64,000 nucleotides of DNA, from the NCBI GenBank assembly GCA_946409515.1, contig CAMJWS010000001.1, positions 318,824-382,823 of the forward strand. The letters are read 5' to 3'. The translations under genes and the position numbers were made by a program. Shown here one piece after another: positions 1 through 64,000 of this stretch; the stretch's first letter is position 1, and each line of letters opens with the position of its first letter. The DNA is from an uncultured Bacillales bacterium. GTDB lineage: Bacteria; Bacillota_I; Bacilli_A; RFN20; CAG-826. The notes under the pieces are model-generated. The model ran no database searches. It saw only the letters and a list, made by a program, of their open reading frames with translations, and was not told where the DNA came from.

Positions 1-770
1 TGGAAATCGTGTTGCTTTCCTCTTTTATTCTTTTCGGGAAGCATTTTCCAGTTATTATACAATTGTGTGAGATACATTTCACCATTTTCTGGACCTTTAA
101 CAACAATATTTTCAAATGGATAAGGTTTTGCTTTGCCGAAAACTTCTTTTTTAAAAACTTCGCGCTTTCCATATGACCCATATAGACAGCCAACATATTG
201 ACATTTATCATAGTCTTTTTTCGAAGCGGCTTTATCGATTTTAAGAGAATACTTTTTTGTGTTAATGAAGAATAGGCATCTTCCCATGATGATAAAGATG
301 TTCTTTAAAAAGCTTCGTTCTTTTCTGATAGCGCATGTTTTAGACATAAGCAAATTGTTCATTCTCATTATTCTTTTTGAAAAAGCAATAGATTCTTTGT
401 AAGTGTTTCCAAGCCCATCGATAGGAAAAACGTCGATGTAAATTCCTCTCTTAATGCTTTTTCTTTGCTTTTCTATCAAGGTTGTACTTGTATCATACAA
501 TTTAGAATATGTTAACAAATAATCGTTGTTGTTTTGAAAAGGCGTCTCGAGCATAAAATTGCCTTCTTTTTTATTAAATTCTTTTATTAAACGCTGATAT
601 TCTGGTCTTGGTAAAGCAATATCTATATCGTCATCCCACGGAATAAAACCGCTATGTCTCATTGCCCCGAGAAAACTGCCATAGACAACATAGTAAGTGT
701 AGTCGTTGCTGTTTAGATATTCACAAAACCAAGAAAGCATTTCTAATAATTTTTTTTGTAAATCATTCAC
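1..770 (-). CDS. licD: LicD-family phosphotransferase (phosphocholine/polyol-phosphate transferase), 3' end outside window
   Basis: Reverse-strand translation gives MNDLQKKLLEMLSWFCEYLNSNDYTYYVVYGSFLGAMRHSGFIPWDDDIDIALPRPEYQRLIKEFNKKEG, the LicD signature (GxxLGxxRHxGFIPWDDDxD). The ORF runs off the window start, so it is absent from the ORF track. Probable GTG start at 770 with GGAG 9 nt upstream; an alternative in-frame ATG lies at 737. Confidence 0.75.
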   Translation of the reverse strand, partial: MNDLQKKLLEMLSWFCEYLNSNDYTYYVVYGSFLGAMRHSGFIPWDDDIDIALPRPEYQRLIKEFNKKEGNFMLETPFQNNNDYLLTYSKLYDTSTTLIEKQRKSIKRGIYIDVFPIDGLGNTYKESIAFSKRIMRMNNLLMSKTCAIRKERSFLKNIFIIMGRCLFFINTKKYSLKIDKAASKKDYDKCQYVGCLYGSYGKREVFKKEVFGKAKPYPFENIVVKGPENGEMYLTQLYNNWKMLPEKNKRGKQHDF

Positions 771-790
771 ATCAATAATCTCCGATAAAA

Positions 791-2242
791 TTAGCTCTTT
801 TTTCTAAAAATACTACGGGCTTTCATCAAAATCTTCTTTTCTACATCTATAACCATTTTGTCTTGGAACAAATTAATGCTGATGAAATAAGTTATCACTC
901 CAACCAAAACACACACGATAGTACGCAGAATGATGTTTTTTATCGTAATCAACGGTATGATTACAAGGCCAGCCATTATCAAAGCCGCAACAAACGGTTT
1001 CCAAGTTAGCCTTATTGGGACCAAAAATCTGTCTTCTTTTCTTAAGCCAACAAAAGTAAACAAATCTATTACAATTTCTCCAACAACAGAAGCAACTACA
1101 GCCCCATAAATGCCAAAATAAAAAATTAGAGGTATATTAAGAACTATATTCACAACTGTACCAATAATAAAACCAAAAGTGACCTGCTTTTCTCTGGAAG
1201 AAGCAATTGCTACTTGATAGCAGCACAAATCGCCAATAGATTTAATGAAAACAATAATTGCAAACATACGAACTGCCAAAATCGCTGGTTCAAAGCCTTC
1301 CCCATATAATATTAATATCGCTTCTGGAGCGAGAAGAATACACCCAGCAATTATTGGAAAAGCCAGTAAACAAACAGAATGAATTCCTAGTTGAACTAGT
1401 TCGAAAAACTTCTCTTTGTCATTTGAATAGTAGAAACTCAATCTAGGCAAAAACACAGCAGTCATAGCAGTGCATATATTAACAAATATGGTTATTATGT
1501 TATGAGCATAAGTGTAGTAAGCAACGCTCTCTTTACCAAGCATAGAACCTATCATTGTAATATCCACTTTGCTATACAATGTGCTGCAAATTACCCCAAC
1601 GCCCAAAACAAGGCTGACAAGTAGATGTCTTTTAATATTAATTCCTTTGAAGGTAAACGAAACATATTTTCTTGAGTGAAGCACATTGAGAATGTAGTTG
1701 CATCCAGTCGAAGCGCTTGAGATGTAAGCATAAATAATGAAGTCGTTGGAACTGCGAACAAAAACAAACAATAGAGAAAGCGCTAAAATTTTAATCACAA
1801 TATTTCTGAGAGCAATGTATTGATAATCTTCAACCCCCTGATATAGCCAATCTATGTTCAAAAAATTGAAAACAATTAATAGCCCAGATGCAATGTAGAG
1901 ATTGATATTTTCAGCTCTAAACGCAATTGCTATCAAAGAAATATAAAATAGCGTTGAGACTGCTGTAGTAATAAAGTTGCATATGAATAACTCGCTAAAA
2001 GATTTATTTAGTTCTTCTTTATTTTCCTTGATTTTTGCAATGATTTTGGTTCCATAGTTTGGTAATCCTAAAATCGCCAAAGAGACAAAATAGGACGCAA
2101 TATTTTGTGCATAAGAAACTTCTCCAATACTTTCAACGAGCAAAACTCGGGATACATAAATTGAAACAACAAGCGGAAAGGCAATGTTGATAAATCGATA
2201 CAAAACATTAAAAAAAGTGTTATTACTTAGCGATTTTGACAT
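791..2242 (-). CDS. wzx: Polysaccharide/teichoic-acid flippase, Wzx (MOP/PST family)
   Basis: 483-aa polytopic membrane protein with about 12-14 hydrophobic segments, typical Wzx length and architecture, inside a glycosyltransferase operon. Confidence 0.75.
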   Translation of the reverse strand: MSKSLSNNTFFNVLYRFINIAFPLVVSIYVSRVLLVESIGEVSYAQNIASYFVSLAILGLPNYGTKIIAKIKENKEELNKSFSELFICNFITTAVSTLFYISLIAIAFRAENINLYIASGLLIVFNFLNIDWLYQGVEDYQYIALRNIVIKILALSLLFVFVRSSNDFIIYAYISSASTGCNYILNVLHSRKYVSFTFKGINIKRHLLVSLVLGVGVICSTLYSKVDITMIGSMLGKESVAYYTYAHNIITIFVNICTAMTAVFLPRLSFYYSNDKEKFFELVQLGIHSVCLLAFPIIAGCILLAPEAILILYGEGFEPAILAVRMFAIIVFIKSIGDLCCYQVAIASSREKQVTFGFIIGTVVNIVLNIPLIFYFGIYGAVVASVVGEIVIDLFTFVGLRKEDRFLVPIRLTWKPFVAALIMAGLVIIPLITIKNIILRTIVCVLVGVITYFISINLFQDKMVIDVEKKILMKARSIFRKKS

Positions 2243-2245
2243 AAT

Positions 2246-3262
2246 TTAATCTTTTTTTGCTTGTTTCTTACGTTTTATTCCCCATACATTGCCAACAAAA
2301 GAAAAGCCAAAAACACGGACTAGTCTTGACACTATTTTTTCTTTTCTCTTGACTAAATAAGATAACTCCGACGGGATATCGTACGCTAAACGCATATGCT
2401 TCAGCGCAGATACGAGTTCTTTTCTTTCTGCCCTAGAGTATGATGAGTAATGATAGAGAACGACGCCAATAAGCGATTGGGCATTCAACTTCAGTAAAAC
2501 GCCAACTGTTGTTTTCCGCGGGTAACGTTCTACAGAGTCAAGCAAATTTCCTTTCGCAAAAAACAATAAATCGGATGAAAATTTAAATGATGCAGTATGT
2601 GAAATAGAATCCTTGTGCTCTCGTCTATAATTATAGAGATATGCTGACGAGAAAGACACGGTTGAAGAATTTGCCCATAATTTGTATGTAAAATTAACAT
2701 CTTCACAAAGACGGCCAGCTGGAAATTTTATTTTTTTATCAAAAAGGATTTTTTTCTTTATAACATAGCATACCGAACACCAGCCATATGAGTAGTTGTT
2801 TTCCAAAAATAAAGTCAGAGCTTCTTCTTTATTAACACGCCCCTTGTTTTCCATTTCTCTAGTTATTGTCAAAAATGGTTGCTTTTCATTATTCTCATAA
2901 AACGAATTCATAGAAAAAACTAAAAAATCTGGTTCTTGTTCAGTTATCTGCTGATCTATTTTTAAAAACACATCATCAGACCAAAAATCATCGCTGTCTA
3001 AAAAAACAACGTAGTCTCCAGAAGCCTCTTCTATGCCTCTATTCCTAGCACAAGAGAGACCTCTGTTTGTTTGATGTATTACTTTTACGTTTTTATGCTG
3101 TTTTGAAAGAGTATCCGCCAATGAAGGAGTACTGTCCGTTGAACCATCATCTATAATTATTATTTCTATATTTTCACCATTTGGCTGATACGCGACACTT
3201 TCCACACACTTTTGAAGAAAGTTTTCGACATTAAATGCAGGTATGACAACACTATACATCAT
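2246..3262 (-). CDS. Glycosyltransferase family 2
   Basis: N-terminal VVIPAFN...IIIDDGSTDST...DSDD motifs (GT-A fold, DxD). Confidence 0.85.
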   Translation of the reverse strand: MMYSVVIPAFNVENFLQKCVESVAYQPNGENIEIIIIDDGSTDSTPSLADTLSKQHKNVKVIHQTNRGLSCARNRGIEEASGDYVVFLDSDDFWSDDVFLKIDQQITEQEPDFLVFSMNSFYENNEKQPFLTITREMENKGRVNKEEALTLFLENNYSYGWCSVCYVIKKKILFDKKIKFPAGRLCEDVNFTYKLWANSSTVSFSSAYLYNYRREHKDSISHTASFKFSSDLLFFAKGNLLDSVERYPRKTTVGVLLKLNAQSLIGVVLYHYSSYSRAERKELVSALKHMRLAYDIPSELSYLVKRKEKIVSRLVRVFGFSFVGNVWGIKRKKQAKKD

Positions 3263-3265
3263 TTA

Positions 3266-4210
3266 TTACCCCTCCTTTTTTAGAATCCTAACAAAGAAAA
3301 ATAGAATAGTTATAAATAATCTCTTCCAGCCGAAGCAACGCCTCATAGCATGTGTATATTGCATGCACATTGACTCATAGTTGGCATCAGAAGAAAACAT
3401 TTTTTTCTCTAGATAAATACCTAACAATATAAAGAAACAGCGTTTATCTAAAAAGTGTCGCAAAAATGGCTTTTTTTCACTTTTTGACAATTGATTAATA
3501 GCATTGCAAATAAATGTTTTATCAAATACCTTTTTAATGTTACGGGTAGTCGTGATAGAACCTGCTCTATTGGCTGTATTCACATAACAAGGGAAATTGT
3601 TAAAAATGAATGAATTGGCTAAGCAAATCACTTTTGGGGACCATAATTCATCTTCGTGATAAATCCCTTTTTCAAATTCAATGCCATTTTCCATTAAAAA
3701 AGACCTTTTAGTAACAAATGACCAAGCAGAATACCAAAAACCTTTTGCCTTATATAAAACTTTCAGAGCATCTTTTTTGTCCAGTGTGGTTTCATCTTTC
3801 ACGAAAGACCATTTATTCTCAACTGTCTCATTTGAATCTTCAAAATACGATAAGATGCGGCTAATAATCACATCAGGTTCTTTTTTACATAAAAAACGTA
3901 AGGAATCTAACGCTCCTTCAGGAAGAAAATCATCACTATCTAGCCAAATAACATACTTTCCATTTGCCTCATGAAGGCCTGCATTTCTTGCATCAGACAA
4001 ACCACCATTTTCTTTTTTTACAATTTTGATATTTGATTTGTTAAATTTTTTGCATACATCAAGTACAACATCAACTGTTGAATCTGTTGAACCATCATCA
4101 ACAACTATTATTTCACAATCTCCGCCATCTTGTTTGATTACGCTGGTTAAAGATTTAGCGATATATTTTTCTCCATTAAAAACTGGAATCACTATACTAA
4201 AAAGAATCAT
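3266..4210 (-). CDS. Glycosyltransferase family 2
   Basis: SIVIPVFNGEKYI...VVDDGSTDST...LDSDD motifs. Confidence 0.85.
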   Translation of the reverse strand: MILFSIVIPVFNGEKYIAKSLTSVIKQDGGDCEIIVVDDGSTDSTVDVVLDVCKKFNKSNIKIVKKENGGLSDARNAGLHEANGKYVIWLDSDDFLPEGALDSLRFLCKKEPDVIISRILSYFEDSNETVENKWSFVKDETTLDKKDALKVLYKAKGFWYSAWSFVTKRSFLMENGIEFEKGIYHEDELWSPKVICLANSFIFNNFPCYVNTANRAGSITTTRNIKKVFDKTFICNAINQLSKSEKKPFLRHFLDKRCFFILLGIYLEKKMFSSDANYESMCMQYTHAMRRCFGWKRLFITILFFFVRILKKEG

Positions 4211-5168
4211 GCTTTTTCACCATTCTCCTGAAATGCAATAATTTTGCAACTATTCGTAAGCCAAAAAGCGGAATCAAAAAACGAACTATTTTTTGTTTAC
4301 CATTTTTTGTATACTTCACAATAAATTTTGTGCCCTTCAATTCTTTTAGAAGAGTTTTCTTTTCCTCTCCAGCAAAAAAAGAATAAGAAGAAAGCGATGC
4401 ATAAAACTCTTTTGAAATGTTGTTCAGCAATTCCATTTTTAATCGTCTATCCGACAAGCTATCAAAAAATTCAAAATTCTTTTTGACTGTTGTCAATCTG
4501 TTTAATTCGTTTTTTAGATTTGGCTTGCTTGTTATTGATCCTGGGCGCCCTAATTGATATTCATAGGCTTCAATCATGATCGGAGCAATGTGAGAAACCA
4601 AAGATAACGCTCTTGGTATTAAGTACACGTCTTCATAATTAATACCTTCTGGGAAGAATAAGCCATTAGAAACTAAAAAAGACTTTCTAAACAAATATTT
4701 CCAAGCATACCACCTAAAATGCGTTTTCTCTAAAATATTTGCCAATGTTCGCTCACCATCAATTTGAATTGGCAAATATTCTTCAACAGTCTTCCCATTT
4801 TTTATTGTCTTGTAGCCAAATTCATAAACATCAAAATCACAATTCTTCGCGTGATCTATTAAAATATCAATGGCACCATTGGCCAAGCAATCGTCAGAAT
4901 CAAGAAATTGGATGTATTCTCCTGTGGAAACATTTATTCCATAATTCCTTGCGCTGGATAGTCCTCCGTTGGTTTTTGTGAAAACTTTTACTCTTTTATC
5001 TATAGCAGAAATTTGCTCACACAATAAAAGACTATTGTCCGTTGAACCGTCATTGATAATGAGAACTTCGAAACAATTTTCTTTGCTCTTAAGCAAAGAG
5101 TCGAGGCATCTTTCAATAAGACTATATGTATTATAAACAGGTATTACTATACTTAATAACTTGCCCAT
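4197..5168 (-). CDS. Glycosyltransferase family 2
   Basis: LSIVIPVYN...INDGSTDNS...LDSDD motifs. Start chosen at internal Met (MGKLLSIV); the longer ORF to 5261 would overlap the upstream gene. Confidence 0.8.
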   Translation of the reverse strand: MGKLLSIVIPVYNTYSLIERCLDSLLKSKENCFEVLIINDGSTDNSLLLCEQISAIDKRVKVFTKTNGGLSSARNYGINVSTGEYIQFLDSDDCLANGAIDILIDHAKNCDFDVYEFGYKTIKNGKTVEEYLPIQIDGERTLANILEKTHFRWYAWKYLFRKSFLVSNGLFFPEGINYEDVYLIPRALSLVSHIAPIMIEAYEYQLGRPGSITSKPNLKNELNRLTTVKKNFEFFDSLSDRRLKMELLNNISKEFYASLSSYSFFAGEEKKTLLKELKGTKFIVKYTKNGKQKIVRFLIPLFGLRIVAKLLHFRRMVKKHDSF

Positions 5169-6265
5169 ATGATTGCTTTTTCTAGAGAATCGATAGTATA
5201 AGGGATGACGTTGTCCTTGCCAAAGCCTCCTTCGGCAAATTTCAAGTTGATTATCATCCATATGAAAAGAACACCATAAATAGCAGCCGGGACAAAAGTT
5301 TTTACCACTAAGTTACGGCTCCTTTTAATATTGTAAATTGAATTTGCAATCACAATTGGAAAGAAGGCAAAGAAATAATTCGAGAATCTTGATATCATTG
5401 CATTTTTAAGACTTAGCAATTGGAAAAAGAGTGAAAAGCACATAGCGCAATAAAGCATTGTATCAAGCCTCATTTCTTCTGTTCTATTGGTAATAAAAGA
5501 AAATGCCAAAATTTTATTCTTATCCATGACAATAACAGCAGCAAACAGAAGTAGATAAACAACGAAAAATCTGAGAGCACCTGTTTCTGTTTCACCAGGT
5601 CTATCTGCATACCCACTGTACATAAAACGCGTCAAAAATGAAAAAATTGGATCGAATAAAATGAAAACCAACAAAGTGATTGCTATAAAGAGGAACAGAG
5701 TCTTGAATGTAAACTTTTTAATAAAGAGAGACGCTATGATAAATAACAAAAAAACAAAGGCGCTTTTATGAATAGTTATAGCAACAAGATTTACGATAAT
5801 AGCAGGTATATATTTCTTTTTATAGGTCAAATAAAATGAAAGCATGCAGATACACACAGCCAAATCATTTCTCTGTGTGTTCATTAATCTCGTATAATAA
5901 CAAAACATGAAGAATAAAATTATGCTTGTTCCAAGACTTTTTGATGTCTTGTAAAAGACAAAAAAAGCAAGGCAAAGTGACAAGGAGCCCACAACAAAGA
6001 AAAAGAAAGTTTTTGTAGGAGAGATAAAAAAGATTGCTTTATTAAGATATAGCCATCCAGGCTCAATATATGTTGATGAAATATCAGTTTTCGGAGATTC
6101 CATAAACATATCAACATATGCCTTAGTATCCCATCCAACATTCACGCTTCTAAAAGTATACACTGCAATAAGTATTACTAGCGAGATGAGTAAAAGAACT
6201 TTTTTATTCTTCACTAAAACTGCAAGTATGATTATTAATGCTAAGAGAGATAAATAAAACAACAT
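5153..6265 (-). CDS. Wzy/EpsG-like oligosaccharide repeat-unit polymerase (polytopic membrane protein)
   Basis: About 370 aa with around 10 TM segments and no soluble domain, sitting between GT2 genes. Start trimmed to an internal Met to avoid overlap with the 6273 gene. Confidence 0.55.
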   Translation of the reverse strand: MLFYLSLLALIIILAVLVKNKKVLLLISLVILIAVYTFRSVNVGWDTKAYVDMFMESPKTDISSTYIEPGWLYLNKAIFFISPTKTFFFFVVGSLSLCLAFFVFYKTSKSLGTSIILFFMFCYYTRLMNTQRNDLAVCICMLSFYLTYKKKYIPAIIVNLVAITIHKSAFVFLLFIIASLFIKKFTFKTLFLFIAITLLVFILFDPIFSFLTRFMYSGYADRPGETETGALRFFVVYLLLFAAVIVMDKNKILAFSFITNRTEEMRLDTMLYCAMCFSLFFQLLSLKNAMISRFSNYFFAFFPIVIANSIYNIKRSRNLVVKTFVPAAIYGVLFIWMIINLKFAEGGFGKDNVIPYTIDSLEKAIIWASY

Positions 6266-6272
6266 AATACTG

Positions 6273-7256
6273 CTACATGCCGCGCATCTTTTTAATCTTT
6301 TTTTGCACAAAATAAACCATTTTGGTCAGTAAAAAGAGTCTGTGGGAGATAAGAAAAATTAGAAGGCGAACTCTCAGAGAATATCCTTTTATATAAAAAT
6401 TTTTTGTATTAAATAGCGGGCTTGTTTTTGCTGCTCCAATATACTCTTTCCATTCATGTCTTTTCATCGTTTCTAGCGATGATAATCCTGTAGAATATAC
6501 ATATTCAAGCATAAATATAGCCTCTTTTTCACACGAGAAAGAATCATTCAACATATCATCGATAGTTTTGAAAGCGAGCTGAGCATTTTTGATATCAAGC
6601 AAAGTAACGTCGTGCATAAGCGATGATTGATTTTGAAAATACAAATAAAGTGGAGCACAAATATGAAAAAACGAGGAACAATTTGATATTGCTACCTTTG
6701 TAAAAGGCAAATCTTCATTTCTTCTTATGCATAAGAAACGCGCTGAACTTTCAATTAATACCTTTCTTTTATAAATTTTGCCGCACGTCATTCCCTTTGA
6801 ATAAACTAACACTGAACTGGCAGAAGGCATATTATTGTTGTCGCCATTTGTCATAATGTTTGATGTGTACGACCTTTTCCCGTTAATAATCTTGTAGTCA
6901 AACATAATGCAATCATAATTCCGCTTCAAAAGTGGAAAAACCATATCAAAAAAAGAATCATCAAATCTATCATCAGAATCTAAAAAAGTTACATATTCTC
7001 CTGTTGATTTATTGATACCCTCATTTCTACTAAAACCTGGTCCAGAATTACTCTCATTAAATACTAAGACTACATCCAGTTTTGTTTCTTTTGCAAAAGA
7101 AATCAATTCATTGCGGGAATCATCGGTAGAACAATCATCTATCACAATAAACTCAATATTTAATGAATTAGATTGTACAGACTGGCTTTTTAAGTAACTA
7201 ATAATAGTCTCAGATGAGTTGTAACATGGAATAACAATTGAAAGAAGCTTTGACAT
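6273..7256 (-). CDS. Glycosyltransferase family 2
   Basis: LSIVIPCYNSSETI...VIDDCSTDDS...LDSDD motifs. Confidence 0.85.
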   Translation of the reverse strand: MSKLLSIVIPCYNSSETIISYLKSQSVQSNSLNIEFIVIDDCSTDDSRNELISFAKETKLDVVLVFNESNSGPGFSRNEGINKSTGEYVTFLDSDDRFDDSFFDMVFPLLKRNYDCIMFDYKIINGKRSYTSNIMTNGDNNNMPSASSVLVYSKGMTCGKIYKRKVLIESSARFLCIRRNEDLPFTKVAISNCSSFFHICAPLYLYFQNQSSLMHDVTLLDIKNAQLAFKTIDDMLNDSFSCEKEAIFMLEYVYSTGLSSLETMKRHEWKEYIGAAKTSPLFNTKNFYIKGYSLRVRLLIFLISHRLFLLTKMVYFVQKKIKKMRGM

Positions 7257-7268
7257 TTTATTTCACCC

Positions 7269-8105
7269 TTACATTTTGGTGGAATTTCTGGCGAACTTTT
7301 TATAAACATAAGATCTTATTTTATTTGGTAGCAAGACTTGAACTATGAATCGTTTTAAACAATTTGCTATATAAGTTGAGAAATTTATTATTTTGTTTTT
7401 AAACATAAACGATTGGAGTTTTTTTTCACTCTTGTAATAAGATAAGCCACCTCGTCTTGCGTACTGATTGGCACCAGTTCTCACGTTGACTAAATTTGTA
7501 CCAGTGTTTGCAAATGTGGCATTATTTAAAAGCATTCTAACCCAAAGATAGTAGTCTTCATTGAAATGTAAATCTAGATACCCGCCCGATTCAAGTAGAG
7601 AGGTTTTTTTAAGCATCACTGTCATGTGATTGAAAGGACATCGTTTTTTTAAATACTTTTTAATTTCGTTATCAAACATTGGAACATTTCTGTAACTAAC
7701 GACATTATTTTCGTTGTCCACAAACTCTGAAATATTGCCTCCAACAACATCAACATGGTCATTTTTTTCGAAAAACATTAGTTGCTGCTCAAATCTATTC
7801 GGAATGGCAATGTCGTCACTGTCCATACGAGCAATTAACTCATTTGAGCAATTTTCTGTGGCTATTTTCAGTGCATTGCCTAAGCCTCCATTGGTTTCTA
7901 ATCTAATTGCTTTCAAATTAAATCTTTCGGAATACTTGTTAATAACGGTGTTTATTTCATCAGGAACAGGACCGTCAACCACCAATACAATTTCATCTGG
8001 TTTGATTGTTTGCTGATCAGTGATGCTCTCCAATGCCCTATCAAAATAACAAGGGGCATCGTTTTTATATACAGACATCGCAACGGAAAATGATTTGTGT
8101 TTCAT
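7269..8105 (-). CDS. Glycosyltransferase family 2 (WcaA/AmsE-like)
   Basis: SVAMSVYKND...LVVDGPV...RMDSDD motifs. Confidence 0.8.
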   Translation of the reverse strand: MKHKSFSVAMSVYKNDAPCYFDRALESITDQQTIKPDEIVLVVDGPVPDEINTVINKYSERFNLKAIRLETNGGLGNALKIATENCSNELIARMDSDDIAIPNRFEQQLMFFEKNDHVDVVGGNISEFVDNENNVVSYRNVPMFDNEIKKYLKKRCPFNHMTVMLKKTSLLESGGYLDLHFNEDYYLWVRMLLNNATFANTGTNLVNVRTGANQYARRGGLSYYKSEKKLQSFMFKNKIINFSTYIANCLKRFIVQVLLPNKIRSYVYKKFARNSTKM

Positions 8106-8867
8106 TTAGTCTCCCATCAAGTTTTCTGCTTCTAGCTGCTTTTGGTTGTATTCAGCCTCATCAATCGTTCCCTTTTGTAAAAGCCAATCACCATAATCTA
8201 TATCACTTGCCGTACCATCTCGGACAGTATTCTCTCTTTTAAAAACTTTGAATATTGTTCTCACAATTAGCATAAAATCACCAAACAGCGTAATCGCGTC
8301 AACATATTGTAAGTCATATTCTAGTTTTTGCTCCCATGTAATATTATTTCTACCATTCACTTGTGCTAATCCAGATAATCCTGGTCTAATGTCGTGTCTG
8401 CGCCTTTGTTCTTTGGTCATGAACACCATATCTCTAACTAATTGAGGGCGTGGTCCAATAATAGACATGTTACCAATAAAGATATTAAATAATTCAGGTA
8501 GTTCGTCCAAACTTGTGGATCTTAAAAATTTGCCATATTTATTAAGTCTCAGTTCGTCTGGCAGCAGTTTCCCAGAACTGTCTCGTTTATTTGACATAGT
8601 ACGAAACTTGACTAGTCTAAAAATTCTTTCCTTTCCGTTTTTACTCTTTTTGCCTGGTCTCTTTTGTAAAAAGAAGGGATTCCCCCTCATAAAAACTGCT
8701 CCAAGAAAAGAAAGTAAAACAAGGATTGGACATAGAATTAATATAGCAAGCCCTGACAAAAATATATCCCAAAAACGTTTAAAAAATGGCTTATAAAAAA
8801 GCCATGATAAAAGAAACAACAATGAGAAACTCCCAACTATTATGCTCAAAATCCAATACCATTCCAT
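8106..8867 (-). CDS. Undecaprenyl-phosphate sugar-phosphate transferase (bacterial sugar transferase, initiating enzyme)
   Basis: N-terminal TM followed by the conserved core KRPGKKSKNGKERIFRLVKFRTM...LDELPELFNIFIGNMSIIGPRP (Bac_transf / PglC-WbaP C-terminal domain). Confidence 0.85.
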   Translation of the reverse strand: MEWYWILSIIVGSFSLLFLLSWLFYKPFFKRFWDIFLSGLAILILCPILVLLSFLGAVFMRGNPFFLQKRPGKKSKNGKERIFRLVKFRTMSNKRDSSGKLLPDELRLNKYGKFLRSTSLDELPELFNIFIGNMSIIGPRPQLVRDMVFMTKEQRRRHDIRPGLSGLAQVNGRNNITWEQKLEYDLQYVDAITLFGDFMLIVRTIFKVFKRENTVRDGTASDIDYGDWLLQKGTIDEAEYNQKQLEAENLMGD

Positions 8868-8870
8868 GGA

Positions 8871-10151
8871 TTATTCAAAACACCTCTTAATTGTTTCAAT
8901 GATTTTATCTTGTTGTTCTGGTGTCATTTTATTATCTGATGGCAAGCAGCATCCTCTTTCGAAGATGTCAGCGCCTACATCTTTAACTCCACCAGCAATG
9001 TATGCGTTAGTACGGCATCTAATTGTGCCATCTCTACCAATACATTCATGCATTCTATACATTGGTTGCATATGCATTGGTTTCCAGATCGGTCTACCTT
9101 CAGCGTTAAGGCTAGCAATAGCTTCTAAAATTTCTGTTGGGCATGATTTGCCATGTTCAGAAACATATAATGATTTTGAATCATCTCTAACTTGTTTGCA
9201 CATTGCATCTTTATCAATAATCAATGCTGATAACCAGTAATTTGGTTTTGTGTTATCAACGATAGGATTGAGCTTAACTGGTAAGTCTTTTAGCCCTTCA
9301 ACATATCTATCATAAATTGCTTTCTTTTGAGCAATATGTTCATTTAAATACGGATACTGTCCACGGATAACACCAGCAATAACGTTACTCATTCTATAGT
9401 TATAACCGACTTCTTCGTGTTGATACCAAGGAGCATTCTCTCTGGCTTGTGTTGACCATTTACGTGCTTTATTAGCGACTTCTAGGTCATTTGTTAGCAA
9501 ACAGCCACCACTGGAACCAGTGATTATTTTATTGCCGTTGTATGAAACGGCAGCGTAGTCACCAAACGAACCACATGGTTGACCATTTAAATATGCGCCC
9601 ATTGCTTCAGCGGCATCTTCAATTAAAAGAGCCCCATGCTTATGACAAATATCTCTAATTAAATCAATTCTACCTGGGAAACCATATAATTCAGCACAGA
9701 CAACTAGTTTAACTTCTGGATATAATTCAAAAGCTTTTTCCAAAGCTACTGGATCCATATTCCATGATGATTCTTCTGTGTCAATAAAAACTGGAATACC
9801 ACCTTCATACACTACTGGGTTTAATGTGGCGTCAAACGTCATATCAGAGCAGAAGACTCTTTTACCTTCTAATGCACCATGACTGATTTGTGGTTTATCA
9901 TATAATCTTTCACCAGCAAACTTAACGCATAAATGTAAAGCAGATGTACAGTTGCATAATGCTACTGCATATTTAACACCTGCTTGTTTGGCAGCTAGTC
10001 TTTCTACTTCGTTGATGTTTTCACCTACTGTTGACATCCAGTTTGTCTCATAGGCTTCTTTCATGTATTTAAGTTCTTCGCCATGCATTGTTGGGGAAGC
10101 TAAATACAATTTCTTTTCAAATGGTTTTAAATCATCTTTTCTAACAAGCAT
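8871..10151 (-). CDS. DegT/DnrJ/EryC1/StrS-family PLP-dependent sugar aminotransferase (PglE-like)
   Basis: 426 aa; DegT-family sequence features (ALHLC, SFNGNKIITGSSGG) and overall length. Confidence 0.85.
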   Translation of the reverse strand: MLVRKDDLKPFEKKLYLASPTMHGEELKYMKEAYETNWMSTVGENINEVERLAAKQAGVKYAVALCNCTSALHLCVKFAGERLYDKPQISHGALEGKRVFCSDMTFDATLNPVVYEGGIPVFIDTEESSWNMDPVALEKAFELYPEVKLVVCAELYGFPGRIDLIRDICHKHGALLIEDAAEAMGAYLNGQPCGSFGDYAAVSYNGNKIITGSSGGCLLTNDLEVANKARKWSTQARENAPWYQHEEVGYNYRMSNVIAGVIRGQYPYLNEHIAQKKAIYDRYVEGLKDLPVKLNPIVDNTKPNYWLSALIIDKDAMCKQVRDDSKSLYVSEHGKSCPTEILEAIASLNAEGRPIWKPMHMQPMYRMHECIGRDGTIRCRTNAYIAGGVKDVGADIFERGCCLPSDNKMTPEQQDKIIETIKRCFE

Positions 10152-10174
10152 ATTTTTATGCTCCTTAAGATAGT

Positions 10175-11506
10175 TTATGCAACTTTCTTTTCTTTTCTAA
10201 CTGCTCTTACCAAGTAGAAGATTGCGATACCTAATACCGCAACCATCATAATAGGAGCGGAAACTTTAATTGCTCTAACAATAAATGAACTTGAGAAAAT
10301 TGATGCATTGTTATGATAAACATTACTTGTGGCAATTGTGTCTTTCATAACATATTCATCATTATATTTTTCAATCATTGTTTTAAATAAAGTTTCTAAA
10401 TCGTTATAATCTGTACCTAATTTAGCAATCATGTTCTTAACTGTGTTTTCTACTTCTTCTGTGGAGGTAGCACTATTAAGAGTATCTAAAATGTTTTGAT
10501 AATCAGCAATTTGCTTTTCAATTGATGTAATCATATTGGAAGTGCTGATTTGTTTTGCTAATAAGGTGTTATATGTTTCTACAGAGTTAGATTCGACTTT
10601 GATGATGTTTTCACCAGTACCAACATACACTGTGGAGTCGATTTCGTAGTTATTAACTTGAGCAGTAATGGCCGCTAAATCGGATGTATATTTGGTTTTA
10701 TCGTAGTTAAGTCTTTCAATTAAGTATGTGTAATAATCTTTTAATCTTTGGACGTCTTTACTTAAAGCGTTTAAGACGATGATGTTATTAATCTTATTAG
10801 CGTCTGTATTGATTAATGATTGAGCTTTTAAGTAAAGATCTCTAAATGACTTACCATCAATTAAGAAATCATCATGTTCTTTGAAAACACTATCAGCGTA
10901 GTCCATTAACACTTCTAATCTGGTGGACATGATTTGGCTTTGATAGATGTAGTCATAATTGTCTAAGTTAAACAATTCTTGATAGGCATCTTGTGCAAAT
11001 GTTTTCTTATAAGTTGTATAGAACTTTTCACTATACTTAACGACAATGTTTTCTAAAAACTTATTGAGTTTACCTGTTGATAATTTACTATCTAAGTCTT
11101 GATACACTACGAAACGATATCTAACTGGGTGATAGTCCTTAGAAGAAATCTTTCTGCCATCACTTTCGCCAGTGATGTGTTCGTATGAGTTAATCTCTTC
11201 AACGATGTTACCTGGGACAGAGTTTTCTAAAACGATATAAGGTTTAACTTTTTCAACTTCATAAGTTAATCCTGTTTCAGCTAAGGCGTCTTCAATAATA
11301 TCGTTAGTTAAAAAGCTAACTGGATTGAATGAATTACCGTTAGGGTCTTTACCATCAGAAGCACCATCATAGTTAAATTGAATGGTTTCACTTGAATAGG
11401 CTTGAACCTTGTTAATTGCTTTATAGTCAATAACGGAATAAACGAGACTAAAGATTGCCGCACCGATAAAGACGAATGCTGGGATCCAAATATGTTTGTT
11501 TTTCAT
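10175..11506 (-). CDS. Wzz-like polysaccharide co-polymerase / chain-length determinant (PCP), paralog 1
   Basis: N-terminal TM, a large coiled-coil extracytoplasmic region, a C-terminal TM, and a DGKDPNGN motif shared with the next gene. Start set at MKNKHIW (11506), preceded by GGAGG. Confidence 0.6.
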   Translation of the reverse strand: MKNKHIWIPAFVFIGAAIFSLVYSVIDYKAINKVQAYSSETIQFNYDGASDGKDPNGNSFNPVSFLTNDIIEDALAETGLTYEVEKVKPYIVLENSVPGNIVEEINSYEHITGESDGRKISSKDYHPVRYRFVVYQDLDSKLSTGKLNKFLENIVVKYSEKFYTTYKKTFAQDAYQELFNLDNYDYIYQSQIMSTRLEVLMDYADSVFKEHDDFLIDGKSFRDLYLKAQSLINTDANKINNIIVLNALSKDVQRLKDYYTYLIERLNYDKTKYTSDLAAITAQVNNYEIDSTVYVGTGENIIKVESNSVETYNTLLAKQISTSNMITSIEKQIADYQNILDTLNSATSTEEVENTVKNMIAKLGTDYNDLETLFKTMIEKYNDEYVMKDTIATSNVYHNNASIFSSSFIVRAIKVSAPIMMVAVLGIAIFYLVRAVRKEKKVA

Positions 11507-11507
11507 A

Positions 11508-13028
11508 TTACATAGCCTCCTTATTTTCATTTGCTTTTCTGACGTTTCTGAATTCGATGATAAACGCATCGCCAATCCAGATGATTAAGCCAACGGCTAA
11601 ACCAGCAGCGTCGCCTAAGGCAAATAGCTTAAGATTGTCCTTTAAACTTTCTGTCTTTGTTGTGGTGATTGTATGCATATATCTGTTCTTATATGCGTTA
11701 GAAGCAAATAATTCTTGAGAAGATTTGTTTACCAAACCATACACAGCTTTAGCGTTTGCTAATGCCTTACTGGTGTATTCTTGTGCTTTTGCTTTTTGGT
11801 CAGCGGTGGCTTCTGGACCATCTAACTTAGTTATACGGTCCGCTAACATATCGATTCTTTCTTGAAGTTCAGATTTATGTTCATTCATTTGAGTGAGTTC
11901 TAAAACTAATCTATTGTATTCTGCATCAGTGTGTGGAACTTCAATTGGTGTACCATTATCAGTATTAACAACAACCTTACCATTCTTATAGTGTTCAATA
12001 GAATTTTGTAATGTTGTGATATTAGAAGTTGTTTCTGCTAAATCTAATTCCGCTTGTCTCTTTTGCATCTCACAATATGTCTTTAAAATGAGCTTGTCTT
12101 TATAGACGTTATTTAGTGAAATGTACGAATAGATATAATCAATATCAGTGCTCTTTAATCTATTGATGGTTTTAGATAATTCTGAGAACGAAACACCATC
12201 AGTTGTTCTGAAATTAGGAAGAATAGCAGTTTTCTCATCACAGTACTTAGCGAGATAGTTCATTGAATTACTAATTTCATCTAGTGTTTCTAAGTAGTCT
12301 AGTGTTTCTTCATTGACTGCACTTAAGTAGTCGTTAGGTAATGTCTTTTCTTGGTATGTTTCAACAAAATATTCATTATAGGATTCTGTAATTGCGCTTA
12401 ATAAGTGTTGCAAGTCATTGGTAGGCAAAACAATCTTGTCGCTTCCAGAACTAAACACATTGCCAATTGTAATGACATATTGTGGTCTATATTTCAATGT
12501 GAATTGTTGGATTAATCTACCATATTCACTGTTCTTTTCTTGAAGTAACTTATCTAAGATTTCTTTTTGTTGTTTTGTTTTATCAGTTAAGATACCAGTG
12601 ATTTGAATATTGTTTTGTACTTGAGCGGTACTTAGCTTCTTGGAAAGCGTTACATTATTTAAAGCGTTATTCACAATATAGGAAGACTTTAAATATGTGA
12701 TATCAAGGTCATTACCATTTGGATCTTTTCCTTCATCCGCTTCAGCGTAATCTAAAGAAAGAATAGATACCGCTTGTTCATTCTTATCTTTAAGTTGATA
12801 CATTAATGTTGGCACTAAAAGACCCACTAAGAATGTGGATAAGATTAACCAACCAAAGATTTTGAATCTCTTTCCTAAGGTGGAGAAGACATTCATGATG
12901 GATATACCTTGTTCTTGGTCTTCTTGATTGTTATTGATGTAAAGATCAATTTTCTTGCTATTTTCCAAAGATTGGGCTTCTTCTTTAGTCTTCTTCTTTG
13001 GTTTTAGCACTTCTTTTTCTTCAGGCAT
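11508..13028 (-). CDS. Wzz-like polysaccharide co-polymerase / chain-length determinant (PCP), paralog 2
   Basis: Same topology (N- and C-terminal TM, long coiled-coil periplasmic domain) and a shared DEGKDPNGND motif. AGGAGG lies 8 nt before the ATG. Confidence 0.6.
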   Translation of the reverse strand: MPEEKEVLKPKKKTKEEAQSLENSKKIDLYINNNQEDQEQGISIMNVFSTLGKRFKIFGWLILSTFLVGLLVPTLMYQLKDKNEQAVSILSLDYAEADEGKDPNGNDLDITYLKSSYIVNNALNNVTLSKKLSTAQVQNNIQITGILTDKTKQQKEILDKLLQEKNSEYGRLIQQFTLKYRPQYVITIGNVFSSGSDKIVLPTNDLQHLLSAITESYNEYFVETYQEKTLPNDYLSAVNEETLDYLETLDEISNSMNYLAKYCDEKTAILPNFRTTDGVSFSELSKTINRLKSTDIDYIYSYISLNNVYKDKLILKTYCEMQKRQAELDLAETTSNITTLQNSIEHYKNGKVVVNTDNGTPIEVPHTDAEYNRLVLELTQMNEHKSELQERIDMLADRITKLDGPEATADQKAKAQEYTSKALANAKAVYGLVNKSSQELFASNAYKNRYMHTITTTKTESLKDNLKLFALGDAAGLAVGLIIWIGDAFIIEFRNVRKANENKEAM

Positions 13029-13070
13029 TTTGTTTACCTCCTACTTCTCGCGTATGTATGTGTATTAATA

Positions 13071-13095
13071 TGCAAAAAGCATCACGAATGATGCA
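13071..13095 (-). terminator. Candidate intra-operon intrinsic terminator/attenuator between the dehydratase and wzz genes
   Basis: Minus-strand transcript reads GCAUCA-UUCG-UGAUGC (6-bp stem, 4-nt loop) followed by UUUUUG, placed between the capD stop and the wzz RBS. Confidence 0.4.
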
Positions 13096-13125
13096 TGAAT
13101 ATTAAATTATTTACTTTTTTTCTAA

Positions 13126-15087
13126 TTACTTTTGATCGCCGTTTATATATGTTGGCACCACTTCTTTAAGAGCGCCTTTAGTGATGCTATTAGATTTAAG
13201 CGCCATTGCTTTTCGTAATATGTCTAACTTTTCATTAAGTTCATCCATTGAGATCGGATGATCTTTTTCAATGAAGATTTTTTCATTTTCTGTTTTAGTT
13301 AGTCTTTCATCTTTCACTAATAACTCTTCATATAGTTTTTCACCTGGTCTTAAACCAGTTTCAACGATATCGATATCCTTGTATGGTTCATAACCAGACA
13401 TTTTGATAATGGATATCGCTAAATCATAAATTTTGACTGGTTGACCCATATCAAGAACCATTAATTCACCATTTTTAGCAATAACGGCACTATGTAAGAC
13501 TAATTGAGATGCTTCTGGGATAGTCATGAAGTACCTAATAATACGTTTATCAGTTAATGTGACTGGGCCACCATTAGCGATTTGTCTTTTGAATAATGGG
13601 ATAACTGAACCCGCACTACCTAAGACATTACCAAACCTAGTTGCAGAGAATGTTGTGTGCTGTCTCTTTCTAGCATGTGTCATACAAATCATCTCACACA
13701 TACGCTTAGTAGCGCCCATGACGTTTGTAGGATTCACCGCCTTATCAGTAGAGACCATATGGACTCTATCTGTTTTATATTTTTCTGCTAACTCGACTGT
13801 ATTTAATGTACCAAAGACGTTGTTATCAACCGCTTCAATGATATTATGTTCCATAAGTGGGACATGTTTATGAGCAGCGGCCATAATCACAATATTTGGT
13901 TTATAGGCTTTGAATACTTTTTCTAAAGCGTCTTTATTAGTGATGCTACAGATTTCTACTTGTAAATCTAAGGCATCTTTATATTGGATTTTTAATTCTT
14001 GTTGAATGTCATAAACACCATTTTCATAGATATCTAAAAGAATGAGTTGTTTTGGTTCCATCTTCGCTAATTGTCTAGCGATTTCGCTGCCAATAGAACC
14101 ACCACCACCTGTAACTAAGATAACTTTGCCTTTGTAGTAGTTGATTGTTTCTTCGGTAATGACTTCTTGTTCTTTACGGAATAGTAAGTCTTCAATATCA
14201 AAGTCTCTTAATGTTCTTCTACCTTTAGAGGCTGATTGCATCGCTGGATAGTCATATGACTTAATCTTAAATCCTGCGTTTTTATAACGTTCATAAATTG
14301 CTTTTCTTTCTTCCATACCAACGGAAGCAGGAAGAGCAATAATGACTTCTTGCACGTTATAGTCTCTTAATAAGCCAGGAGCGTGTTCATCATCATATAG
14401 GACTTCTTTACCAAAGATTTCTCTACCAAGTTTTTCTTTATCGTTATCAACGAAACAGACTGGATAGTATGTGGAGTTTGGATTGTCTAATAGTTCTTTA
14501 GCTAAGCCAGTACCGACACCACCAGCACCAACAATTGCGATTCTAATCTTAGCGACTGGATCTCTATCGTCTTTGCTCCATCTAGCTCTCGCAAAGATGT
14601 TAACAAAGCCAACCATAAACTTACCAAACTTGGACTTACGGTTAACAGAGATATAAAGCCATCTATAAACCATACGGACCGCGAGTGATACAAGCGTTGT
14701 GGTTAGAACGATAAATGTGACAACCACGAACTCTAATGGGTCTTTGAAAATTGGAACATACTTTTGGATGAAGAAATAGATGAAGAGGGTGATTGTATCC
14801 GCGATCATGACACGGATGTAAGAACCAACACCACCATATCTCCAGACTTGTCCATAGACTCTAAGGAAGAATCTAGCGGTAATAAGAATTGGCATTGAGA
14901 TGGCAAAATGGATAAGCACCTCTAATGCTTCTTGTGGGTTCGCTAATGGGCGTCCGCCTGAGCGCGGGAAAAAAATAAGAGCGAACACCACGACTGTGGC
15001 GTAAATTAAAATGTCATAGGCCACTAATAACCATCTAATAGGGAATAGTGAATACCTATGTTTTCTACTCTTTAATGTTTTACTCAT
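13126..15087 (-). CDS. capD: Membrane-anchored UDP-N-acetylglucosamine 4,6-dehydratase (CapD/PglF/WbpM family)
   Basis: N-terminal 4-5 TM helices and two Rossmann motifs (VGAGGVGTGL and VTGGGGSIGSE); length 653 aa is typical of PglF/CapD. Confidence 0.85.
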   Translation of the reverse strand: MSKTLKSRKHRYSLFPIRWLLVAYDILIYATVVVFALIFFPRSGGRPLANPQEALEVLIHFAISMPILITARFFLRVYGQVWRYGGVGSYIRVMIADTITLFIYFFIQKYVPIFKDPLEFVVVTFIVLTTTLVSLAVRMVYRWLYISVNRKSKFGKFMVGFVNIFARARWSKDDRDPVAKIRIAIVGAGGVGTGLAKELLDNPNSTYYPVCFVDNDKEKLGREIFGKEVLYDDEHAPGLLRDYNVQEVIIALPASVGMEERKAIYERYKNAGFKIKSYDYPAMQSASKGRRTLRDFDIEDLLFRKEQEVITEETINYYKGKVILVTGGGGSIGSEIARQLAKMEPKQLILLDIYENGVYDIQQELKIQYKDALDLQVEICSITNKDALEKVFKAYKPNIVIMAAAHKHVPLMEHNIIEAVDNNVFGTLNTVELAEKYKTDRVHMVSTDKAVNPTNVMGATKRMCEMICMTHARKRQHTTFSATRFGNVLGSAGSVIPLFKRQIANGGPVTLTDKRIIRYFMTIPEASQLVLHSAVIAKNGELMVLDMGQPVKIYDLAISIIKMSGYEPYKDIDIVETGLRPGEKLYEELLVKDERLTKTENEKIFIEKDHPISMDELNEKLDILRKAMALKSNSITKGALKEVVPTYINGDQK

Positions 15088-15089
15088 AA

Positions 15090-15623
15090 CTATTTGTTAA
15101 TGATATTTGTGATGATATTGATACCAATAGGAGCGGTCACTAGTCTTCCGCACATCATGAATTCCACTAGGACTGTTCTCTTATGGAGATTGACTTTCTT
15201 GATTTGAGTTTCTAAACCCATTAAAGGTCCATCTAAAACTCTAATCATTTCACCTTCTTTAACTTCGATGTTTGATATTTCAGTAATGCGGTTATTATTC
15301 GCACTATAAAGGATATCAATCATACGGGATTCATCTTTATCTAGGGGCACAAAGTTTTCTGTTCCCTCTTCTCTACCTAAGAGCTTTTGAAAACCTGGAG
15401 TGAAATATAACTGTCTAAACAATTCTCTAACATTATTAGTTTCCACAAAAATATAGCCAGGGAAGCATCTTTCGATAACTTCTTTAGTTTCACCCTTATA
15501 TTTGCGAAGTGATTTACGATATGGCGAGAAAACGTCGAAAGATGCATCGTCTGGCTTATTTTTCAATATGTCCTCGATGGCTTGTTGTTCTTTCCCGGTT
15601 TTGACTTGAATAACGTAATACAT
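15090..15623 (-). CDS. NusG-paralog specialised transcription antiterminator (LoaP/UpxY/RfaH-like), first gene of the glycopolymer operon
   Basis: 177 aa with an NGN domain (YYVIQVKTGKEQ...PGYIFVE) and a C-terminal KOW-like region (GEMIRVLDGPLMGLETQIKKV). Sits at the head of the operon after a roughly 490-bp leader. Confidence 0.7.
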   Translation of the reverse strand: MYYVIQVKTGKEQQAIEDILKNKPDDASFDVFSPYRKSLRKYKGETKEVIERCFPGYIFVETNNVRELFRQLYFTPGFQKLLGREEGTENFVPLDKDESRMIDILYSANNNRITEISNIEVKEGEMIRVLDGPLMGLETQIKKVNLHKRTVLVEFMMCGRLVTAPIGINIITNIINK

Positions 15624-16052
15624 AACTTAAATAACTCCGTTTTTAGGCATGCTCGTTCATTAGATATAGTCCAATAAATATACCTAGAAAATAAGATGAC
15701 TTCTATCCCCTATAAGAGTGCCATAAGCTTCAGGTTAGTAAGATAGATGATGAAGGTGTAGTGATAAAGTATTAAAACTTTATTGCGTGCCGCTATTATA
15801 AAACGTTTCTTTGAAAATATGCAACTCTTGGCAGAAAAAAACTAGAATCTAAGGTTAATAAACCAACATTCTAGTCAAATATTTGAAATTCAATAAAAGA
15901 ATGTAAGGTATAAGATAAAACCTTACTTAATTCCTTGCTATTGATGTCTCCCTTGATGTTAAACATAATAAATTGCAAGACGTATTTATAAAAGCATCCT
16001 ACATTACTTATTATACTTAATAAGAAACTTTAGACAAACAAATTATCGCATG

Positions 16053-16083
16053 TGTATATAAAAATGGGCGCATAAGGCCCATA
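16053..16083 (-). terminator. Intrinsic terminator downstream of uppS
   Basis: Minus-strand AUGGGCCUUAUGCGCCCAU hairpin followed by a U-run. Confidence 0.6.
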
Positions 16084-16112
16084 TGTTATACAAATACGTG
16101 TATGTGTAAGAT

Positions 16113-16826
16113 TTACTCTTCTACGATCTTACCGTATCTTCTATCTCTTGTTTGATACTCTTTTAAGCATTCTTCAAACTTATCTTTAGTGAAGTCTGGC
16201 CAATATGTTGGGGTGAAGATAAATTCAGAATAAGCGAGCTGGTATAGCAAATAGTTGCTTAAACGTTGTTCTCCACTTGTTCTAATCATTAGGTCAATTG
16301 GAGGTAGATTTGAGGTATATAGATGATCACTAATTGTTTGTTCATTGATATCGTTTATATCTAACTTATTTTCTTTCACTAAAGTAGCGATTTCTTTCGT
16401 GGCTTTGACTAGTTCTTGTCTAGACCCATAATTAAGTGCAATGTTAAAAACATAGTTATTATTATCTTTGGTCTTTTTAATTGCTTCTAAGACTGTTTTT
16501 TGCGAGTGTTTAGGGAGTCTAGTGATGTCCCCCATCACTTGCACTCTAACACCATCCCTCATTAAATCAGCGATGTTATCTTTAAAGAACTTATCCAGAT
16601 ATCTAAATAACAAAGTGATTTCACTTTTTGGTCTATTCCAGTTTTCAGTGGAAAAAGCATATAGGGTCATGCAATATATATGATTAGCCTTAACTGCATC
16701 AAATATTTCAATAATTCTCTTACAGCCTTCTTCATGACCTGCGGTTCTAGGTAAGCCTCTTTTTTTAGCCCAACGACCATTGCCATCCATGATTAAGGCA
16801 ACGTGATTAATTTGATTATTCGCCAT
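16113..16826 (-). CDS. uppS: Undecaprenyl diphosphate synthase (isoprenyl transferase)
   Basis: HVALIMDGNGRWAKKRGLPRTAGHEEG... cis-prenyltransferase motifs; 237 aa. Confidence 0.9.
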   Translation of the reverse strand: MANNQINHVALIMDGNGRWAKKRGLPRTAGHEEGCKRIIEIFDAVKANHIYCMTLYAFSTENWNRPKSEITLLFRYLDKFFKDNIADLMRDGVRVQVMGDITRLPKHSQKTVLEAIKKTKDNNNYVFNIALNYGSRQELVKATKEIATLVKENKLDINDINEQTISDHLYTSNLPPIDLMIRTSGEQRLSNYLLYQLAYSEFIFTPTYWPDFTKDKFEECLKEYQTRDRRYGKIVEE

Positions 16827-16828
16827 AA

Positions 16829-17686
16829 CTACTTATTCCTACTTTCTAGATATTCTTTTATTTGATTGATTGTATTTAACGGAGTGGATGTCCCACTTGC
16901 GATAACTGCGTTTTTATGTTTAATATCTAACTTTTTACAATCTTCGATATTTTCTAGTAGATATATTGCTTTATCAAGATGTCTCTTTTTAGCGACTTCA
17001 TATAGTTTCATTGTATTTGATGATTTCTTACTACCCACGATGATGATTGTATCTATATCATCCCCTAGTTCATTGATGGCCTTTTGTCTTAACAAAGTCG
17101 CATCACATATCTCATCAATGATATTAGGGTTCTTGATATTCTTTTTTATTTCTTTATGGATATCTTCTAGTTCTAAAAATGATAATGTTGTTTGATTGAT
17201 GATTAATGGATTATCGGTTTTGACATGAGAGTAGTCAAACTTCTCATTAATATCATAGAAGAGCACATTATCATTTTTTGTTAACGCCGCATTTGCTTCT
17301 GGATGATTAGCTTTACCAATATAGATAGTTTCTTTACTACCTCTTATGGCATTAAAGCATTCTTTTACTTTAGGACATGTTGCATCAAAATAGGTGACAC
17401 CCCTAGTAGATAAGATATCTTCATAGACATCAGGATGACCATGCGCGGTAAATATCACAATATCATTGCTTGTGAATTTCTTAAGGATCTCTAATGGATT
17501 CTTACTAGTTAAGTCTATTGTTTTAATACCATATGTTTCTAGTTCTTTAGTAACTTCTTCATTATGGACAAGTAAACCAAAAACATAGATATTCTTATCT
17601 TTATATTCATTAGCGACCTTCTTAGCGAGATTAATCGCATTTATCACACCATAACAATGGGCGATAGGTTTAAGTAACTTAATCAT
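16829..17686 (-). CDS. ispH: 4-hydroxy-3-methylbut-2-enyl diphosphate reductase
   Basis: CYGV...LLVHNEEV...DATCPKV...ICDATLLRQ...SSNT motifs carrying the three conserved Cys; 285 aa. Confidence 0.85.
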   Translation of the reverse strand: MIKLLKPIAHCYGVINAINLAKKVANEYKDKNIYVFGLLVHNEEVTKELETYGIKTIDLTSKNPLEILKKFTSNDIVIFTAHGHPDVYEDILSTRGVTYFDATCPKVKECFNAIRGSKETIYIGKANHPEANAALTKNDNVLFYDINEKFDYSHVKTDNPLIINQTTLSFLELEDIHKEIKKNIKNPNIIDEICDATLLRQKAINELGDDIDTIIIVGSKKSSNTMKLYEVAKKRHLDKAIYLLENIEDCKKLDIKHKNAVIASGTSTPLNTINQIKEYLESRNK

Positions 17687-17689
17687 AAA

Positions 17690-19537
17690 CTAGAGTAACT
17701 TTCTTAAATCATCAAAGGTAATACCTAGTTCTTTAACTTGGTCTAACACGTTGCCATGTTTAACAAAGCCATTAGGAATCGCTAGGACTTTGACTTTACC
17801 GTTATAACCAAATTCGTTTAGATAATTAAGCACGTATGAGGCAAAGCCCTCTTTCGTGCCATAGATATCATAAAGAACGATTTGTTTCTTATTGAATAAT
17901 GACTTTAGTACTTCTTCATCGATTGGTCTAAGGAACATCGCGTTAACAATTGTATAGCCTGGTACTTCTTCCACTAAGTGTTTTACTACTGGACCATAAG
18001 AGATAATCGCTATATCACCATCATTAGTTTCTATTTTCCATTCACCTAGTTTAACAGGACGTGGTTCATGATTATCAACTTTTGGGGTGATATCTTTAGG
18101 ATAACGGATCGCTAATGGGTGATGGAATGATGTGGAGAAGTTAAATAAATCAATCGCTTCTTCCATATTAGACGCCATCGCAATAGCGATATTAGGAATA
18201 CTCATTAAGTACGCGACATCATAGATACCTGAATGGGTTTCACCATCTTCTCCAGGTAATCCCGCTCTATCGATAAGGAAAGTAACATCACTATCAAGTC
18301 TAGCCACATCATGGCTAATTTCATCATAACTACGTTGTAAGAAGGTACTATAAATAGAATAGTAAGCATGGATATCTTTATTTAAGCCCACTGCTGCGGC
18401 AAAAACCGCACCATGTTCTTCAGAAATACCAACATCAAATACTCTATCTGGATATTTTTCTAATAAGTCATCAACACATGAGCCCACCATCGTCGCGGGA
18501 TTAATTAATACCATCCTATCATCAACTTTAAGTCTATCTTTTAATAATTGAGCGTAGACTTGGCTCCACGATATATAGTTAGGATCTCTTTGTTTAAGTG
18601 GTTTGCCTGTTTCAATATCAAATGGACCAACACCATGCCAGTTACCAACATCATCTTCTTCGGCAAATTTATAGCCTCTACCCTTTTGAGTGGTGACATG
18701 TAAAACAACTGAAGTAGGCGCATTCTTCGCGTAGTTAAAGGCTTTCTCTAATTGTTTGATGTCATGTCCATCAATATTAGAGATGAAATATAAACCCATT
18801 TCAGTAAATAAGTTCTTTCTAATAAAGAGTTTCTTAAATTGACGTTTAATCCAGCTTGTTAAATGGTAGAACCATCTTGTTAAGAAAGTCTTTTTTAAGA
18901 ACCTTTGATATCTATCTTTATTTCTTAAGTATCCTTTGGATAATCTAAACTTTTCAAAATAACGGTGCATTAAGCCACGTGATTCACCAATAGAACGGTT
19001 ATTGTCATTGATGATAATAATGACTTTATGATTGAAATTAGCGATGTTATTAAGGCCTTCGAAGGCAAGACCATTGGCTAACGAACCATCACCAATAACA
19101 GCGATAACTTCATATTTCTCTTTATTTAAGTCACGAGCTAGGGCTAAACCCATCGCTGCGCTTATAGATGTAGAAGAGTGACCAGCTTCATATGGATCAT
19201 ATTCTGATTCACTTCTTCTTTGGAAACCTGATACCCCATCACTCTTTCTTAATCTATCAAGGCTTCTACCAGATAAGATTTTATGAGCATAACTTTGATG
19301 GCCTACATCAAATATCACCTTATCTTTAGGTAAATCAAAACAGTGATGAATAGCGACAGTTAAATCAGTGGCCCCTAAAGAACTAGCGAGGTGGCCACCA
19401 TTTTTCGCGCAGCTAGTAATAATCTTATCTTTGATATCTTTACTAAGCTGTTCGAGTTCACTGACATTTAACCCTTTGATATCCGCAGGGTTAAAAGGTT
19501 TATCTAAATCAAATCTCTTAATATCTTTCTTCTTCAT
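17690..19537 (-). CDS. dxs: 1-deoxy-D-xylulose-5-phosphate synthase
   Basis: GGHLASSLGATDLTVAIHH...DVGHQSYAHKILSGR...GDGSLANG thiamine-diphosphate motifs; 615 aa. Confidence 0.9.
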   Translation of the reverse strand: MKKKDIKRFDLDKPFNPADIKGLNVSELEQLSKDIKDKIITSCAKNGGHLASSLGATDLTVAIHHCFDLPKDKVIFDVGHQSYAHKILSGRSLDRLRKSDGVSGFQRRSESEYDPYEAGHSSTSISAAMGLALARDLNKEKYEVIAVIGDGSLANGLAFEGLNNIANFNHKVIIIINDNNRSIGESRGLMHRYFEKFRLSKGYLRNKDRYQRFLKKTFLTRWFYHLTSWIKRQFKKLFIRKNLFTEMGLYFISNIDGHDIKQLEKAFNYAKNAPTSVVLHVTTQKGRGYKFAEEDDVGNWHGVGPFDIETGKPLKQRDPNYISWSQVYAQLLKDRLKVDDRMVLINPATMVGSCVDDLLEKYPDRVFDVGISEEHGAVFAAAVGLNKDIHAYYSIYSTFLQRSYDEISHDVARLDSDVTFLIDRAGLPGEDGETHSGIYDVAYLMSIPNIAIAMASNMEEAIDLFNFSTSFHHPLAIRYPKDITPKVDNHEPRPVKLGEWKIETNDGDIAIISYGPVVKHLVEEVPGYTIVNAMFLRPIDEEVLKSLFNKKQIVLYDIYGTKEGFASYVLNYLNEFGYNGKVKVLAIPNGFVKHGNVLDQVKELGITFDDLRKLL

Positions 19538-19601
19538 GCTTTTAGGTATCTTAATTGTGCCACATTATAGTAAAAATAACAAAAAAATAAATATTTTTTA
19601 A

Positions 19602-20114
19602 CTATTCTCTTTGTTTCTTTCTTTGGTGTCTTATGACTAGGAACAATACTAAACCAACAAGGAAGGCACCTAATAAATAACCACCATAGTCGATTAGTAC
19701 ATCAGTAAACTCACCACTTCTCTCAGGGACATTTAATTGGATGATCTCTGTAGTCATAGCGATGATTAAACCGAATGATAAAGCAAATATAGTATTAAGG
19801 AAGTGTTTAATCCATTTGAAATCTTTAAAGATATAGTAAATCGCTAAGGAAGAGAAGATACCACTTACCACAAATAAGCCAAAATGGCCTAATGATTTCC
19901 TAATAAATGTCGCAAAGGCATTATAGTTCTCTGGAGTTACTGTGCCTGGTCTTACTGTATTAACTACTTCTTCACTTACTTCCACCACTCCTTGTGAAGC
20001 TTGACTACTTTGAGCACCATTTAAGCAGGAATGGTAAATGATATAAGCGTTAATAGCGACCGCTAATACGGTAAAGATAATCATTAAGATTAAATCTAAC
20101 TTGTTCTTTTTCAT
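19602..20114 (-). CDS. VanZ-like family membrane protein
   Basis: RKSLGHFGLF...TTEIIQLNVPERSGEFTDVLIDYGGYLLG matches the VanZ consensus. Confidence 0.6.
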   Translation of the reverse strand: MKKNKLDLILMIIFTVLAVAINAYIIYHSCLNGAQSSQASQGVVEVSEEVVNTVRPGTVTPENYNAFATFIRKSLGHFGLFVVSGIFSSLAIYYIFKDFKWIKHFLNTIFALSFGLIIAMTTEIIQLNVPERSGEFTDVLIDYGGYLLGAFLVGLVLFLVIRHQRKKQRE

Positions 20115-20162
20115 ATATTAGTGAAATTATACACGAATATAGTTCATTAACAAGTTAAGCGT

Positions 20163-21203
20163 TTAGAAGCATCTCTTTGTTTTAGCTCTATAACAAGCCT
20201 CTGGATCTTTACTCTTTTCACAGTGGTAACATAATTCATTATTAATAAATGCACCAGAGAAGTATTCATCTAAGTTTTTCACTGTGGTTTCAGCGATATT
20301 ACTTAACGCTTCATTAGTGAGATAGGCTTGATGGGATGTAATAATGACATTAGGTAATTGTAAAAGAAGTGATAAGGTATCATCATTAACAATCTTTAAG
20401 GAATTATCTTTATAGAAGAGATTAGCTTCTTCTTCATAGACGTCTAAGCCCACTCCTCCGATTTGTTTTTCTTTAAGGCCTTCCAGTAAGGCTTTAGAAT
20501 CAATTAAGCCACCACGTGATGTATTTATAATGACTACGCCCTTCTTCATTTGCTTGATGGCTTTTCCATCTATCATATGTCTATTTTCATTAGTTAATGG
20601 GCAGTGTAGTGAAATAATATCACTTCTAACGTACATTTCTTCTAAAGAGACATATTCATAGCCACTATCTTTGATTGGGTATGGGTCATAACATATAACT
20701 TTCATCCCAAATCCTTTAGCGATGTCGATAAACACTCTACCGATTTTACCAGTGCCTACAACACCGATGGTCTTTTCATGTAAATCAAAACCACTTAAAC
20801 CTTCTAAGTTAAAGTTAAAGTCTCTAGATCTAATATAGGCTTTATGAATGTGTCTATTAAGGGATAGTAACAATGCGAAAGCATGTTCTGCGATAGCGTA
20901 AGGAGAATAAGCAGGTACTCTAGCGACATGAATCTTATTTTTATAAGCACTTGCTAAATCAACATTGTTATAGCCAGCGCATCTAAGAAAGACACCATGT
21001 ATACCATATTCATTAAGTTTAGTGAGTACTTCATCATTGAGTTCATCATTAACAAAACACATCACTGCGTCAAAGTCTTTCGCCAAGGCGACAGTGTGAT
21101 TAGATAATCGATCTTTATAGTAAGTGAATTGATATTTATCTAAATAAGGTTTGAATGATGCCTCATCATATTTTTTCGCGTCGAATACAGCAATTTTTTT
21201 CAT
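20163..21203 (-). CDS. ldhA: D-isomer-specific 2-hydroxyacid dehydrogenase (D-lactate dehydrogenase-like)
   Basis: GVVGTGKIGRVFIDIAKGFGMKVICYDPY NAD-binding motif; 346 aa. Confidence 0.85.
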   Translation of the reverse strand: MKKIAVFDAKKYDEASFKPYLDKYQFTYYKDRLSNHTVALAKDFDAVMCFVNDELNDEVLTKLNEYGIHGVFLRCAGYNNVDLASAYKNKIHVARVPAYSPYAIAEHAFALLLSLNRHIHKAYIRSRDFNFNLEGLSGFDLHEKTIGVVGTGKIGRVFIDIAKGFGMKVICYDPYPIKDSGYEYVSLEEMYVRSDIISLHCPLTNENRHMIDGKAIKQMKKGVVIINTSRGGLIDSKALLEGLKEKQIGGVGLDVYEEEANLFYKDNSLKIVNDDTLSLLLQLPNVIITSHQAYLTNEALSNIAETTVKNLDEYFSGAFINNELCYHCEKSKDPEACYRAKTKRCF

Positions 21204-21323
21204 ATTATTTATCCCCCTATTAACATCATAGAGTAAACGGAAAATTTATTCACATGATATGCCTTAGAACTTTTAGGCCTTATATAAATATAAGATTTAA
21301 AAAAATATTTAACGAAATTGCTT

Positions 21324-21352
21324 GACACATTTAAAAATAAGACTATTATTAT
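21324..21352 (+). promoter_or_regulatory. Candidate sigma-A promoter (TTGACA -35 with a downstream A/T-rich -10) for the small plus-strand gene
   Basis: A perfect TTGACA hexamer at 21324-21329 is followed by ATTATT/TATGTA-like hexamers about 17 nt downstream. Confidence 0.3.
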
Positions 21353-21422
21353 GTATTCAAATGCGGAATACCGCGTCCTAAGCAAGACGATAAAAGGCTA
21401 TAGAAAAGAGGTATTCTAGTAG

Positions 21423-21647
21423 ATGAACAAAAAGTATTTATTAGAAGCGGTCGTAGAAGGAAGATTCATCAAATTCAATAAAGAATTCAAGAGTAGAAAT
21501 TCCGCGATTGATTACATCTTCAAGTATTACAATAGACACATGCTTGATCTCAGAGTTAACGAAGAATACTACGTTAACGAAAACAAACACGATATCGCGT
21601 ATATCTCTGATTACGACAATCGCTTCAGAATTAGCAGAGCATACTAA
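21423..21647 (+). CDS. Small hypothetical protein (74 aa)
   Basis: ORF with AAGAGG-like RBS about 10 nt upstream and a strong terminator downstream; no recognisable domain. Confidence 0.4.
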   Translation: MNKKYLLEAVVEGRFIKFNKEFKSRNSAIDYIFKYYNRHMLDLRVNEEYYVNENKHDIAYISDYDNRFRISRAY

Positions 21648-21668
21648 TTCTCTTCAATCTAAAATAAT

Positions 21669-21700
21669 GGCCTACCCTATTGATGAGTAGGCCTTTTATT
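21669..21700. terminator. Bidirectional intrinsic terminator between convergent genes
   Basis: GGCCTACCCTATTGATGAGTAGGCC hairpin followed by TTTTATT, with an A-run before it serving the opposite strand. Confidence 0.7.
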
Positions 21701-21708
21701 ATATTTAT

Positions 21709-22488
21709 TTATCCAAGAGCGATATCTAATACCATCATGAGCACAAAGCCCACCGCTAAACCGATGGTCGCTAAGTTAGAATGTTTACCTTCATTAGCTT
21801 CTGGAATAAGTTCTTCCACGACAACGTAAATCATGACACCTGCGGCAAAGGCAAGTACAAATGGTAATATAACGGACACTAAATATGTAATTAAGATAGC
21901 AACGCCTGCGGCTAATGGTTCAACCGCACCACTAATAAAGCCATAAAAGAATGCTTTTCCTTTAGATACACCTTCTTCTTTTAAAGGCATAGATACAATT
22001 GCCCCTTCTGGGAAGTTTTGAATAGCCATACCTATAGCTAAGGCTAAAACAGCTTGTTCGTTCACTTGGCCCGCTAAAGCGGAAGCAATAACAACACCAA
22101 CCGCTAAACCTTCAGGAACGTTATGAAGAGTAACGGCTAATAACATCTTAAATGTTTTAGAATATTTATCTTTCTTAAGGCCTTCTTCTTCCTTATTGAT
22201 GTGCATATGAGGCACTAAATAGTCAAGAAGAAGCATGAAGCCAACGCCTAATAAGAAACCTACTCCTGGAAATACATATGCTTTCCAATCACCTTCGTTG
22301 TACAAATCAATCGCGGGTTGCATAAGTGACCAAATAGAAGCGGCAATCATCACGCCACTAGCGAAGCCTAATAATATCTTTTGTAGTCTTGGATTGATTT
22401 CTTTCTTTAAGAAGAAAACCATCGCACTACCTAAGGTTGTGCCCACTAATGGAATAATTAAGCTAATAATAAGAATAATTGGTCTCAT
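21709..22488 (-). CDS. zupT: ZIP-family zinc/metal transporter
   Basis: 259 aa with 8 TM; HNVPEGLAVG and HxxxE motifs typical of ZupT. Confidence 0.85.
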   Translation of the reverse strand: MRPIILIISLIIPLVGTTLGSAMVFFLKKEINPRLQKILLGFASGVMIAASIWSLMQPAIDLYNEGDWKAYVFPGVGFLLGVGFMLLLDYLVPHMHINKEEEGLKKDKYSKTFKMLLAVTLHNVPEGLAVGVVIASALAGQVNEQAVLALAIGMAIQNFPEGAIVSMPLKEEGVSKGKAFFYGFISGAVEPLAAGVAILITYLVSVILPFVLAFAAGVMIYVVVEELIPEANEGKHSNLATIGLAVGFVLMMVLDIALG

Positions 22489-22530
22489 ATACCGGTATGT
22501 ATTCTATATGCATATAGAAATTAAAGCAAC

Positions 22531-23358
22531 CTATATATTATCTATTCGTTTATTCTTATCGAATATCTCTGGATATGGATTCTCTTTAGGATCAACATCA
22601 GAGAGCAAACATACTGCATGGTGCACTCTTTTTGTTAAGTCTATTCTTTGCTCACCTTCACTTAAGGCTTCATCTTTATATAATGGTTCCCCTATTTTTA
22701 AAGTAATCGCGACTTCTTGACCAAAGATATGTCTTCTAATCCAAGAAGGCTTTCTAAAAGAGAAACCAATCGGTAAAACTGGTTTATTAAGGCGACACGC
22801 TAATGAAAAAGCCCCTGTATGGAATGGTCTTATATATGGATAGCATTCCCACATACTACCTTCAGCGTATACTTGTAACCATCCGCCTTCTTTTAAATAT
22901 TGTTCTATTGCTTTATTAGAGGCGACTTTACCACCTAAATTATCATCAGGAATTGGTACACCACCCACTAATCTTGCTAAAGCACCATTTTCTCCCCTAA
23001 TATTAGCGGCCCAGACTAAGACTCTTGTTTCTCTTGGTCTAAGAGCTTTCATAATAGCGATATAGTCCCACATATGGACATGGTTAGAGATGGTAATAGC
23101 CCCATTCCTTAGTTCATCTTTATATTTTTTAAGGTTTTTACGTCCCTTAATTCTTAGTCCCATATAGATTGGACAAAGAGGAAAAACGATTAAGTAAAGT
23201 AGTACACGTACCCACCATCTTTTAAATCTAAAACCTTTAGAGTTATCAATATAGGGGTAATGTTCATCAAAAACTAAGCCATTATTCTTTTTAACAACTA
23301 AATAATGCTGATCAGTATATTCTGGATAGTTATATTTTGTGGAATGTGGATTATACAT
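22531..23358 (-). CDS. Lysophospholipid acyltransferase-family protein (PlsC-like)
   Basis: NHVHMWD (HX4D) acyltransferase motif plus a downstream EGS motif. Confidence 0.65.
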   Translation of the reverse strand: MYNPHSTKYNYPEYTDQHYLVVKKNNGLVFDEHYPYIDNSKGFRFKRWWVRVLLYLIVFPLCPIYMGLRIKGRKNLKKYKDELRNGAITISNHVHMWDYIAIMKALRPRETRVLVWAANIRGENGALARLVGGVPIPDDNLGGKVASNKAIEQYLKEGGWLQVYAEGSMWECYPYIRPFHTGAFSLACRLNKPVLPIGFSFRKPSWIRRHIFGQEVAITLKIGEPLYKDEALSEGEQRIDLTKRVHHAVCLLSDVDPKENPYPEIFDKNKRIDNI

Positions 23359-23380
23359 TAACTAGATTTTAACATAAAAA

Positions 23381-23414
23381 GAAAGAAGCGGACAATTTCC
23401 GCTTCCTTCTTTTG
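23381..23414. terminator. Hairpin terminator (usable on either strand) at the 5'/3' edge of the GC-rich RNA-like block
   Basis: GAAGCGGACAATTTCCGCTTC hairpin followed by CTTCTTTTG on plus, or by UUUCUUUUUAUG on minus. Confidence 0.5.
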
Positions 23415-23545
23415 AACCGTTGTACCTATTACTAGATACCCAAGTTAAGCTCTTTTGACTGGTGGTGCTTCTTGTTAAAATGCGTTTTGAACTGAGTAGC
23501 GCATTAATGGCCAGCTTCTCTAAGATATTCTCTTTAGAGCTTTCA

Positions 23546-23700
23546 TCCTCTTCGTCATGTCCGGTGCCGGGTTTATTCTGCCAAGCTTTAACGCAGATGC
23601 CGGTGACTATTGCTAGTCAGGTGGGATCGTACCGATAACCACTATTTCTAATGGTTCTTTGCTAGTGCAACCAGTTAACGACGGTTCTTTAATCCTTCGA
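23546..23700. repeat. Repeat module 3 of the GC-rich RNA-like block
   Basis: Shares the CCTCTTYGTCWTGTCCGG leader, the hairpin at 23561-23607 (loop CCAAGCTTTAACG) and the trailing CTTTAATCC motif with modules at 23867 and 24166. Confidence 0.5.
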
Positions 23701-23866
23701 GGTTCCCGAATCAGTTACGGGAAGTGGTTGACTGATCTAGTCTTAAGTTCTTTAGGCCTTTTCTTTGTAAGATTTCCATCTGGGTTCTCTTACTATCATC
23801 TCACGTTAGGTTGAGTAATGAGATTTAGGCTTTGCGGTTAGGTTTTCTCTAACTCGCTTTGTTTTT

Positions 23867-24008
23867 CCCTCTTTGTCTTGTGTCCGGCGGTGGTTTTACG
23901 CTGTTAAACTCTAACTCAGCGACCACTGTAGCAGTGAGGTTTGCCGTTTGAATTTCCCGAAGGATTTCCAGCCTTTGCGATCATTGACTGGGAACTTTAA
24001 TCCCAGAG
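23867..24008. repeat. Repeat module 2 of the GC-rich RNA-like block
   Basis: Hairpin at 23884-23928: stem CGCUG/CAGCG plus GGUGG/CCACU, loop UUAAACUCUAACU. Followed by CTTTAATCC at 23996. Confidence 0.5.
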
Positions 24009-24165
24009 CCTTACTATCAACGTCGTTTTAGTGGTGATCGTCTTACTTTTAAGGCTAAGTTTTCGCCCATTCGCTATCTGTGCCATTGCTGACCAGTTAG
24101 TTTATTTCAGGTTTTGAGTTGCTTTAGCCTGAATGTGGGGTGTTGATGGGTAATTGACCTTCATC

Positions 24166-24310
24166 ATCCTCTTTGATCTTGTCGGGCGGTGGGTTTATGC
24201 TGTCAAACTCTAATTCAGCATCCACTGTAGCAGGGAGGATTTGCCCTTGATTGATTACGAGAACCAATCTGCCAGTACAATCATTGATCCAGACCTTTTC
24301 TTTAATCCTG
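24166..24310. repeat. Repeat module 1 of the GC-rich RNA-like block
   Basis: Hairpin at 24183-24227: stem UGCUG/CAGCA (compensatory relative to module 2), loop UCAAACUCUAAUU. Followed by CTTTAATCC at 24298. Confidence 0.5.
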
Positions 24311-24439
24311 GAAACGCTTTAGCAACTTAGATACCTGCGTTGACTGTTTTACCTGGTCTTAAGATATATAAGAATCTATCAATTCTTATTATCTTACTCA
24401 CTCGGTTTCCCGGGTGGGTTATTATAGTATGCACTTATT

Positions 24440-24615
24440 TAATTTTTATTGCAACACTTTTTTTAAAATTTTTTTAATTATTTTTTATGAAAATCATTTT
24501 TTCTTGATTTTATCTAACTTTTTTATTTGAATAAATTTTTAATATTTTTAAATAATTGTTATTTTTATAATCTTTTTTATCTGTTTTTATCAATATTTAT
24601 TTAATTATTTATATT
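24440..24615. promoter_or_regulatory. Extremely AT-rich region (over 85% AT) with T-tracts phased at about 10 bp: intrinsically curved DNA; possible UP-element or promoter region
   Basis: Runs of TTTTT/AAAAA recur at helical-repeat spacing. A TATAAT hexamer on the minus strand at 24421-24426 faces the GC-rich block. Confidence 0.3.
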
Positions 24616-24619
24616 TTTA

Positions 24620-24652
24620 TATGAGCGAGTGTGGGCGTGAGTGTGGGCGCGC
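24620..24652. repeat. GC island with direct repeat GAGTGTGGGCG x2 inside the AT-rich region
   Basis: GAGCGAGTGTGGGCGTGAGTGTGGGCGCGCAC is a conspicuous GC-rich tandem 11-mer flanked by AT-rich DNA. Confidence 0.4.
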
Positions 24653-24671
24653 ACTTTCTTTTTATATATTT

Positions 24672-24708
24672 AGAAAAAAAATGAAAAGGCCACGGATGTA
24701 GCCTTTTC
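24672..24708 (-). terminator. Intrinsic terminator, minus-strand orientation (downstream of the two-component operon)
   Basis: Minus strand: AAGGCUACAUCCGUGGCCUU hairpin followed by UUCAUUUUUUUU. Confidence 0.6.
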
Positions 24709-25099
24709 GAGAGAGAAAGGAAAGCGCTTTTAATTTAATTGCATAGCTTTCAGTGCGCTTGAGACTAAATAGCTATGAATATTTTAAGTGCCGTTAATAG
24801 CCGGTATTTGGTAATCCTGGTTCATTGTTGTCGGAGTCTAAGCCAAATCACCACCAGCAAGGACGCTTAATAATCTTAGTAAGCCTGGATAATCTAGAAA
24901 TAATGCCACCTAAAAGAGTGCGCATATTGATAAGAGTGTTCTTCTCAGTATTCTTAGCAATGTCCCCTCTTTTTAAAGCAATACTATTTCTTCCCCCAGA
25001 AATAGGCAAAAATGGAAATACTAAAAATCCATTTATGTCTTTGCTTACTTAAAGAATATGAAGGCAAACTTAAATGAACTTTAAATTTTTAAATATTTT

Positions 25100-26419
25100 T
25101 TAAAGTATAATCGTGAAAAAAATCTTATTTTCTTTGATGGATACAGATATTTTTCCCTTATGTAGTTCCACTATTTCCTTAGCGATACTTAGACCGATAC
25201 CCGAACCTTCTTTAGTAACAGAGTTTGGACTACGATAGAATCTTTCAAATAATAGGTTTGTGTCAATTTCGTTATCTTCTATATCGTTAGAAAATACAAT
25301 TTCATTCTTGCGATTAGAATTCTTTTTAACTATTAAGTTAACTTCGCCATTATTCTTAGTGTATTTTAAGGCATTATCAAAGAAGATGTAGAACAGCTCA
25401 TTGATGAGATATATATTTCCTCTCATATTAACTCCATCAGTGATATCACTACTAAATATTAATCCCTTGTTTTTAAAAGTTGGAGCAAACGAATCCACAC
25501 TTTCCATAGCAAGCTTGGAAATTGAGAATTCCGTGAATGGATAGTTATTAGCGTTACCTTCATCTAGTCTAGAGAGAGTCACTAATTGTTTTGTCATAGC
25601 GTTTAAACGCATTATTTGATCATGAATAGATTCGGTCCACTCACTTTTACCATTGTCCATTTCCACGAGTTCTAAGTCAGTAGAAATAATAGTTAATGGT
25701 GTCTTTAATTCATGTGATGCATTAGTAATAAATGCCTTTTGTTTTCTATATGATTCTTCACTAGTTCTAAAGACAAGCTTACTAGATAAAATGATTAAAA
25801 CAGCAAGGACGGTATAGCTTATTGCCGCGATTATTAAAGAAGACATAAAGAAGTTATTCCAGGCGTGCGTTCTTTCTGAAGTATCTAAGAAAACAACATA
25901 TGAATTATTTAATTCTCTTTCTTCTAATATTGGTTGATTAGCTTCTGCATCCCAACTCACAAAGGCTTGAACAGTCTCTTCAATATAAGCAACTTTAAAA
26001 CGCAATTTACCTATCACACCATCGGTTTTACCACTTGCCAATATTTCTGTCGCCATTGCTTCACGTGATTCATTATCAATATCACCTTGTGCGATATGGT
26101 CGTAGTCGGACCACGTAACAACACCATCAGTGTCAAAAACCGTGGCAAAGAATTGTTCATTAATGTCTTCTCTTCTTGGATTAAAAAAGCCACCTGGTCC
26201 TGGTTGGACTGGTTCTCCATTTTCATCTGTAGGAAAAACACCATTTGCGAATAAAACATTTTGGTGTGAATACTCGATAACATCGTACAACGTCTGTGCT
26301 GTTTCACCACTGATTTTCAGATGGTTAGAAACATTAATCGCAGCAATAGTTGAGGCCAAAACAAAAAGAATCGACACTAAAGCCGCAAGAATAAAACGTA
26401 ATCTTAGTTTTCTAATCAT
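25100..26419 (-). CDS. Two-component sensor histidine kinase
   Basis: Two TM segments flanking an extracytoplasmic domain, HisKA H-box (NASHELKTPLT) and a HATPase_c C-terminus (GSGIGLSIAKEIVELH). Confidence 0.85.
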   Translation of the reverse strand: MIRKLRLRFILAALVSILFVLASTIAAINVSNHLKISGETAQTLYDVIEYSHQNVLFANGVFPTDENGEPVQPGPGGFFNPRREDINEQFFATVFDTDGVVTWSDYDHIAQGDIDNESREAMATEILASGKTDGVIGKLRFKVAYIEETVQAFVSWDAEANQPILEERELNNSYVVFLDTSERTHAWNNFFMSSLIIAAISYTVLAVLIILSSKLVFRTSEESYRKQKAFITNASHELKTPLTIISTDLELVEMDNGKSEWTESIHDQIMRLNAMTKQLVTLSRLDEGNANNYPFTEFSISKLAMESVDSFAPTFKNKGLIFSSDITDGVNMRGNIYLINELFYIFFDNALKYTKNNGEVNLIVKKNSNRKNEIVFSNDIEDNEIDTNLLFERFYRSPNSVTKEGSGIGLSIAKEIVELHKGKISVSIKENKIFFTIIL

Positions 26420-27092
26420 TCTTATACTCCAAGTAATAGCCTTGGTAACGAATTGACTTAATCTTTACTTTAGAATTAATACTTTCTAATTTCTTTCTTA
26501 GATAGGATATAAATACCCACACATTCTCGCTCGTGCTATAGGATTCAATATCCCAAACGCTTTTACTAATGGTGTCTTGGGATACAACATTACCATTTGC
26601 TTTGATGAGCAAAGTGATAATTTGTAATTCTTTGTTCATAAGAACAACTTTATTCTCACCATTGATTAGGCAGCAGTTTTTATTATCTAAAGTTAAATCA
26701 CCAAACTCGAGTTTGTTTTCTTCTTCATATGATGGTTGACGACGAAGTAATGCTCTAATACGGGCTAATAGTTCTTCCACCACGAATGGTTTTGGTAAAT
26801 AGTCATCGGCGCCTAAATCTAAACCATGGATTTTGTCTTCAGTTGTCGATTTAGCGGTCAACATAATGATTGGTGTGTCGATTTTGTTGTCTCTCACTCT
26901 TTTTAAAACATCTAAGCCATTAATCTTAGGAAGCATAATATCAAGAATGATGATGTCATATTTATATTGACCAATGTATAAAAGAGCTTCTTCACCATCA
27001 AAAGCACTGTCGACAATATAGGAGTTGCGTTTTAAAACAGTGGTTAAAGCCTTATTTAGTTGAACGGAGTCTTCTACTAATAGTAATTTCAT
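26412..27092 (-). CDS. OmpR/PhoB-family response regulator
   Basis: Receiver domain (LLVEDS...DIIILDIMLP...LTAKS) plus a winged-helix C-terminus; 8-nt overlap with the kinase gene. Confidence 0.9.
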   Translation of the reverse strand: MKLLLVEDSVQLNKALTTVLKRNSYIVDSAFDGEEALLYIGQYKYDIIILDIMLPKINGLDVLKRVRDNKIDTPIIMLTAKSTTEDKIHGLDLGADDYLPKPFVVEELLARIRALLRRQPSYEEENKLEFGDLTLDNKNCCLINGENKVVLMNKELQIITLLIKANGNVVSQDTISKSVWDIESYSTSENVWVFISYLRKKLESINSKVKIKSIRYQGYYLEYKND

Positions 27093-27191
27093 TGCTTAAA
27101 AAGTATCTTTTTTACTTTAAATAAAACTTAAACGATTTTTTGTGTATTAGCAATAATTATTAATAATTATCAACATTTAAGGTTCGCTAAA

Positions 27192-28787
27192 TTAGAACAA
27201 AGCGGAGATGATCTTGAGTACTGAACAGATACTCTTCTTAATACCTCTAAATTTATAGTCTTGTGGGACTTTTTCGCTGAGTTCAATCATATGTTCAAAA
27301 TCTTTAGTGATATCGTCCATACATGGGCATTTATAGAGGATTGCGCCACATTCAAAGTGATGCACAAGGCTTCTAAAATCAAAGTTAATCGTGCCCACGA
27401 ATCCTAACTCATTATCTGCGATTGCGGTCTTCATATGATTAAAGCCTGGTCTATATAAATAGATATTAACACCAGCATCTAATAGATATCTAAAGTTAGA
27501 TTTAGCCATCCAATACACAACTGGTTTATCAGGCATACCAGGAACAATAAGATTAACTTCTACGCCTCTAAGAGCGGCGCTTCTTAAAGCATCTAATAAG
27601 CTATAAGTAGGTACTAAATATGGCGTAGAGATATAAACCTTCTTTTGAGCGTAATTAAGAATATTGATATATGTTTGTTCGCCTAAAAGCGCACTGACAT
27701 AATCACCTGGACCATCGCCAAATGGCATCACATAGCCACTATCTTCGAATTCTGGATAATCATAGTTCATCCATTTGTTATAGTCAGAAATATGGCCCAC
27801 AACTAAGTTAAGGTTTTGTAAGAAAACAGCAATAAGGTTATTGATCGCACTACCTTCAATCTTAATCATGGTATCTTTCCAATAACCAAATCTATTGATC
27901 TTATTCGCATATTCATCCGCCAAGTTCATACCACCAGTAAAAGCCATTTGATGGTCAATAACCACAATCTTTCTATGGTCACGGTTGTTATAAACACCAG
28001 AAAGGATTGGTCTAAATGGATGGAACTTATAACATTTAATACCATATTTACCTAAGATCTTTGGTGTTCTAGCACTGATAGTGCCACCACAACCCATATC
28101 ATCATAGATGATACGTACTTCAACACCTTCGCTAGCTTTTTGAATTAATACCTGTTGTACTTCATCCCATATTTCACCATCGCTGATGATAAAGAATTCC
28201 ATAAAGATAAATTCTTTAGCGAGCTTTAATGATTCTATTAATTCAGGGAAGAATTCTTCACCAGTCGCATAGTATTTCACTCTGTTATTAGGGTGAATAC
28301 CTAACTTAGTGATGTTATTGATATATCTAAAAGCATTAACAGCAGTGCCTAATTCTTCACGATATTCTTTCTTGGCTTTTTCATCTAGTTGGAAGTGTTT
28401 GTTATATTCTTCTGTTGTGGTTTTAATGATTCTCTTATCACGTTTATTTAGACCATGGTTACCAAAGATTAAGAAAATAATGGAAGTGAATAGTGGTAAA
28501 AGAAGCATACCCACTATCCAAGGAATCTTGAATTCAGGATCTTCATGTTTATTAACGATTCTAAAGAAGATTAAAACAGCGATAACAAATATTGCCACAC
28601 GAAGTGGAATATAAACTAATCCAACGATATTTCTAACCGTTTCACTAGCGACATTAGGATCATTGATCACTAGGACAACAACATCCTCAAGGAAGAATTG
28701 GATAAATACGAAAGCACCTAATTCTATTAATAGAATTAATATGATTAGAAAGTATCCTGAGAATAGGTTTCTAAAAAACTTTTTCAT
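27192..28787 (-). CDS. cls: Cardiolipin synthase (phospholipase D family, two HKD motifs)
   Basis: HRKIVVIDHQMAFTGGMN and HMKTAIADNELGFVGTINFD HKD motifs, with N-terminal TM helices. Start set at MKKFFRN (28787), preceded by GGAGG. Confidence 0.85.
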   Translation of the reverse strand: MKKFFRNLFSGYFLIILILLIELGAFVFIQFFLEDVVVLVINDPNVASETVRNIVGLVYIPLRVAIFVIAVLIFFRIVNKHEDPEFKIPWIVGMLLLPLFTSIIFLIFGNHGLNKRDKRIIKTTTEEYNKHFQLDEKAKKEYREELGTAVNAFRYINNITKLGIHPNNRVKYYATGEEFFPELIESLKLAKEFIFMEFFIISDGEIWDEVQQVLIQKASEGVEVRIIYDDMGCGGTISARTPKILGKYGIKCYKFHPFRPILSGVYNNRDHRKIVVIDHQMAFTGGMNLADEYANKINRFGYWKDTMIKIEGSAINNLIAVFLQNLNLVVGHISDYNKWMNYDYPEFEDSGYVMPFGDGPGDYVSALLGEQTYINILNYAQKKVYISTPYLVPTYSLLDALRSAALRGVEVNLIVPGMPDKPVVYWMAKSNFRYLLDAGVNIYLYRPGFNHMKTAIADNELGFVGTINFDFRSLVHHFECGAILYKCPCMDDITKDFEHMIELSEKVPQDYKFRGIKKSICSVLKIISALF

Positions 28788-28877
28788 AGTTTCTCCCCTC
28801 GATTTATCGTATGTATATGTTAGCACATTTTGTGCTATTTTTTGATATTTTATATTGCTTTATACATATAAAGGTCT

Positions 28878-30197
28878 ATGATAGTCGTTTGTATGATTGC
28901 TACTATCGTCATTTCTGCTATTACATTCCTAGGAATCACTCTATCTACATTACTCTTCCCTAGAATCAAATTAGGTAAGATTTATTTAGATACATATTGG
29001 CTTATCGCTTTATTAGGAGCGATTGTTTTAGTGGCCACTACTTTATGCCCAATTAAAGAGATTGGTGCTTCTTGGACTAGTAGCGCTGCAATTAATCCAC
29101 TGAAGATATTAGTTTTATTCTTTTCGATGACCATCCTTTCTATTTTCTTAGATGAAGTTGGTCTATTTAGATTCCTTGCTTGCTTTGCAGTTAAGCACGC
29201 GAAGAACAGTCAAACCGCATTATTCTTTATCCTCTACTTTTTAGTGGCGTTCCTTACAGTATTCACCTCTAACGATATCGTGATATTAACATTCACACCA
29301 TTTATTTGTTTCTTCTGTAAGAGAACTAAGATTTCACCTCTTCCATTTTTAATCGCGGAGTTTACCGCTGCTAATACATGGTCAATGATGTTTGTAATTG
29401 GTAATCCTACAAATATCTATCTAGCAACTTCCGCGAATATTACCTTCATCGATTATTTCAAAGTGATGGCTATTCCAACCTTATGTGCTGGCTTGGTGGA
29501 GATTCTTATTATCTATCTCTTATTCCGTAAGAAACTTGGACAAGTATTAAGTTGTGAAGACTGTGAAACAGTCCATATTGAAAGTAAGTTTGATTTAATT
29601 GTTGGTGTCACTCACTTACTAGTGTGCTTAGTCTTCCTTATCATCTCTCCATATATTCATCTAGATATGTGGCTCATATCTCTGATATGCGCAGTATCAT
29701 TATTAGTCTTTGTTATTATCACTAGATTAGTAAGAAGAAAACAGTGGCATTATTTAGTTAATCCACTTAAAAGATTACCTTATCAATTAATCCCATTTGT
29801 TTTATCAATGAGTATTATTGTTATTGCGCTTCACTATCAAGGAGTGGCAGAGAAAATCGGCGAATTATTAAATACCGTATCGCCTATCTTATCTTATGGC
29901 GCCTCTTCTTTCATCATGGCTAATATGGTCAATAATATCCCAATGTCTATCTTATTTGCGGATGTCCCATTAGCCTTAGAAGGGCAGGCATATTATCAAG
30001 CAATCTACGCGACGATTATTGGTAGTAACATTGGTGCTTTCTTAACACCAGTTGGCGCTTTAGCGGGTATTATGTTTCAAAGTCTATTATCAAAATACGA
30101 AGTCAAGTTTACATTCAAAGACTTCGTTAAATATGGATCTATCATTAGTGTTCCAGTAATCGCTACCGCGTTAGCGGTCTTATTAGTAATGCTTTAA
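28878..30197 (+). CDS. ArsB/NhaD-superfamily anion permease (YbiR-like)
   Basis: 439-aa polytopic membrane protein with the duplicated-halves architecture typical of CitMHS/ArsB permeases. Confidence 0.6.
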   Translation: MIVVCMIATIVISAITFLGITLSTLLFPRIKLGKIYLDTYWLIALLGAIVLVATTLCPIKEIGASWTSSAAINPLKILVLFFSMTILSIFLDEVGLFRFLACFAVKHAKNSQTALFFILYFLVAFLTVFTSNDIVILTFTPFICFFCKRTKISPLPFLIAEFTAANTWSMMFVIGNPTNIYLATSANITFIDYFKVMAIPTLCAGLVEILIIYLLFRKKLGQVLSCEDCETVHIESKFDLIVGVTHLLVCLVFLIISPYIHLDMWLISLICAVSLLVFVIITRLVRRKQWHYLVNPLKRLPYQLIPFVLSMSIIVIALHYQGVAEKIGELLNTVSPILSYGASSFIMANMVNNIPMSILFADVPLALEGQAYYQAIYATIIGSNIGAFLTPVGALAGIMFQSLLSKYEVKFTFKDFVKYGSIISVPVIATALAVLLVML

Positions 30198-30958
30198 TCA
30201 AGTAGTTCTATAGGCGCAGCGAAAGCATAGTTAAAGCCATTCATAAAGCCAATGTAATATGTTTTGTTCTGATGCCATGCTTTTTCATTTTCTTTATATT
30301 GCTTAAGAAAAATATTATGCACTTCTTCATAATGCGATGAATTGATGTCTTTAAGGTAATTTAATAAGCAAATTAGAAGTTTAACCGCTTTCATTTGATA
30401 TCTTTTGATAACAAATATCGCCACTTTAAAAACTCTTTCATATAAGTCCTTATAGCCCTTGCTATACAAATAAGGCAATAATCCAGTAAATCTTGATACA
30501 TCACTAACAATGTATTTATCTGCGTCTTTTGTGCCAATGTTAGTGTAGAAATACTTGGTGTCCCCTACTAGGTAATTAATAGACATTGTGTGGATACCCA
30601 TGCCAGTTATATCCGCTACTTCTTTCATAAAAACAATATCAGCATAAGGTAGATTCTCTTCTTTAATGAGGAACTCGGTAACTTCCACTAAAGAAGTAAG
30701 ATATTCTTCATCAGGACAATAGATATAAAATAGCCCATCATAATCTTTTGGGAATATATCTCTTGGCTCTTTCTTTTTCTCTATTACCGCTTTAAAATTA
30801 GCAATTCTTTTTAGATATTCTTGCTTGTGATAAGCAATAAAATCTTCAATGGTTAGTCCTTCGCTGGCTAATATTGATGGATTTTCCACTAGTTCAGAAT
30901 CCAAATACAAATCTGTCAGGCGTTTTACTTTTGCAATTCTATCCATATTAGGCCTCAT
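30194..30958 (-). CDS. Hypothetical protein
   Basis: 254-aa ORF with no recognisable motif. Confidence 0.4.
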   Translation of the reverse strand: MRPNMDRIAKVKRLTDLYLDSELVENPSILASEGLTIEDFIAYHKQEYLKRIANFKAVIEKKKEPRDIFPKDYDGLFYIYCPDEEYLTSLVEVTEFLIKEENLPYADIVFMKEVADITGMGIHTMSINYLVGDTKYFYTNIGTKDADKYIVSDVSRFTGLLPYLYSKGYKDLYERVFKVAIFVIKRYQMKAVKLLICLLNYLKDINSSHYEEVHNIFLKQYKENEKAWHQNKTYYIGFMNGFNYAFAAPIELLD

Positions 30959-31586
30959 ATTTCCTTAATCTATTAAACATATAGATAGGCACCATAATCA
31001 TCGCTACTGCGATAATTAATGGGAAATAACTATTTAAGATTCTCATAAACGGTAAGTCACGATAATGAGAAATGGTCTTATATAAGAATTCTTGAATAAT
31101 AACAGCGTCAGCGAGAGCAGAGACAAATATCATTTCTTTAATACCAATGACCATAATGTCATTTTTTTCTAATGCACCTCTCAAATTGATGATTGATAAA
31201 ACAAACATCAAGATAACAAAGGCAATAAAGATATAACCAATCACACCTTTAAAGTTATTCTTACTAGATGTATCAATGCCTCCGACTTTAAGAGCAGCAA
31301 ATAAGAGGAACAGGACTGCAAAAGATAACGCTAAAATCATCATGATAAAATATGATTTCTTTTTAGTTTTTCTATCAGCGTTCATATCTTTCCAGAAAAT
31401 GAACTTACAAGCACAGACCACAGCTGTGGATAAAGAAGCAATAATTAAAATTATTGAGTTAGAGATAACACCTAAACCAATTTTATAAAGGAAAGACACT
31501 AATGAGATAAGCGCCATTAAAAGAGCAATTTTCTTAGGTGTGATTAATTTGCTTTTCTTTTTGCTTTTCTTCTTCCCTTTAGCCAT
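30948..31586 (-). CDS. Hypothetical membrane protein with Lys-rich N-terminus
   Basis: 212 aa; 5-6 hydrophobic segments. Confidence 0.4.
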   Translation of the reverse strand: MAKGKKKSKKKSKLITPKKIALLMALISLVSFLYKIGLGVISNSIILIIASLSTAVVCACKFIFWKDMNADRKTKKKSYFIMMILALSFAVLFLLFAALKVGGIDTSSKNNFKGVIGYIFIAFVILMFVLSIINLRGALEKNDIMVIGIKEMIFVSALADAVIIQEFLYKTISHYRDLPFMRILNSYFPLIIAVAMIMVPIYMFNRLRKYEA

Positions 31587-31595
31587 AATATGTCC

Positions 31596-33323
31596 TTATT
31601 TATACTGTGAAGAATATAAGGAATAGTAGAATCCTTGTTTCTTCATTAATTCTTGATGGTTACCTGTTTCTACGATTGCACCATCTTTCATAACAATAAT
31701 AATATCCGCTTTTTCGATTGTTGATAACCTATGAGCGATAACTATTGATGTTTTATCTTTCATCATATAATCAAAAGCGTCAGTAATAAGCTTTTCACTA
31801 CGAGTATCAATATTGGATGTAGCTTCATCTAAAATCACTAGTTCTGGATTAAGCAACATAATTCTAGCGATAGCGATCATCTGTCTTTGACCTTCAGATA
31901 AGCCGTGTTTATTACTAACCTTAGTTAAATAGCCGTTAGGTAAAGTATTAATGAAGATATCAGCGTGAGCCTTCTTCGCAGCTTCTTTAACTTCTTCTTC
32001 ACTAGCCTCTTTCTTATAGTAACGGATGTTATCTAAGATTGTGCCAGTAAAAATCCAAGTATCTTGAAGAACCATACCAACATGGCTTCTTAAAGATTCT
32101 TTTTTAATATCTAAATATGATTGGTTATTGATGTTAATAAGACCACTATTAGGATCATAGAAACGCATCAATAAATTAATGAGAGTTGTCTTGCCCGCAC
32201 CTGTTGGTCCAACGATAGCAACTTTCTGTCCTTTTTTGATTTCTAAAATGAAGTTTTCAATGAGCTTTCTATTAGTGTCATAGCTGAAAGACATATCCTT
32301 AAATTCAATGCTATCAATGCTTTCGATTTTGCCTTCTCCATTATTGATATCATCATCAATATTTAAGAAGTCATTTATTCTTCTAAGTGACGCTTTTGCG
32401 TTCTCAAATTCTGAGACAACATTAGAGATTTCGTTGAATGGTTTTGAGTATTGATTTGTGTATGATAAGAAGCTTGATAAACGGCCAATAGACATTACCG
32501 CAAAGACAGTAATTAAATCATCATTAAAGCCAAGCATAATGATACCTGCAACGCCAATAATGACATAAATAATGTTATTTACTAATCTAGTGCTTGGATT
32601 GACCCATGAAGCCGAAAACTGCGCAATTCTCCCCTCTTTTTTAAGTTTTCCATTTATTTCATTAAATTCCTGAATTGCGGCCTTTTCATAGTTCAAAGAC
32701 TGCACTATATCGATATTATTGAGTGTTTCTAAGGAGGATGCGGACAGGTTTGCTTGTAGTTCTGACTGCTTTTTATAGTGTTTATAGGAGAATGATGAAA
32801 CAATCTTTGCCATCAGCATACTTAACGGGGTTAAGATGATTACTCCAAGGGCTAAAATCCAGTTCACCATCACCATCATAATAATGGTAATAATGACGGT
32901 GAAAATACCTTGCATCAAAGTCTTAAATACAGCGAATAAACCACTAGCGAAATTCTCCATATCCCTGATCTCAAGTTGGACAATATCACCGTGTCTTTTA
33001 TTATCAAAATCCTTTAAAGACATAGCATTAATTTTTTGATACACATCGTCTCTTGCTTTCTTGATTGCCTTTTGTGAAACGTTCATCACAATGACTTCAA
33101 ATAAGTAGCCAAAAACAATACCAATAATGATTAAACCTAAGGCCACGAATACATAGATATTAAATAGTTGATGATTACTATCTTTAGAGGCATCAAGCGC
33201 TCTACCTAATAAGAAAGGTTGGGCTATTTGAGCAATAACAAAGAGCAATGAAAAGACTAACGCAATCACGAGTGATTTACGCATTGGCTTTAGGTAACTG
33301 AAAAGTCTTTGTTTGCTAGTCAT
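31596..33323 (-). CDS. ABC transporter, fused permease/ATP-binding subunit (type I exporter, heterodimer partner B)
   Basis: Six TM helices followed by Walker A (GPTGAGKTT), signature (LSEGQRQ) and Walker B motifs. Confidence 0.9.
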   Translation of the reverse strand: MTSKQRLFSYLKPMRKSLVIALVFSLLFVIAQIAQPFLLGRALDASKDSNHQLFNIYVFVALGLIIIGIVFGYLFEVIVMNVSQKAIKKARDDVYQKINAMSLKDFDNKRHGDIVQLEIRDMENFASGLFAVFKTLMQGIFTVIITIIMMVMVNWILALGVIILTPLSMLMAKIVSSFSYKHYKKQSELQANLSASSLETLNNIDIVQSLNYEKAAIQEFNEINGKLKKEGRIAQFSASWVNPSTRLVNNIIYVIIGVAGIIMLGFNDDLITVFAVMSIGRLSSFLSYTNQYSKPFNEISNVVSEFENAKASLRRINDFLNIDDDINNGEGKIESIDSIEFKDMSFSYDTNRKLIENFILEIKKGQKVAIVGPTGAGKTTLINLLMRFYDPNSGLININNQSYLDIKKESLRSHVGMVLQDTWIFTGTILDNIRYYKKEASEEEVKEAAKKAHADIFINTLPNGYLTKVSNKHGLSEGQRQMIAIARIMLLNPELVILDEATSNIDTRSEKLITDAFDYMMKDKTSIVIAHRLSTIEKADIIIVMKDGAIVETGNHQELMKKQGFYYSLYSSQYK

Positions 33324-33324
33324 C

Positions 33325-35121
33325 TTATTCCTTTCTAATTTGGGTTTCATAAATCTCTTTATAGATTGGGCAGTTCATTAATAGGTCATTATGCTTACCT
33401 TGACCCACAACTTGTCCACCTTCTAACACTAAAATATAGTCAGCGTGTTGAATGGTAGACACTCTTTGAGAAACGATGACTTTAGTCATATCTTTAAAAC
33501 TATTGATAGTTTCTCTAATACGTTTATCCGTTAATAAATCTAACGCTGATGTGGAATCATCTAGGATTAAGATATTTGGTTTACGAATGAGCGCTCTAGC
33601 GATACACAATCTTTGTTTTTGACCGCCAGAGAAGTTCAGTCCACCTTCATTGACTTCATGATTAATACCATCTTCATACTTACTCACAAATTCATATGCT
33701 TGCGCTTGTTTTAAAGCGTTGATGATATCTTCATCACTAGCGGCAGGATTACTCATTAAGAAGTTAGATTTAATTGTGCCTTTAAATAAAGATGATTTTT
33801 GATTAACTAAGCCAATATCATTTCTTAAATCATTTAAGTTATAGTCCTTCAAAGAAACTCCTTGATACAAGACATCACCCTTAGATGCATCATAGAATCT
33901 TTCGATTAAATTAATAACTGTGGACTTACCACTACCAGTACCACCAATAACACCAAAAGTTTCACCTTTTCTAATTTGGAAATCTAAATCATTTAAGAAG
34001 TAATTATCATCATCCATAAATGAGAAACTGACATGATTAAATCTAATTAAAGGGGCCTTATTATCGATAAGATACTGCTTATTTTCATTAACGATTGATG
34101 GATTAATAGAAAGAACACTATCGATTCTTTTAGAGGAGACATGAGCCTTAACAATCTCAATAATTACTTGTGAGAATTGGACCACTACAAAGAAGATTTG
34201 AGATAAGTAAGCCATCTCTGCAATGATGGTAGAAGCTACTTGTGTATTAGAGGCACTAAATAAGCTATTTTGTAAGAGCAAGATAATAACAATTAAGACA
34301 ATTGATGTGATGGCGAATGTTAAAGGATTAATTAATGAGTTAATGCGATTAACTTTAATGGCCTTATCTTGATAGGCATTTGTCTTAATCGCAAATTCAT
34401 TATTTTCTCTATCTTGTTGATTAGAGGCTCTGACCACTCTTGCGCCATCTGTAGTTTCGCTTGTTTTATTACTTAAATCATCTAAGTCATTTTGGATTTC
34501 AACATAGCCTTTAGATGATTTTCTTAGGACTAGGAAGTTCACTAAGAAGATTAGAGGAACAATCGCAGTAAAGGCTAAGCCCACTCTCCAATCTAAAATA
34601 AATGACATCACTAATGAGCCAATCAATATGAATGGAGCGCGTATCACTAATCTCACAAACAAAAGAACACCATGTTGTAGCTGGTATGTGTCACTATTTA
34701 TCACTGTTAATAGTTTAGAATTACTAACTTGTTCTCTTTCCTTTTTAGAGAGCTTAAGCATCTTATCATATAAGGATTCTCTAACTTCAGTGCCCACTGC
34801 TACTGAAGAAACAGCGGCGATATACTGACTAATCATGGTCAAACCATATCCAACAACACCCATAATCAGGATAATTAAGCCACCCACTAAAGCATCACTA
34901 ATAGTGTTATTAGAGAAATTAAACGCTCTTATAAAAGATGCCACAGAAGAGGAGATCTTATTTGGAATAGATTCAGGATTACCATATTGATTTAAATCAA
35001 TAATAGCCTTCATAAATAAAGGTATTAATAAATCAAAGATTGCTTCTATGATTTTAATAAATGGTCCTAGAGCAATACTGAGGATATTGTGTTTATATGA
35101 ATCAGATACTTTTTTAATCAT
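33325..35121 (-). CDS. ABC transporter, fused permease/ATP-binding subunit (type I exporter, heterodimer partner A)
   Basis: Six TM helices followed by GGTGSGKST, FSGGQKQRLCIARAL and ILILDDSTSALD motifs. Confidence 0.9.
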   Translation of the reverse strand: MIKKVSDSYKHNILSIALGPFIKIIEAIFDLLIPLFMKAIIDLNQYGNPESIPNKISSSVASFIRAFNFSNNTISDALVGGLIILIMGVVGYGLTMISQYIAAVSSVAVGTEVRESLYDKMLKLSKKEREQVSNSKLLTVINSDTYQLQHGVLLFVRLVIRAPFILIGSLVMSFILDWRVGLAFTAIVPLIFLVNFLVLRKSSKGYVEIQNDLDDLSNKTSETTDGARVVRASNQQDRENNEFAIKTNAYQDKAIKVNRINSLINPLTFAITSIVLIVIILLLQNSLFSASNTQVASTIIAEMAYLSQIFFVVVQFSQVIIEIVKAHVSSKRIDSVLSINPSIVNENKQYLIDNKAPLIRFNHVSFSFMDDDNYFLNDLDFQIRKGETFGVIGGTGSGKSTVINLIERFYDASKGDVLYQGVSLKDYNLNDLRNDIGLVNQKSSLFKGTIKSNFLMSNPAASDEDIINALKQAQAYEFVSKYEDGINHEVNEGGLNFSGGQKQRLCIARALIRKPNILILDDSTSALDLLTDKRIRETINSFKDMTKVIVSQRVSTIQHADYILVLEGGQVVGQGKHNDLLMNCPIYKEIYETQIRKE

Positions 35122-35187
35122 CTAATACATAATATCACTTAATAGCAATTAGTTTAATCGCTATTATTTTATTTATGAGCGTAAAGG

Positions 35188-37224
35188 TTGAATGGCATTC
35201 ACTTTTTGCTTTATAATAGCGTCATGAAATTTGGAATTCTTGTTAAAAAAATTAGACAAAGATATAGACTCACACAAAAGGAATTAGCGGACGCTCTTGG
35301 CTATTCTCATAAGTCTATGATCAGCAAAATCGAAAAAGGCGAAACAGAAATGAGCTATGATAAAGCCGTTCTTCTTGTAGAGAAGTTTGGTTTAAACGCT
35401 AACGAATTATTTTTTGAAATTAATGAAAAACCATCTTTAGATGGTCGTGATAAAAAGATTGTGACTATCCAAGATATTTCTTGTTATGGTCAATGCTCAA
35501 TTACTGTGGCTCTCCCTATCTTAAGTGCCTGTGGTTATGAAACCGCTATTTTACCAACATCTATTCTTTCTACTCATACCTCTGGTTTCCATGGTTTCGA
35601 ATATAAAGATATGGATGAGGAATTAGATAAATTCCTTAAACACTGGGATAGAGAAAATTTAGGATTTGACGCTATCTATACTGGTTATTTAGGCAGTGTC
35701 TCCTTAGTGGACTTTACCTTAAGAGCAATTAAACAATTAAAGAAAGAAAACTCTTTGGTAATTGTTGATCCTGCCATGGGTGATAAAGGTAAATTATATC
35801 CAGCGTTTAATGAAGAATACGCACTAAAAATGCGTGAACTCATCAAAGAAGCGGATATCATCTTACCAAACATTACAGAAGCCGCTTATATGAGTGGCGT
35901 TGCTTATAAAGAAAAATACGACAAGCCATATATCGAAAACTTAGTGAAAGAATTAAGCAAATATACATCCGCGAAGATTATTCTTACTGATGTTTCTTTC
36001 CAAAAGAACACCACTGGTGTCTTTATCTATGATAATGGCTATATGCAATATTATAAGCATCACAAGATTGGTAACGGTTATCATGGCACAGGTGATATCT
36101 TCTCTTCTACCTTCGTCGCCTCTTACTTAAAGAACCGTGAATTATATCTATCCGTTAAAATGGCTGCGGATTATGTCTATCGATGTATTAACTACACCCA
36201 AAGTGATAAGAATCACTGGTATGGGGTGAAATTTGAACCATTATTAAATGGATTAGTTAATAAATTAAATGATATCGAAAGGACAAATAGAAAAATGATC
36301 TTAAAACATGTCGACGAAGCAGTCGGTAAAACTCCATTAGTGGAGCTCACAAATTACGAACAAAACTTAAAATTAAACGCGAGAATTATCGCTAAAGTTG
36401 AATACTTCAACCCAGCAGGTTCTGTCAAAGACAGAATCGCTAAAGCGATGATTGATAAAGGTGAAAAAGATGGCTTAATTAAGAAAGATACAATCTTAAT
36501 TGAACCAACAAGTGGTAATACAGGTATTGGCTTAGCTATGGTCAGTGCCGCACGTGGCTATCGCTTAATCATCACAATGCCTGAAACCATGTCTATTGAA
36601 AGAAGAAACCTTTTAAAAGCCTACGGTGCAGAACTCGTCTTAACTGATGGTAAGTTAGGTATGAAAGGCGCTATCGCTAAAGCGGAAGAATTACACGCTC
36701 AATATCCTAACAGTGTGATTCCAAGCCAATTCACAAACCCCGCTAATCCAAACGCCCACTACTTAACAACGGGTCCAGAAATTTTTGAAGAATTAAGTGG
36801 TCGCGTTGATATCTTTGTGGCTGGTGTTGGTACTGGTGGCACAATCTCTGGTGTTGGTAAATACTTAAAAGAACAAAATCCAGAAATTAAGATTGTTGCA
36901 GTTGAACCAGAATCTTCTCCAGTCTTATCAAAAGGCACACCTGGTCCACATAAGATTCAAGGTATTGGTGCAGGCTTTGTTCCTCAAACACTTAATACTG
37001 AAATCTATGATGAAATTATCACAGTTTCAAACGAAGATGCCTTCGCTACTGGTAAGACCTTAGCAAGAAAAGAAGGCTTACTTGTTGGTATCTCTAGTGG
37101 CGCGGCTGTGAAGGCGGCAACTATCTTAGCCCAACGTAAAGAAAATCAAAGTAAAACTATCGTGGTTCTCTTACCAGATACTGGTGAAAGATACTTATCC
37201 ACAGACATGTTCAAAGAAGAATAG
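35188..37224 (+). CDS. Tri-domain fusion: HTH_XRE DNA-binding domain + pyridoxal kinase (PdxY/PdxK) + cysteine synthase/O-acetylserine sulfhydrylase (CysK)
   Basis: aa 13-80 are an XRE helix-turn-helix ([26 protein letters not shown]). aa about 88-360 match PdxY ([27 protein letters not shown]). aa about 368-678 are CysK ([16 protein letters not shown] lysine motif, [17 protein letters not shown]). The reading frame is uninterrupted. Confidence 0.75.
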
Positions 37225-37241
37225 TAAACAACAAAAACAAA

Positions 37242-37275
37242 GGAGACGGGTAGCAATTCCGTCTCCTTTTTATTT
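37242..37275. terminator. Bidirectional intrinsic terminator
   Basis: GGAGACGGGTAGCAATTCCGTCTCC hairpin flanked by an A-run and a T-run. Confidence 0.7.
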
Positions 37276-37362
37276 ACTTTTTTATTCTTATTTGGTTTAA
37301 TGAATTTGCTGGATGTTATTGTTGCACGATCATCATTGATGAATCTGTGTCCTTCCAGTTTT

Positions 37363-37734
37363 TTATTTGCATTTTTTATTCTTTTTTGTTTTAATATTTT
37401 TGCCGGATTCGCTATTATTGCGACTATTACTAGTCTGCAGGTCTCCGGCTTTTTTAATATCAGGATAACTAACATCTACGTTTTGTCGAATCTCTAGTTT
37501 TCTTGAACTAAAACGATTTTTTGAATCTTTCTGTTCTTGCTTTACTATGTACATTGGCTTGTCCCCACCACTCACAAGGGGATTTTTCTTTTTCCAATTC
37601 TTCTTTCCACCTGAAGTTTTGGAATGTGTCACACGATGGAAGATGTACTTATTCCCTTCTTCATCCACAATATAAGCTGGGTGTCCGTTTCTAAAATAAA
37701 TTCTAAAATGTCTTTCAAAGATTTTGTTTTTCAT
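37363..37734 (-). CDS. Hypothetical basic protein (Lys-rich C-terminus)
   Basis: 123-aa ORF with GGAGG RBS; no recognisable motif. Confidence 0.4.
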   Translation of the reverse strand: MKNKIFERHFRIYFRNGHPAYIVDEEGNKYIFHRVTHSKTSGGKKNWKKKNPLVSGGDKPMYIVKQEQKDSKNRFSSRKLEIRQNVDVSYPDIKKAGDLQTSNSRNNSESGKNIKTKKNKKCK

Positions 37735-37770
37735 TAAAAAACCTCCTATTAATTAAATAGGAGGCTTTTT
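37731..37770 (-). terminator. Intrinsic terminator after the PP2C-HATPase gene; its 3' arm doubles as the RBS of the next gene
   Basis: CCTCCTATTAATTAAATAGGAGG hairpin followed, on the minus strand, by UUUUUUAAUG. Confidence 0.6.
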
Positions 37771-37789
37771 TCAATTTTGTCCGAAAAAC

Positions 37790-39646
37790 TTAGAACTTCT
37801 TTTTCAAAGTAACAATATTCTTGTGATTGATATAGTCATAGGCGTATTCACTCATTAACTTCTTAACAATTAATATGCCTAAACCACCCTCCGCTCGTTT
37901 AGCGTAGTTGCCATCAAGTGGCTCATTATTAACGGTAAATGGATCGAACTTATCCGCTCTATCGATAATGGTCATAACGAATTCGTTTTGATCTTCATTA
38001 TAGAGCAATCTGATGAATATATCATCAGTGTATTCAGCGTAGCCGTATTTAATGATGTTAGATAGCATTTCATCAGCGACAACACATAAGCTATTAATGA
38101 AGCCTTCTTCAATGTTCATTTCATGAGCGAATTCTTCAATTAAACCAATCATCTTTGGAAGGCTATCTTTTTCGCCTCTAAATGTTTCTTGCTTATATAG
38201 ATATCTATCACCATGATATTTCATTGTGATATAAGTCATATCATCCGCTTGATCTTCACCATCAACGAATCTTTCAATATCGTCTTTTAAGGTGTGATGC
38301 AATTCTAATAAGCAGGAATACTTCTTCGCGTTAAATAAAGCGATTAAACGGTCTTCTCCATAGAATAAACCCTTAGAGTTACGGGCTTCGGTAATGCCGT
38401 CTGTATATAAAGTTAAAGTATCACCATTTTTAAGTTGATATTTCTCATTAGTGACGAATACATCTTTAAGAGGTCCTAAGACAAAACCTGGTTTACATTT
38501 TAAGTAATGATAGTCTTGTTTTTGACCAACAATAGGAGGATTGTGTCCCGCATTTGCGAAGTTCATCTCACCTGTTTTAGTGTTGATTACTGCATAGAAG
38601 CAGGTCACAAACATATTGGAGTCATTGCCTTTATTAATGATTCTATTAACTTCTTTTAAGACCTCTTCTGGAGTTTTATCAATAGAAGCACAGTTTCTAA
38701 AGCAAGTAATGGTTTTCATCATAAACATTGCCGCTGGAATACCTTTACCAGAGACATCAGCGATGACTAATGCTGCGTGTTCATTATCAAGCAAGAAATA
38801 GTCATAGAAGTCACCACCAACGTGCTTCGCTGCTTTTAGTTCTGCTTGAATTTCAATATCTTCACTAGTGACGAATTCCGTTGGTAATGTCGCCATTTGA
38901 ATCTCTTTAGCGACGTCTAATTCTGTTCTAGTCTTTTCTTGTTCACTATTAACACTAATTTCTTGTTTTAATAATTTATAAGTTCTGACGTTTAAGGAGT
39001 TCGAAACAACAAAGATCAACGCTAAGAGCAAAGCTCTTGGTAAGAAAGTAAAAGTCAAAGCTTGTAAGTATCTATTTTGACCTGCTACTAATTGTTCGTG
39101 TAATAAGTCATAACGTTCTTTAACACCAAAGACTTCTACCGCATCACCATTAACGACTTCTTTAATACCTAAGATATTCGCGTCATATTCACCTACGAAC
39201 AAAGATAAGAATAAGCAAAGTAACATTAAAATAGAAATCACACCAAAGGTGATTCTACCTAACTTAGGATTATAGTAATGGTTAGTCATAATGATACATA
39301 ATGCCCAACCAATAAATGAGTTCCTTGGTAAGATGACATTAAGTACGGCGATAATCATCACGAAAGAGAAAACCACAAAGAACTTATAATTTGGTTTCTT
39401 TAAAGCCTTCTTAAACTTAAATACATATAGCAAAGGCGTTAATAAGATAACGATACTAATTGGGAAGGCAATATTGATTAAAGGCATGATTTGAGGTGAA
39501 GCATAGAATGCCCCTGTCATATAGCAAATCCAAATGCCTAAAAGCAAAGCCGCACCAAAAGCGTTAGCGATACTCATCTGTTTGTTCGCATCCGCTTCGT
39601 TTTCGTAATAAGCTTCTAAATATTTATTTCTCTCAAACTCAGTCAT
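37790..39646 (-). CDS. Membrane-anchored PP2C (SpoIIE/RsbU-type) phosphatase fused to a C-terminal GHKL (RsbW-like HATPase_c) kinase domain
   Basis: About 6 N-terminal TM helices; central SpoIIE domain (ADVSGKGIPAAMFM, DGITEA); C-terminal HATPase_c (ADEMLSNIIKYG...GGLGILIVKKL). Confidence 0.75.
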   Translation of the reverse strand: MTEFERNKYLEAYYENEADANKQMSIANAFGAALLLGIWICYMTGAFYASPQIMPLINIAFPISIVILLTPLLYVFKFKKALKKPNYKFFVVFSFVMIIAVLNVILPRNSFIGWALCIIMTNHYYNPKLGRITFGVISILMLLCLFLSLFVGEYDANILGIKEVVNGDAVEVFGVKERYDLLHEQLVAGQNRYLQALTFTFLPRALLLALIFVVSNSLNVRTYKLLKQEISVNSEQEKTRTELDVAKEIQMATLPTEFVTSEDIEIQAELKAAKHVGGDFYDYFLLDNEHAALVIADVSGKGIPAAMFMMKTITCFRNCASIDKTPEEVLKEVNRIINKGNDSNMFVTCFYAVINTKTGEMNFANAGHNPPIVGQKQDYHYLKCKPGFVLGPLKDVFVTNEKYQLKNGDTLTLYTDGITEARNSKGLFYGEDRLIALFNAKKYSCLLELHHTLKDDIERFVDGEDQADDMTYITMKYHGDRYLYKQETFRGEKDSLPKMIGLIEEFAHEMNIEEGFINSLCVVADEMLSNIIKYGYAEYTDDIFIRLLYNEDQNEFVMTIIDRADKFDPFTVNNEPLDGNYAKRAEGGLGILIVKKLMSEYAYDYINHKNIVTLKKKF

Positions 39647-39648
39647 AA

Positions 39649-40803
39649 TTAGATACCTATATCAATGTCATCATATTTATCTAGTAAGGCAATTAATCTT
39701 TCCTTACAACCATTTAATCTCTTTTGATTATCCTTTTGGTTAGTTAATGTCCACCACACCATATGAGCGTAGCAAACTAAAGCAATCTTATCTTTAATAA
39801 TCTCATCTTCTTTACCGAAGTATAAACGGATAATATCATCATAAAGCTTGACACAGTACTCCCCTTTTAAGCCAAAGAACTGTTCACTATTACCTGGAGC
39901 ATCTTCTTCAAAAGCGACATATGGGCAGCGGAGATTTGCGAGTTCAAAGATTGGATGACCCACTGATAAGGTATCCATATCAATTAATAAGAAGTCTTCA
40001 CCTTGGACCATGATGTTTTTAAAGTGGCAGTCCCCATGGACAAAGGTACTTCTTTCAGGAACACTCTTCATAAGTGCTAAAGCTTTTTCATAATGAGCTT
40101 CATCTAAAAGAGGTTTAATGGTTTCCACTTTTTCGATAAAGAATTTCTTAATAGAAGGAACTGATGGATCAAAACATTTAGTACTATTAATCTTCTTTAA
40201 TAATTCGACATATTTATTTAATAATTCTTCATATTTTTCTGGATATTTACTAAAGGCATTCTTTAAAGACATACAGTCAAGCATTTCAAAACGGACACCT
40301 AGTTTATCCTTAACTTTAACGATATCAAAAGATATCGCAGTAGGAATACCTAAGACGAATGCTTGTTTAGCGAGTTTTAATTCTCTTTCAATTTGTTTTT
40401 CATCACTAGTTCTATTAAAGACCTTAATGATGGTGTCTTTATCGATACGATAAACTGTGGAGAAGAAACCTTCACCAATAACTTCCGCACCATCGACAGA
40501 CATTTCTCTAACGGCTTTTTTAACATCCATGATGTTGGTAAAACCAGTCATTTGTAAAACATCATAAACATCCAAACTAGCGTTTATAACATGTGAGTCA
40601 TTAAATCTCTGTTTAATCTTTAAGATAATACGAAGACCCGCACTAGAGATGTATTGAAGTTTAGCGAAGTCTAAATTGAGTGTTTGAAATTTATTTGAGG
40701 AAAGAACTTCATCAATTTCTTTTTCTATATACTCAGAATTATAAGAGTTAAGTTCTCCTTCGAAAAATAAAGTGAGTAAATTATCAATTAATTCAAAACG
40801 CAT
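39649..40803 (-). CDS. STAS (anti-sigma-factor antagonist-like) domain fused to an APH/protein-kinase-like phosphotransferase domain
   Basis: N-terminal STAS with a SpoIIAA-like phospho-Ser motif (YISSAGLRIIL). The C-terminal domain has a Gly-rich loop (IGEGFFSTVYR), beta3 Lys (IIKVF), a catalytic HGDCHFKNIM and IDMDT (Brenner/APH motifs). Confidence 0.7.
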   Translation of the reverse strand: MRFELIDNLLTLFFEGELNSYNSEYIEKEIDEVLSSNKFQTLNLDFAKLQYISSAGLRIILKIKQRFNDSHVINASLDVYDVLQMTGFTNIMDVKKAVREMSVDGAEVIGEGFFSTVYRIDKDTIIKVFNRTSDEKQIERELKLAKQAFVLGIPTAISFDIVKVKDKLGVRFEMLDCMSLKNAFSKYPEKYEELLNKYVELLKKINSTKCFDPSVPSIKKFFIEKVETIKPLLDEAHYEKALALMKSVPERSTFVHGDCHFKNIMVQGEDFLLIDMDTLSVGHPIFELANLRCPYVAFEEDAPGNSEQFFGLKGEYCVKLYDDIIRLYFGKEDEIIKDKIALVCYAHMVWWTLTNQKDNQKRLNGCKERLIALLDKYDDIDIGI

Positions 40804-40873
40804 ATACCGTCTCCCTTATATATGTATGCCTTTACATACATTATAACGAATTATACGTATACGCGCTAATTAT

Positions 40874-41836
40874 TTATATTTGTCCTTCGCTGCTTGAAGA
40901 TGGATTTGAACTACTATTACCAAATGGATTCTTAGGAGCGCTTAGTTCATAGGCTAAATTCATCACTGTATTCAATGAATCTTCATCGATGAGCTTTTCA
41001 AAAGATGTAGAGTAATTTCTACCATATTTATCTTGTGTTGAGTAATAAGCTTTTACTAATCTATCTTCTCTGAACACATCAATTGTCCAACCTGAGCCTC
41101 TGATATAAAGACGTGTCTCTGAACCATGTCTATAAAAGCCAACAGGTAAATTCTCAAACGTCGCGCTCTTTAAAGCGGTGCAAATAGAACCATCGTCTTT
41201 GAATGTGAAGTCATAATATCTTGCAGGTGTTTCATCAGTGACAAAGACGAATTCTAAATCGACATTTTCATCTTCACTCATTTTATTGATGACAGAGAAC
41301 AAGGTCATTTCATTAATCATGTCGTTATATTCACGCTCAATGTTGTCGCGTTCTTCTTGTTCTCTTCTTTCTTCTTCTCTAATGGCTTGATATTCATTAT
41401 CAATCATTTTGAAAACTGATTTTGCTATCTCTTCATCGAATTGATAATAAAAGGTAAGATCCTTTCCTTGATTTCGATCGTATCTACTTGTTGTGGCATA
41501 TCCATTCTCATAAAAAGCAATTTCATGGTATCCATATCCTAGGAACATAGTGTATCTAAAGTGCAAGGTAAAAGTTGTATCGCTTAATTCTGGTGTGCCT
41601 TTCATATATAAGTATTCGGCATCATCAACCTTAGATATTACCTTATTAACGATGTCACCATTAAATCTGTAAGTATTATATGTTATATAATTTCCACCAA
41701 TGTTAGTCTTAGCGAGATATTTACTTGGGTTTTGCTCAGCAGTATAGTCTCTATCGCTTTTAAAAAGCCAGGAACAGGATGCTGTAGAGATAACGATAAG
41801 GGAAATAGGTAACATTAGTAACGCTTTTTTGCTCAT
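40874..41836 (-). CDS. Lipoprotein, function unknown
   Basis: Signal peptide with lipobox ISTASC; acidic ERREQEER repeat segment. Confidence 0.5.
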   Translation of the reverse strand: MSKKALLMLPISLIVISTASCSWLFKSDRDYTAEQNPSKYLAKTNIGGNYITYNTYRFNGDIVNKVISKVDDAEYLYMKGTPELSDTTFTLHFRYTMFLGYGYHEIAFYENGYATTSRYDRNQGKDLTFYYQFDEEIAKSVFKMIDNEYQAIREEERREQEERDNIEREYNDMINEMTLFSVINKMSEDENVDLEFVFVTDETPARYYDFTFKDDGSICTALKSATFENLPVGFYRHGSETRLYIRGSGWTIDVFREDRLVKAYYSTQDKYGRNYSTSFEKLIDEDSLNTVMNLAYELSAPKNPFGNSSSNPSSSSEGQI

Positions 41837-41904
41837 AGTGGTTTACCACCTTTCACTTATTAGACGTTAATAAATATAGAAAACTGCTAAACAAATATCA
41901 ATCT

Positions 41905-42255
41905 TTATGAATGATATTGCTTCAGCAACTCTTTTTTAGCGGTTTCTAAGTCAATCTTACCAATAGTGTATAAATGAATAATCTTCTTTGCTTGAGAAGA
42001 TGGCTCCATGCCATCGGTAGAGTTAATAATGTACGCTAAGGTTTCAATTTCTGTAGGTTCTTTTTCTTCATCATTCAATTCAAAAGGAATGCCTTTTTTC
42101 AAAGCGACTTGTCGTAAGAATAAATCAATAGCCTGACTCATAGATATGCCAATTGTATTAAGTATCCTTTCTGCTTCCTTTTTAATGTCGGATTGTATCC
42201 TTGCGTGCACTACCTCATTCTTCATATTCCATATCCTCACTAAAAATTGCATCAC
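41905..42255 (-). CDS. Ribbon-helix-helix protein, RelB/DinJ antitoxin-like, with C-terminal extension; no adjacent toxin gene
   Basis: VHARIQSDIKKEAERILNTIGISMSQAIDLFLRQVALKKGIPFEL aligns with the DinJ N-terminal RHH. The true start is probably an internal Met (MKNEVV, about 42225). Confidence 0.55.
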   Translation of the reverse strand: MMQFLVRIWNMKNEVVHARIQSDIKKEAERILNTIGISMSQAIDLFLRQVALKKGIPFELNDEEKEPTEIETLAYIINSTDGMEPSSQAKKIIHLYTIGKIDLETAKKELLKQYHS

Positions 42256-42308
42256 GAACGTGACACATTATCAAAGTATTATTAGCACTATTATCTTGAG
42301 ATAATTAC

Positions 42309-43433
42309 TTAAAACTTCTTTAGTAATTCTCTAATATGTTCAAGGCACTTTTTCTTATCTTCTTCAGGCATATTGCGTTTCTTAAGATAATGTAAAGCGC
42401 GTACACAGCCAATTAATCTAGCTTTATCAATCGCGAGTTGATATTGTTTATCATTTAAATCACTATAGTATTTTCTAGAGATTGTTTTCCATAAATAATT
42501 CGCGGTCTCTAGGGAGATACCTAAAAAGTCTTCAATCGCTGCGCGTCTAATTTCACCAAATTCGAAATATGAGTTACAGACACTAGCGATTTCAAATATT
42601 GGATTACCAGTACATAAGGTATCCATATCAATAAGCATTAGGTCATTACCAACTAGAAGTTGGTTCTTAAGATGAAAATCACCATGAATAAGAGTCTTAG
42701 TTTCTGGTATATCTTCAATAAGTTTTTTAAGTTTTAGATATTCTTGGTCGCTTAAGAAGATTCTAATGTTATTCACATATTTAAGATGACTCTTCTTCAT
42801 ATCTGGTAATGAAGGATCATCACAAACTGTTGTGTGCATCTTCTTTAAGACAGCCACTGCTTTATCAGCAAAGTCATCAAGATTCTTTTGACTTTGTTTA
42901 ACGTAGTTGACACATGATTCAGCATTTAATAATTCAAAGACTGTACCATATTGGTCGCCCACTTTAACTGTATCAAGCGCTATCGCGGTAGGTAAACCTA
43001 GTACAAATGCCTTTTTAGATAGTTCTCTTTCTCGATTAATATCTTCTAATGAGGAACCTAGTTCATAGACCTTAACAATGGTATCTGGGGCAGTAGAATA
43101 TACGGTACCGTGTGCGCCCTTTCCGATAATTTTGCAGCCATCTACTGACACTTGACGTAAGGCTTTTTCAACAGTGACGATATTAGTGAAACCTGTCATT
43201 TCAAAGATGTCATAAACAGAGATAGAAGTATTAATAACACAGACTTTATCAAATCTCTTTTTAAGGCCTAAAACAACACGAAGACCCGCACTAGAAATGT
43301 ATTTCATTCCCTGTGCATCAAGCACTATTTCGTCATAACTATGACCTTCTATTTGCTTAAGAATATCTGCTTCAACTTCAGCAAAATTATCAAATGATAA
43401 AGAAGATGGTAATTGATAAGTAAAGATAACCAT
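42309..43433 (-). CDS. STAS domain + APH/protein-kinase-like domain fusion (paralog of 39649-40803)
   Basis: YISSAGLRVVL STAS motif; IGKGAHGTVYS Gly-loop; HGDFHLKNQLL catalytic loop; IDMDT. Confidence 0.7.
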   Translation of the reverse strand: MVIFTYQLPSSLSFDNFAEVEADILKQIEGHSYDEIVLDAQGMKYISSAGLRVVLGLKKRFDKVCVINTSISVYDIFEMTGFTNIVTVEKALRQVSVDGCKIIGKGAHGTVYSTAPDTIVKVYELGSSLEDINRERELSKKAFVLGLPTAIALDTVKVGDQYGTVFELLNAESCVNYVKQSQKNLDDFADKAVAVLKKMHTTVCDDPSLPDMKKSHLKYVNNIRIFLSDQEYLKLKKLIEDIPETKTLIHGDFHLKNQLLVGNDLMLIDMDTLCTGNPIFEIASVCNSYFEFGEIRRAAIEDFLGISLETANYLWKTISRKYYSDLNDKQYQLAIDKARLIGCVRALHYLKKRNMPEEDKKKCLEHIRELLKKF

Positions 43434-43561
43434 GTATTAGTGTCCCCCTCTAATAAATAGCTAGTTTAACTAGACTTATTATTTATAAAAAGTTTTCTTA
43501 AAGATATTATACAAAAACATGTCAGTTATTTAAAAACAAAGCACTTTTAAAACGTTGTATT

Positions 43562-44464
43562 TTATTTAAGTGGCTTGTATTTTATTTGCAAAGTATCAAA
43601 ATCGTCAAATTGTTCATATAACATAATATTTTTCTCTGCGGCTATGCTTCTCAGCTTTTCTAATTGCTTTGAGGATACGTTTTTTCCAACATATATTCGT
43701 TTAATTTTTGGTACCTTAATTTTATCTTTCGGCTTGCCAATTATTCTCCATTCTTTCTGAAATGACCATTCTTTGTATTTTGTTAAAAAGACTTGCATGA
43801 ATTTTAAGGTGTTATTAAATTCCTTTATTTTTCCACCAGATAATTGAAATACAAAAGTATCCAGTTGCGAGCCTATAACATCCATAATCAAATTATTATT
43901 TTTCTTAGAGCGATATAGAACTGGATATGTATTCGATAGCGCAAAACCATCATCAGAAAAATCATATTCTATACAAACACCAGAATAGTGCTTCGCGTAC
44001 ATTTCCCACATAACTTGGTTTTTATCACATTCAGTTAGTGAGCCGATACCAATTTCTTTATAAGCGTTATATGCTATTTTGAAAAGGCTCAATGCGGCTT
44101 TTTCGTTTTCTTTTGAAAGATTTGAATCAGAAACCACATCAGCAGCTAATTGTTGCAATTGTTGAGCATTTTTTCTTTCAAAAGAATTACCATATTTTTT
44201 GAAAAACTTCTCTATTTCTTTAGAATTCATATCAATAACGCAAGCTCTTATTAAACGCTTGTATTGTTCTTTACTGATATCACTGGGATAGCGAGACAAT
44301 CTATCCGTTAAATTATTAATAAAAGAATCACTGCTAAAATCCATACTTTTAATATCATCTGTCAAAGTATCGATAATTCTACACTCAAATTGATCATCCA
44401 ATTTAAAAGCAGGACACATGTAGATGTAATTCTTACTAATTGAATCAAGAGTATATCTATTCAA
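43562..44464 (-). CDS. DUF2971-like protein
   Basis: MWEMYAKHYSGVCIEYDF and FQKEWRIIGK resemble the conserved DUF2971 motifs (MWxxYA..GvCi, EKEWR). Confidence 0.4.
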   Translation of the reverse strand: MNRYTLDSISKNYIYMCPAFKLDDQFECRIIDTLTDDIKSMDFSSDSFINNLTDRLSRYPSDISKEQYKRLIRACVIDMNSKEIEKFFKKYGNSFERKNAQQLQQLAADVVSDSNLSKENEKAALSLFKIAYNAYKEIGIGSLTECDKNQVMWEMYAKHYSGVCIEYDFSDDGFALSNTYPVLYRSKKNNNLIMDVIGSQLDTFVFQLSGGKIKEFNNTLKFMQVFLTKYKEWSFQKEWRIIGKPKDKIKVPKIKRIYVGKNVSSKQLEKLRSIAAEKNIMLYEQFDDFDTLQIKYKPLK

Positions 44465-44629
44465 TTTGGCATATCTATATAGTTTTTTGGAAACAAATTA
44501 AAGTGGTTAGTAACATCATCAAGCCACTTTTCATTATAGTTCCCAATGTTTTGTTCCATCTGAAATTTGATTGATTCCAATATGTATTTTTCTTTTTGCT
44601 TGTCGTTCATTTGTAAGGGGTTATTACAT

Positions 44630-45022
44630 TTACTTTTCTTTACGGAAATAGGCTCTATCATGAGCAATTTGTCTTAAACACTTTTCACCGTGGATGAAGC
44701 ATTGTTCATCAGTCGGTCTTGAAAATGAAGAGATGATAAGGAAAACTCCCAAAAGAGTGTCAAGAGAAGCACCAACAATATAAATAATCATTCGTGCATC
44801 ACCGTAGTAAAGACTAGCGTATTCTCTACCTATTTCGTTTAAAGTGATTTCACCAAAAACAATGATAATGATAAACACTAAAACAGCACTTGCAATCGCC
44901 CCTATTCCAATACCTCTTTTAATCCAATAGAGTTTTGGATAATGGCTTCGACCATATTCAATGACTTGTTGTCTGGTATATTCTTTGTCACCATATTGAT
45001 ATGTACTTGCCATAATAGTCAC
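44630..45022 (-). CDS. Small membrane protein
   Basis: 130 aa with two TM segments. Confidence 0.35.
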   Translation of the reverse strand: MTIMASTYQYGDKEYTRQQVIEYGRSHYPKLYWIKRGIGIGAIASAVLVFIIIIVFGEITLNEIGREYASLYYGDARMIIYIVGASLDTLLGVFLIISSFSRPTDEQCFIHGEKCLRQIAHDRAYFRKEK

Positions 45023-45144
45023 TCCTTATCGATGTTTTTTTCAATTTTGATTATAAAGTAAATAATATAAAAAATAAAATAAAAGCCAGTTATGCTTTTA
45101 GTTTTGATAAACTATATGTAGCAAGTATTGCTAGGGAGACCAAT

Positions 45145-45648
45145 ATGGATATCAAAAAAGGTAATCAAGATTTTTTAAATATCTTAGATAACAATAAGGA
45201 ATTAAAAGAAAGAAGAGATGAGTTAGTAAAGGGACAACACCCTGATACTTTAGTCATCACTTGTTCTGATTCTAGAGTTGTCCCTGAATATATATTCAAT
45301 GCCTCATTAGGGGAGTTATTTGTTATTAGAACCGCAGGCAATGTCATTAATGAAGGCGAATTAGCCACAGTGGAATACGCGATTGAACACTTAAAGGTCA
45401 AACGTATTATTGTTTTAGGTCACACCCACTGTGGAGCGGTTCACGCGGCTATTAATGATGAAAAAGGTAAATATTTAGATCCAATATTAAGAAGAATTAA
45501 GACTAATATCAGTATCATCACCAATGAAACAATGGCGGCTAAAATGAACTCCATTGGGGAAGCTGAATATTTAAGAAGTAAGTTCCCTGATTATAAAGGC
45601 ACTATTGAATCAATGATGTATGATATTGAAACATCTAATGTGTTTTAA
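45145..45648 (+). CDS. Beta-class carbonic anhydrase
   Basis: ITCSDSRV...GHTHCGAV zinc-ligand motifs (C-D-R ... H-x-x-C). Confidence 0.85.
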   Translation: MDIKKGNQDFLNILDNNKELKERRDELVKGQHPDTLVITCSDSRVVPEYIFNASLGELFVIRTAGNVINEGELATVEYAIEHLKVKRIIVLGHTHCGAVHAAINDEKGKYLDPILRRIKTNISIITNETMAAKMNSIGEAEYLRSKFPDYKGTIESMMYDIETSNVF

Positions 45649-45665
45649 GAATTATAATTAAATAA

Positions 45666-46298
45666 ATGGAAGACTCTAAAAAATATCAAAAAGCATTTTT
45701 GTTGTTCACTATCGCACAGTTCTTTATGATGCTGGGCTTATTTGAATATGGTACTTCCATTAAAGCTATATCAGACATCATGGGTTTATTTGTGTTATTC
45801 GAACTAACTGCAAATATCATGATGATTGCCGCAGTCACAAAGTTACATGATTTTAATAAGAATTTCTTCTATTCTTTTGTCACTTCCATTATCTGTCTAT
45901 TTACTAGTTTATTAGCCACCATAGGCGGTGAATCCACGGAAGACTTCACTGTTTCATGGGCCCGTGGCATTGATATTTCATCTAACATCTTATTATGCGT
46001 TTCTTATGCTTATTTCTTCTTAGGCTGTAAAGATTGCTTTAATGAAACAGGCATGGAAAGAAATGCAAAAAAATGTCGATTTGGTTTCTTCTATGTTATC
46101 GGTATGACTATCCTTATTAACTTAATGGCGTTTATCGGTAGTTTTAATGGTGTCAAAACAAACTATATTGCCGCTTCGATATTTAGATATGGCGCTTTAG
46201 CGGTCAAATTAGCAATGTATCTATTTATGTTCATTATCCTAGTAATAATGATGCGCAATATGAAAAATAAGCAAAAGGAGGAAGAAGCTCATGAATAA
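45666..46298 (+). CDS. Hypothetical membrane protein
   Basis: 210 aa; 6 hydrophobic segments. Confidence 0.4.
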   Translation: MEDSKKYQKAFLLFTIAQFFMMLGLFEYGTSIKAISDIMGLFVLFELTANIMMIAAVTKLHDFNKNFFYSFVTSIICLFTSLLATIGGESTEDFTVSWARGIDISSNILLCVSYAYFFLGCKDCFNETGMERNAKKCRFGFFYVIGMTILINLMAFIGSFNGVKTNYIAASIFRYGALAVKLAMYLFMFIILVIMMRNMKNKQKEEEAHE

Positions 46299-47280
46299 GT
46301 TTTTCTCCTTCTTTAAGAAATATCCTGTCATCCTAACCTTAGCGTTAGTTATCCCTCCAACAATTTCTGTCTGCCAATATCTCTTTGTGTGGGAAGGGGC
46401 TTTCCATAATGAATACTATCAAGGTGAAGAATTAAAAGTGGATGATAGTAAGTTTGAAATAACCGCGATCAAGCATATTGGCAAAGTATCACAAAGTTCC
46501 TCTAACTTTTCCTATCAAGGAGCGGCCTGTTATAAAGATAAATATGTTGTTTGTTTAGATGGATTAGAAGCCATTCAAATCTATGATTCTAACAATATGA
46601 AATTACTCCATCATATAAATGGCACATTTAATAAAGAATGGCACTGCAACCAAGCTTTCTTTGGTGATCAATACTATAAGTTAACGGATGAATATCCACT
46701 TCTATATGTTTCTATGGAGCATAAGAATGTTCATTCCACGATTGCGTTTAGGATATACACTAAAGGTGGTGTCTATCATTTAGAAGAAATACAAACAATT
46801 AAATTAGTCTTTGACTATGAAGAAGATACAATCTATTATCCAAACTCATATTATGACTTTGATGATGGTCTTATCTATTATGGTGGCTATACTGAAAACT
46901 CTTATATGAGAAGCGAGACTAATAAGTTAAAGTATTATTCTTTCCCAATGCCAAGTTATAGAGAAGAATACTATGAAGTACACACTGATAATCCGATTGA
47001 TACTTTTACTCTTCCTAGTGAAACCGCGACACAGGGTGGCTTTATTTCCCACCATCACTTATATCAAACATTCTCATTTGGTTCTAAAACGGATCCATTA
47101 AGAGCCCCTGTTATGAGGGTTGTGGATTTAAGAAACAAAACCATTATTAAAGAATATAAAAACTTAGGTGAACAATTTGGGGTTTATACAGAATTTGAAC
47201 ACCTGGCCCTTAACGATAAGGGAAGAATTATCTCATTAGGTAATCCTTTTGATATTTACGAATTTGAGTACAAAGGCTAA
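46291..47280 (+). CDS. Hypothetical protein with N-terminal signal/anchor
   Basis: 329 aa; translationally coupled to the upstream gene by an 8-nt overlap. Confidence 0.4.
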   Translation: MNKFFSFFKKYPVILTLALVIPPTISVCQYLFVWEGAFHNEYYQGEELKVDDSKFEITAIKHIGKVSQSSSNFSYQGAACYKDKYVVCLDGLEAIQIYDSNNMKLLHHINGTFNKEWHCNQAFFGDQYYKLTDEYPLLYVSMEHKNVHSTIAFRIYTKGGVYHLEEIQTIKLVFDYEEDTIYYPNSYYDFDDGLIYYGGYTENSYMRSETNKLKYYSFPMPSYREEYYEVHTDNPIDTFTLPSETATQGGFISHHHLYQTFSFGSKTDPLRAPVMRVVDLRNKTIIKEYKNLGEQFGVYTEFEHLALNDKGRIISLGNPFDIYEFEYKG

Positions 47281-47511
47281 TTAGTCTTCATCCATATCAT
47301 CGATGAACATCGTTTCATCTTCCATTGGATCATCACTATAACCATATTTAGAAGATGATTTACTTTTAGATATATATCGATAGTTACCTCTAAGTTTGTT
47401 ATAGAACGCAACTGGCTTAATCATAAAGAAGCCCACGATTAGAAATAACAACGCAAACCAAAACATGGAATAAAGCACTGTTAAGAAAATTGCTAGACCA
47501 TTGTTTTTCAT
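47281..47511 (-). CDS. Small membrane protein with acidic C-terminus
   Basis: 76-aa ORF, one TM; 4-nt overlap with the macro-domain gene. Confidence 0.3.
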   Translation of the reverse strand: MKNNGLAIFLTVLYSMFWFALLFLIVGFFMIKPVAFYNKLRGNYRYISKSKSSSKYGYSDDPMEDETMFIDDMDED

Positions 47512-48011
47512 ATTTTAAAAGCTTCTTCAAATACCCTGAGGTTATTGATATCAGGATAGATGCATAAGTAGATGTTCTTTAATGTTTTAGGTTTGTAATC
47601 ATGTAAGGCTTGACAACAAATCTTTACTGCTTCTTTGATTGGATAACCAAATGCCCCTGTTGAAATAGAAGGAAAAGCGATTGATTCTAAGCCTAATTCA
47701 TCCGCAAGTTTTAAGCAGTTGATATAGCAGTTGTACAAGGTAAGTGAAGGATTAGGATCGCTATAATATCTAGGACCAACTGTATGGATGATGTATTTAT
47801 TATCTAAGCTATACGCTTTAGTGGCTTTCGCTTCTCCTGGTTTACAACCATTAAGAGTGCGACATTCTTCTAAAAGAAGTGGACCCGCTGCTCTATGGAT
47901 TGCACCATCAACACCACCGCCACCTGATAGCGTTTCGTTCGCAGCATTAACAATCGCATCCGCGATGCGTCCTATTTTAGTAATATCTTGATAAATAACT
48001 CTTATGTTCAT
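47508..48011 (-). CDS. Macro-domain protein (O-acetyl-ADP-ribose deacetylase, YmdB-like)
   Basis: IVNAANETLSGGGGVDGAIHRAAG and AFPSISTGAFGYP macro-domain motifs. Confidence 0.85.
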   Translation of the reverse strand: MNIRVIYQDITKIGRIADAIVNAANETLSGGGGVDGAIHRAAGPLLLEECRTLNGCKPGEAKATKAYSLDNKYIIHTVGPRYYSDPNPSLTLYNCYINCLKLADELGLESIAFPSISTGAFGYPIKEAVKICCQALHDYKPKTLKNIYLCIYPDINNLRVFEEAFKI

Positions 48012-48020
48012 GATTATAGT

Positions 48021-48530
48021 TTAGAAGCAATAACCATTCACTGCAAACAAGGAAAGGATAAAACAGCCTAATGTGGTGAAAAGATTAATGCTGATAATAA
48101 ATGCTACTAAAGAAAATGAATTAATGTGTTTATACTTATTACTTCTATAGTAAGAATAATATCCTTCAGCGGTCCTACTTTCTAAATCTATATTTGCTTT
48201 TTGTTTGTGCCAAAATAATGCATACCACCCAACTCCAAAAGCAATGCCAAAAATGAATAATCCACCTAAAATGAAGAAGGACGGTATATAAATAGCGTTA
48301 TTAAACTCCTTAATAATTGGTAAGGTACTAAAGAATGTAATGAATGTATAAAACGCTGTTGGTATAAATAGATAAACAACTAATAATAAAGCCTGATTAA
48401 TATATTTGAAATCTGGTTTTTTAAATGGCTGTTTAAATCTTATAAACACCACCAAAGCAGTCTCGATCAAAAGCAATATCATCGAGAAAGACGCATAAGA
48501 TAAATCGTTGGATACTGAAGTTAACACCAT
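48021..48530 (-). CDS. Hypothetical membrane protein
   Basis: 169 aa; 4 TM. Confidence 0.35.
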   Translation of the reverse strand: MVLTSVSNDLSYASFSMILLLIETALVVFIRFKQPFKKPDFKYINQALLLVVYLFIPTAFYTFITFFSTLPIIKEFNNAIYIPSFFILGGLFIFGIAFGVGWYALFWHKQKANIDLESRTAEGYYSYYRSNKYKHINSFSLVAFIISINLFTTLGCFILSLFAVNGYCF

Positions 48531-48543
48531 GTTTAAATTCTAA

Positions 48544-49230
48544 TTAAATTACTCCACATGGAATAAGTATAACAAGAAGAAGGGCCACTAGTCCCCATTC
48601 TGCAATTAAGAATATATTACGTGTCTTTGGTTTCATATCTGGAACATAGTTACTAGCAAGGAAGAATGGAATGTATGTAGTAATAAATACTGGAATAACG
48701 CCCCACCATGGATAGACCCAGATAAATGAGTTATTAGATGTGCCCGCTAAGAAGGATTCAAATAAGGCAAATAATAAGGCCATTTCAATAGCAACCATTA
48801 ATTTACAACTAATGCCTTTAAACTTACCTCTAGCAAAATATCTCTTAGTTCTATCTTGAGGCATCATCTTAAAGGAAATAATACCCGCTAAAGAGAACAT
48901 CATGGATAATTCCCAAGAAACACCAATTAAAAGAATAAATGTTGTGGACTGATTAGATACCGCCCATAAAGGATAACCACTGGCTTTAGCGATTATTGCA
49001 TTAGCGATTTCATATAACCAGTGCACACCATATAAGGCTAAGCCTGCTTGTACAGCCGCATAGTTCTTCTTATGGATTTCACTCCAATAGACATAGAAAA
49101 CTACGGCTAAGATGAAAATAAACGTCCAATTAAAGTTATTTGTGTCGCGCACTAAAATGGCATCAACAAGATCCTTGGCGCCTTGTGAGCCATCGCCCCA
49201 AAATTTGAAATTCATATGTATATACCTCAA
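48544..49230 (-). CDS. Hypothetical integral membrane protein
   Basis: 228 aa; 6 TM. Confidence 0.4.
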   Translation of the reverse strand: MRYIHMNFKFWGDGSQGAKDLVDAILVRDTNNFNWTFIFILAVVFYVYWSEIHKKNYAAVQAGLALYGVHWLYEIANAIIAKASGYPLWAVSNQSTTFILLIGVSWELSMMFSLAGIISFKMMPQDRTKRYFARGKFKGISCKLMVAIEMALLFALFESFLAGTSNNSFIWVYPWWGVIPVFITTYIPFFLASNYVPDMKPKTRNIFLIAEWGLVALLLVILIPCGVI

Positions 49231-49337
49231 TTTGATTATATACCAAAAAGTATTAGAAAATATCTCACTTTATTGTGGTTTTTAAATTTTTTCGAACGTT
49301 TTAGGCAATTAAATTGTATTATTAGTGAAGGGTAACC

Positions 49338-49832
49338 ATGGCAAAAACTCTATACTCAGCATTCTTTAATAAAGAGGATTGGGCCGTTAAAGAGGTCTAT
49401 TCCTACTACTCACGCTTAGTGAAGCATGTTTCTTTTGAAATACTTCATGATAATGACCTAGCGGATGATGTCGTTAGTGAAACATTTATCAAGTTATTAG
49501 AAAAAGGAAAAGTTGATAACGATAGTAACTTTGTTGCCTATATGTGCGCTATCGCGAAGAACTTATCCTTAAACATGATAAAAGAAAGAAATAGATATGA
49601 ATCACTGAACGAAGATATCGCTATGTCCACTGATGAAAAGAAGGACGACATCCTTGATATCTTAAAGGGTAAGTTAGAAGAAGATGAATATAATATCCTC
49701 GTTATGCGAGCGGTACTAGAGTATCCCTTCAATGATATTGCTCTAGTTTATAAAGCCACAGCTTCTTCAATGCGTGGCATCTACTTCAGAGCAAAGAAAA
49801 AAGCACAAAAACTTTTGGAGGGACTTTTATGA
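49338..49832 (+). CDS. ECF-type sigma-70 family RNA polymerase sigma factor
   Basis: 164 aa; region 2-like DLADDVVSETFIKLL and region 4-like FNDIALVYKATASSMRGIYFRAKKK. Confidence 0.65.
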   Translation: MAKTLYSAFFNKEDWAVKEVYSYYSRLVKHVSFEILHDNDLADDVVSETFIKLLEKGKVDNDSNFVAYMCAIAKNLSLNMIKERNRYESLNEDIAMSTDEKKDDILDILKGKLEEDEYNILVMRAVLEYPFNDIALVYKATASSMRGIYFRAKKKAQKLLEGLL

Positions 49833-51301
49833 GTTTGAAAAACAAATTAAAAGAAGCTTACAGCAATAAAGTAACCACCCCTAAGGGTTATCAAGAATTA
49901 AATAATAAAGTTGAAATAAAGAAAACCCACCACAATGCCTTTAAAACAGTGAAGTGGGTCAGCATTGGTTCATTATCTCTTGTGGGTACATTCGTATTAG
50001 TGGTCGCTAGTGTCGCTATTTTCTCTAACATGAAGATCACTGAGAATTTTGCAGACAGTGTTAAGAAAGCAAGATTCTCCATGTATGACACCAACTTATT
50101 AGAGAGTGAAACATTTAAGCGCCTTAATAACATCACTTATGATCAAGAAAAGAAAAACGAACCAATAAGTGAAGACTTTGTTACCTATGTAAATAGTTTT
50201 ACAGAAAAGACCTATCAAGGTTTTAATAAAACATCTAACTTTGCGTATTCTCCTTTAATGGTGTATACCCAAATGGACCTCATCTCCTTAGCGCTCTCTG
50301 ACGATGAAGCCATCGCAGAAGTTAATGCCGCTTTAGGTACAAGTGATATGGAGTTTAGAGGCACTAATGTGCGTAACGCTATGCTTAACAATTCCTATGC
50401 GAATAAGGAATATAAGAGTACCGTACAAACTAAAAACGCTGTGTTCTATGATCCAGATCGCGCTGAATCAGACATTAATCAAAATTTCTTAACAGGTTTA
50501 ACCGCTAGACGCGCTGAAGCTTATAGTATGAGTTATAATCTTGATAATGATATCAATAACATCCTTAAATGGATTGATGAAAGTGTGAATGAAACTGGAT
50601 TCTTAACCAAACAAGATTTAGAAATAGATGAAGATACATTTATTATGTTTGTTTCCAGTTTATATTTTGATAATGCTTGGCAAAACAAATATGTCGCTAA
50701 AGACACTAAAAATGATACTTTCCATCTTAGTGATGGAGAAACAGTCACTACAAAGTTTATGAACCATGTCATCCTCAATGAATATCGTGACTTTGGTGAT
50801 TATGTTTCAGTAAAAGACGGCTATAGATATGGCTACTATGTAGAGTACTTTGTGCCTAAAAAGCTTGAGGATAATATCTTTAACGTTTTGCCAAACGATT
50901 TCTTAACTAAAGAAGTTGAGCCTAAATACGCTGCAATTAGTCTTTCGGTTCCTAAACTTGATATGACATGTAAAAGTGACATTACTGACATCATTAAAGG
51001 AACAGGCATTCAAAAGATGTATGAACACGAATCAGGCCACTACTACTTAGATAATGCCTGTGAAACACCAAACTTTGAAGATGCATCATGGGTTAAGTTC
51101 ACAAAGCAAAAAACTTCTGTGAGTTTTGATGAAGATGGCACAGTTGTTAAATCAATCACTTTCTCCGTCGGCAATGGAACGGACTCATATCATCCTAGTA
51201 ATGGTTATGAAGTGACATTAAATCAACCATTTGTGTACGTCATTAAAGATAGTAACGGTTTGCCTCTTGTTCTAGGAGCAGTAAATAATCCAAAAGCGTA
51301 A
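49829..51301 (+). CDS. Membrane-anchored serpin-family protein (candidate anti-sigma factor/partner of the ECF sigma)
   Basis: ATGA start overlap with the sigma gene. About 40-aa cytoplasmic N-terminus and one TM. The extracytoplasmic domain carries serpin hallmarks FIMFVSSLYFDNAWQNKY (breach/shutter), FDEDGTVVKSITFSVGNG (hinge and reactive-centre loop) and PFVYVIKDSNGLPLVLGAVNNP (C-terminal serpin motif). Confidence 0.65.
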   Translation: MSLKNKLKEAYSNKVTTPKGYQELNNKVEIKKTHHNAFKTVKWVSIGSLSLVGTFVLVVASVAIFSNMKITENFADSVKKARFSMYDTNLLESETFKRLNNITYDQEKKNEPISEDFVTYVNSFTEKTYQGFNKTSNFAYSPLMVYTQMDLISLALSDDEAIAEVNAALGTSDMEFRGTNVRNAMLNNSYANKEYKSTVQTKNAVFYDPDRAESDINQNFLTGLTARRAEAYSMSYNLDNDINNILKWIDESVNETGFLTKQDLEIDEDTFIMFVSSLYFDNAWQNKYVAKDTKNDTFHLSDGETVTTKFMNHVILNEYRDFGDYVSVKDGYRYGYYVEYFVPKKLEDNIFNVLPNDFLTKEVEPKYAAISLSVPKLDMTCKSDITDIIKGTGIQKMYEHESGHYYLDNACETPNFEDASWVKFTKQKTSVSFDEDGTVVKSITFSVGNGTDSYHPSNGYEVTLNQPFVYVIKDSNGLPLVLGAVNNPKA

Positions 51302-51330
51302 AAAAGAAGCCCTCTTAGAGGGCTTTTTTA
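51301..51330. terminator. Bidirectional intrinsic terminator
   Basis: AAGCCCTCTTAGAGGGCTT hairpin followed by TTTTTT. Confidence 0.7.
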
Positions 51331-51962
51331 ATTATCTCTTTAATATCTAACAAGTCTTCGATGATATATGTTTCTTTACCAGTGGCTAATCCATAGCCAT
51401 CTTTAGGCAAGAACATAATGCTCTTGATATGTGCGTTGTTCGCACATTCAATATCCATACTTCTATCGCCTACATAGTAGGTGTTATTTCTATCTAGATG
51501 ATATTTATCTACGAGATAGTTAATTGAGTCTGGTAATGGCTTTCTATTAAAAACGGGATCCACACTGGTGATGATTTCATCAAAGTAATCATAGATTCTA
51601 ATATTTCTTAATACTGGTTCAGTGGATCTACCTCTATGGGTAAAGACATAACTATGGATACCTTGCTCTTTTAGATATTCCAATATCTCTAAAGCGTGTT
51701 TCATTGGTTTAATCTTTAACTTCTCTTCGCCAGAGATTTGGGAATATCGATCTTTTAATTCATCAAACTTAATACCAGTTTGTTTTTCCATGCCTTGAAT
51801 AAAGTGACCAACAGAATATCTAATGGCTTCTTTATAGACATCTTCTCTATTTAGTTCGATACCAATCTTTTCTTTATAGATACGACAAAGACTATCTACG
51901 ATAATATCGTAAGAATCAATTAATGTGCCATCTAAGTCCCAAATGAATACTGGTTTAGCCAT
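51315..51962 (-). CDS. HAD-superfamily hydrolase (phosphatase)
   Basis: FIWDLDGTLIDSY motif I, a motif II Thr and a motif IV D-R-S-M-D. Confidence 0.8.
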   Translation of the reverse strand: MAKPVFIWDLDGTLIDSYDIIVDSLCRIYKEKIGIELNREDVYKEAIRYSVGHFIQGMEKQTGIKFDELKDRYSQISGEEKLKIKPMKHALEILEYLKEQGIHSYVFTHRGRSTEPVLRNIRIYDYFDEIITSVDPVFNRKPLPDSINYLVDKYHLDRNNTYYVGDRSMDIECANNAHIKSIMFLPKDGYGLATGKETYIIEDLLDIKEIIKKAL

Positions 51963-51964
51963 AA

Positions 51965-53212
51965 TTAGATTTCCTTGCCTCTACAATATCTATATTTGAT
52001 ATTACTAACTTCCCCTGAATAGCAGAATCTTTCTACAAGTTCTTTAGGGGATAAATTCATAAATGAATCTTGTAAATCACCGATGACCAACGCATCAAAG
52101 TCATAACCAGGTTTAAAACTACCAACTTTACCAAATATTTTGCCACTTCCTAAAGTGGCCATATAGAAGGCTTCTTCAAAACTAATGGTCCTATTATCAC
52201 TTTCATATAGTGATTTTATTTTAGAAAGACGAATCGCGCTGGCGACTTGTCTATAAATACCTAAATATGAGCCTGCGGCGATATCACTACCAATAGCTAA
52301 ACTAATACCCGTATCAATTAAATTACCAGCGGGCATTATTCCTGCGATAACGTTTGTTGTAGCGTCAGGACACGTCACTGCGTAGCCACCACAGCCTTTT
52401 AATAAATCAATATCTTCTTTAGAAGGATAGATGAAATGTGCGGCAATAAATGGTTTATGTTTAAGTAAGCCTGCTTCCTTATAGATTTGTATATCGCATC
52501 GACAACCATCGAAGCATTTCTTCGCTTCTTCTTTTTCCCATAAGGATTCAACGATATGGGTTTGACAGCCAATATCATATTTATCAGCGAGTTCCCCTAG
52601 TTTCTTTAATAATTCAAAAGAACAAGTAGGCGCAAATCTAGGAGTTAATATTGGTTTAGCATACTTATTGTTGATATGTTTCTTTATAAATTCTTCGGTG
52701 TTCTTAATCGATTCCTCTGTTGTCTCAACAAGATAATCAGGACTATCCTTATCCATATTGACCTTACCAACATAGGCTCTAATACCTCTAGCTTCTAATT
52801 CACCAATTAGATAATCAGAAGCGGGATTATGGATAGTAGCAAACACTACTGCGTGCATCGTGCCATGTTTAATTAAATCATTAACAAACGCACTATAGAC
52901 TGCTTTATAGAAAGCCTCGTCTTTATATTTAGCCTCTAGTGGGAAAGTATACTTATTTAGCCAATCATACAATAAAACATCCATGGCAATCCCTCTTTGA
53001 GGATATTGAGGCGCATGGACGTGTAGATCATTAAATGCAGGAATGATGATATTGTCACCAAAGTCTATGACTTTATAGTCTTTTAATTCATCTGGTAAGT
53101 CTTGATAGACACCCTGAACAACTCCATTATTAACGATAATATAGCCAGACTTAGTTTCTTTAAGTTCTTTTATAGATTCAGAATAGACAATATTACCGTG
53201 ATAGATTTCCAT
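51965..53212 (-). CDS. Amidohydrolase-superfamily deaminase (guanine deaminase-like)
   Basis: LHVHAPQYPQRG HxH metal motif and a later HxxE motif; 415 aa. Confidence 0.75.
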   Translation of the reverse strand: MEIYHGNIVYSESIKELKETKSGYIIVNNGVVQGVYQDLPDELKDYKVIDFGDNIIIPAFNDLHVHAPQYPQRGIAMDVLLYDWLNKYTFPLEAKYKDEAFYKAVYSAFVNDLIKHGTMHAVVFATIHNPASDYLIGELEARGIRAYVGKVNMDKDSPDYLVETTEESIKNTEEFIKKHINNKYAKPILTPRFAPTCSFELLKKLGELADKYDIGCQTHIVESLWEKEEAKKCFDGCRCDIQIYKEAGLLKHKPFIAAHFIYPSKEDIDLLKGCGGYAVTCPDATTNVIAGIMPAGNLIDTGISLAIGSDIAAGSYLGIYRQVASAIRLSKIKSLYESDNRTISFEEAFYMATLGSGKIFGKVGSFKPGYDFDALVIGDLQDSFMNLSPKELVERFCYSGEVSNIKYRYCRGKEI

Positions 53213-53270
53213 ATGAATTACTATAGCAAAAAAGAATCAGGTAATAAACCTGACTCTTATTAATCGATCA
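53107..53270. repeat. Direct repeat copy A (amidohydrolase 5' end plus upstream terminator)
   Basis: About 85% identical to 54121-54278. Confidence 0.7.
53227..53254 (-). terminator. Intrinsic terminator after the 275-aa gene
   Basis: TCAGGTAATAAACCTGA hairpin followed by a U-run on the minus strand. Confidence 0.6.
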
Positions 53271-54087
53271 CTTTCTTTCCAGTAAATATATCGGTATAGA
53301 GACTTTCTTCGTATTCTCTTAGTTTTTCTTCATACTCTTCTTTGGTTATTTCGCCATCGCTGAACTTTTTGGCTAAGTAATATTCATGAGTATATAAATC
53401 GGTATAGCGACCAAAAACTAATTCCGTTGTATTAGGGTATAGTGGCTTTTGCTTATCATAATGATTATTTTCGCCCTTAATTAGATATAAGAAATCGATA
53501 TCTTCTTCTTTGGCATAAGACCACCACCAGAGGTGCCGGTTACCGGGTCTATTTGTATCAAAGCGAATAATTACATACCCTTGCTTTTTTTCGCTATATT
53601 TGAATACCATGGCGTATTCAGGGCTAGTTTTAAAATAGGCTTTGATATAGACATTGTCACCGAATTTAAATTTTTTGCCATTACACGAGCCTTCATCATA
53701 AGTTTCTTTGGGAAAACGTTCTAGAGTTTGTCTATTGTATTCCTCTCTAGTTATCTCGCCGTCGGTAACTCTTTTTGCCAAATAATAATCATCAGTGTAT
53801 AACTCACCATATTTAGCGGGATAAATGCATGTGTCTTCAGAAAATAATGGTTTATGTCTATCATAATAGTTATCTTTACCATCAATCTTTTCTAGAAGTT
53901 CAATGTCATCTTCTTTAGCGTAAGACCACCACCAAGAAGGATCTTCTGGAGAATAGGCATCGAACACAATGATGACATACATCTCTTTACTCTCGTCATA
54001 CTTAAATATCTGTGCATAGCAGCAGTCGATTTTTAAATAGGCTTTAACATAGACATTGTCACCAAATTTAAATTTTCTTTTCATCAT
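53260..54087 (-). CDS. Hypothetical protein built from two tandem copies of a domain of about 135 aa (KFKFGDNVY...WWWSYAKE-D...YYLAK...DGEIT.EEY)
   Basis: Residues about 5-135 and about 138-270 align along their length with roughly 45% identity. Confidence 0.5.
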   Translation of the reverse strand: MMKRKFKFGDNVYVKAYLKIDCCYAQIFKYDESKEMYVIIVFDAYSPEDPSWWWSYAKEDDIELLEKIDGKDNYYDRHKPLFSEDTCIYPAKYGELYTDDYYLAKRVTDGEITREEYNRQTLERFPKETYDEGSCNGKKFKFGDNVYIKAYFKTSPEYAMVFKYSEKKQGYVIIRFDTNRPGNRHLWWWSYAKEEDIDFLYLIKGENNHYDKQKPLYPNTTELVFGRYTDLYTHEYYLAKKFSDGEITKEEYEEKLREYEESLYTDIFTGKKVID

Positions 54088-54120
54088 TAATTGTTTCCTG
54101 GGGTTGGATTTGGACTTTCT

Positions 54121-54278
54121 GGGTGAACAACACCATTATTGACGACAGTATAGCCAGACTTAATTTCTTTAAGTTCTTAAACTGATTCAGAATAGACAAT
54201 ATTACCGTGATAGATTTCCATATATGAAACACTATAGCAAAAATAAACCAGGTATTAAACCTGGCTGTGATTATTTTA
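54121..54278. repeat. Direct repeat copy B (degenerate, non-coding copy of the amidohydrolase 5' end plus terminator)
   Basis: Alignable to 53107-53270 and includes a copy of the hairpin (CCAGGTATTAAACCTGG). It falls in intergenic DNA, so the CDS fragment is a remnant. Confidence 0.7.
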
Positions 54279-56220
54279 TTTTTTTGTAAGCATTTGATAA
54301 ATACAAACCAATTGCGTCAATGTCATAGAATGGTCTGACATCGTAGAATACTGATGATCCGTTTCCATATTCAATTGGATAATCAACAGGGACACCACCA
54401 TCGATATTATCGCCCGCTCTATTTGAACACATCAAAAAGTTAGAACGGATAAATGGGGTACCATCTGCGGTGGTTTGTGAACAAATAGAACAACTACCGC
54501 CACCACTTTTTTGGCCTAAAATCTTATAGCCCAATTCTTTTGCGCATGCTGGGAATAAATTAGCGCATGAGAATGAATAATTACTTGTTAAAACACCAAT
54601 GTTGAAGTCAAAGCTCTTCGCGGCTTCTTTATCTTGTTCATCGTATTTACCATCTAAGTTGATATCCACGATATATTCATCAACCATATCATATTTATTA
54701 AATGTGTCTTTAGAGCAATCAAAACCAACACCACCATTCAATAAACCCAATAGGCCTATATTTGCACAAGTATCGCCACCACCATTAGAGCAGATGTCTA
54801 AAACGATATTCTTTACTCCTTCCTGCTTCGCTTTATTAAAGGAACTTAGAACATAGCCAAAAGAATCACCATTTGTTGGAGCGGGACCTAAACCCTTATA
54901 GTAATCATCCCAGCCTTCATAATCGACATGGAATTGTGGGAAGCCAATATAAGCGGTTGGATTACCTTCTGGGTGATAATAGTAATAACTATGACCACCA
55001 ATTGGACGATCATAATAGAAAGAATAATATGCATAAGCTTTTTTGTTTTGAATGTTATTTACTTTATTGAATAGAGTAGTAAATTCACTAACCCTAGAAG
55101 CTTTTGATTTAGACATGTCATAATTGTCTGAACCAGATGGTAAATAAGTATGACCGCCATCGTATAAACCAGCGAACAAAGCATGTAATCCTTGATAATA
55201 TTGATCTTTATCCGTGGACAATAAATATTGTTTAATCTTTGGATGATGTTGTTCTAATAAGCCATCAAGGCCTAATGTTTGGAATAGTTCATCGCCAAAG
55301 ACCATTTGCTTTGTATAGCCACGATAACTATCAAAGGACATGCATAATTCGTTATAAACGTAATTAGCTAAATCAACTGGTCTTGCTTCGCTTAAATCAT
55401 CTATTTTTGTGTAATAGTTGTCATAACTATCAGGAGTGGTTTGCTCGCCCATTGCTTCATACCAGTCTAAAATAAAGATTTCTTTACCGTTATACGCGAT
55501 GTTATAAACCGCGACAGAACCACTGAAAGAACTTAATAACGTTAATGGAGCATAGACGTCTTCATCATCAAAATAAACGTTAATGGAATACTTTGCTAAG
55601 TTAATAGTGCCTATCTCTGGTTGTGATTTAGTGGTATTGAGCTTGTCTTGAATAAAGATCTTAGAAGTTGAAGAGACAAAATCAGGGTGATTAGAAAAGG
55701 CCACTAAATCGTTAGATGTGAATATATCATTAGTGTAATCAAAAGCAAAATAGCTACCAGATGGTAAAGAATAACGTAAGGTATTATTGTTTTCTCTAAC
55801 AATCTCTAATTCAGTTCTAAAGAACTCTTTATAGTATTTGTCCACTGAAATGTATGGGACATTAGGAGTGTCTTTGTAATAGCGGAGCGTTGTGGAATCA
55901 GGACATTTCACATGGCTTTTATGATTAACATTGACTTGTTTATCAATGTACTGTTTATCTGATGGCCAAGAGCTAGAGTTAGAAGCGCTACTACTGGAAT
56001 AGGAACTACTACTAGAAGACGATGTGCTAGAAGAAGTTGATGTGCTTGTACTAGTGGATGTGCTTGTACTAGTGGATGTAGAAGATGGTGTTCCGTTAAA
56101 AGAATCGCTTCTAGAAAAGTGACTATCAAAAGTTGAGGTAGCACTATTAGCAGGCATACAGCCTACTACAAGCAATGATATGGCAACAGGGACTAGTAAT
56201 ATTTTCTTTCTCATAATCAA
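54271..56220 (-). CDS. Lipoprotein with Ser/Thr-rich low-complexity linker and C-terminal S41 peptidase-like domain
   Basis: Signal peptide with lipobox LVVGC; (STS)n-(S)n linker; IVLDICSNGGGD resembles the S41 DLRxNxGG motif. Confidence 0.5.
   Translation of the reverse strand: MIMRKKILLVPVAISLLVVGCMPANSATSTFDSHFSRSDSFNGTPSSTSTSTSTSTSTSTSTSSSTSSSSSSSYSSSSASNSSSWPSDKQYIDKQVNVNHKSHVKCPDSTTLRYYKDTPNVPYISVDKYYKEFFRTELEIVRENNNTLRYSLPSGSYFAFDYTNDIFTSNDLVAFSNHPDFVSSTSKIFIQDKLNTTKSQPEIGTINLAKYSINVYFDDEDVYAPLTLLSSFSGSVAVYNIAYNGKEIFILDWYEAMGEQTTPDSYDNYYTKIDDLSEARPVDLANYVYNELCMSFDSYRGYTKQMVFGDELFQTLGLDGLLEQHHPKIKQYLLSTDKDQYYQGLHALFAGLYDGGHTYLPSGSDNYDMSKSKASRVSEFTTLFNKVNNIQNKKAYAYYSFYYDRPIGGHSYYYYHPEGNPTAYIGFPQFHVDYEGWDDYYKGLGPAPTNGDSFGYVLSSFNKAKQEGVKNIVLDICSNGGGDTCANIGLLGLLNGGVGFDCSKDTFNKYDMVDEYIVDINLDGKYDEQDKEAAKSFDFNIGVLTSNYSFSCANLFPACAKELGYKILGQKSGGGSCSICSQTTADGTPFIRSNFLMCSNRAGDNIDGGVPVDYPIEYGNGSSVFYDVRPFYDIDAIGLYLSNAYKKIK
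55960..56090. repeat. Low-complexity coding repeat (Ser/Thr codons; tandem GATGTGCTTGTACTAGTG x2)
   Basis: Encodes the STSTSTS...SSSSS linker of the lipoprotein. Confidence 0.6.
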
Positions 56221-56244
56221 ACAATTATTGGATTTATTCTAGTC

Positions 56245-56322
56245 CAAGTATAAGTGAATATTCAATTATTTAAGTAAAGTCTTTTGCACGAGTTCTTCAT
56301 ATTCCCTTATAGTTTTCTTATC
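56245..56322. repeat. Direct repeat copy (duplicate of the 3' end of the SGNH hydrolase gene)
   Basis: About 85% identical to 57308-57388; in frame it would read KKTIREYEELVQKTLLK*. Confidence 0.65.
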
Positions 56323-56647
56323 TAGCTATAAGAGGAACAATCTTGCTTAAACTATTCCCTAATGCTAGTTTTGCTTCTCTAATATCAATATCATTTTGAA
56401 GATTTAGGAAATAGTTTTCACTAAGACCAAATAGCTTACCTAATTTAATAGATGTTTCAGCAGTTATTTTACGTCTATCATGGAGTAAATCTTGAATACG
56501 AGATACAGGTACATCTATTTCTTTTGCTAAACGATAGGCGGAAAGAGAGTATGGAACCATAAACTCTTCTTTTAATATTTCACTAATCTTTGGTGTTTCG
56601 ATATGTTTCATAACGCAACCCTCAAGGTAATTATATACCTGTGTCAC
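56318..56647 (-). CDS. HTH_XRE protein, HigA antitoxin-like; no adjacent HigB
   Basis: LSAYRLAKEIDVPVSRIQDLLHDRRKITAETSIKLGKLFGLSENYFLNLQNDIDI matches HigA-family HTH. Confidence 0.55.
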   Translation of the reverse strand: MTQVYNYLEGCVMKHIETPKISEILKEEFMVPYSLSAYRLAKEIDVPVSRIQDLLHDRRKITAETSIKLGKLFGLSENYFLNLQNDIDIREAKLALGNSLSKIVPLIAR

Positions 56648-56676
56648 GTGTATATCAATAAACCCGTATTTAGTAA

Positions 56677-57204
56677 TTATTTCTTAGATACACGTTCTTC
56701 TGGAAGATGTATTGTATATCCTTTGGATGAATGAGCAAAAGCAATAGCTGGATAATAGGCCCCACCATTCCATTTTGGATCATGCTCGGCATTTATGATG
56801 TCATAGGCAACGACATACTCACCATATTCGGTTGTAAATGTATCAGTAAATGTAATAACGTCTGAATCCTTTGAATAGAAATCATATTTATCAGATAAAA
56901 AGTCTTTGACGGTTCCTATTTCGACAAGGGTGCTAATCCATGTTTGATTATAATTCTCATCAACGATCGCAATACTTCTAGCAATAGTAAATGAATCTAA
57001 AGCTTCATAAATAGTGCGATACTGCGGAGCGTGTCTTGCTGTTACCGAAATAATCAATTCATCGTCTTGATATCTTTTGGCGTCAACCCAAATAGCTACT
57101 GGATAAAGGGCTACGTGCAAAGAATATACTTCATCCTTGTTGATACAGCCAGTTAAAGCAAGTAACGATGCTAAAAACAATAATCCTTTTTTCATACTAT
57201 GCAA
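56677..57204 (-). CDS. Lipoprotein, function unknown
   Basis: Signal peptide with lipobox LALTGC. Confidence 0.5.
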   Translation of the reverse strand: MHSMKKGLLFLASLLALTGCINKDEVYSLHVALYPVAIWVDAKRYQDDELIISVTARHAPQYRTIYEALDSFTIARSIAIVDENYNQTWISTLVEIGTVKDFLSDKYDFYSKDSDVITFTDTFTTEYGEYVVAYDIINAEHDPKWNGGAYYPAIAFAHSSKGYTIHLPEERVSKK

Positions 57205-57307
57205 ATTATATAAAAAGAAGTGATGTAGTCAATATAAAATCTATTTGTTACCTTTCTAGAATCATCATTTCTTTAAGAGTGTTTAATTCTTTTTTTGATT
57301 AAGACCA

Positions 57308-57388
57308 TGTAAATCAATACTCGATTATTTGAGTAAAGACTTTTGCACTAGTTCTTCATATTCCCTTGCGGTTTTCTCATCCAAGAAT
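57308..57388. repeat. Direct repeat original (3' end of the SGNH hydrolase gene)
   Basis: See 56245-56322. Confidence 0.65.
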
Positions 57389-58050
57389 TCAGGAACATAA
57401 AGGTTCTTAATCATTTGATTGTTATTAAATGTATGTACGAATGTTAGTGCAGCGATATATCTACCAACATCATTTAAATGGAAACCGTCTTTATGGAAGT
57501 TTTCGCCATACCTTTCAATAGAGGCTTCAATAGAATCGCCACTTCTAATGATGATATCGATACCTAAGTCTTTGGAGACATAGTCATATGTTTCACAAAT
57601 ACATTTATACATGGTTTTTCGATCATAGTTATAGTGTTCAAAATTAGTGTTCTCAAAGCCTGTTTGATATGGCCATGTTTTGTGTAAAACAAGTGTTGAT
57701 TCTTTTTGATATCTTCTTACATATTCAATAAGTTCATTGATATATGGATAGAAAGTATCTTTTAAGCCCGAAAAGACACTGACTTGTTGAAGAGTGATAT
57801 AATCCCACTTCTTCATTAAAAGAGCGTCTTTTAAAGCGATATATCTGCCAGTGGATTCTCCATTAACAAACCATTCATATGGTGAAGAGCCATCTTTAAT
57901 AAAACCAATATGTTGTTCTAAAGAACAGCCACCGACATATAAGACACCTAATTCAATTTCAACATCACTACCTAAAGATAGTTCATGTGTATATCTAGCG
58001 GCGTCCACGCTGAAGGAATTACCAATCATCAAAACACTGATCTTTTTCAT
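57325..58050 (-). CDS. SGNH/GDSL-like hydrolase
   Basis: N-terminal IGNSFS block (GDS-like) and C-terminal DGFHLN (DxxH) catalytic motif. Confidence 0.55.
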   Translation of the reverse strand: MKKISVLMIGNSFSVDAARYTHELSLGSDVEIELGVLYVGGCSLEQHIGFIKDGSSPYEWFVNGESTGRYIALKDALLMKKWDYITLQQVSVFSGLKDTFYPYINELIEYVRRYQKESTLVLHKTWPYQTGFENTNFEHYNYDRKTMYKCICETYDYVSKDLGIDIIIRSGDSIEASIERYGENFHKDGFHLNDVGRYIAALTFVHTFNNNQMIKNLYVPEFLDEKTAREYEELVQKSLLK

Positions 58051-58781
58051 AATCTATGCATCCATTCTTTAATTACTTTAACAACTTCATATTCATTATC
58101 TTCATCAAGTTGACCACTACCGTGGCAGTGTTCACCTTTTAAGATTTGTAGTTCTACATCTGCTTCTTTATTAAATGTCTTAATTGAAGACATCAGTAAC
58201 TTATTTTGTTCTAATCTATTTGGTAAATCACATTCATAAGTTAATAGTAAGAGATGTGAAAAATCAGTATCTTTATTCACATAGTATAAAGGGGCAGCTT
58301 CATCCACTCGTTGGAGTAATGGATCTAAGCCTCTTTCATATTTAAGAATATTGAAGTGCGTTGTTGGTTGACCAGCATCACTAATCCAACCAACGATTTC
58401 TTTATTATCAATACCAACTTCTTTTAAGTATTCTTTGTTTAAACAAAGCATTAAGGTGAGATACGCTCCAGCGGATTGTCCACTGACTAAGATACCTTTA
58501 CATCTACCATATCTAGAGATGTTGTCTCTAATATAACGAACCGCCATCGCGGCGTCCTTAACACATTCTGGAAATTTCTTTTCGGTTAATAAACTATAGT
58601 TCGCAGTAGCGACCGCGAAGCCTAACTTAGTTAGATGTCTAACAAAGTCATGTGTGTCGCCTTTATCGCCTTCCACTAAACCACCACCATGAAAATAGAC
58701 TATCGCAAAGAACTCATCTTGTTCTGGTAAGAATAAGTCCATATATAAGTCTTTATGGAAATTAAGATTTTTATCTTCCAT
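58047..58781 (-). CDS. Alpha/beta-hydrolase-fold esterase/lipase
   Basis: HGGGL oxyanion motif and GQSAGA nucleophile elbow. Confidence 0.75.
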   Translation of the reverse strand: MEDKNLNFHKDLYMDLFLPEQDEFFAIVYFHGGGLVEGDKGDTHDFVRHLTKLGFAVATANYSLLTEKKFPECVKDAAMAVRYIRDNISRYGRCKGILVSGQSAGAYLTLMLCLNKEYLKEVGIDNKEIVGWISDAGQPTTHFNILKYERGLDPLLQRVDEAAPLYYVNKDTDFSHLLLLTYECDLPNRLEQNKLLMSSIKTFNKEADVELQILKGEHCHGSGQLDEDNEYEVVKVIKEWMHRL

Positions 58782-58782
58782 C

Positions 58783-59688
58783 TTATCTCACAGTGCTTAT
58801 CACCACTCTACCTTTACCTTTGATAAGACACTTCTTGCCATAAGGAAGGAAGAATGTATCGTATTGATTGGAATCAATATCATTCACTTTGCCCTTTCCT
58901 TCCAAGAAGGTAAAGGAGATAAATGCTTTTTTATTCGCATTAATCTCTAATTCATTATCAAAGTTAACTTCTTTAACGGTGAAATATTGATTATCAGCGA
59001 GTACTTCATTATTACTTTTAACAACTTTAAACTGACGATAATCGATGACGTCTAATGCCTTTTTGATATGTAGCTCTCTAGGATTACCAAATTGATCTAA
59101 ACGGTTATAGTCATATAAACGATAAGTAAGATTAGAGTTTTGTTGGATTTCAATTAATCTCACACCAGCGCCTATCGCATGGATTGTTCCTGGATTAATA
59201 ATAAATGTATCACCTGGTTTAACTTCGAAGAAGTTGAGGCAGTTTAAGATATTACCTTCTTTTAAGGCTTTTTCTATTTCTTCTTTTGAGTAGTCTTTAT
59301 TTAGACCAACATAAAGTCCACTGCCCTTATCCGCGGCAATAATATGCCACATCTCACTTTTACCAAATGATTGTTCATATTTCAAAGCGTAGTCATCACT
59401 AGGATGGACTTGGACTGATAAGTTCTCTTTCGCATCTATTAATTTTATTAATAATGGGAAATATGGAAATCTATCCATTACTGGACCGATATCTTCTTTA
59501 GTGAGAACATCCACGAGTCTTTTGCCTTGATCTTTGCCTGAGGCAATGATTGAGGAATCATTATCTCTGACGGATAATTCCCAGCACTCACTCACTCTAT
59601 CTGAAGATAGACCTTTATTAAAGTTCTTAAAATAGGTCCCACCCCAGATATAGTCTTTAACAATTGGATTAAGCTTAACTAGTTCCAT
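58783..59688 (-). CDS. manA: Mannose-6-phosphate isomerase, class I
   Basis: YIWGG, ECWELS and QVHPSD cupin/PMI motifs; 301 aa. Confidence 0.75.
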   Translation of the reverse strand: MELVKLNPIVKDYIWGGTYFKNFNKGLSSDRVSECWELSVRDNDSSIIASGKDQGKRLVDVLTKEDIGPVMDRFPYFPLLIKLIDAKENLSVQVHPSDDYALKYEQSFGKSEMWHIIAADKGSGLYVGLNKDYSKEEIEKALKEGNILNCLNFFEVKPGDTFIINPGTIHAIGAGVRLIEIQQNSNLTYRLYDYNRLDQFGNPRELHIKKALDVIDYRQFKVVKSNNEVLADNQYFTVKEVNFDNELEINANKKAFISFTFLEGKGKVNDIDSNQYDTFFLPYGKKCLIKGKGRVVISTVR

Positions 59689-59690
59689 AT

Positions 59691-61370
59691 TTATCTAATA
59701 AATCCCTCGAATAAGGCTTTTAATTCATCAACGCGTTTTTGACCATCCGCGAAGATATAAATCTTAAGCTTTGGTTCTGTACCACTTGGTCTAATCGTAA
59801 TTGTGGAATTATCTTTTAAGAAGAATTTCACCACATCACTCTTTGGTAAGTTGGTTGGTTCTTGTTTATTTGCGTAGTAGATATAACCGGCTTGGTAGTC
59901 ACCAATATGGTCAATATCTTTGACTTCTTGTTTCACTTTATCGTTTCTAAAGAATTCCATTAAGGATTTGATTTTATTCATACCCTCAACACCTGGGAAT
60001 TCATAAGTTAATAAAGCGGTCTTAAAGTCACCATATTTCTTATATAGTTCGTTTAATCTATCTAACATTGTTAAGCCTTGTTTCTTTAAGTGATTAGCGA
60101 CTTCACAAACAAGCATCACTGCATTAACTGCATCTTTATCTCTAACGTCAGTGTTAGTTAGATAACCACAAGACTCTTCAAAACCGAATAAATAGTCATT
60201 CTGAGCGTTTTTCTCTTCAAGGAAGAGTATTTGTTCGCCAATGTATTTAAAACCCGTTAGAACGTCGATTACGCGCACTTCATAGTCTTTTGCCATTAAC
60301 GCCGCCATATCGCTACTAACGATTGTTTTAACTAAGACTGGATTCTTAGGTAATTTGCCTTGTTCTTTCTTCGCGTTATATATCGCATCAAAAAGAATTA
60401 AGCCCACTTCATTACCAGTAAGGATATGTGGATTACCATGATCATTAACAACCACACCACATCTATCACTATCAGGGTCAGTAGCCACTAAGATATCAGC
60501 GTTCTCTTTTTGTAATTGTTCAATGCCTAACTTTAAGGCTTCATGAATCTCTGGATTAGGATATGGACATGTTGGGAAGTTACCATTTGGCATTTCTTGT
60601 TCTTTGACAATTGAGACATTATTAAAGCCATCTTGTTTTAAGATAGTCGTAACACAACGACGACCCGCTCCATTAAGAGGGGTATAAACAATATTTAAGT
60701 TTCTTTCTTCATTATAGATTGATTGCTTTTTAGTGCTTTCCATATAAGCATTAAAACAATCTTCATCAATGAGGATGATTTTATTTTCTTTCACTAATTT
60801 ATCAAAGTCACCCACTTTGACATCATTGAACATATCAATAGCGAGTATTTCTTCTAAGACCGCATTAGCGAGGTTATCAGTGCACTGGCATCCATCTGGA
60901 CCATACACTTTATAACCGTTATAAATCTTGGGATTATGAGAGGCTGTTACCACCACACCTGCGTCACATTTAAAATAACGTACAGCGAAAGATAAGGATG
61001 GGGTTGGCATAAGTTCTCTATATAAGTAGACCTTCACACCATTACTAGCAAGTGTAGATGCAGTCTCTTTAGCGAATTCATCACTATGGTTACGGCTATC
61101 ATATGCGATAGCGACACTTGGATTAGCTTTCTTTTTGTTTAAGTAATTAGCTAAACCTTGAGTGGCTCTTCTAATGATGAAGCGGTTCATTCTATTAGTG
61201 CCCACTTCCATCACGCCACGTAAGCCACCTGTACCAAAGGCTAGATCACGATAGAACCTATCTTTAATAAGTTCATCATTACCTTTAATCGCTAATAGTT
61301 CGGCTTTTTCTTCTTCGTTTAATAAAGTTGAATTAAGCCATGTTTCATATATCTTGCTGTAATCTCTCAT
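59691..61370 (-). CDS. Phosphoglucomutase/phosphomannomutase (alpha-D-phosphohexomutase)
   Basis: TASHNP active-site serine loop and DPDSDR metal-binding loop; 559 aa. Confidence 0.9.
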   Translation of the reverse strand: MRDYSKIYETWLNSTLLNEEEKAELLAIKGNDELIKDRFYRDLAFGTGGLRGVMEVGTNRMNRFIIRRATQGLANYLNKKKANPSVAIAYDSRNHSDEFAKETASTLASNGVKVYLYRELMPTPSLSFAVRYFKCDAGVVVTASHNPKIYNGYKVYGPDGCQCTDNLANAVLEEILAIDMFNDVKVGDFDKLVKENKIILIDEDCFNAYMESTKKQSIYNEERNLNIVYTPLNGAGRRCVTTILKQDGFNNVSIVKEQEMPNGNFPTCPYPNPEIHEALKLGIEQLQKENADILVATDPDSDRCGVVVNDHGNPHILTGNEVGLILFDAIYNAKKEQGKLPKNPVLVKTIVSSDMAALMAKDYEVRVIDVLTGFKYIGEQILFLEEKNAQNDYLFGFEESCGYLTNTDVRDKDAVNAVMLVCEVANHLKKQGLTMLDRLNELYKKYGDFKTALLTYEFPGVEGMNKIKSLMEFFRNDKVKQEVKDIDHIGDYQAGYIYYANKQEPTNLPKSDVVKFFLKDNSTITIRPSGTEPKLKIYIFADGQKRVDELKALFEGFIR

Positions 61371-61401
61371 AAAAATTCCTCACATTTAATAATATCATCA
61401 A

Positions 61402-63645
61402 TTATTTAATGGCTTTTAATTCAAAAGCGTCACTAGGAACATACATTTCAAATTTAGGCATCTTATAAACTGAGAAGTTATTTGGGACCACTAAGGAAGC
61501 ATATAGTCCACATCCTGGGATTTGGACATAGATTAATAACTTATCACCTAAGACATCTTCATCATAAGCACTGACTTTAATCTTATTAGGAGCTTTCATC
61601 TCTGGATTAGATAGTTTGTCATTATATTTAAGCATCTTTTTAGAGAAGATAGGCACTAATTTATCTTGCTTAAATGTGATTTCATATTGTCCATCAGCGT
61701 AGTTCTTATTGTTTGGATATGTAAGAGCAGCACCACCAACATTGATTTTCATCATGCCGTTAACGGTTTTAACTGTGGCAATACCTTCATTAGGATAAAC
61801 GATTTCACGGGAATTAATCTTATTATGGTCTTGGTCATATAATTTGATGCGGTTATATGGAAGATATAATTCCACTTCTTTACCAAGTTCAACCTTTTCC
61901 CCATTAGCGACCTTAATAGCGAAGTATCCTTCGACACCTTTTAAGGAGAAATAGACCGCTTGATAGTCAGTCTTTTGTTCAACGAATTCAAATTTGCCTT
62001 TTAAAGCGAGGGCTAATTTTTCTTCTGGATGAACATCAATCGCTTCCATTGGAACATAGATATCAACTTCTTCGCCTTCTTTGATATCTTTTCTAGCGAT
62101 ACCTCTAGCGAATAATGGTTGTTCTAAACCTTTAAGGACAAAGTTAACGTTCATTAAGTCATCTTTCGCGGTGACTTCTTTGACTGTTGCTTTTAATAGA
62201 TAAGCACCATCAACTTTCTCTAAAGAAATTTCATTGCCTTTAATAGCCATGACCATCTTTTCTTCAAAGACTTTGTCATAAAGGCTTGGAAGATGATTTC
62301 TATCAACTTCTAATTCTTGTTCACCGAGTTTAATGACGTTACGAGCGATATTGATTTCAAATTCATTTAATCTACTTGGTTTTGTTAAAGAGACATAGTC
62401 AGGTTTAATTGCTAATTTGATGTCTTTATCGCATGCAGCGTCTAATAAGTGATTAACAAAGTGTTTTTCTAAAACGACTTCTTGTTCGCCAACTTGCATT
62501 AAGTTGTTATTAATTCTCACTGGGATTTCATCTTCATGTGGGATGCCCATAATCGCTTTATGTGTTTCAGCGTCAAACATATAGGCATGATCCATATTGA
62601 ACGCCATATTGATTTCTTCATTCGCGTGAATCTTGCTATTGAATGGAATCTTAATGATGAATGGATCTTTTCTATTTTCCATCTTGCAGTAAAGGATGGA
62701 TTCATCGCCTAAGTGTTCCACAACTTCAATGAAGGCTTTTAAGTCACCTTCGTTTGGTCTGACGTGTTCTGGTCTAATACCTAATAAGACTTTTTGACCG
62801 ATATATTTCTTGTTTGCTAATTGTTTAGCTTTGATATCTGGGAAAGTAACAACCATATCATGTAAGCCATTTAATTTGGCTTTAAGGACTTTATCATCCA
62901 TAAATAGTTCTGCATCAATGATATTCATTTGTGGAGAACCTAAGAAGGTAGCGACGAATAAGTTACATGGGTCTTCAAATAAGGTGATAGGAGTATCAGC
63001 TTGTTGAATAAAGCCATCCTTCATAACAACGATACGATTGCCCATTGTCATCGCTTCTGTTTGGTCGTGAGTGACATAGATGAAAGTGGTTTCTAATTTT
63101 TCATGGAGTTTTGTAATTTCACTTCTCATAGAGACACGTAATTTCGCATCTAAGTTAGATAATGGTTCATCAAGTAAGAAGACCTTAGGATCTCTAACAA
63201 TAGTTCTACCTAAAGCCACACGTTGACGTTGACCACCAGAAAGCGCTTTTGGTTTTCTTGTTAATAATTCAGAGATTTCTAAGATTTCCGCAGCGGCACG
63301 CACTCTTCTATCGATTTCTTCTCTTGGCGTATGTCTGAGCTTTAAACCAAAGGCCATATTGTCATAAACAGTCATATGTGGATATAGAGCGTAGCTTTGG
63401 AAAACCATGGCGATATCTCTATTCTTTGGTTCAACTTCGTTCATGAGTTGTCCATCAATATATAATTGACCAGCGGTGATTTCTTCTAAACCGGCGATCA
63501 TTCTTAAAGTTGTGGATTTACCACATCCAGAAGGACCAACGAAAACGACGAACTCTTTGTCTTTGATTTCTAAGTCAAAGTCATTGACCGCGCGTACTCC
63601 TCCATCATAAACCTTATAAACGTGTCTAAGTGTTACATCTGCCAT
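61402..63645 (-). CDS. MalK/MsmK/UgpC-type sugar ABC transporter ATP-binding protein with an unusually long C-terminal extension (about 380 aa)
   Basis: Walker A (GPSGCGKST), Q-loop, LSGGQRQRVALGRT signature and Walker B (LLDEPLSNLD) lie in the first about 240 aa. The total is 747 aa, against about 370 for typical MalK. Confidence 0.8.
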   Translation of the reverse strand: MADVTLRHVYKVYDGGVRAVNDFDLEIKDKEFVVFVGPSGCGKSTTLRMIAGLEEITAGQLYIDGQLMNEVEPKNRDIAMVFQSYALYPHMTVYDNMAFGLKLRHTPREEIDRRVRAAAEILEISELLTRKPKALSGGQRQRVALGRTIVRDPKVFLLDEPLSNLDAKLRVSMRSEITKLHEKLETTFIYVTHDQTEAMTMGNRIVVMKDGFIQQADTPITLFEDPCNLFVATFLGSPQMNIIDAELFMDDKVLKAKLNGLHDMVVTFPDIKAKQLANKKYIGQKVLLGIRPEHVRPNEGDLKAFIEVVEHLGDESILYCKMENRKDPFIIKIPFNSKIHANEEINMAFNMDHAYMFDAETHKAIMGIPHEDEIPVRINNNLMQVGEQEVVLEKHFVNHLLDAACDKDIKLAIKPDYVSLTKPSRLNEFEINIARNVIKLGEQELEVDRNHLPSLYDKVFEEKMVMAIKGNEISLEKVDGAYLLKATVKEVTAKDDLMNVNFVLKGLEQPLFARGIARKDIKEGEEVDIYVPMEAIDVHPEEKLALALKGKFEFVEQKTDYQAVYFSLKGVEGYFAIKVANGEKVELGKEVELYLPYNRIKLYDQDHNKINSREIVYPNEGIATVKTVNGMMKINVGGAALTYPNNKNYADGQYEITFKQDKLVPIFSKKMLKYNDKLSNPEMKAPNKIKVSAYDEDVLGDKLLIYVQIPGCGLYASLVVPNNFSVYKMPKFEMYVPSDAFELKAIK

Positions 63646-63648
63646 AAA

Positions 63649-63990
63649 TTAGGCCTCCTTGTCATCTTGACTTTCTTTATATAAACCCTTACCGACCATG
63701 TGAGGGTAATGTTCTTTGTTAATATATTTATCAAACCCATAATGGGATATCAGTGTGTATAAGATAATAACCACACTATTGAAGATAGCGAATAATAATA
63801 AACCGACAGTTAAGGTAATTAAGTTAAATAAACCTAAGACCACGACTGTTCCTGTACTTAATAAGTAAATAAGCAATATTCTCCAGTTAAGTAATCCTAA
63901 GAAGGAGAATGAATTTCTTAATGTGACTCCATAGCCATTTTCATAATAGACACACTGTGTGAAATTAAGCACAACGACCATACCAAACAA
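63649..63990 (-). CDS. Small membrane protein
   Basis: 113 aa; 3 TM. Confidence 0.35.
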   Translation of the reverse strand: MFGMVVVLNFTQCVYYENGYGVTLRNSFSFLGLLNWRILLIYLLSTGTVVVLGLFNLITLTVGLLLFAIFNSVVIILYTLISHYGFDKYINKEHYPHMVGKGLYKESQDDKEA

Positions 63991-64000
63991 TAAGAAGAAT

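Follow-up and report, generated by a model that had tools for sequence, protein, structure and literature searches.

Sigma factor and membrane-anchored serpin genes

An ECF sigma factor gene and a gene for a membrane-anchored serpin lie in tandem on the forward strand of the window, by which we mean the whole 64 kb stretch of DNA that was analysed. The features of the locus are as follows.

49293..49321 (+), ECF-type promoter: -35 element CGAAC followed by a T-tract, 13-nt spacer, -10 element GTATTA
49327..49332 (+), Shine-Dalgarno sequence GAAGGG of the sigma gene, read from the sequence
49338..49832 (+), ECF (group 4) sigma-70 factor gene, 164 aa, with Sigma70_r2 and TIGR02937 matches
49817..49832 (+), translational coupling region: GGAGGG Shine-Dalgarno sequence (49817-49822) within the sigma gene and ATGA stop/start overlap (49829-49832)
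49829..51301 (+), membrane-anchored serpin, candidate anti-sigma factor, 490 aa, with a match to PF00079 (E=7.9e-31)
49829..49963 (+), lysine-rich cytoplasmic tail, aa 1-45, net charge +7, putative sigma-binding segment
49964..50020 (+), single transmembrane helix, aa 46-64 (Kyte-Doolittle 19-residue maximum 2.31)
50075..50143 (+), extracytoplasmic motif particular to the family, (Y/F)S..E...TFKxLNxIxY(P), at aa 83-105, placed after the membrane and before helix A of the serpin
50189..51292 (+), serpin domain, aa 121-488, from the Pfam profile and AlphaFold/Foldseek
51131..51205 (+), reactive-centre region: hinge E435-D-G-T-V-V-K-S-I-T-F-S446, then the distal loop (aa 447-459)
51303..51329 (+), intrinsic terminator with a 12-bp stem and a T-run after it, common to the convergent HAD hydrolase gene

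The earlier note had described an ECF sigma gene with an ATGA-coupled second gene at 49338-51301, and both open reading frames are present there. The sigma factor is a small protein with regions 2 and 4 only and a match to the ECF profile, the features by which ECF (group 4) factors are recognised. It matches Pfam Sigma70_r2 with an E-value of 1.5e-10 and the NCBIfam sigma70-ECF profile TIGR02937 with 61.3 bits (cut-off 42.9) over aa 16-160, while the Pfam match of region 4 is weak (E=0.03). The TGAAGGG block 5' of its start codon is kept in related loci. Its TGA stop codon (49830-49832) overlaps the ATG of the serpin gene (49829-49831).

Written as CGAACGTTTT-N13-GTATTA, the promoter has a single match in the 64 kb window (0 expected), and the motif is also found 5' of the sigma gene in 11 related loci. 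At the sequence level it has the AAC-containing -35 and GT-containing -10 elements of autoregulatory ECF promoters, and the stretch 49230-49338 gave no sigma-70-type promoter. We show here that the sigma and serpin genes share one conserved ECF-type promoter, from which both are predicted to be transcribed, and an overlap that is predicted to couple their translation. Given this conserved promoter upstream and the terminator downstream, the operon looks autoregulated. Control of the inhibitor by the sigma factor, which the earlier note had offered as one of two readings, appears to be true, and it is compatible with the other reading, in which the serpin is the anti-sigma factor, because the operon looks autoregulated. 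No convincing further regulon promoters were found in the 64 kb window, and a partial match at 42255-42281 was set aside, having no gene downstream. The same promoter motif is located 5' of a lipoprotein gene pair in two related loci (L010 and L011).

The product of the second gene is a serpin over most of its length. Pfam PF00079 matches aa 121-488 across profile positions 3-370 of 370 with 108 bits (cut-off 27), so that the profile check proposed in the earlier note gave a full-length match above the curated threshold, and alpha-1-antitrypsin chains match the 490-aa protein at about 1e-13. The three serpin motifs picked out from the translation are all present: FIMFVSSLYFDNAWQNKY (aa 270-287), FDEDGTVVKSITFSVGNGTDS (aa 433-453) and PFVYVIKDSNGLPLVLGAVNNP (aa 467-488). 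Homologues fall into 56 clusters, nearly all of them 481-509 aa long, and PF00079 matches all 37 diverse family members scanned. Serpin is the sole Pfam family called at E<=0.001 in the protein and in 37 relatives, and the RsiV/DUF4179 extracellular domain is absent from them.

The serpin domain is preceded by a single transmembrane helix, and a comparable segment is present in 66/66 family members examined. The tail carries a net charge of +7 against +1 for the 25 aa beyond the helix, which places the N-terminus inside and the C-terminal part of about 425 aa outside. The tail is likewise more positive than the post-helix segment in 58/66 members (median +5 versus +1). Hydropathy and charge bias therefore support the short cytoplasmic N-terminus, single helix and extracytoplasmic part of about 420 aa read from the sequence beforehand, and this single-pass, N-in topology is that of membrane-bound anti-sigma factors. 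The outer half of the helix carries a proline in 76% of members, at the position aligned with V59 (37 diverse members), and Gly/Ser in the lineage of the window, a pattern that is circumstantial for intramembrane proteolysis. Beyond the helix, the motif at aa 83-105 is well conserved among the 37 diverse members (N100 invariant, Y104 97%, F96 89%, L99 84%), with a pLDDT of 80-86 in the AlphaFold models.

Conservation of the pair across uncultured Bacilli

The family is distributed among uncultured rumen and gut Bacilli, and a survey of co-occurrence in relatives, as the earlier note had suggested, found the pairing of sigma factor and transmembrane serpin to be invariant across it. In each of the 21 serpin-anchored loci for which upstream DNA is available (27-95% serpin identity), the gene immediately 5' of the serpin gene, and on its strand, is a sigma gene; in the sigma-anchored loci the serpin gene adjoins in 3/3. 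Such adjacency, with co-transcription, is a feature of membrane-bound anti-sigma factors. Across 23 related loci, the two genes overlap by up to 14 nt or are separated by up to 5 nt, with a 4-nt overlap in 13 to 14 of the 23, the figure depending on the start codon of one locus (L016). The genes flanking the pair differ between loci and are unrelated.

Profile scores for the sigma factors of the family are 1e-32 or better and then drop to 1e-18 or worse. The first sigma factors examined outside the family carry anti-sigma factors of the zf-HC2 or DUF4367 type in the same overlapping slot, which bears out the argument that a gene in this position is normally that of an anti-sigma factor. Within the family, the sigma factor is always found with the serpin in the loci examined, and no conventional anti-sigma gene was seen beside the pair, its immediate neighbours being unrelated in the loci with gene calls; nor was one present among the 25 commonest of the 90 Pfam families found in 99 flanking ORFs from 19 loci. 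The earlier note had named as evidence against its reading a failed serpin match, the lack of a plausible reactive-centre loop and a different, conventional anti-sigma partner in homologous loci. Since the protein matches the serpin profile, has a hinged loop and is not replaced by another anti-sigma pairing, none of these applies.

The neighbourhood was also searched for other functional associations. Genes for S41, C11 and transglutaminase-like proteins adjoin the pair in a few loci, and no protease family is enriched beside the module in the same 99 flanking ORFs; a conserved partner protease was accordingly rejected as a defining feature. The site-2 protease motif (HExxH plus LDG) is absent from the window ORFs of at least 150 aa. 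An anti-phage defence role and a plasmid origin were dropped from consideration, as the searches returned no PADLOC match and no plasmid match.

Reactive-centre loop, predicted structure and cytoplasmic tail

A plausible reactive-centre loop, as the earlier note had described, is present with a conserved hinge, though the hinge is non-canonical. The hinge has the signature Glu at P17, Gly at P15 and Thr/Ser at P14; among members of 27-95% identity, G437 does not vary and E435 and T438 are kept in at least 90%, and the hinge as a whole is low in entropy and near-invariant over the family. The Ala/Gly/Ser residues expected at P12-P9 of inhibitory serpins are replaced by V-K-S-I in the protein of the window, where P13-P8 read V-V-K-S-I-T, and the family pattern at P12-P9 is V/A/I, K/R, S/T, I/V/L. 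The distal loop is highly variable: of all 10-aa windows, aa 448-457 rank second in variability when relatives of at least 80% identity are compared, and aa 446-455 rank second in the 60-70% identity group.

Two AlphaFold models, built from different alignments, have mean pLDDT values of 76.9 and 82.7, with most of the core above 85 and aa 445-459 below 50. The top Foldseek matches in the PDB are all serpins (E-values down to 2e-26, TM-scores of up to 0.84 normalised to the target). In both models aa 437-446/448 form a strand beside s5A, that is, the loop-inserted form, which shows that the loop sequence is compatible with insertion. The best PDB matches of both models are latent tengpin and cleaved serpins, and the models are less like native serpins. 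AlphaFold cannot discriminate between a native state that is kinetically trapped and the thermodynamic minimum. Of the metastable serpin fold that a structural prediction was expected to reveal, the serpin fold was thus recovered and the metastability was not, as both models are loop-inserted. With a non-canonical hinge and a loop-inserted AlphaFold form, the protein is at most a candidate for an inhibitory, metastable serpin.

The N-terminal segment of about 40 aa had been thought a possible relative of known anti-sigma (ASD/RskA) domains, and this was not borne out by searches of Pfam, NCBIfam and PDB profiles. Pfam and NCBIfam gave no match of any kind in aa 1-120 at E-values up to 1, a profile of aa 1-120 gave no PDB match at E-values up to 10, and Pfam found no anti-sigma domain among 37 members. 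A class I anti-sigma domain would not fit into a tail of about 45 aa. An exhaustive profile search with the N-terminal module returned 55 matches, and among those examined the module is confined to serpins save two: a 174-aa protein (P0082) that is out of frame beyond the module, and a spurious 1139-aa repeat protein (P0112). Nine short matches are serpins that have been broken off, their sequence running into the serpin domain, and serpin is the sole Pfam call in 37/37 full-length proteins with the module that were scanned (34 of them from the 55 matches). The idea that the module is an anti-sigma domain shared with non-serpin proteins was rejected on the basis of these serpin-only Pfam calls.

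The AlphaFold model predicts helices in the tail at aa 3-14 and 21-27. Conservation of the first twelve residues is on a par with that of the serpin core (top-residue frequency 0.42 versus 0.44), and aa 13-42 are poorly conserved. Divergence of the tail appears to track that of the sigma factor even when divergence of the serpin core is controlled for: the partial Mantel r of the two is 0.54 (p=0.0005), from a test known to be liberal on related sequences. The transmembrane helix, as a control, gave -0.01, and the juxtamembrane segment also gave r=0.27.

A candidate protease-sensing switch and its relatives

We favour, with moderate confidence, the reading that the locus is a two-gene ECF sigma/anti-sigma module in which the anti-sigma factor would be a type II membrane protein with a serpin sensor outside the cell. 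As the membrane serpin occupies the usual slot of an anti-sigma factor, the module is probably a switch, not described before, by which attack by proteases at the cell surface leads to gene expression. In the mechanism that we propose, the whole 45-aa tail, with its conserved amphipathic N-terminal helix (M-x-x-K-x-K-L-K-x-x-Y), would hold the sigma factor at the membrane, in the manner of the short class II anti-sigma domains, and the membrane-proximal segment aa 67-105 would dock on the serpin body by analogy with the N-terminal clamp of tengpin. A foreign or self protease would cut the exposed reactive loop, upon which the hinge would insert into beta-sheet A in a stressed-to-relaxed change, whether or not the protease is trapped. 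Insertion would free or expose aa 67-105 for cleavage at site 1, after which an intramembrane site-2 protease would cut the helix. The freed sigma factor would then transcribe its own operon, yielding more surface serpin, together with a few other genes, which in one lineage may include the lipoprotein gene pair with the same promoter motif. The serpin would thus detect proteolytic attack and also form the defence against it, a double role like that of RsiV/sigma-V towards lysozyme. We propose this complete chain, from cleavage of the hypervariable loop through insertion, clamp release and intramembrane proteolysis to a free ECF sigma factor, only tentatively; it would amount to a direct, irreversible, single-protein protease sensor in bacteria, with the loop sequence determining what it responds to.

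An alternative explanation is that the serpin is a regulated product alone: a membrane-anchored protease inhibitor that depends on the dedicated sigma factor for its expression and whose tail and helix are a mere signal anchor, with the sigma factor controlled otherwise or not post-translationally. The lack of a recognisable anti-sigma domain and the poor conservation of aa 13-42 fit this explanation, membrane-anchored prokaryotic serpins have been noted earlier (PMC8233489), and the operon's own ECF-type promoter suggests that the sigma factor does control the serpin. However, a signal anchor needs no conservation of aa 1-12 at the level of the serpin core, nor does it explain why the tail co-diverges with the sigma factor when the transmembrane helix does not. 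Moreover, an autoregulated sigma factor that lacked a brake would be permanently active, the closest other sigma factors carry anti-sigma factors in exactly this slot, and the tight coupling persists in every locus down to 27% identity. We regard a product-only role as unlikely.

The remaining alternatives concern what the serpin senses and what controls the sigma factor. The protein could be an anti-sigma factor with a non-inhibitory, already relaxed serpin module that senses a non-protease ligand or the state of the envelope, in the way that hormone-carrier or chaperone serpins do. Both the non-canonical hinge and the loop-inserted form of two models from different alignments, with latent tengpin and cleaved serpins as best matches, point in this direction, but that form cannot separate a trapped native state from the thermodynamic minimum. 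The E-x-G-T of the hinge, which decays in known non-inhibitory serpins, is near-invariant here, and the distal loop is among the two fastest-evolving segments between close relatives, the pattern of a bait that contacts proteases; a relaxed module of this kind seems quite improbable to us. Regulation of the sigma factor by partner-switching proteins, with the serpin as cargo, is suggested by genes at 37790-43433 of the window, which encode a SpoIIE phosphatase fused to an RsbW-like HATPase_c_2 domain and STAS-APH fusion proteins. Such genes directly adjoin the pair in one related locus (L002) and lie within 3 kb of it in two others (L001 and L018), but in most lineages none occurs within about 6 kb of the pair, and RsbW-type kinases usually act on group 3 sigma factors, not on ECF sigma factors. 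This explanation we consider very improbable.

A protease-sensing sigma/serpin module would matter for several reasons. The role of serpins in many prokaryotes was called enigmatic in a recent survey of the superfamily (PMC8233489), and a serpin family that is hard-wired to a transcription factor points to a concrete, testable function. If the reading is true, it would give a prokaryotic serpin family a defined physiological role and add a new sensor class to sigma factor biology, an anti-sigma factor that reads proteolytic attack through a cleavage-driven change of fold, for which the lysozyme receptor RsiV is the nearest parallel. It may also explain how uncultured Bacilli protect their surface proteins in the protease-rich rumen. 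The module is small, with promoter, sigma factor and sensor in about 2 kb, and the variation of the loop between close relatives suggests that it could be re-targeted as a protease biosensor. A serpin as the sensor in ECF sigma/anti-sigma signalling appears to be new, as we did not find it described before; no serpin/ECF-sigma pair is described in the literature consulted, which includes the main text of the ECF classification 2.0 paper.

Miropin and the siropins (PMC5127057, PDB 5ncs) share the fold and likewise face the outside of the cell, in gut or oral habitats rich in proteases, but they are soluble or lipid-anchored bacterial serpins that act as stand-alone inhibitors. No link of serpins of this type to a sigma factor was found in the literature consulted. 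For the cytoplasmic part, the closest likeness is to CnrY of Cupriavidus, a short class II anti-sigma domain whose sigma-binding part consists of only about 30-45 residues in one or two helices and leads into a lone transmembrane helix. The serpin protein has the same short cytoplasmic part, one or two helices and single transmembrane helix, with binding to the sigma factor being putative here, and no sequence similarity to class II anti-sigma domains such as CnrY was detected. CnrY, whose periplasmic part is small, acts together with a separate sensor protein, CnrX, whereas the protein described here carries a full extracytoplasmic serpin.

Tengpin from Thermoanaerobacter tengcongensis (PDB 2pee, 2pef) is also a Firmicute serpin with an extra N-terminal region before helix A, in which an N-terminal segment lies over a hydrophobic patch and holds the serpin in its native state (PMC1905895). 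Both models find their best structural match in latent tengpin, with about 19% identity over the Foldseek alignment, and the TFKxLNxIxY motif (aa 95-104) is located in a position equivalent to the tengpin extension, its role as a clamp being putative. The extension in the present protein, unlike that of tengpin, goes on through a transmembrane helix to a cytoplasmic tail, and its gene forms a coupled pair with that of a sigma factor.

The resemblance to RsiV-type receptor anti-sigma factors is functional and not one of membership. RsiV/sigma-V of Bacillus subtilis and relatives and the pair described here are both co-transcribed pairs of an ECF sigma factor and a single-pass, N-in anti-sigma factor (a candidate one in our case) from Firmicutes. 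The extracytoplasmic domain of RsiV binds a hostile host enzyme, lysozyme, directly, which leads to site-1 cleavage and then intramembrane proteolysis (PMC4183432, PMC5014341, PMC6066255), and the RsiV regulon confers resistance to that same enzyme. The logic proposed here is identical, with a protease instead of lysozyme. The pair differs from RsiV in having an extracellular serpin rather than the RsiV/DUF4179 fold and a cytoplasmic part of about 45 aa with no detectable anti-sigma domain, and its proposed trigger would be an irreversible, cleavage-driven change of fold, whereas that of RsiV is reversible binding.

Organisation of the sigma/serpin operon

Both open reading frames lie precisely where the earlier note had placed them, and the ATGA overlap that it described is a tetranucleotide common to the sigma stop codon and the serpin start codon (49829-49832).

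Features of the sigma/serpin unit in the window
49293-49321: ECF-type promoter motif
49338-49832, plus strand: ECF sigma factor gene, 164 aa
49829-51301, plus strand: serpin gene, 490 aa
51303-51329: strong terminator 3' of the serpin gene

The ribosome-binding site of the serpin gene, as read from the sequence, is a GGAGGG located 6 nt upstream, within the sigma gene. The sigma protein matches Sigma70_r2 in Pfam (E=1.5e-10) and nearly its entire length is covered by TIGR02937 (61 bits, cut-off 43), with a weak match to region 4. By these profile matches it is a typical ECF-type protein, as had been proposed.

Alignment of the DNA upstream of sigma genes in related loci revealed a conserved motif, CGAAC(G/A)TTTT followed after 12-14 nt by GT(A/C/T)T(T/A)A, which resembles the -35/-10 elements of the Bacillus sigma-W/M/X class. 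The motif occurs once in the window, with 0 matches expected by chance, and once in each related locus, just upstream of the sigma gene. The exception is locus L011, which has an additional copy before two lipoprotein genes; a near-identical element is found there in the related L010, so both genomes share the second copy.

Second copy of the ECF-type promoter motif
L011 4896-4925 and L010 about 9740-9790: motif before the two lipoprotein genes
L011 4941-5774 and 5771-6136: the two lipoprotein genes behind the motif

This second copy marks possible regulon members and is an early sign that the regulon may extend past the operon. A search of the 108-nt intergenic region before the sigma gene turned up no sigma-70-type promoter. 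Given the ECF-type motif on the 5' side, this negative result and the terminator on the 3' side, the unit runs promoter, sigma, serpin, terminator, and the operon is probably autoregulated.

The upstream neighbour is a divergent gene for a 228-aa multi-pass membrane protein without a Pfam match (48544-49230, minus strand, recorded together with 49112-49285, plus strand). Its position is local synteny only, since the gene is kept upstream in L005 and L007, where the intergenic sequence is identical.

Conservation of the pair and its neighbourhood

The serpin protein matches PF00079 (E=7.9e-31) across profile positions 3-370 of 370, on aa 121-488, and alpha-1-antitrypsin structures match it at about 1e-13. 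All three serpin motifs reported in the earlier note are present in the translation. Homologues form 56 clusters at 90% identity, nearly all of 481-509 aa, so the N-terminal extension belongs to the family. An exhaustive search with a profile of aa 1-120 returned 55 proteins at the 50% identity level. Serpin was the sole Pfam call in 37 of 37 full-length proteins scanned (34 of these from the 55 matches), nine of the short matches read were truncated serpins, and two further matches read were P0082, a fragment that is out of frame, and P0112, a repeat protein judged spurious.

We collected 24 serpin-anchored loci, 21 of them from GTDB species genomes and three from metagenome contigs. According to their records, the genomes are MAGs of uncultured Bacilli, Erysipelotrichaceae or Bacillales, and several record titles give the ruminant stomach as sample source (rumen or omasum; buffalo, sheep, goat, water deer). 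The sigma gene is directly upstream on the same strand in all 21 loci with upstream DNA, with spacing that varies between a 14-nt overlap and a 5-nt gap (a 4-nt overlap in more than half), and the pairing persists down to 27% serpin identity. The two most divergent sigmas (L023 and L024) were identified by eye and their relatives were then retrieved with a sigma profile. In the reverse direction, from sigma homologues, a serpin was downstream every time. In L026, from one metagenome, the serpin is called at only 343 aa after a 577-nt gap (4495-6104) and may be a disrupted or rearranged copy; its sister contig L025 has an identical sigma and an intact 485-aa serpin (4492-5949).

Flanking genes vary among lineages. 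The 99 flanking ORFs of 19 loci showed no enriched Pfam family, no conventional anti-sigma factor was present among the 25 commonest of their 90 Pfam families, and genes immediately adjoining the pair were unrelated ones where gene calls with Pfam hits existed. Several neighbours were recorded individually:

Window 53260-54087, minus strand: 275-aa protein with two similar halves, each starting KFKFGDNVY[VI]KAY, and a SHOCT domain match
Window 54271-56220, minus strand: lipoprotein of 649 aa, at 3 kb from the serpin, that combines a long Ser/Thr-rich linker with a Peptidase_S41 domain (E=7e-11); homologues in distant L015 (3456-5330, directly upstream of the sigma gene) and syntenic L007
L002 2803-5448: peptidase-related, an 881-aa Peptidase_C11 and Big_2 protein, immediately 5' of the sigma gene in another lineage
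L025/L026 3001-3936: likewise peptidase-related, a 311-aa Transglut_core protein, immediately 5' of the sigma gene in a further lineage

The sigma profile search had a clear break, with the family at 1e-32 or better and all else at 1e-18 or worse. In the two nearest outsider sigmas examined, the overlapping downstream gene encodes a conventional anti-sigma factor: in one case a zf-HC2 protein that has an HxxxCxxC motif, in the other a DUF4367 protein. By this comparison the serpin sits in the anti-sigma slot, as the earlier note had suggested.

Topology, reactive loop and cytoplasmic tail

The protein has a single hydrophobic helix (aa 46-64). The tail before it is rich in lysine (net charge +7), and the segment after it is almost neutral. 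The protein is therefore predicted to be N-in, C-out, with about 425 aa extracellular, in agreement with the architecture first proposed. In 76% of members the residue aligned to V59, within the helix's outer half, is proline, and the window's lineage has Gly/Ser near it. Residues that destabilise the helix are characteristic of site-2 protease substrates.

A family-specific motif, (Y/F)S..E...TFKxLNxIxY(P), sits in the stretch that joins the membrane to serpin helix A; its N100 is invariant, and 97% of members have Y104. The N-terminal extension of tengpin, which occupies the same place, traps the native state (PMC1905895); by this analogy, loop insertion could be felt at the membrane-proximal segment.

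The proposed reactive-centre loop is present. Its hinge, E435-D-G-T-V-V-K-S-I-T-F-S, hardly varies, and E435, G437 and T438 are conserved throughout the family. Compared with alpha-1-antitrypsin, the distal loop (aa 447-459) has 5 extra residues; it is modelled with low confidence and ranks second in variability among 10-residue windows, both for relatives of at least 80% identity and in the 60-70% identity group. Conservation of the hinge together with a hypervariable bait region is the pattern expected of a protease-meeting loop. The most variable window among relatives of at least 80% identity, exceeding the reactive loop, is EHESGHYYLD (aa 399-408; 51023-51052).

The hinge lacks the Ala/Gly/Ser run at P12-P9 typical of inhibitory serpins. 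Two AlphaFold models, built on different alignments (of 47 and 66 sequences), agree in making aa 437-446/448 a strand beside s5A. The fold prediction bore out the serpin assignment, and both models best match latent tengpin and loop-cleaved serpins over native forms; the modelling shows that the loop can insert and does not fix the native state.

The cytoplasmic tail shows no detectable match to a known anti-sigma domain, so the resemblance raised in the earlier note was not borne out. Over 37 members (roughly 25-63% identity), tail residues 1-12 (consensus M-x-x-K-K-K-L-K-x-x-Y) equal the serpin core in conservation (top-residue frequency 0.42 vs 0.44) and residues 13-42 are more variable (0.27); aa 3-12/14 are helical in both models. 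Across 17 sigma/serpin pairs, the divergence of the tail correlates with that of the sigma when serpin-core divergence is controlled (partial r=0.54, permutation p=0.0005), which is suggestive only, because partial Mantel tests are liberal on related sequences. The same test gave no signal for the TM helix (-0.01) and a weaker one for the juxtamembrane segment (0.27).

Control of the sigma by nearby partner-switching proteins is very improbable. The candidate set contains unusual fusions: a 618-aa protein in which a SpoIIE phosphatase is joined to a HATPase_c_2 domain of RsbW-like type, and two kinase-like STAS+APH proteins of 384 and 374 aa. The same genes adjoin the pair in L002 and lie within 3 kb in L001/L018, and they are absent near most other sigma/serpin pairs.

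Partner-switching-like set
Window 37790-43433, minus strand
L002 7449-10482
L001 592-2921

A candidate protease sensor

The analysis shows how the operon is built and coupled, the topology and fold of the serpin protein, the pattern of conservation, and that the serpin is equivalent in position to anti-sigma factors. The best-supported reading of the pair is an ECF sigma/anti-sigma system with the serpin as anti-sigma sensor. The cytoplasmic tail would bind the sigma factor. Protease attack on the reactive loop would change the serpin fold, opening the juxtamembrane segment to cleavage at site 1 and afterwards at site 2, and the freed sigma would increase transcription of its operon. An unlikely alternative is a membrane inhibitor that depends on the sigma but plays no anti-sigma part; slightly less likely again is an anti-sigma factor whose serpin domain is relaxed and serves for binding without inhibition.

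ECF sigma/anti-sigma signalling is already established; the serpin sensor domain and the trigger it implies are new. We found no description of a serpin as an anti-sigma factor, or of a sigma-linked serpin, in the literature searched, including the main text of ECF classification 2.0, in agreement with the earlier note, which knew of none described as anti-sigma factors. Membrane-anchored serpins of prokaryotes were noted in a phylogenetic survey, which described what prokaryotic serpins do as enigmatic (PMC8233489). Under the anti-sigma reading, the serpin would be alarm and shield at once, a logic like that of RsiV for lysozyme (PMC4183432, PMC5014341, PMC6066255).
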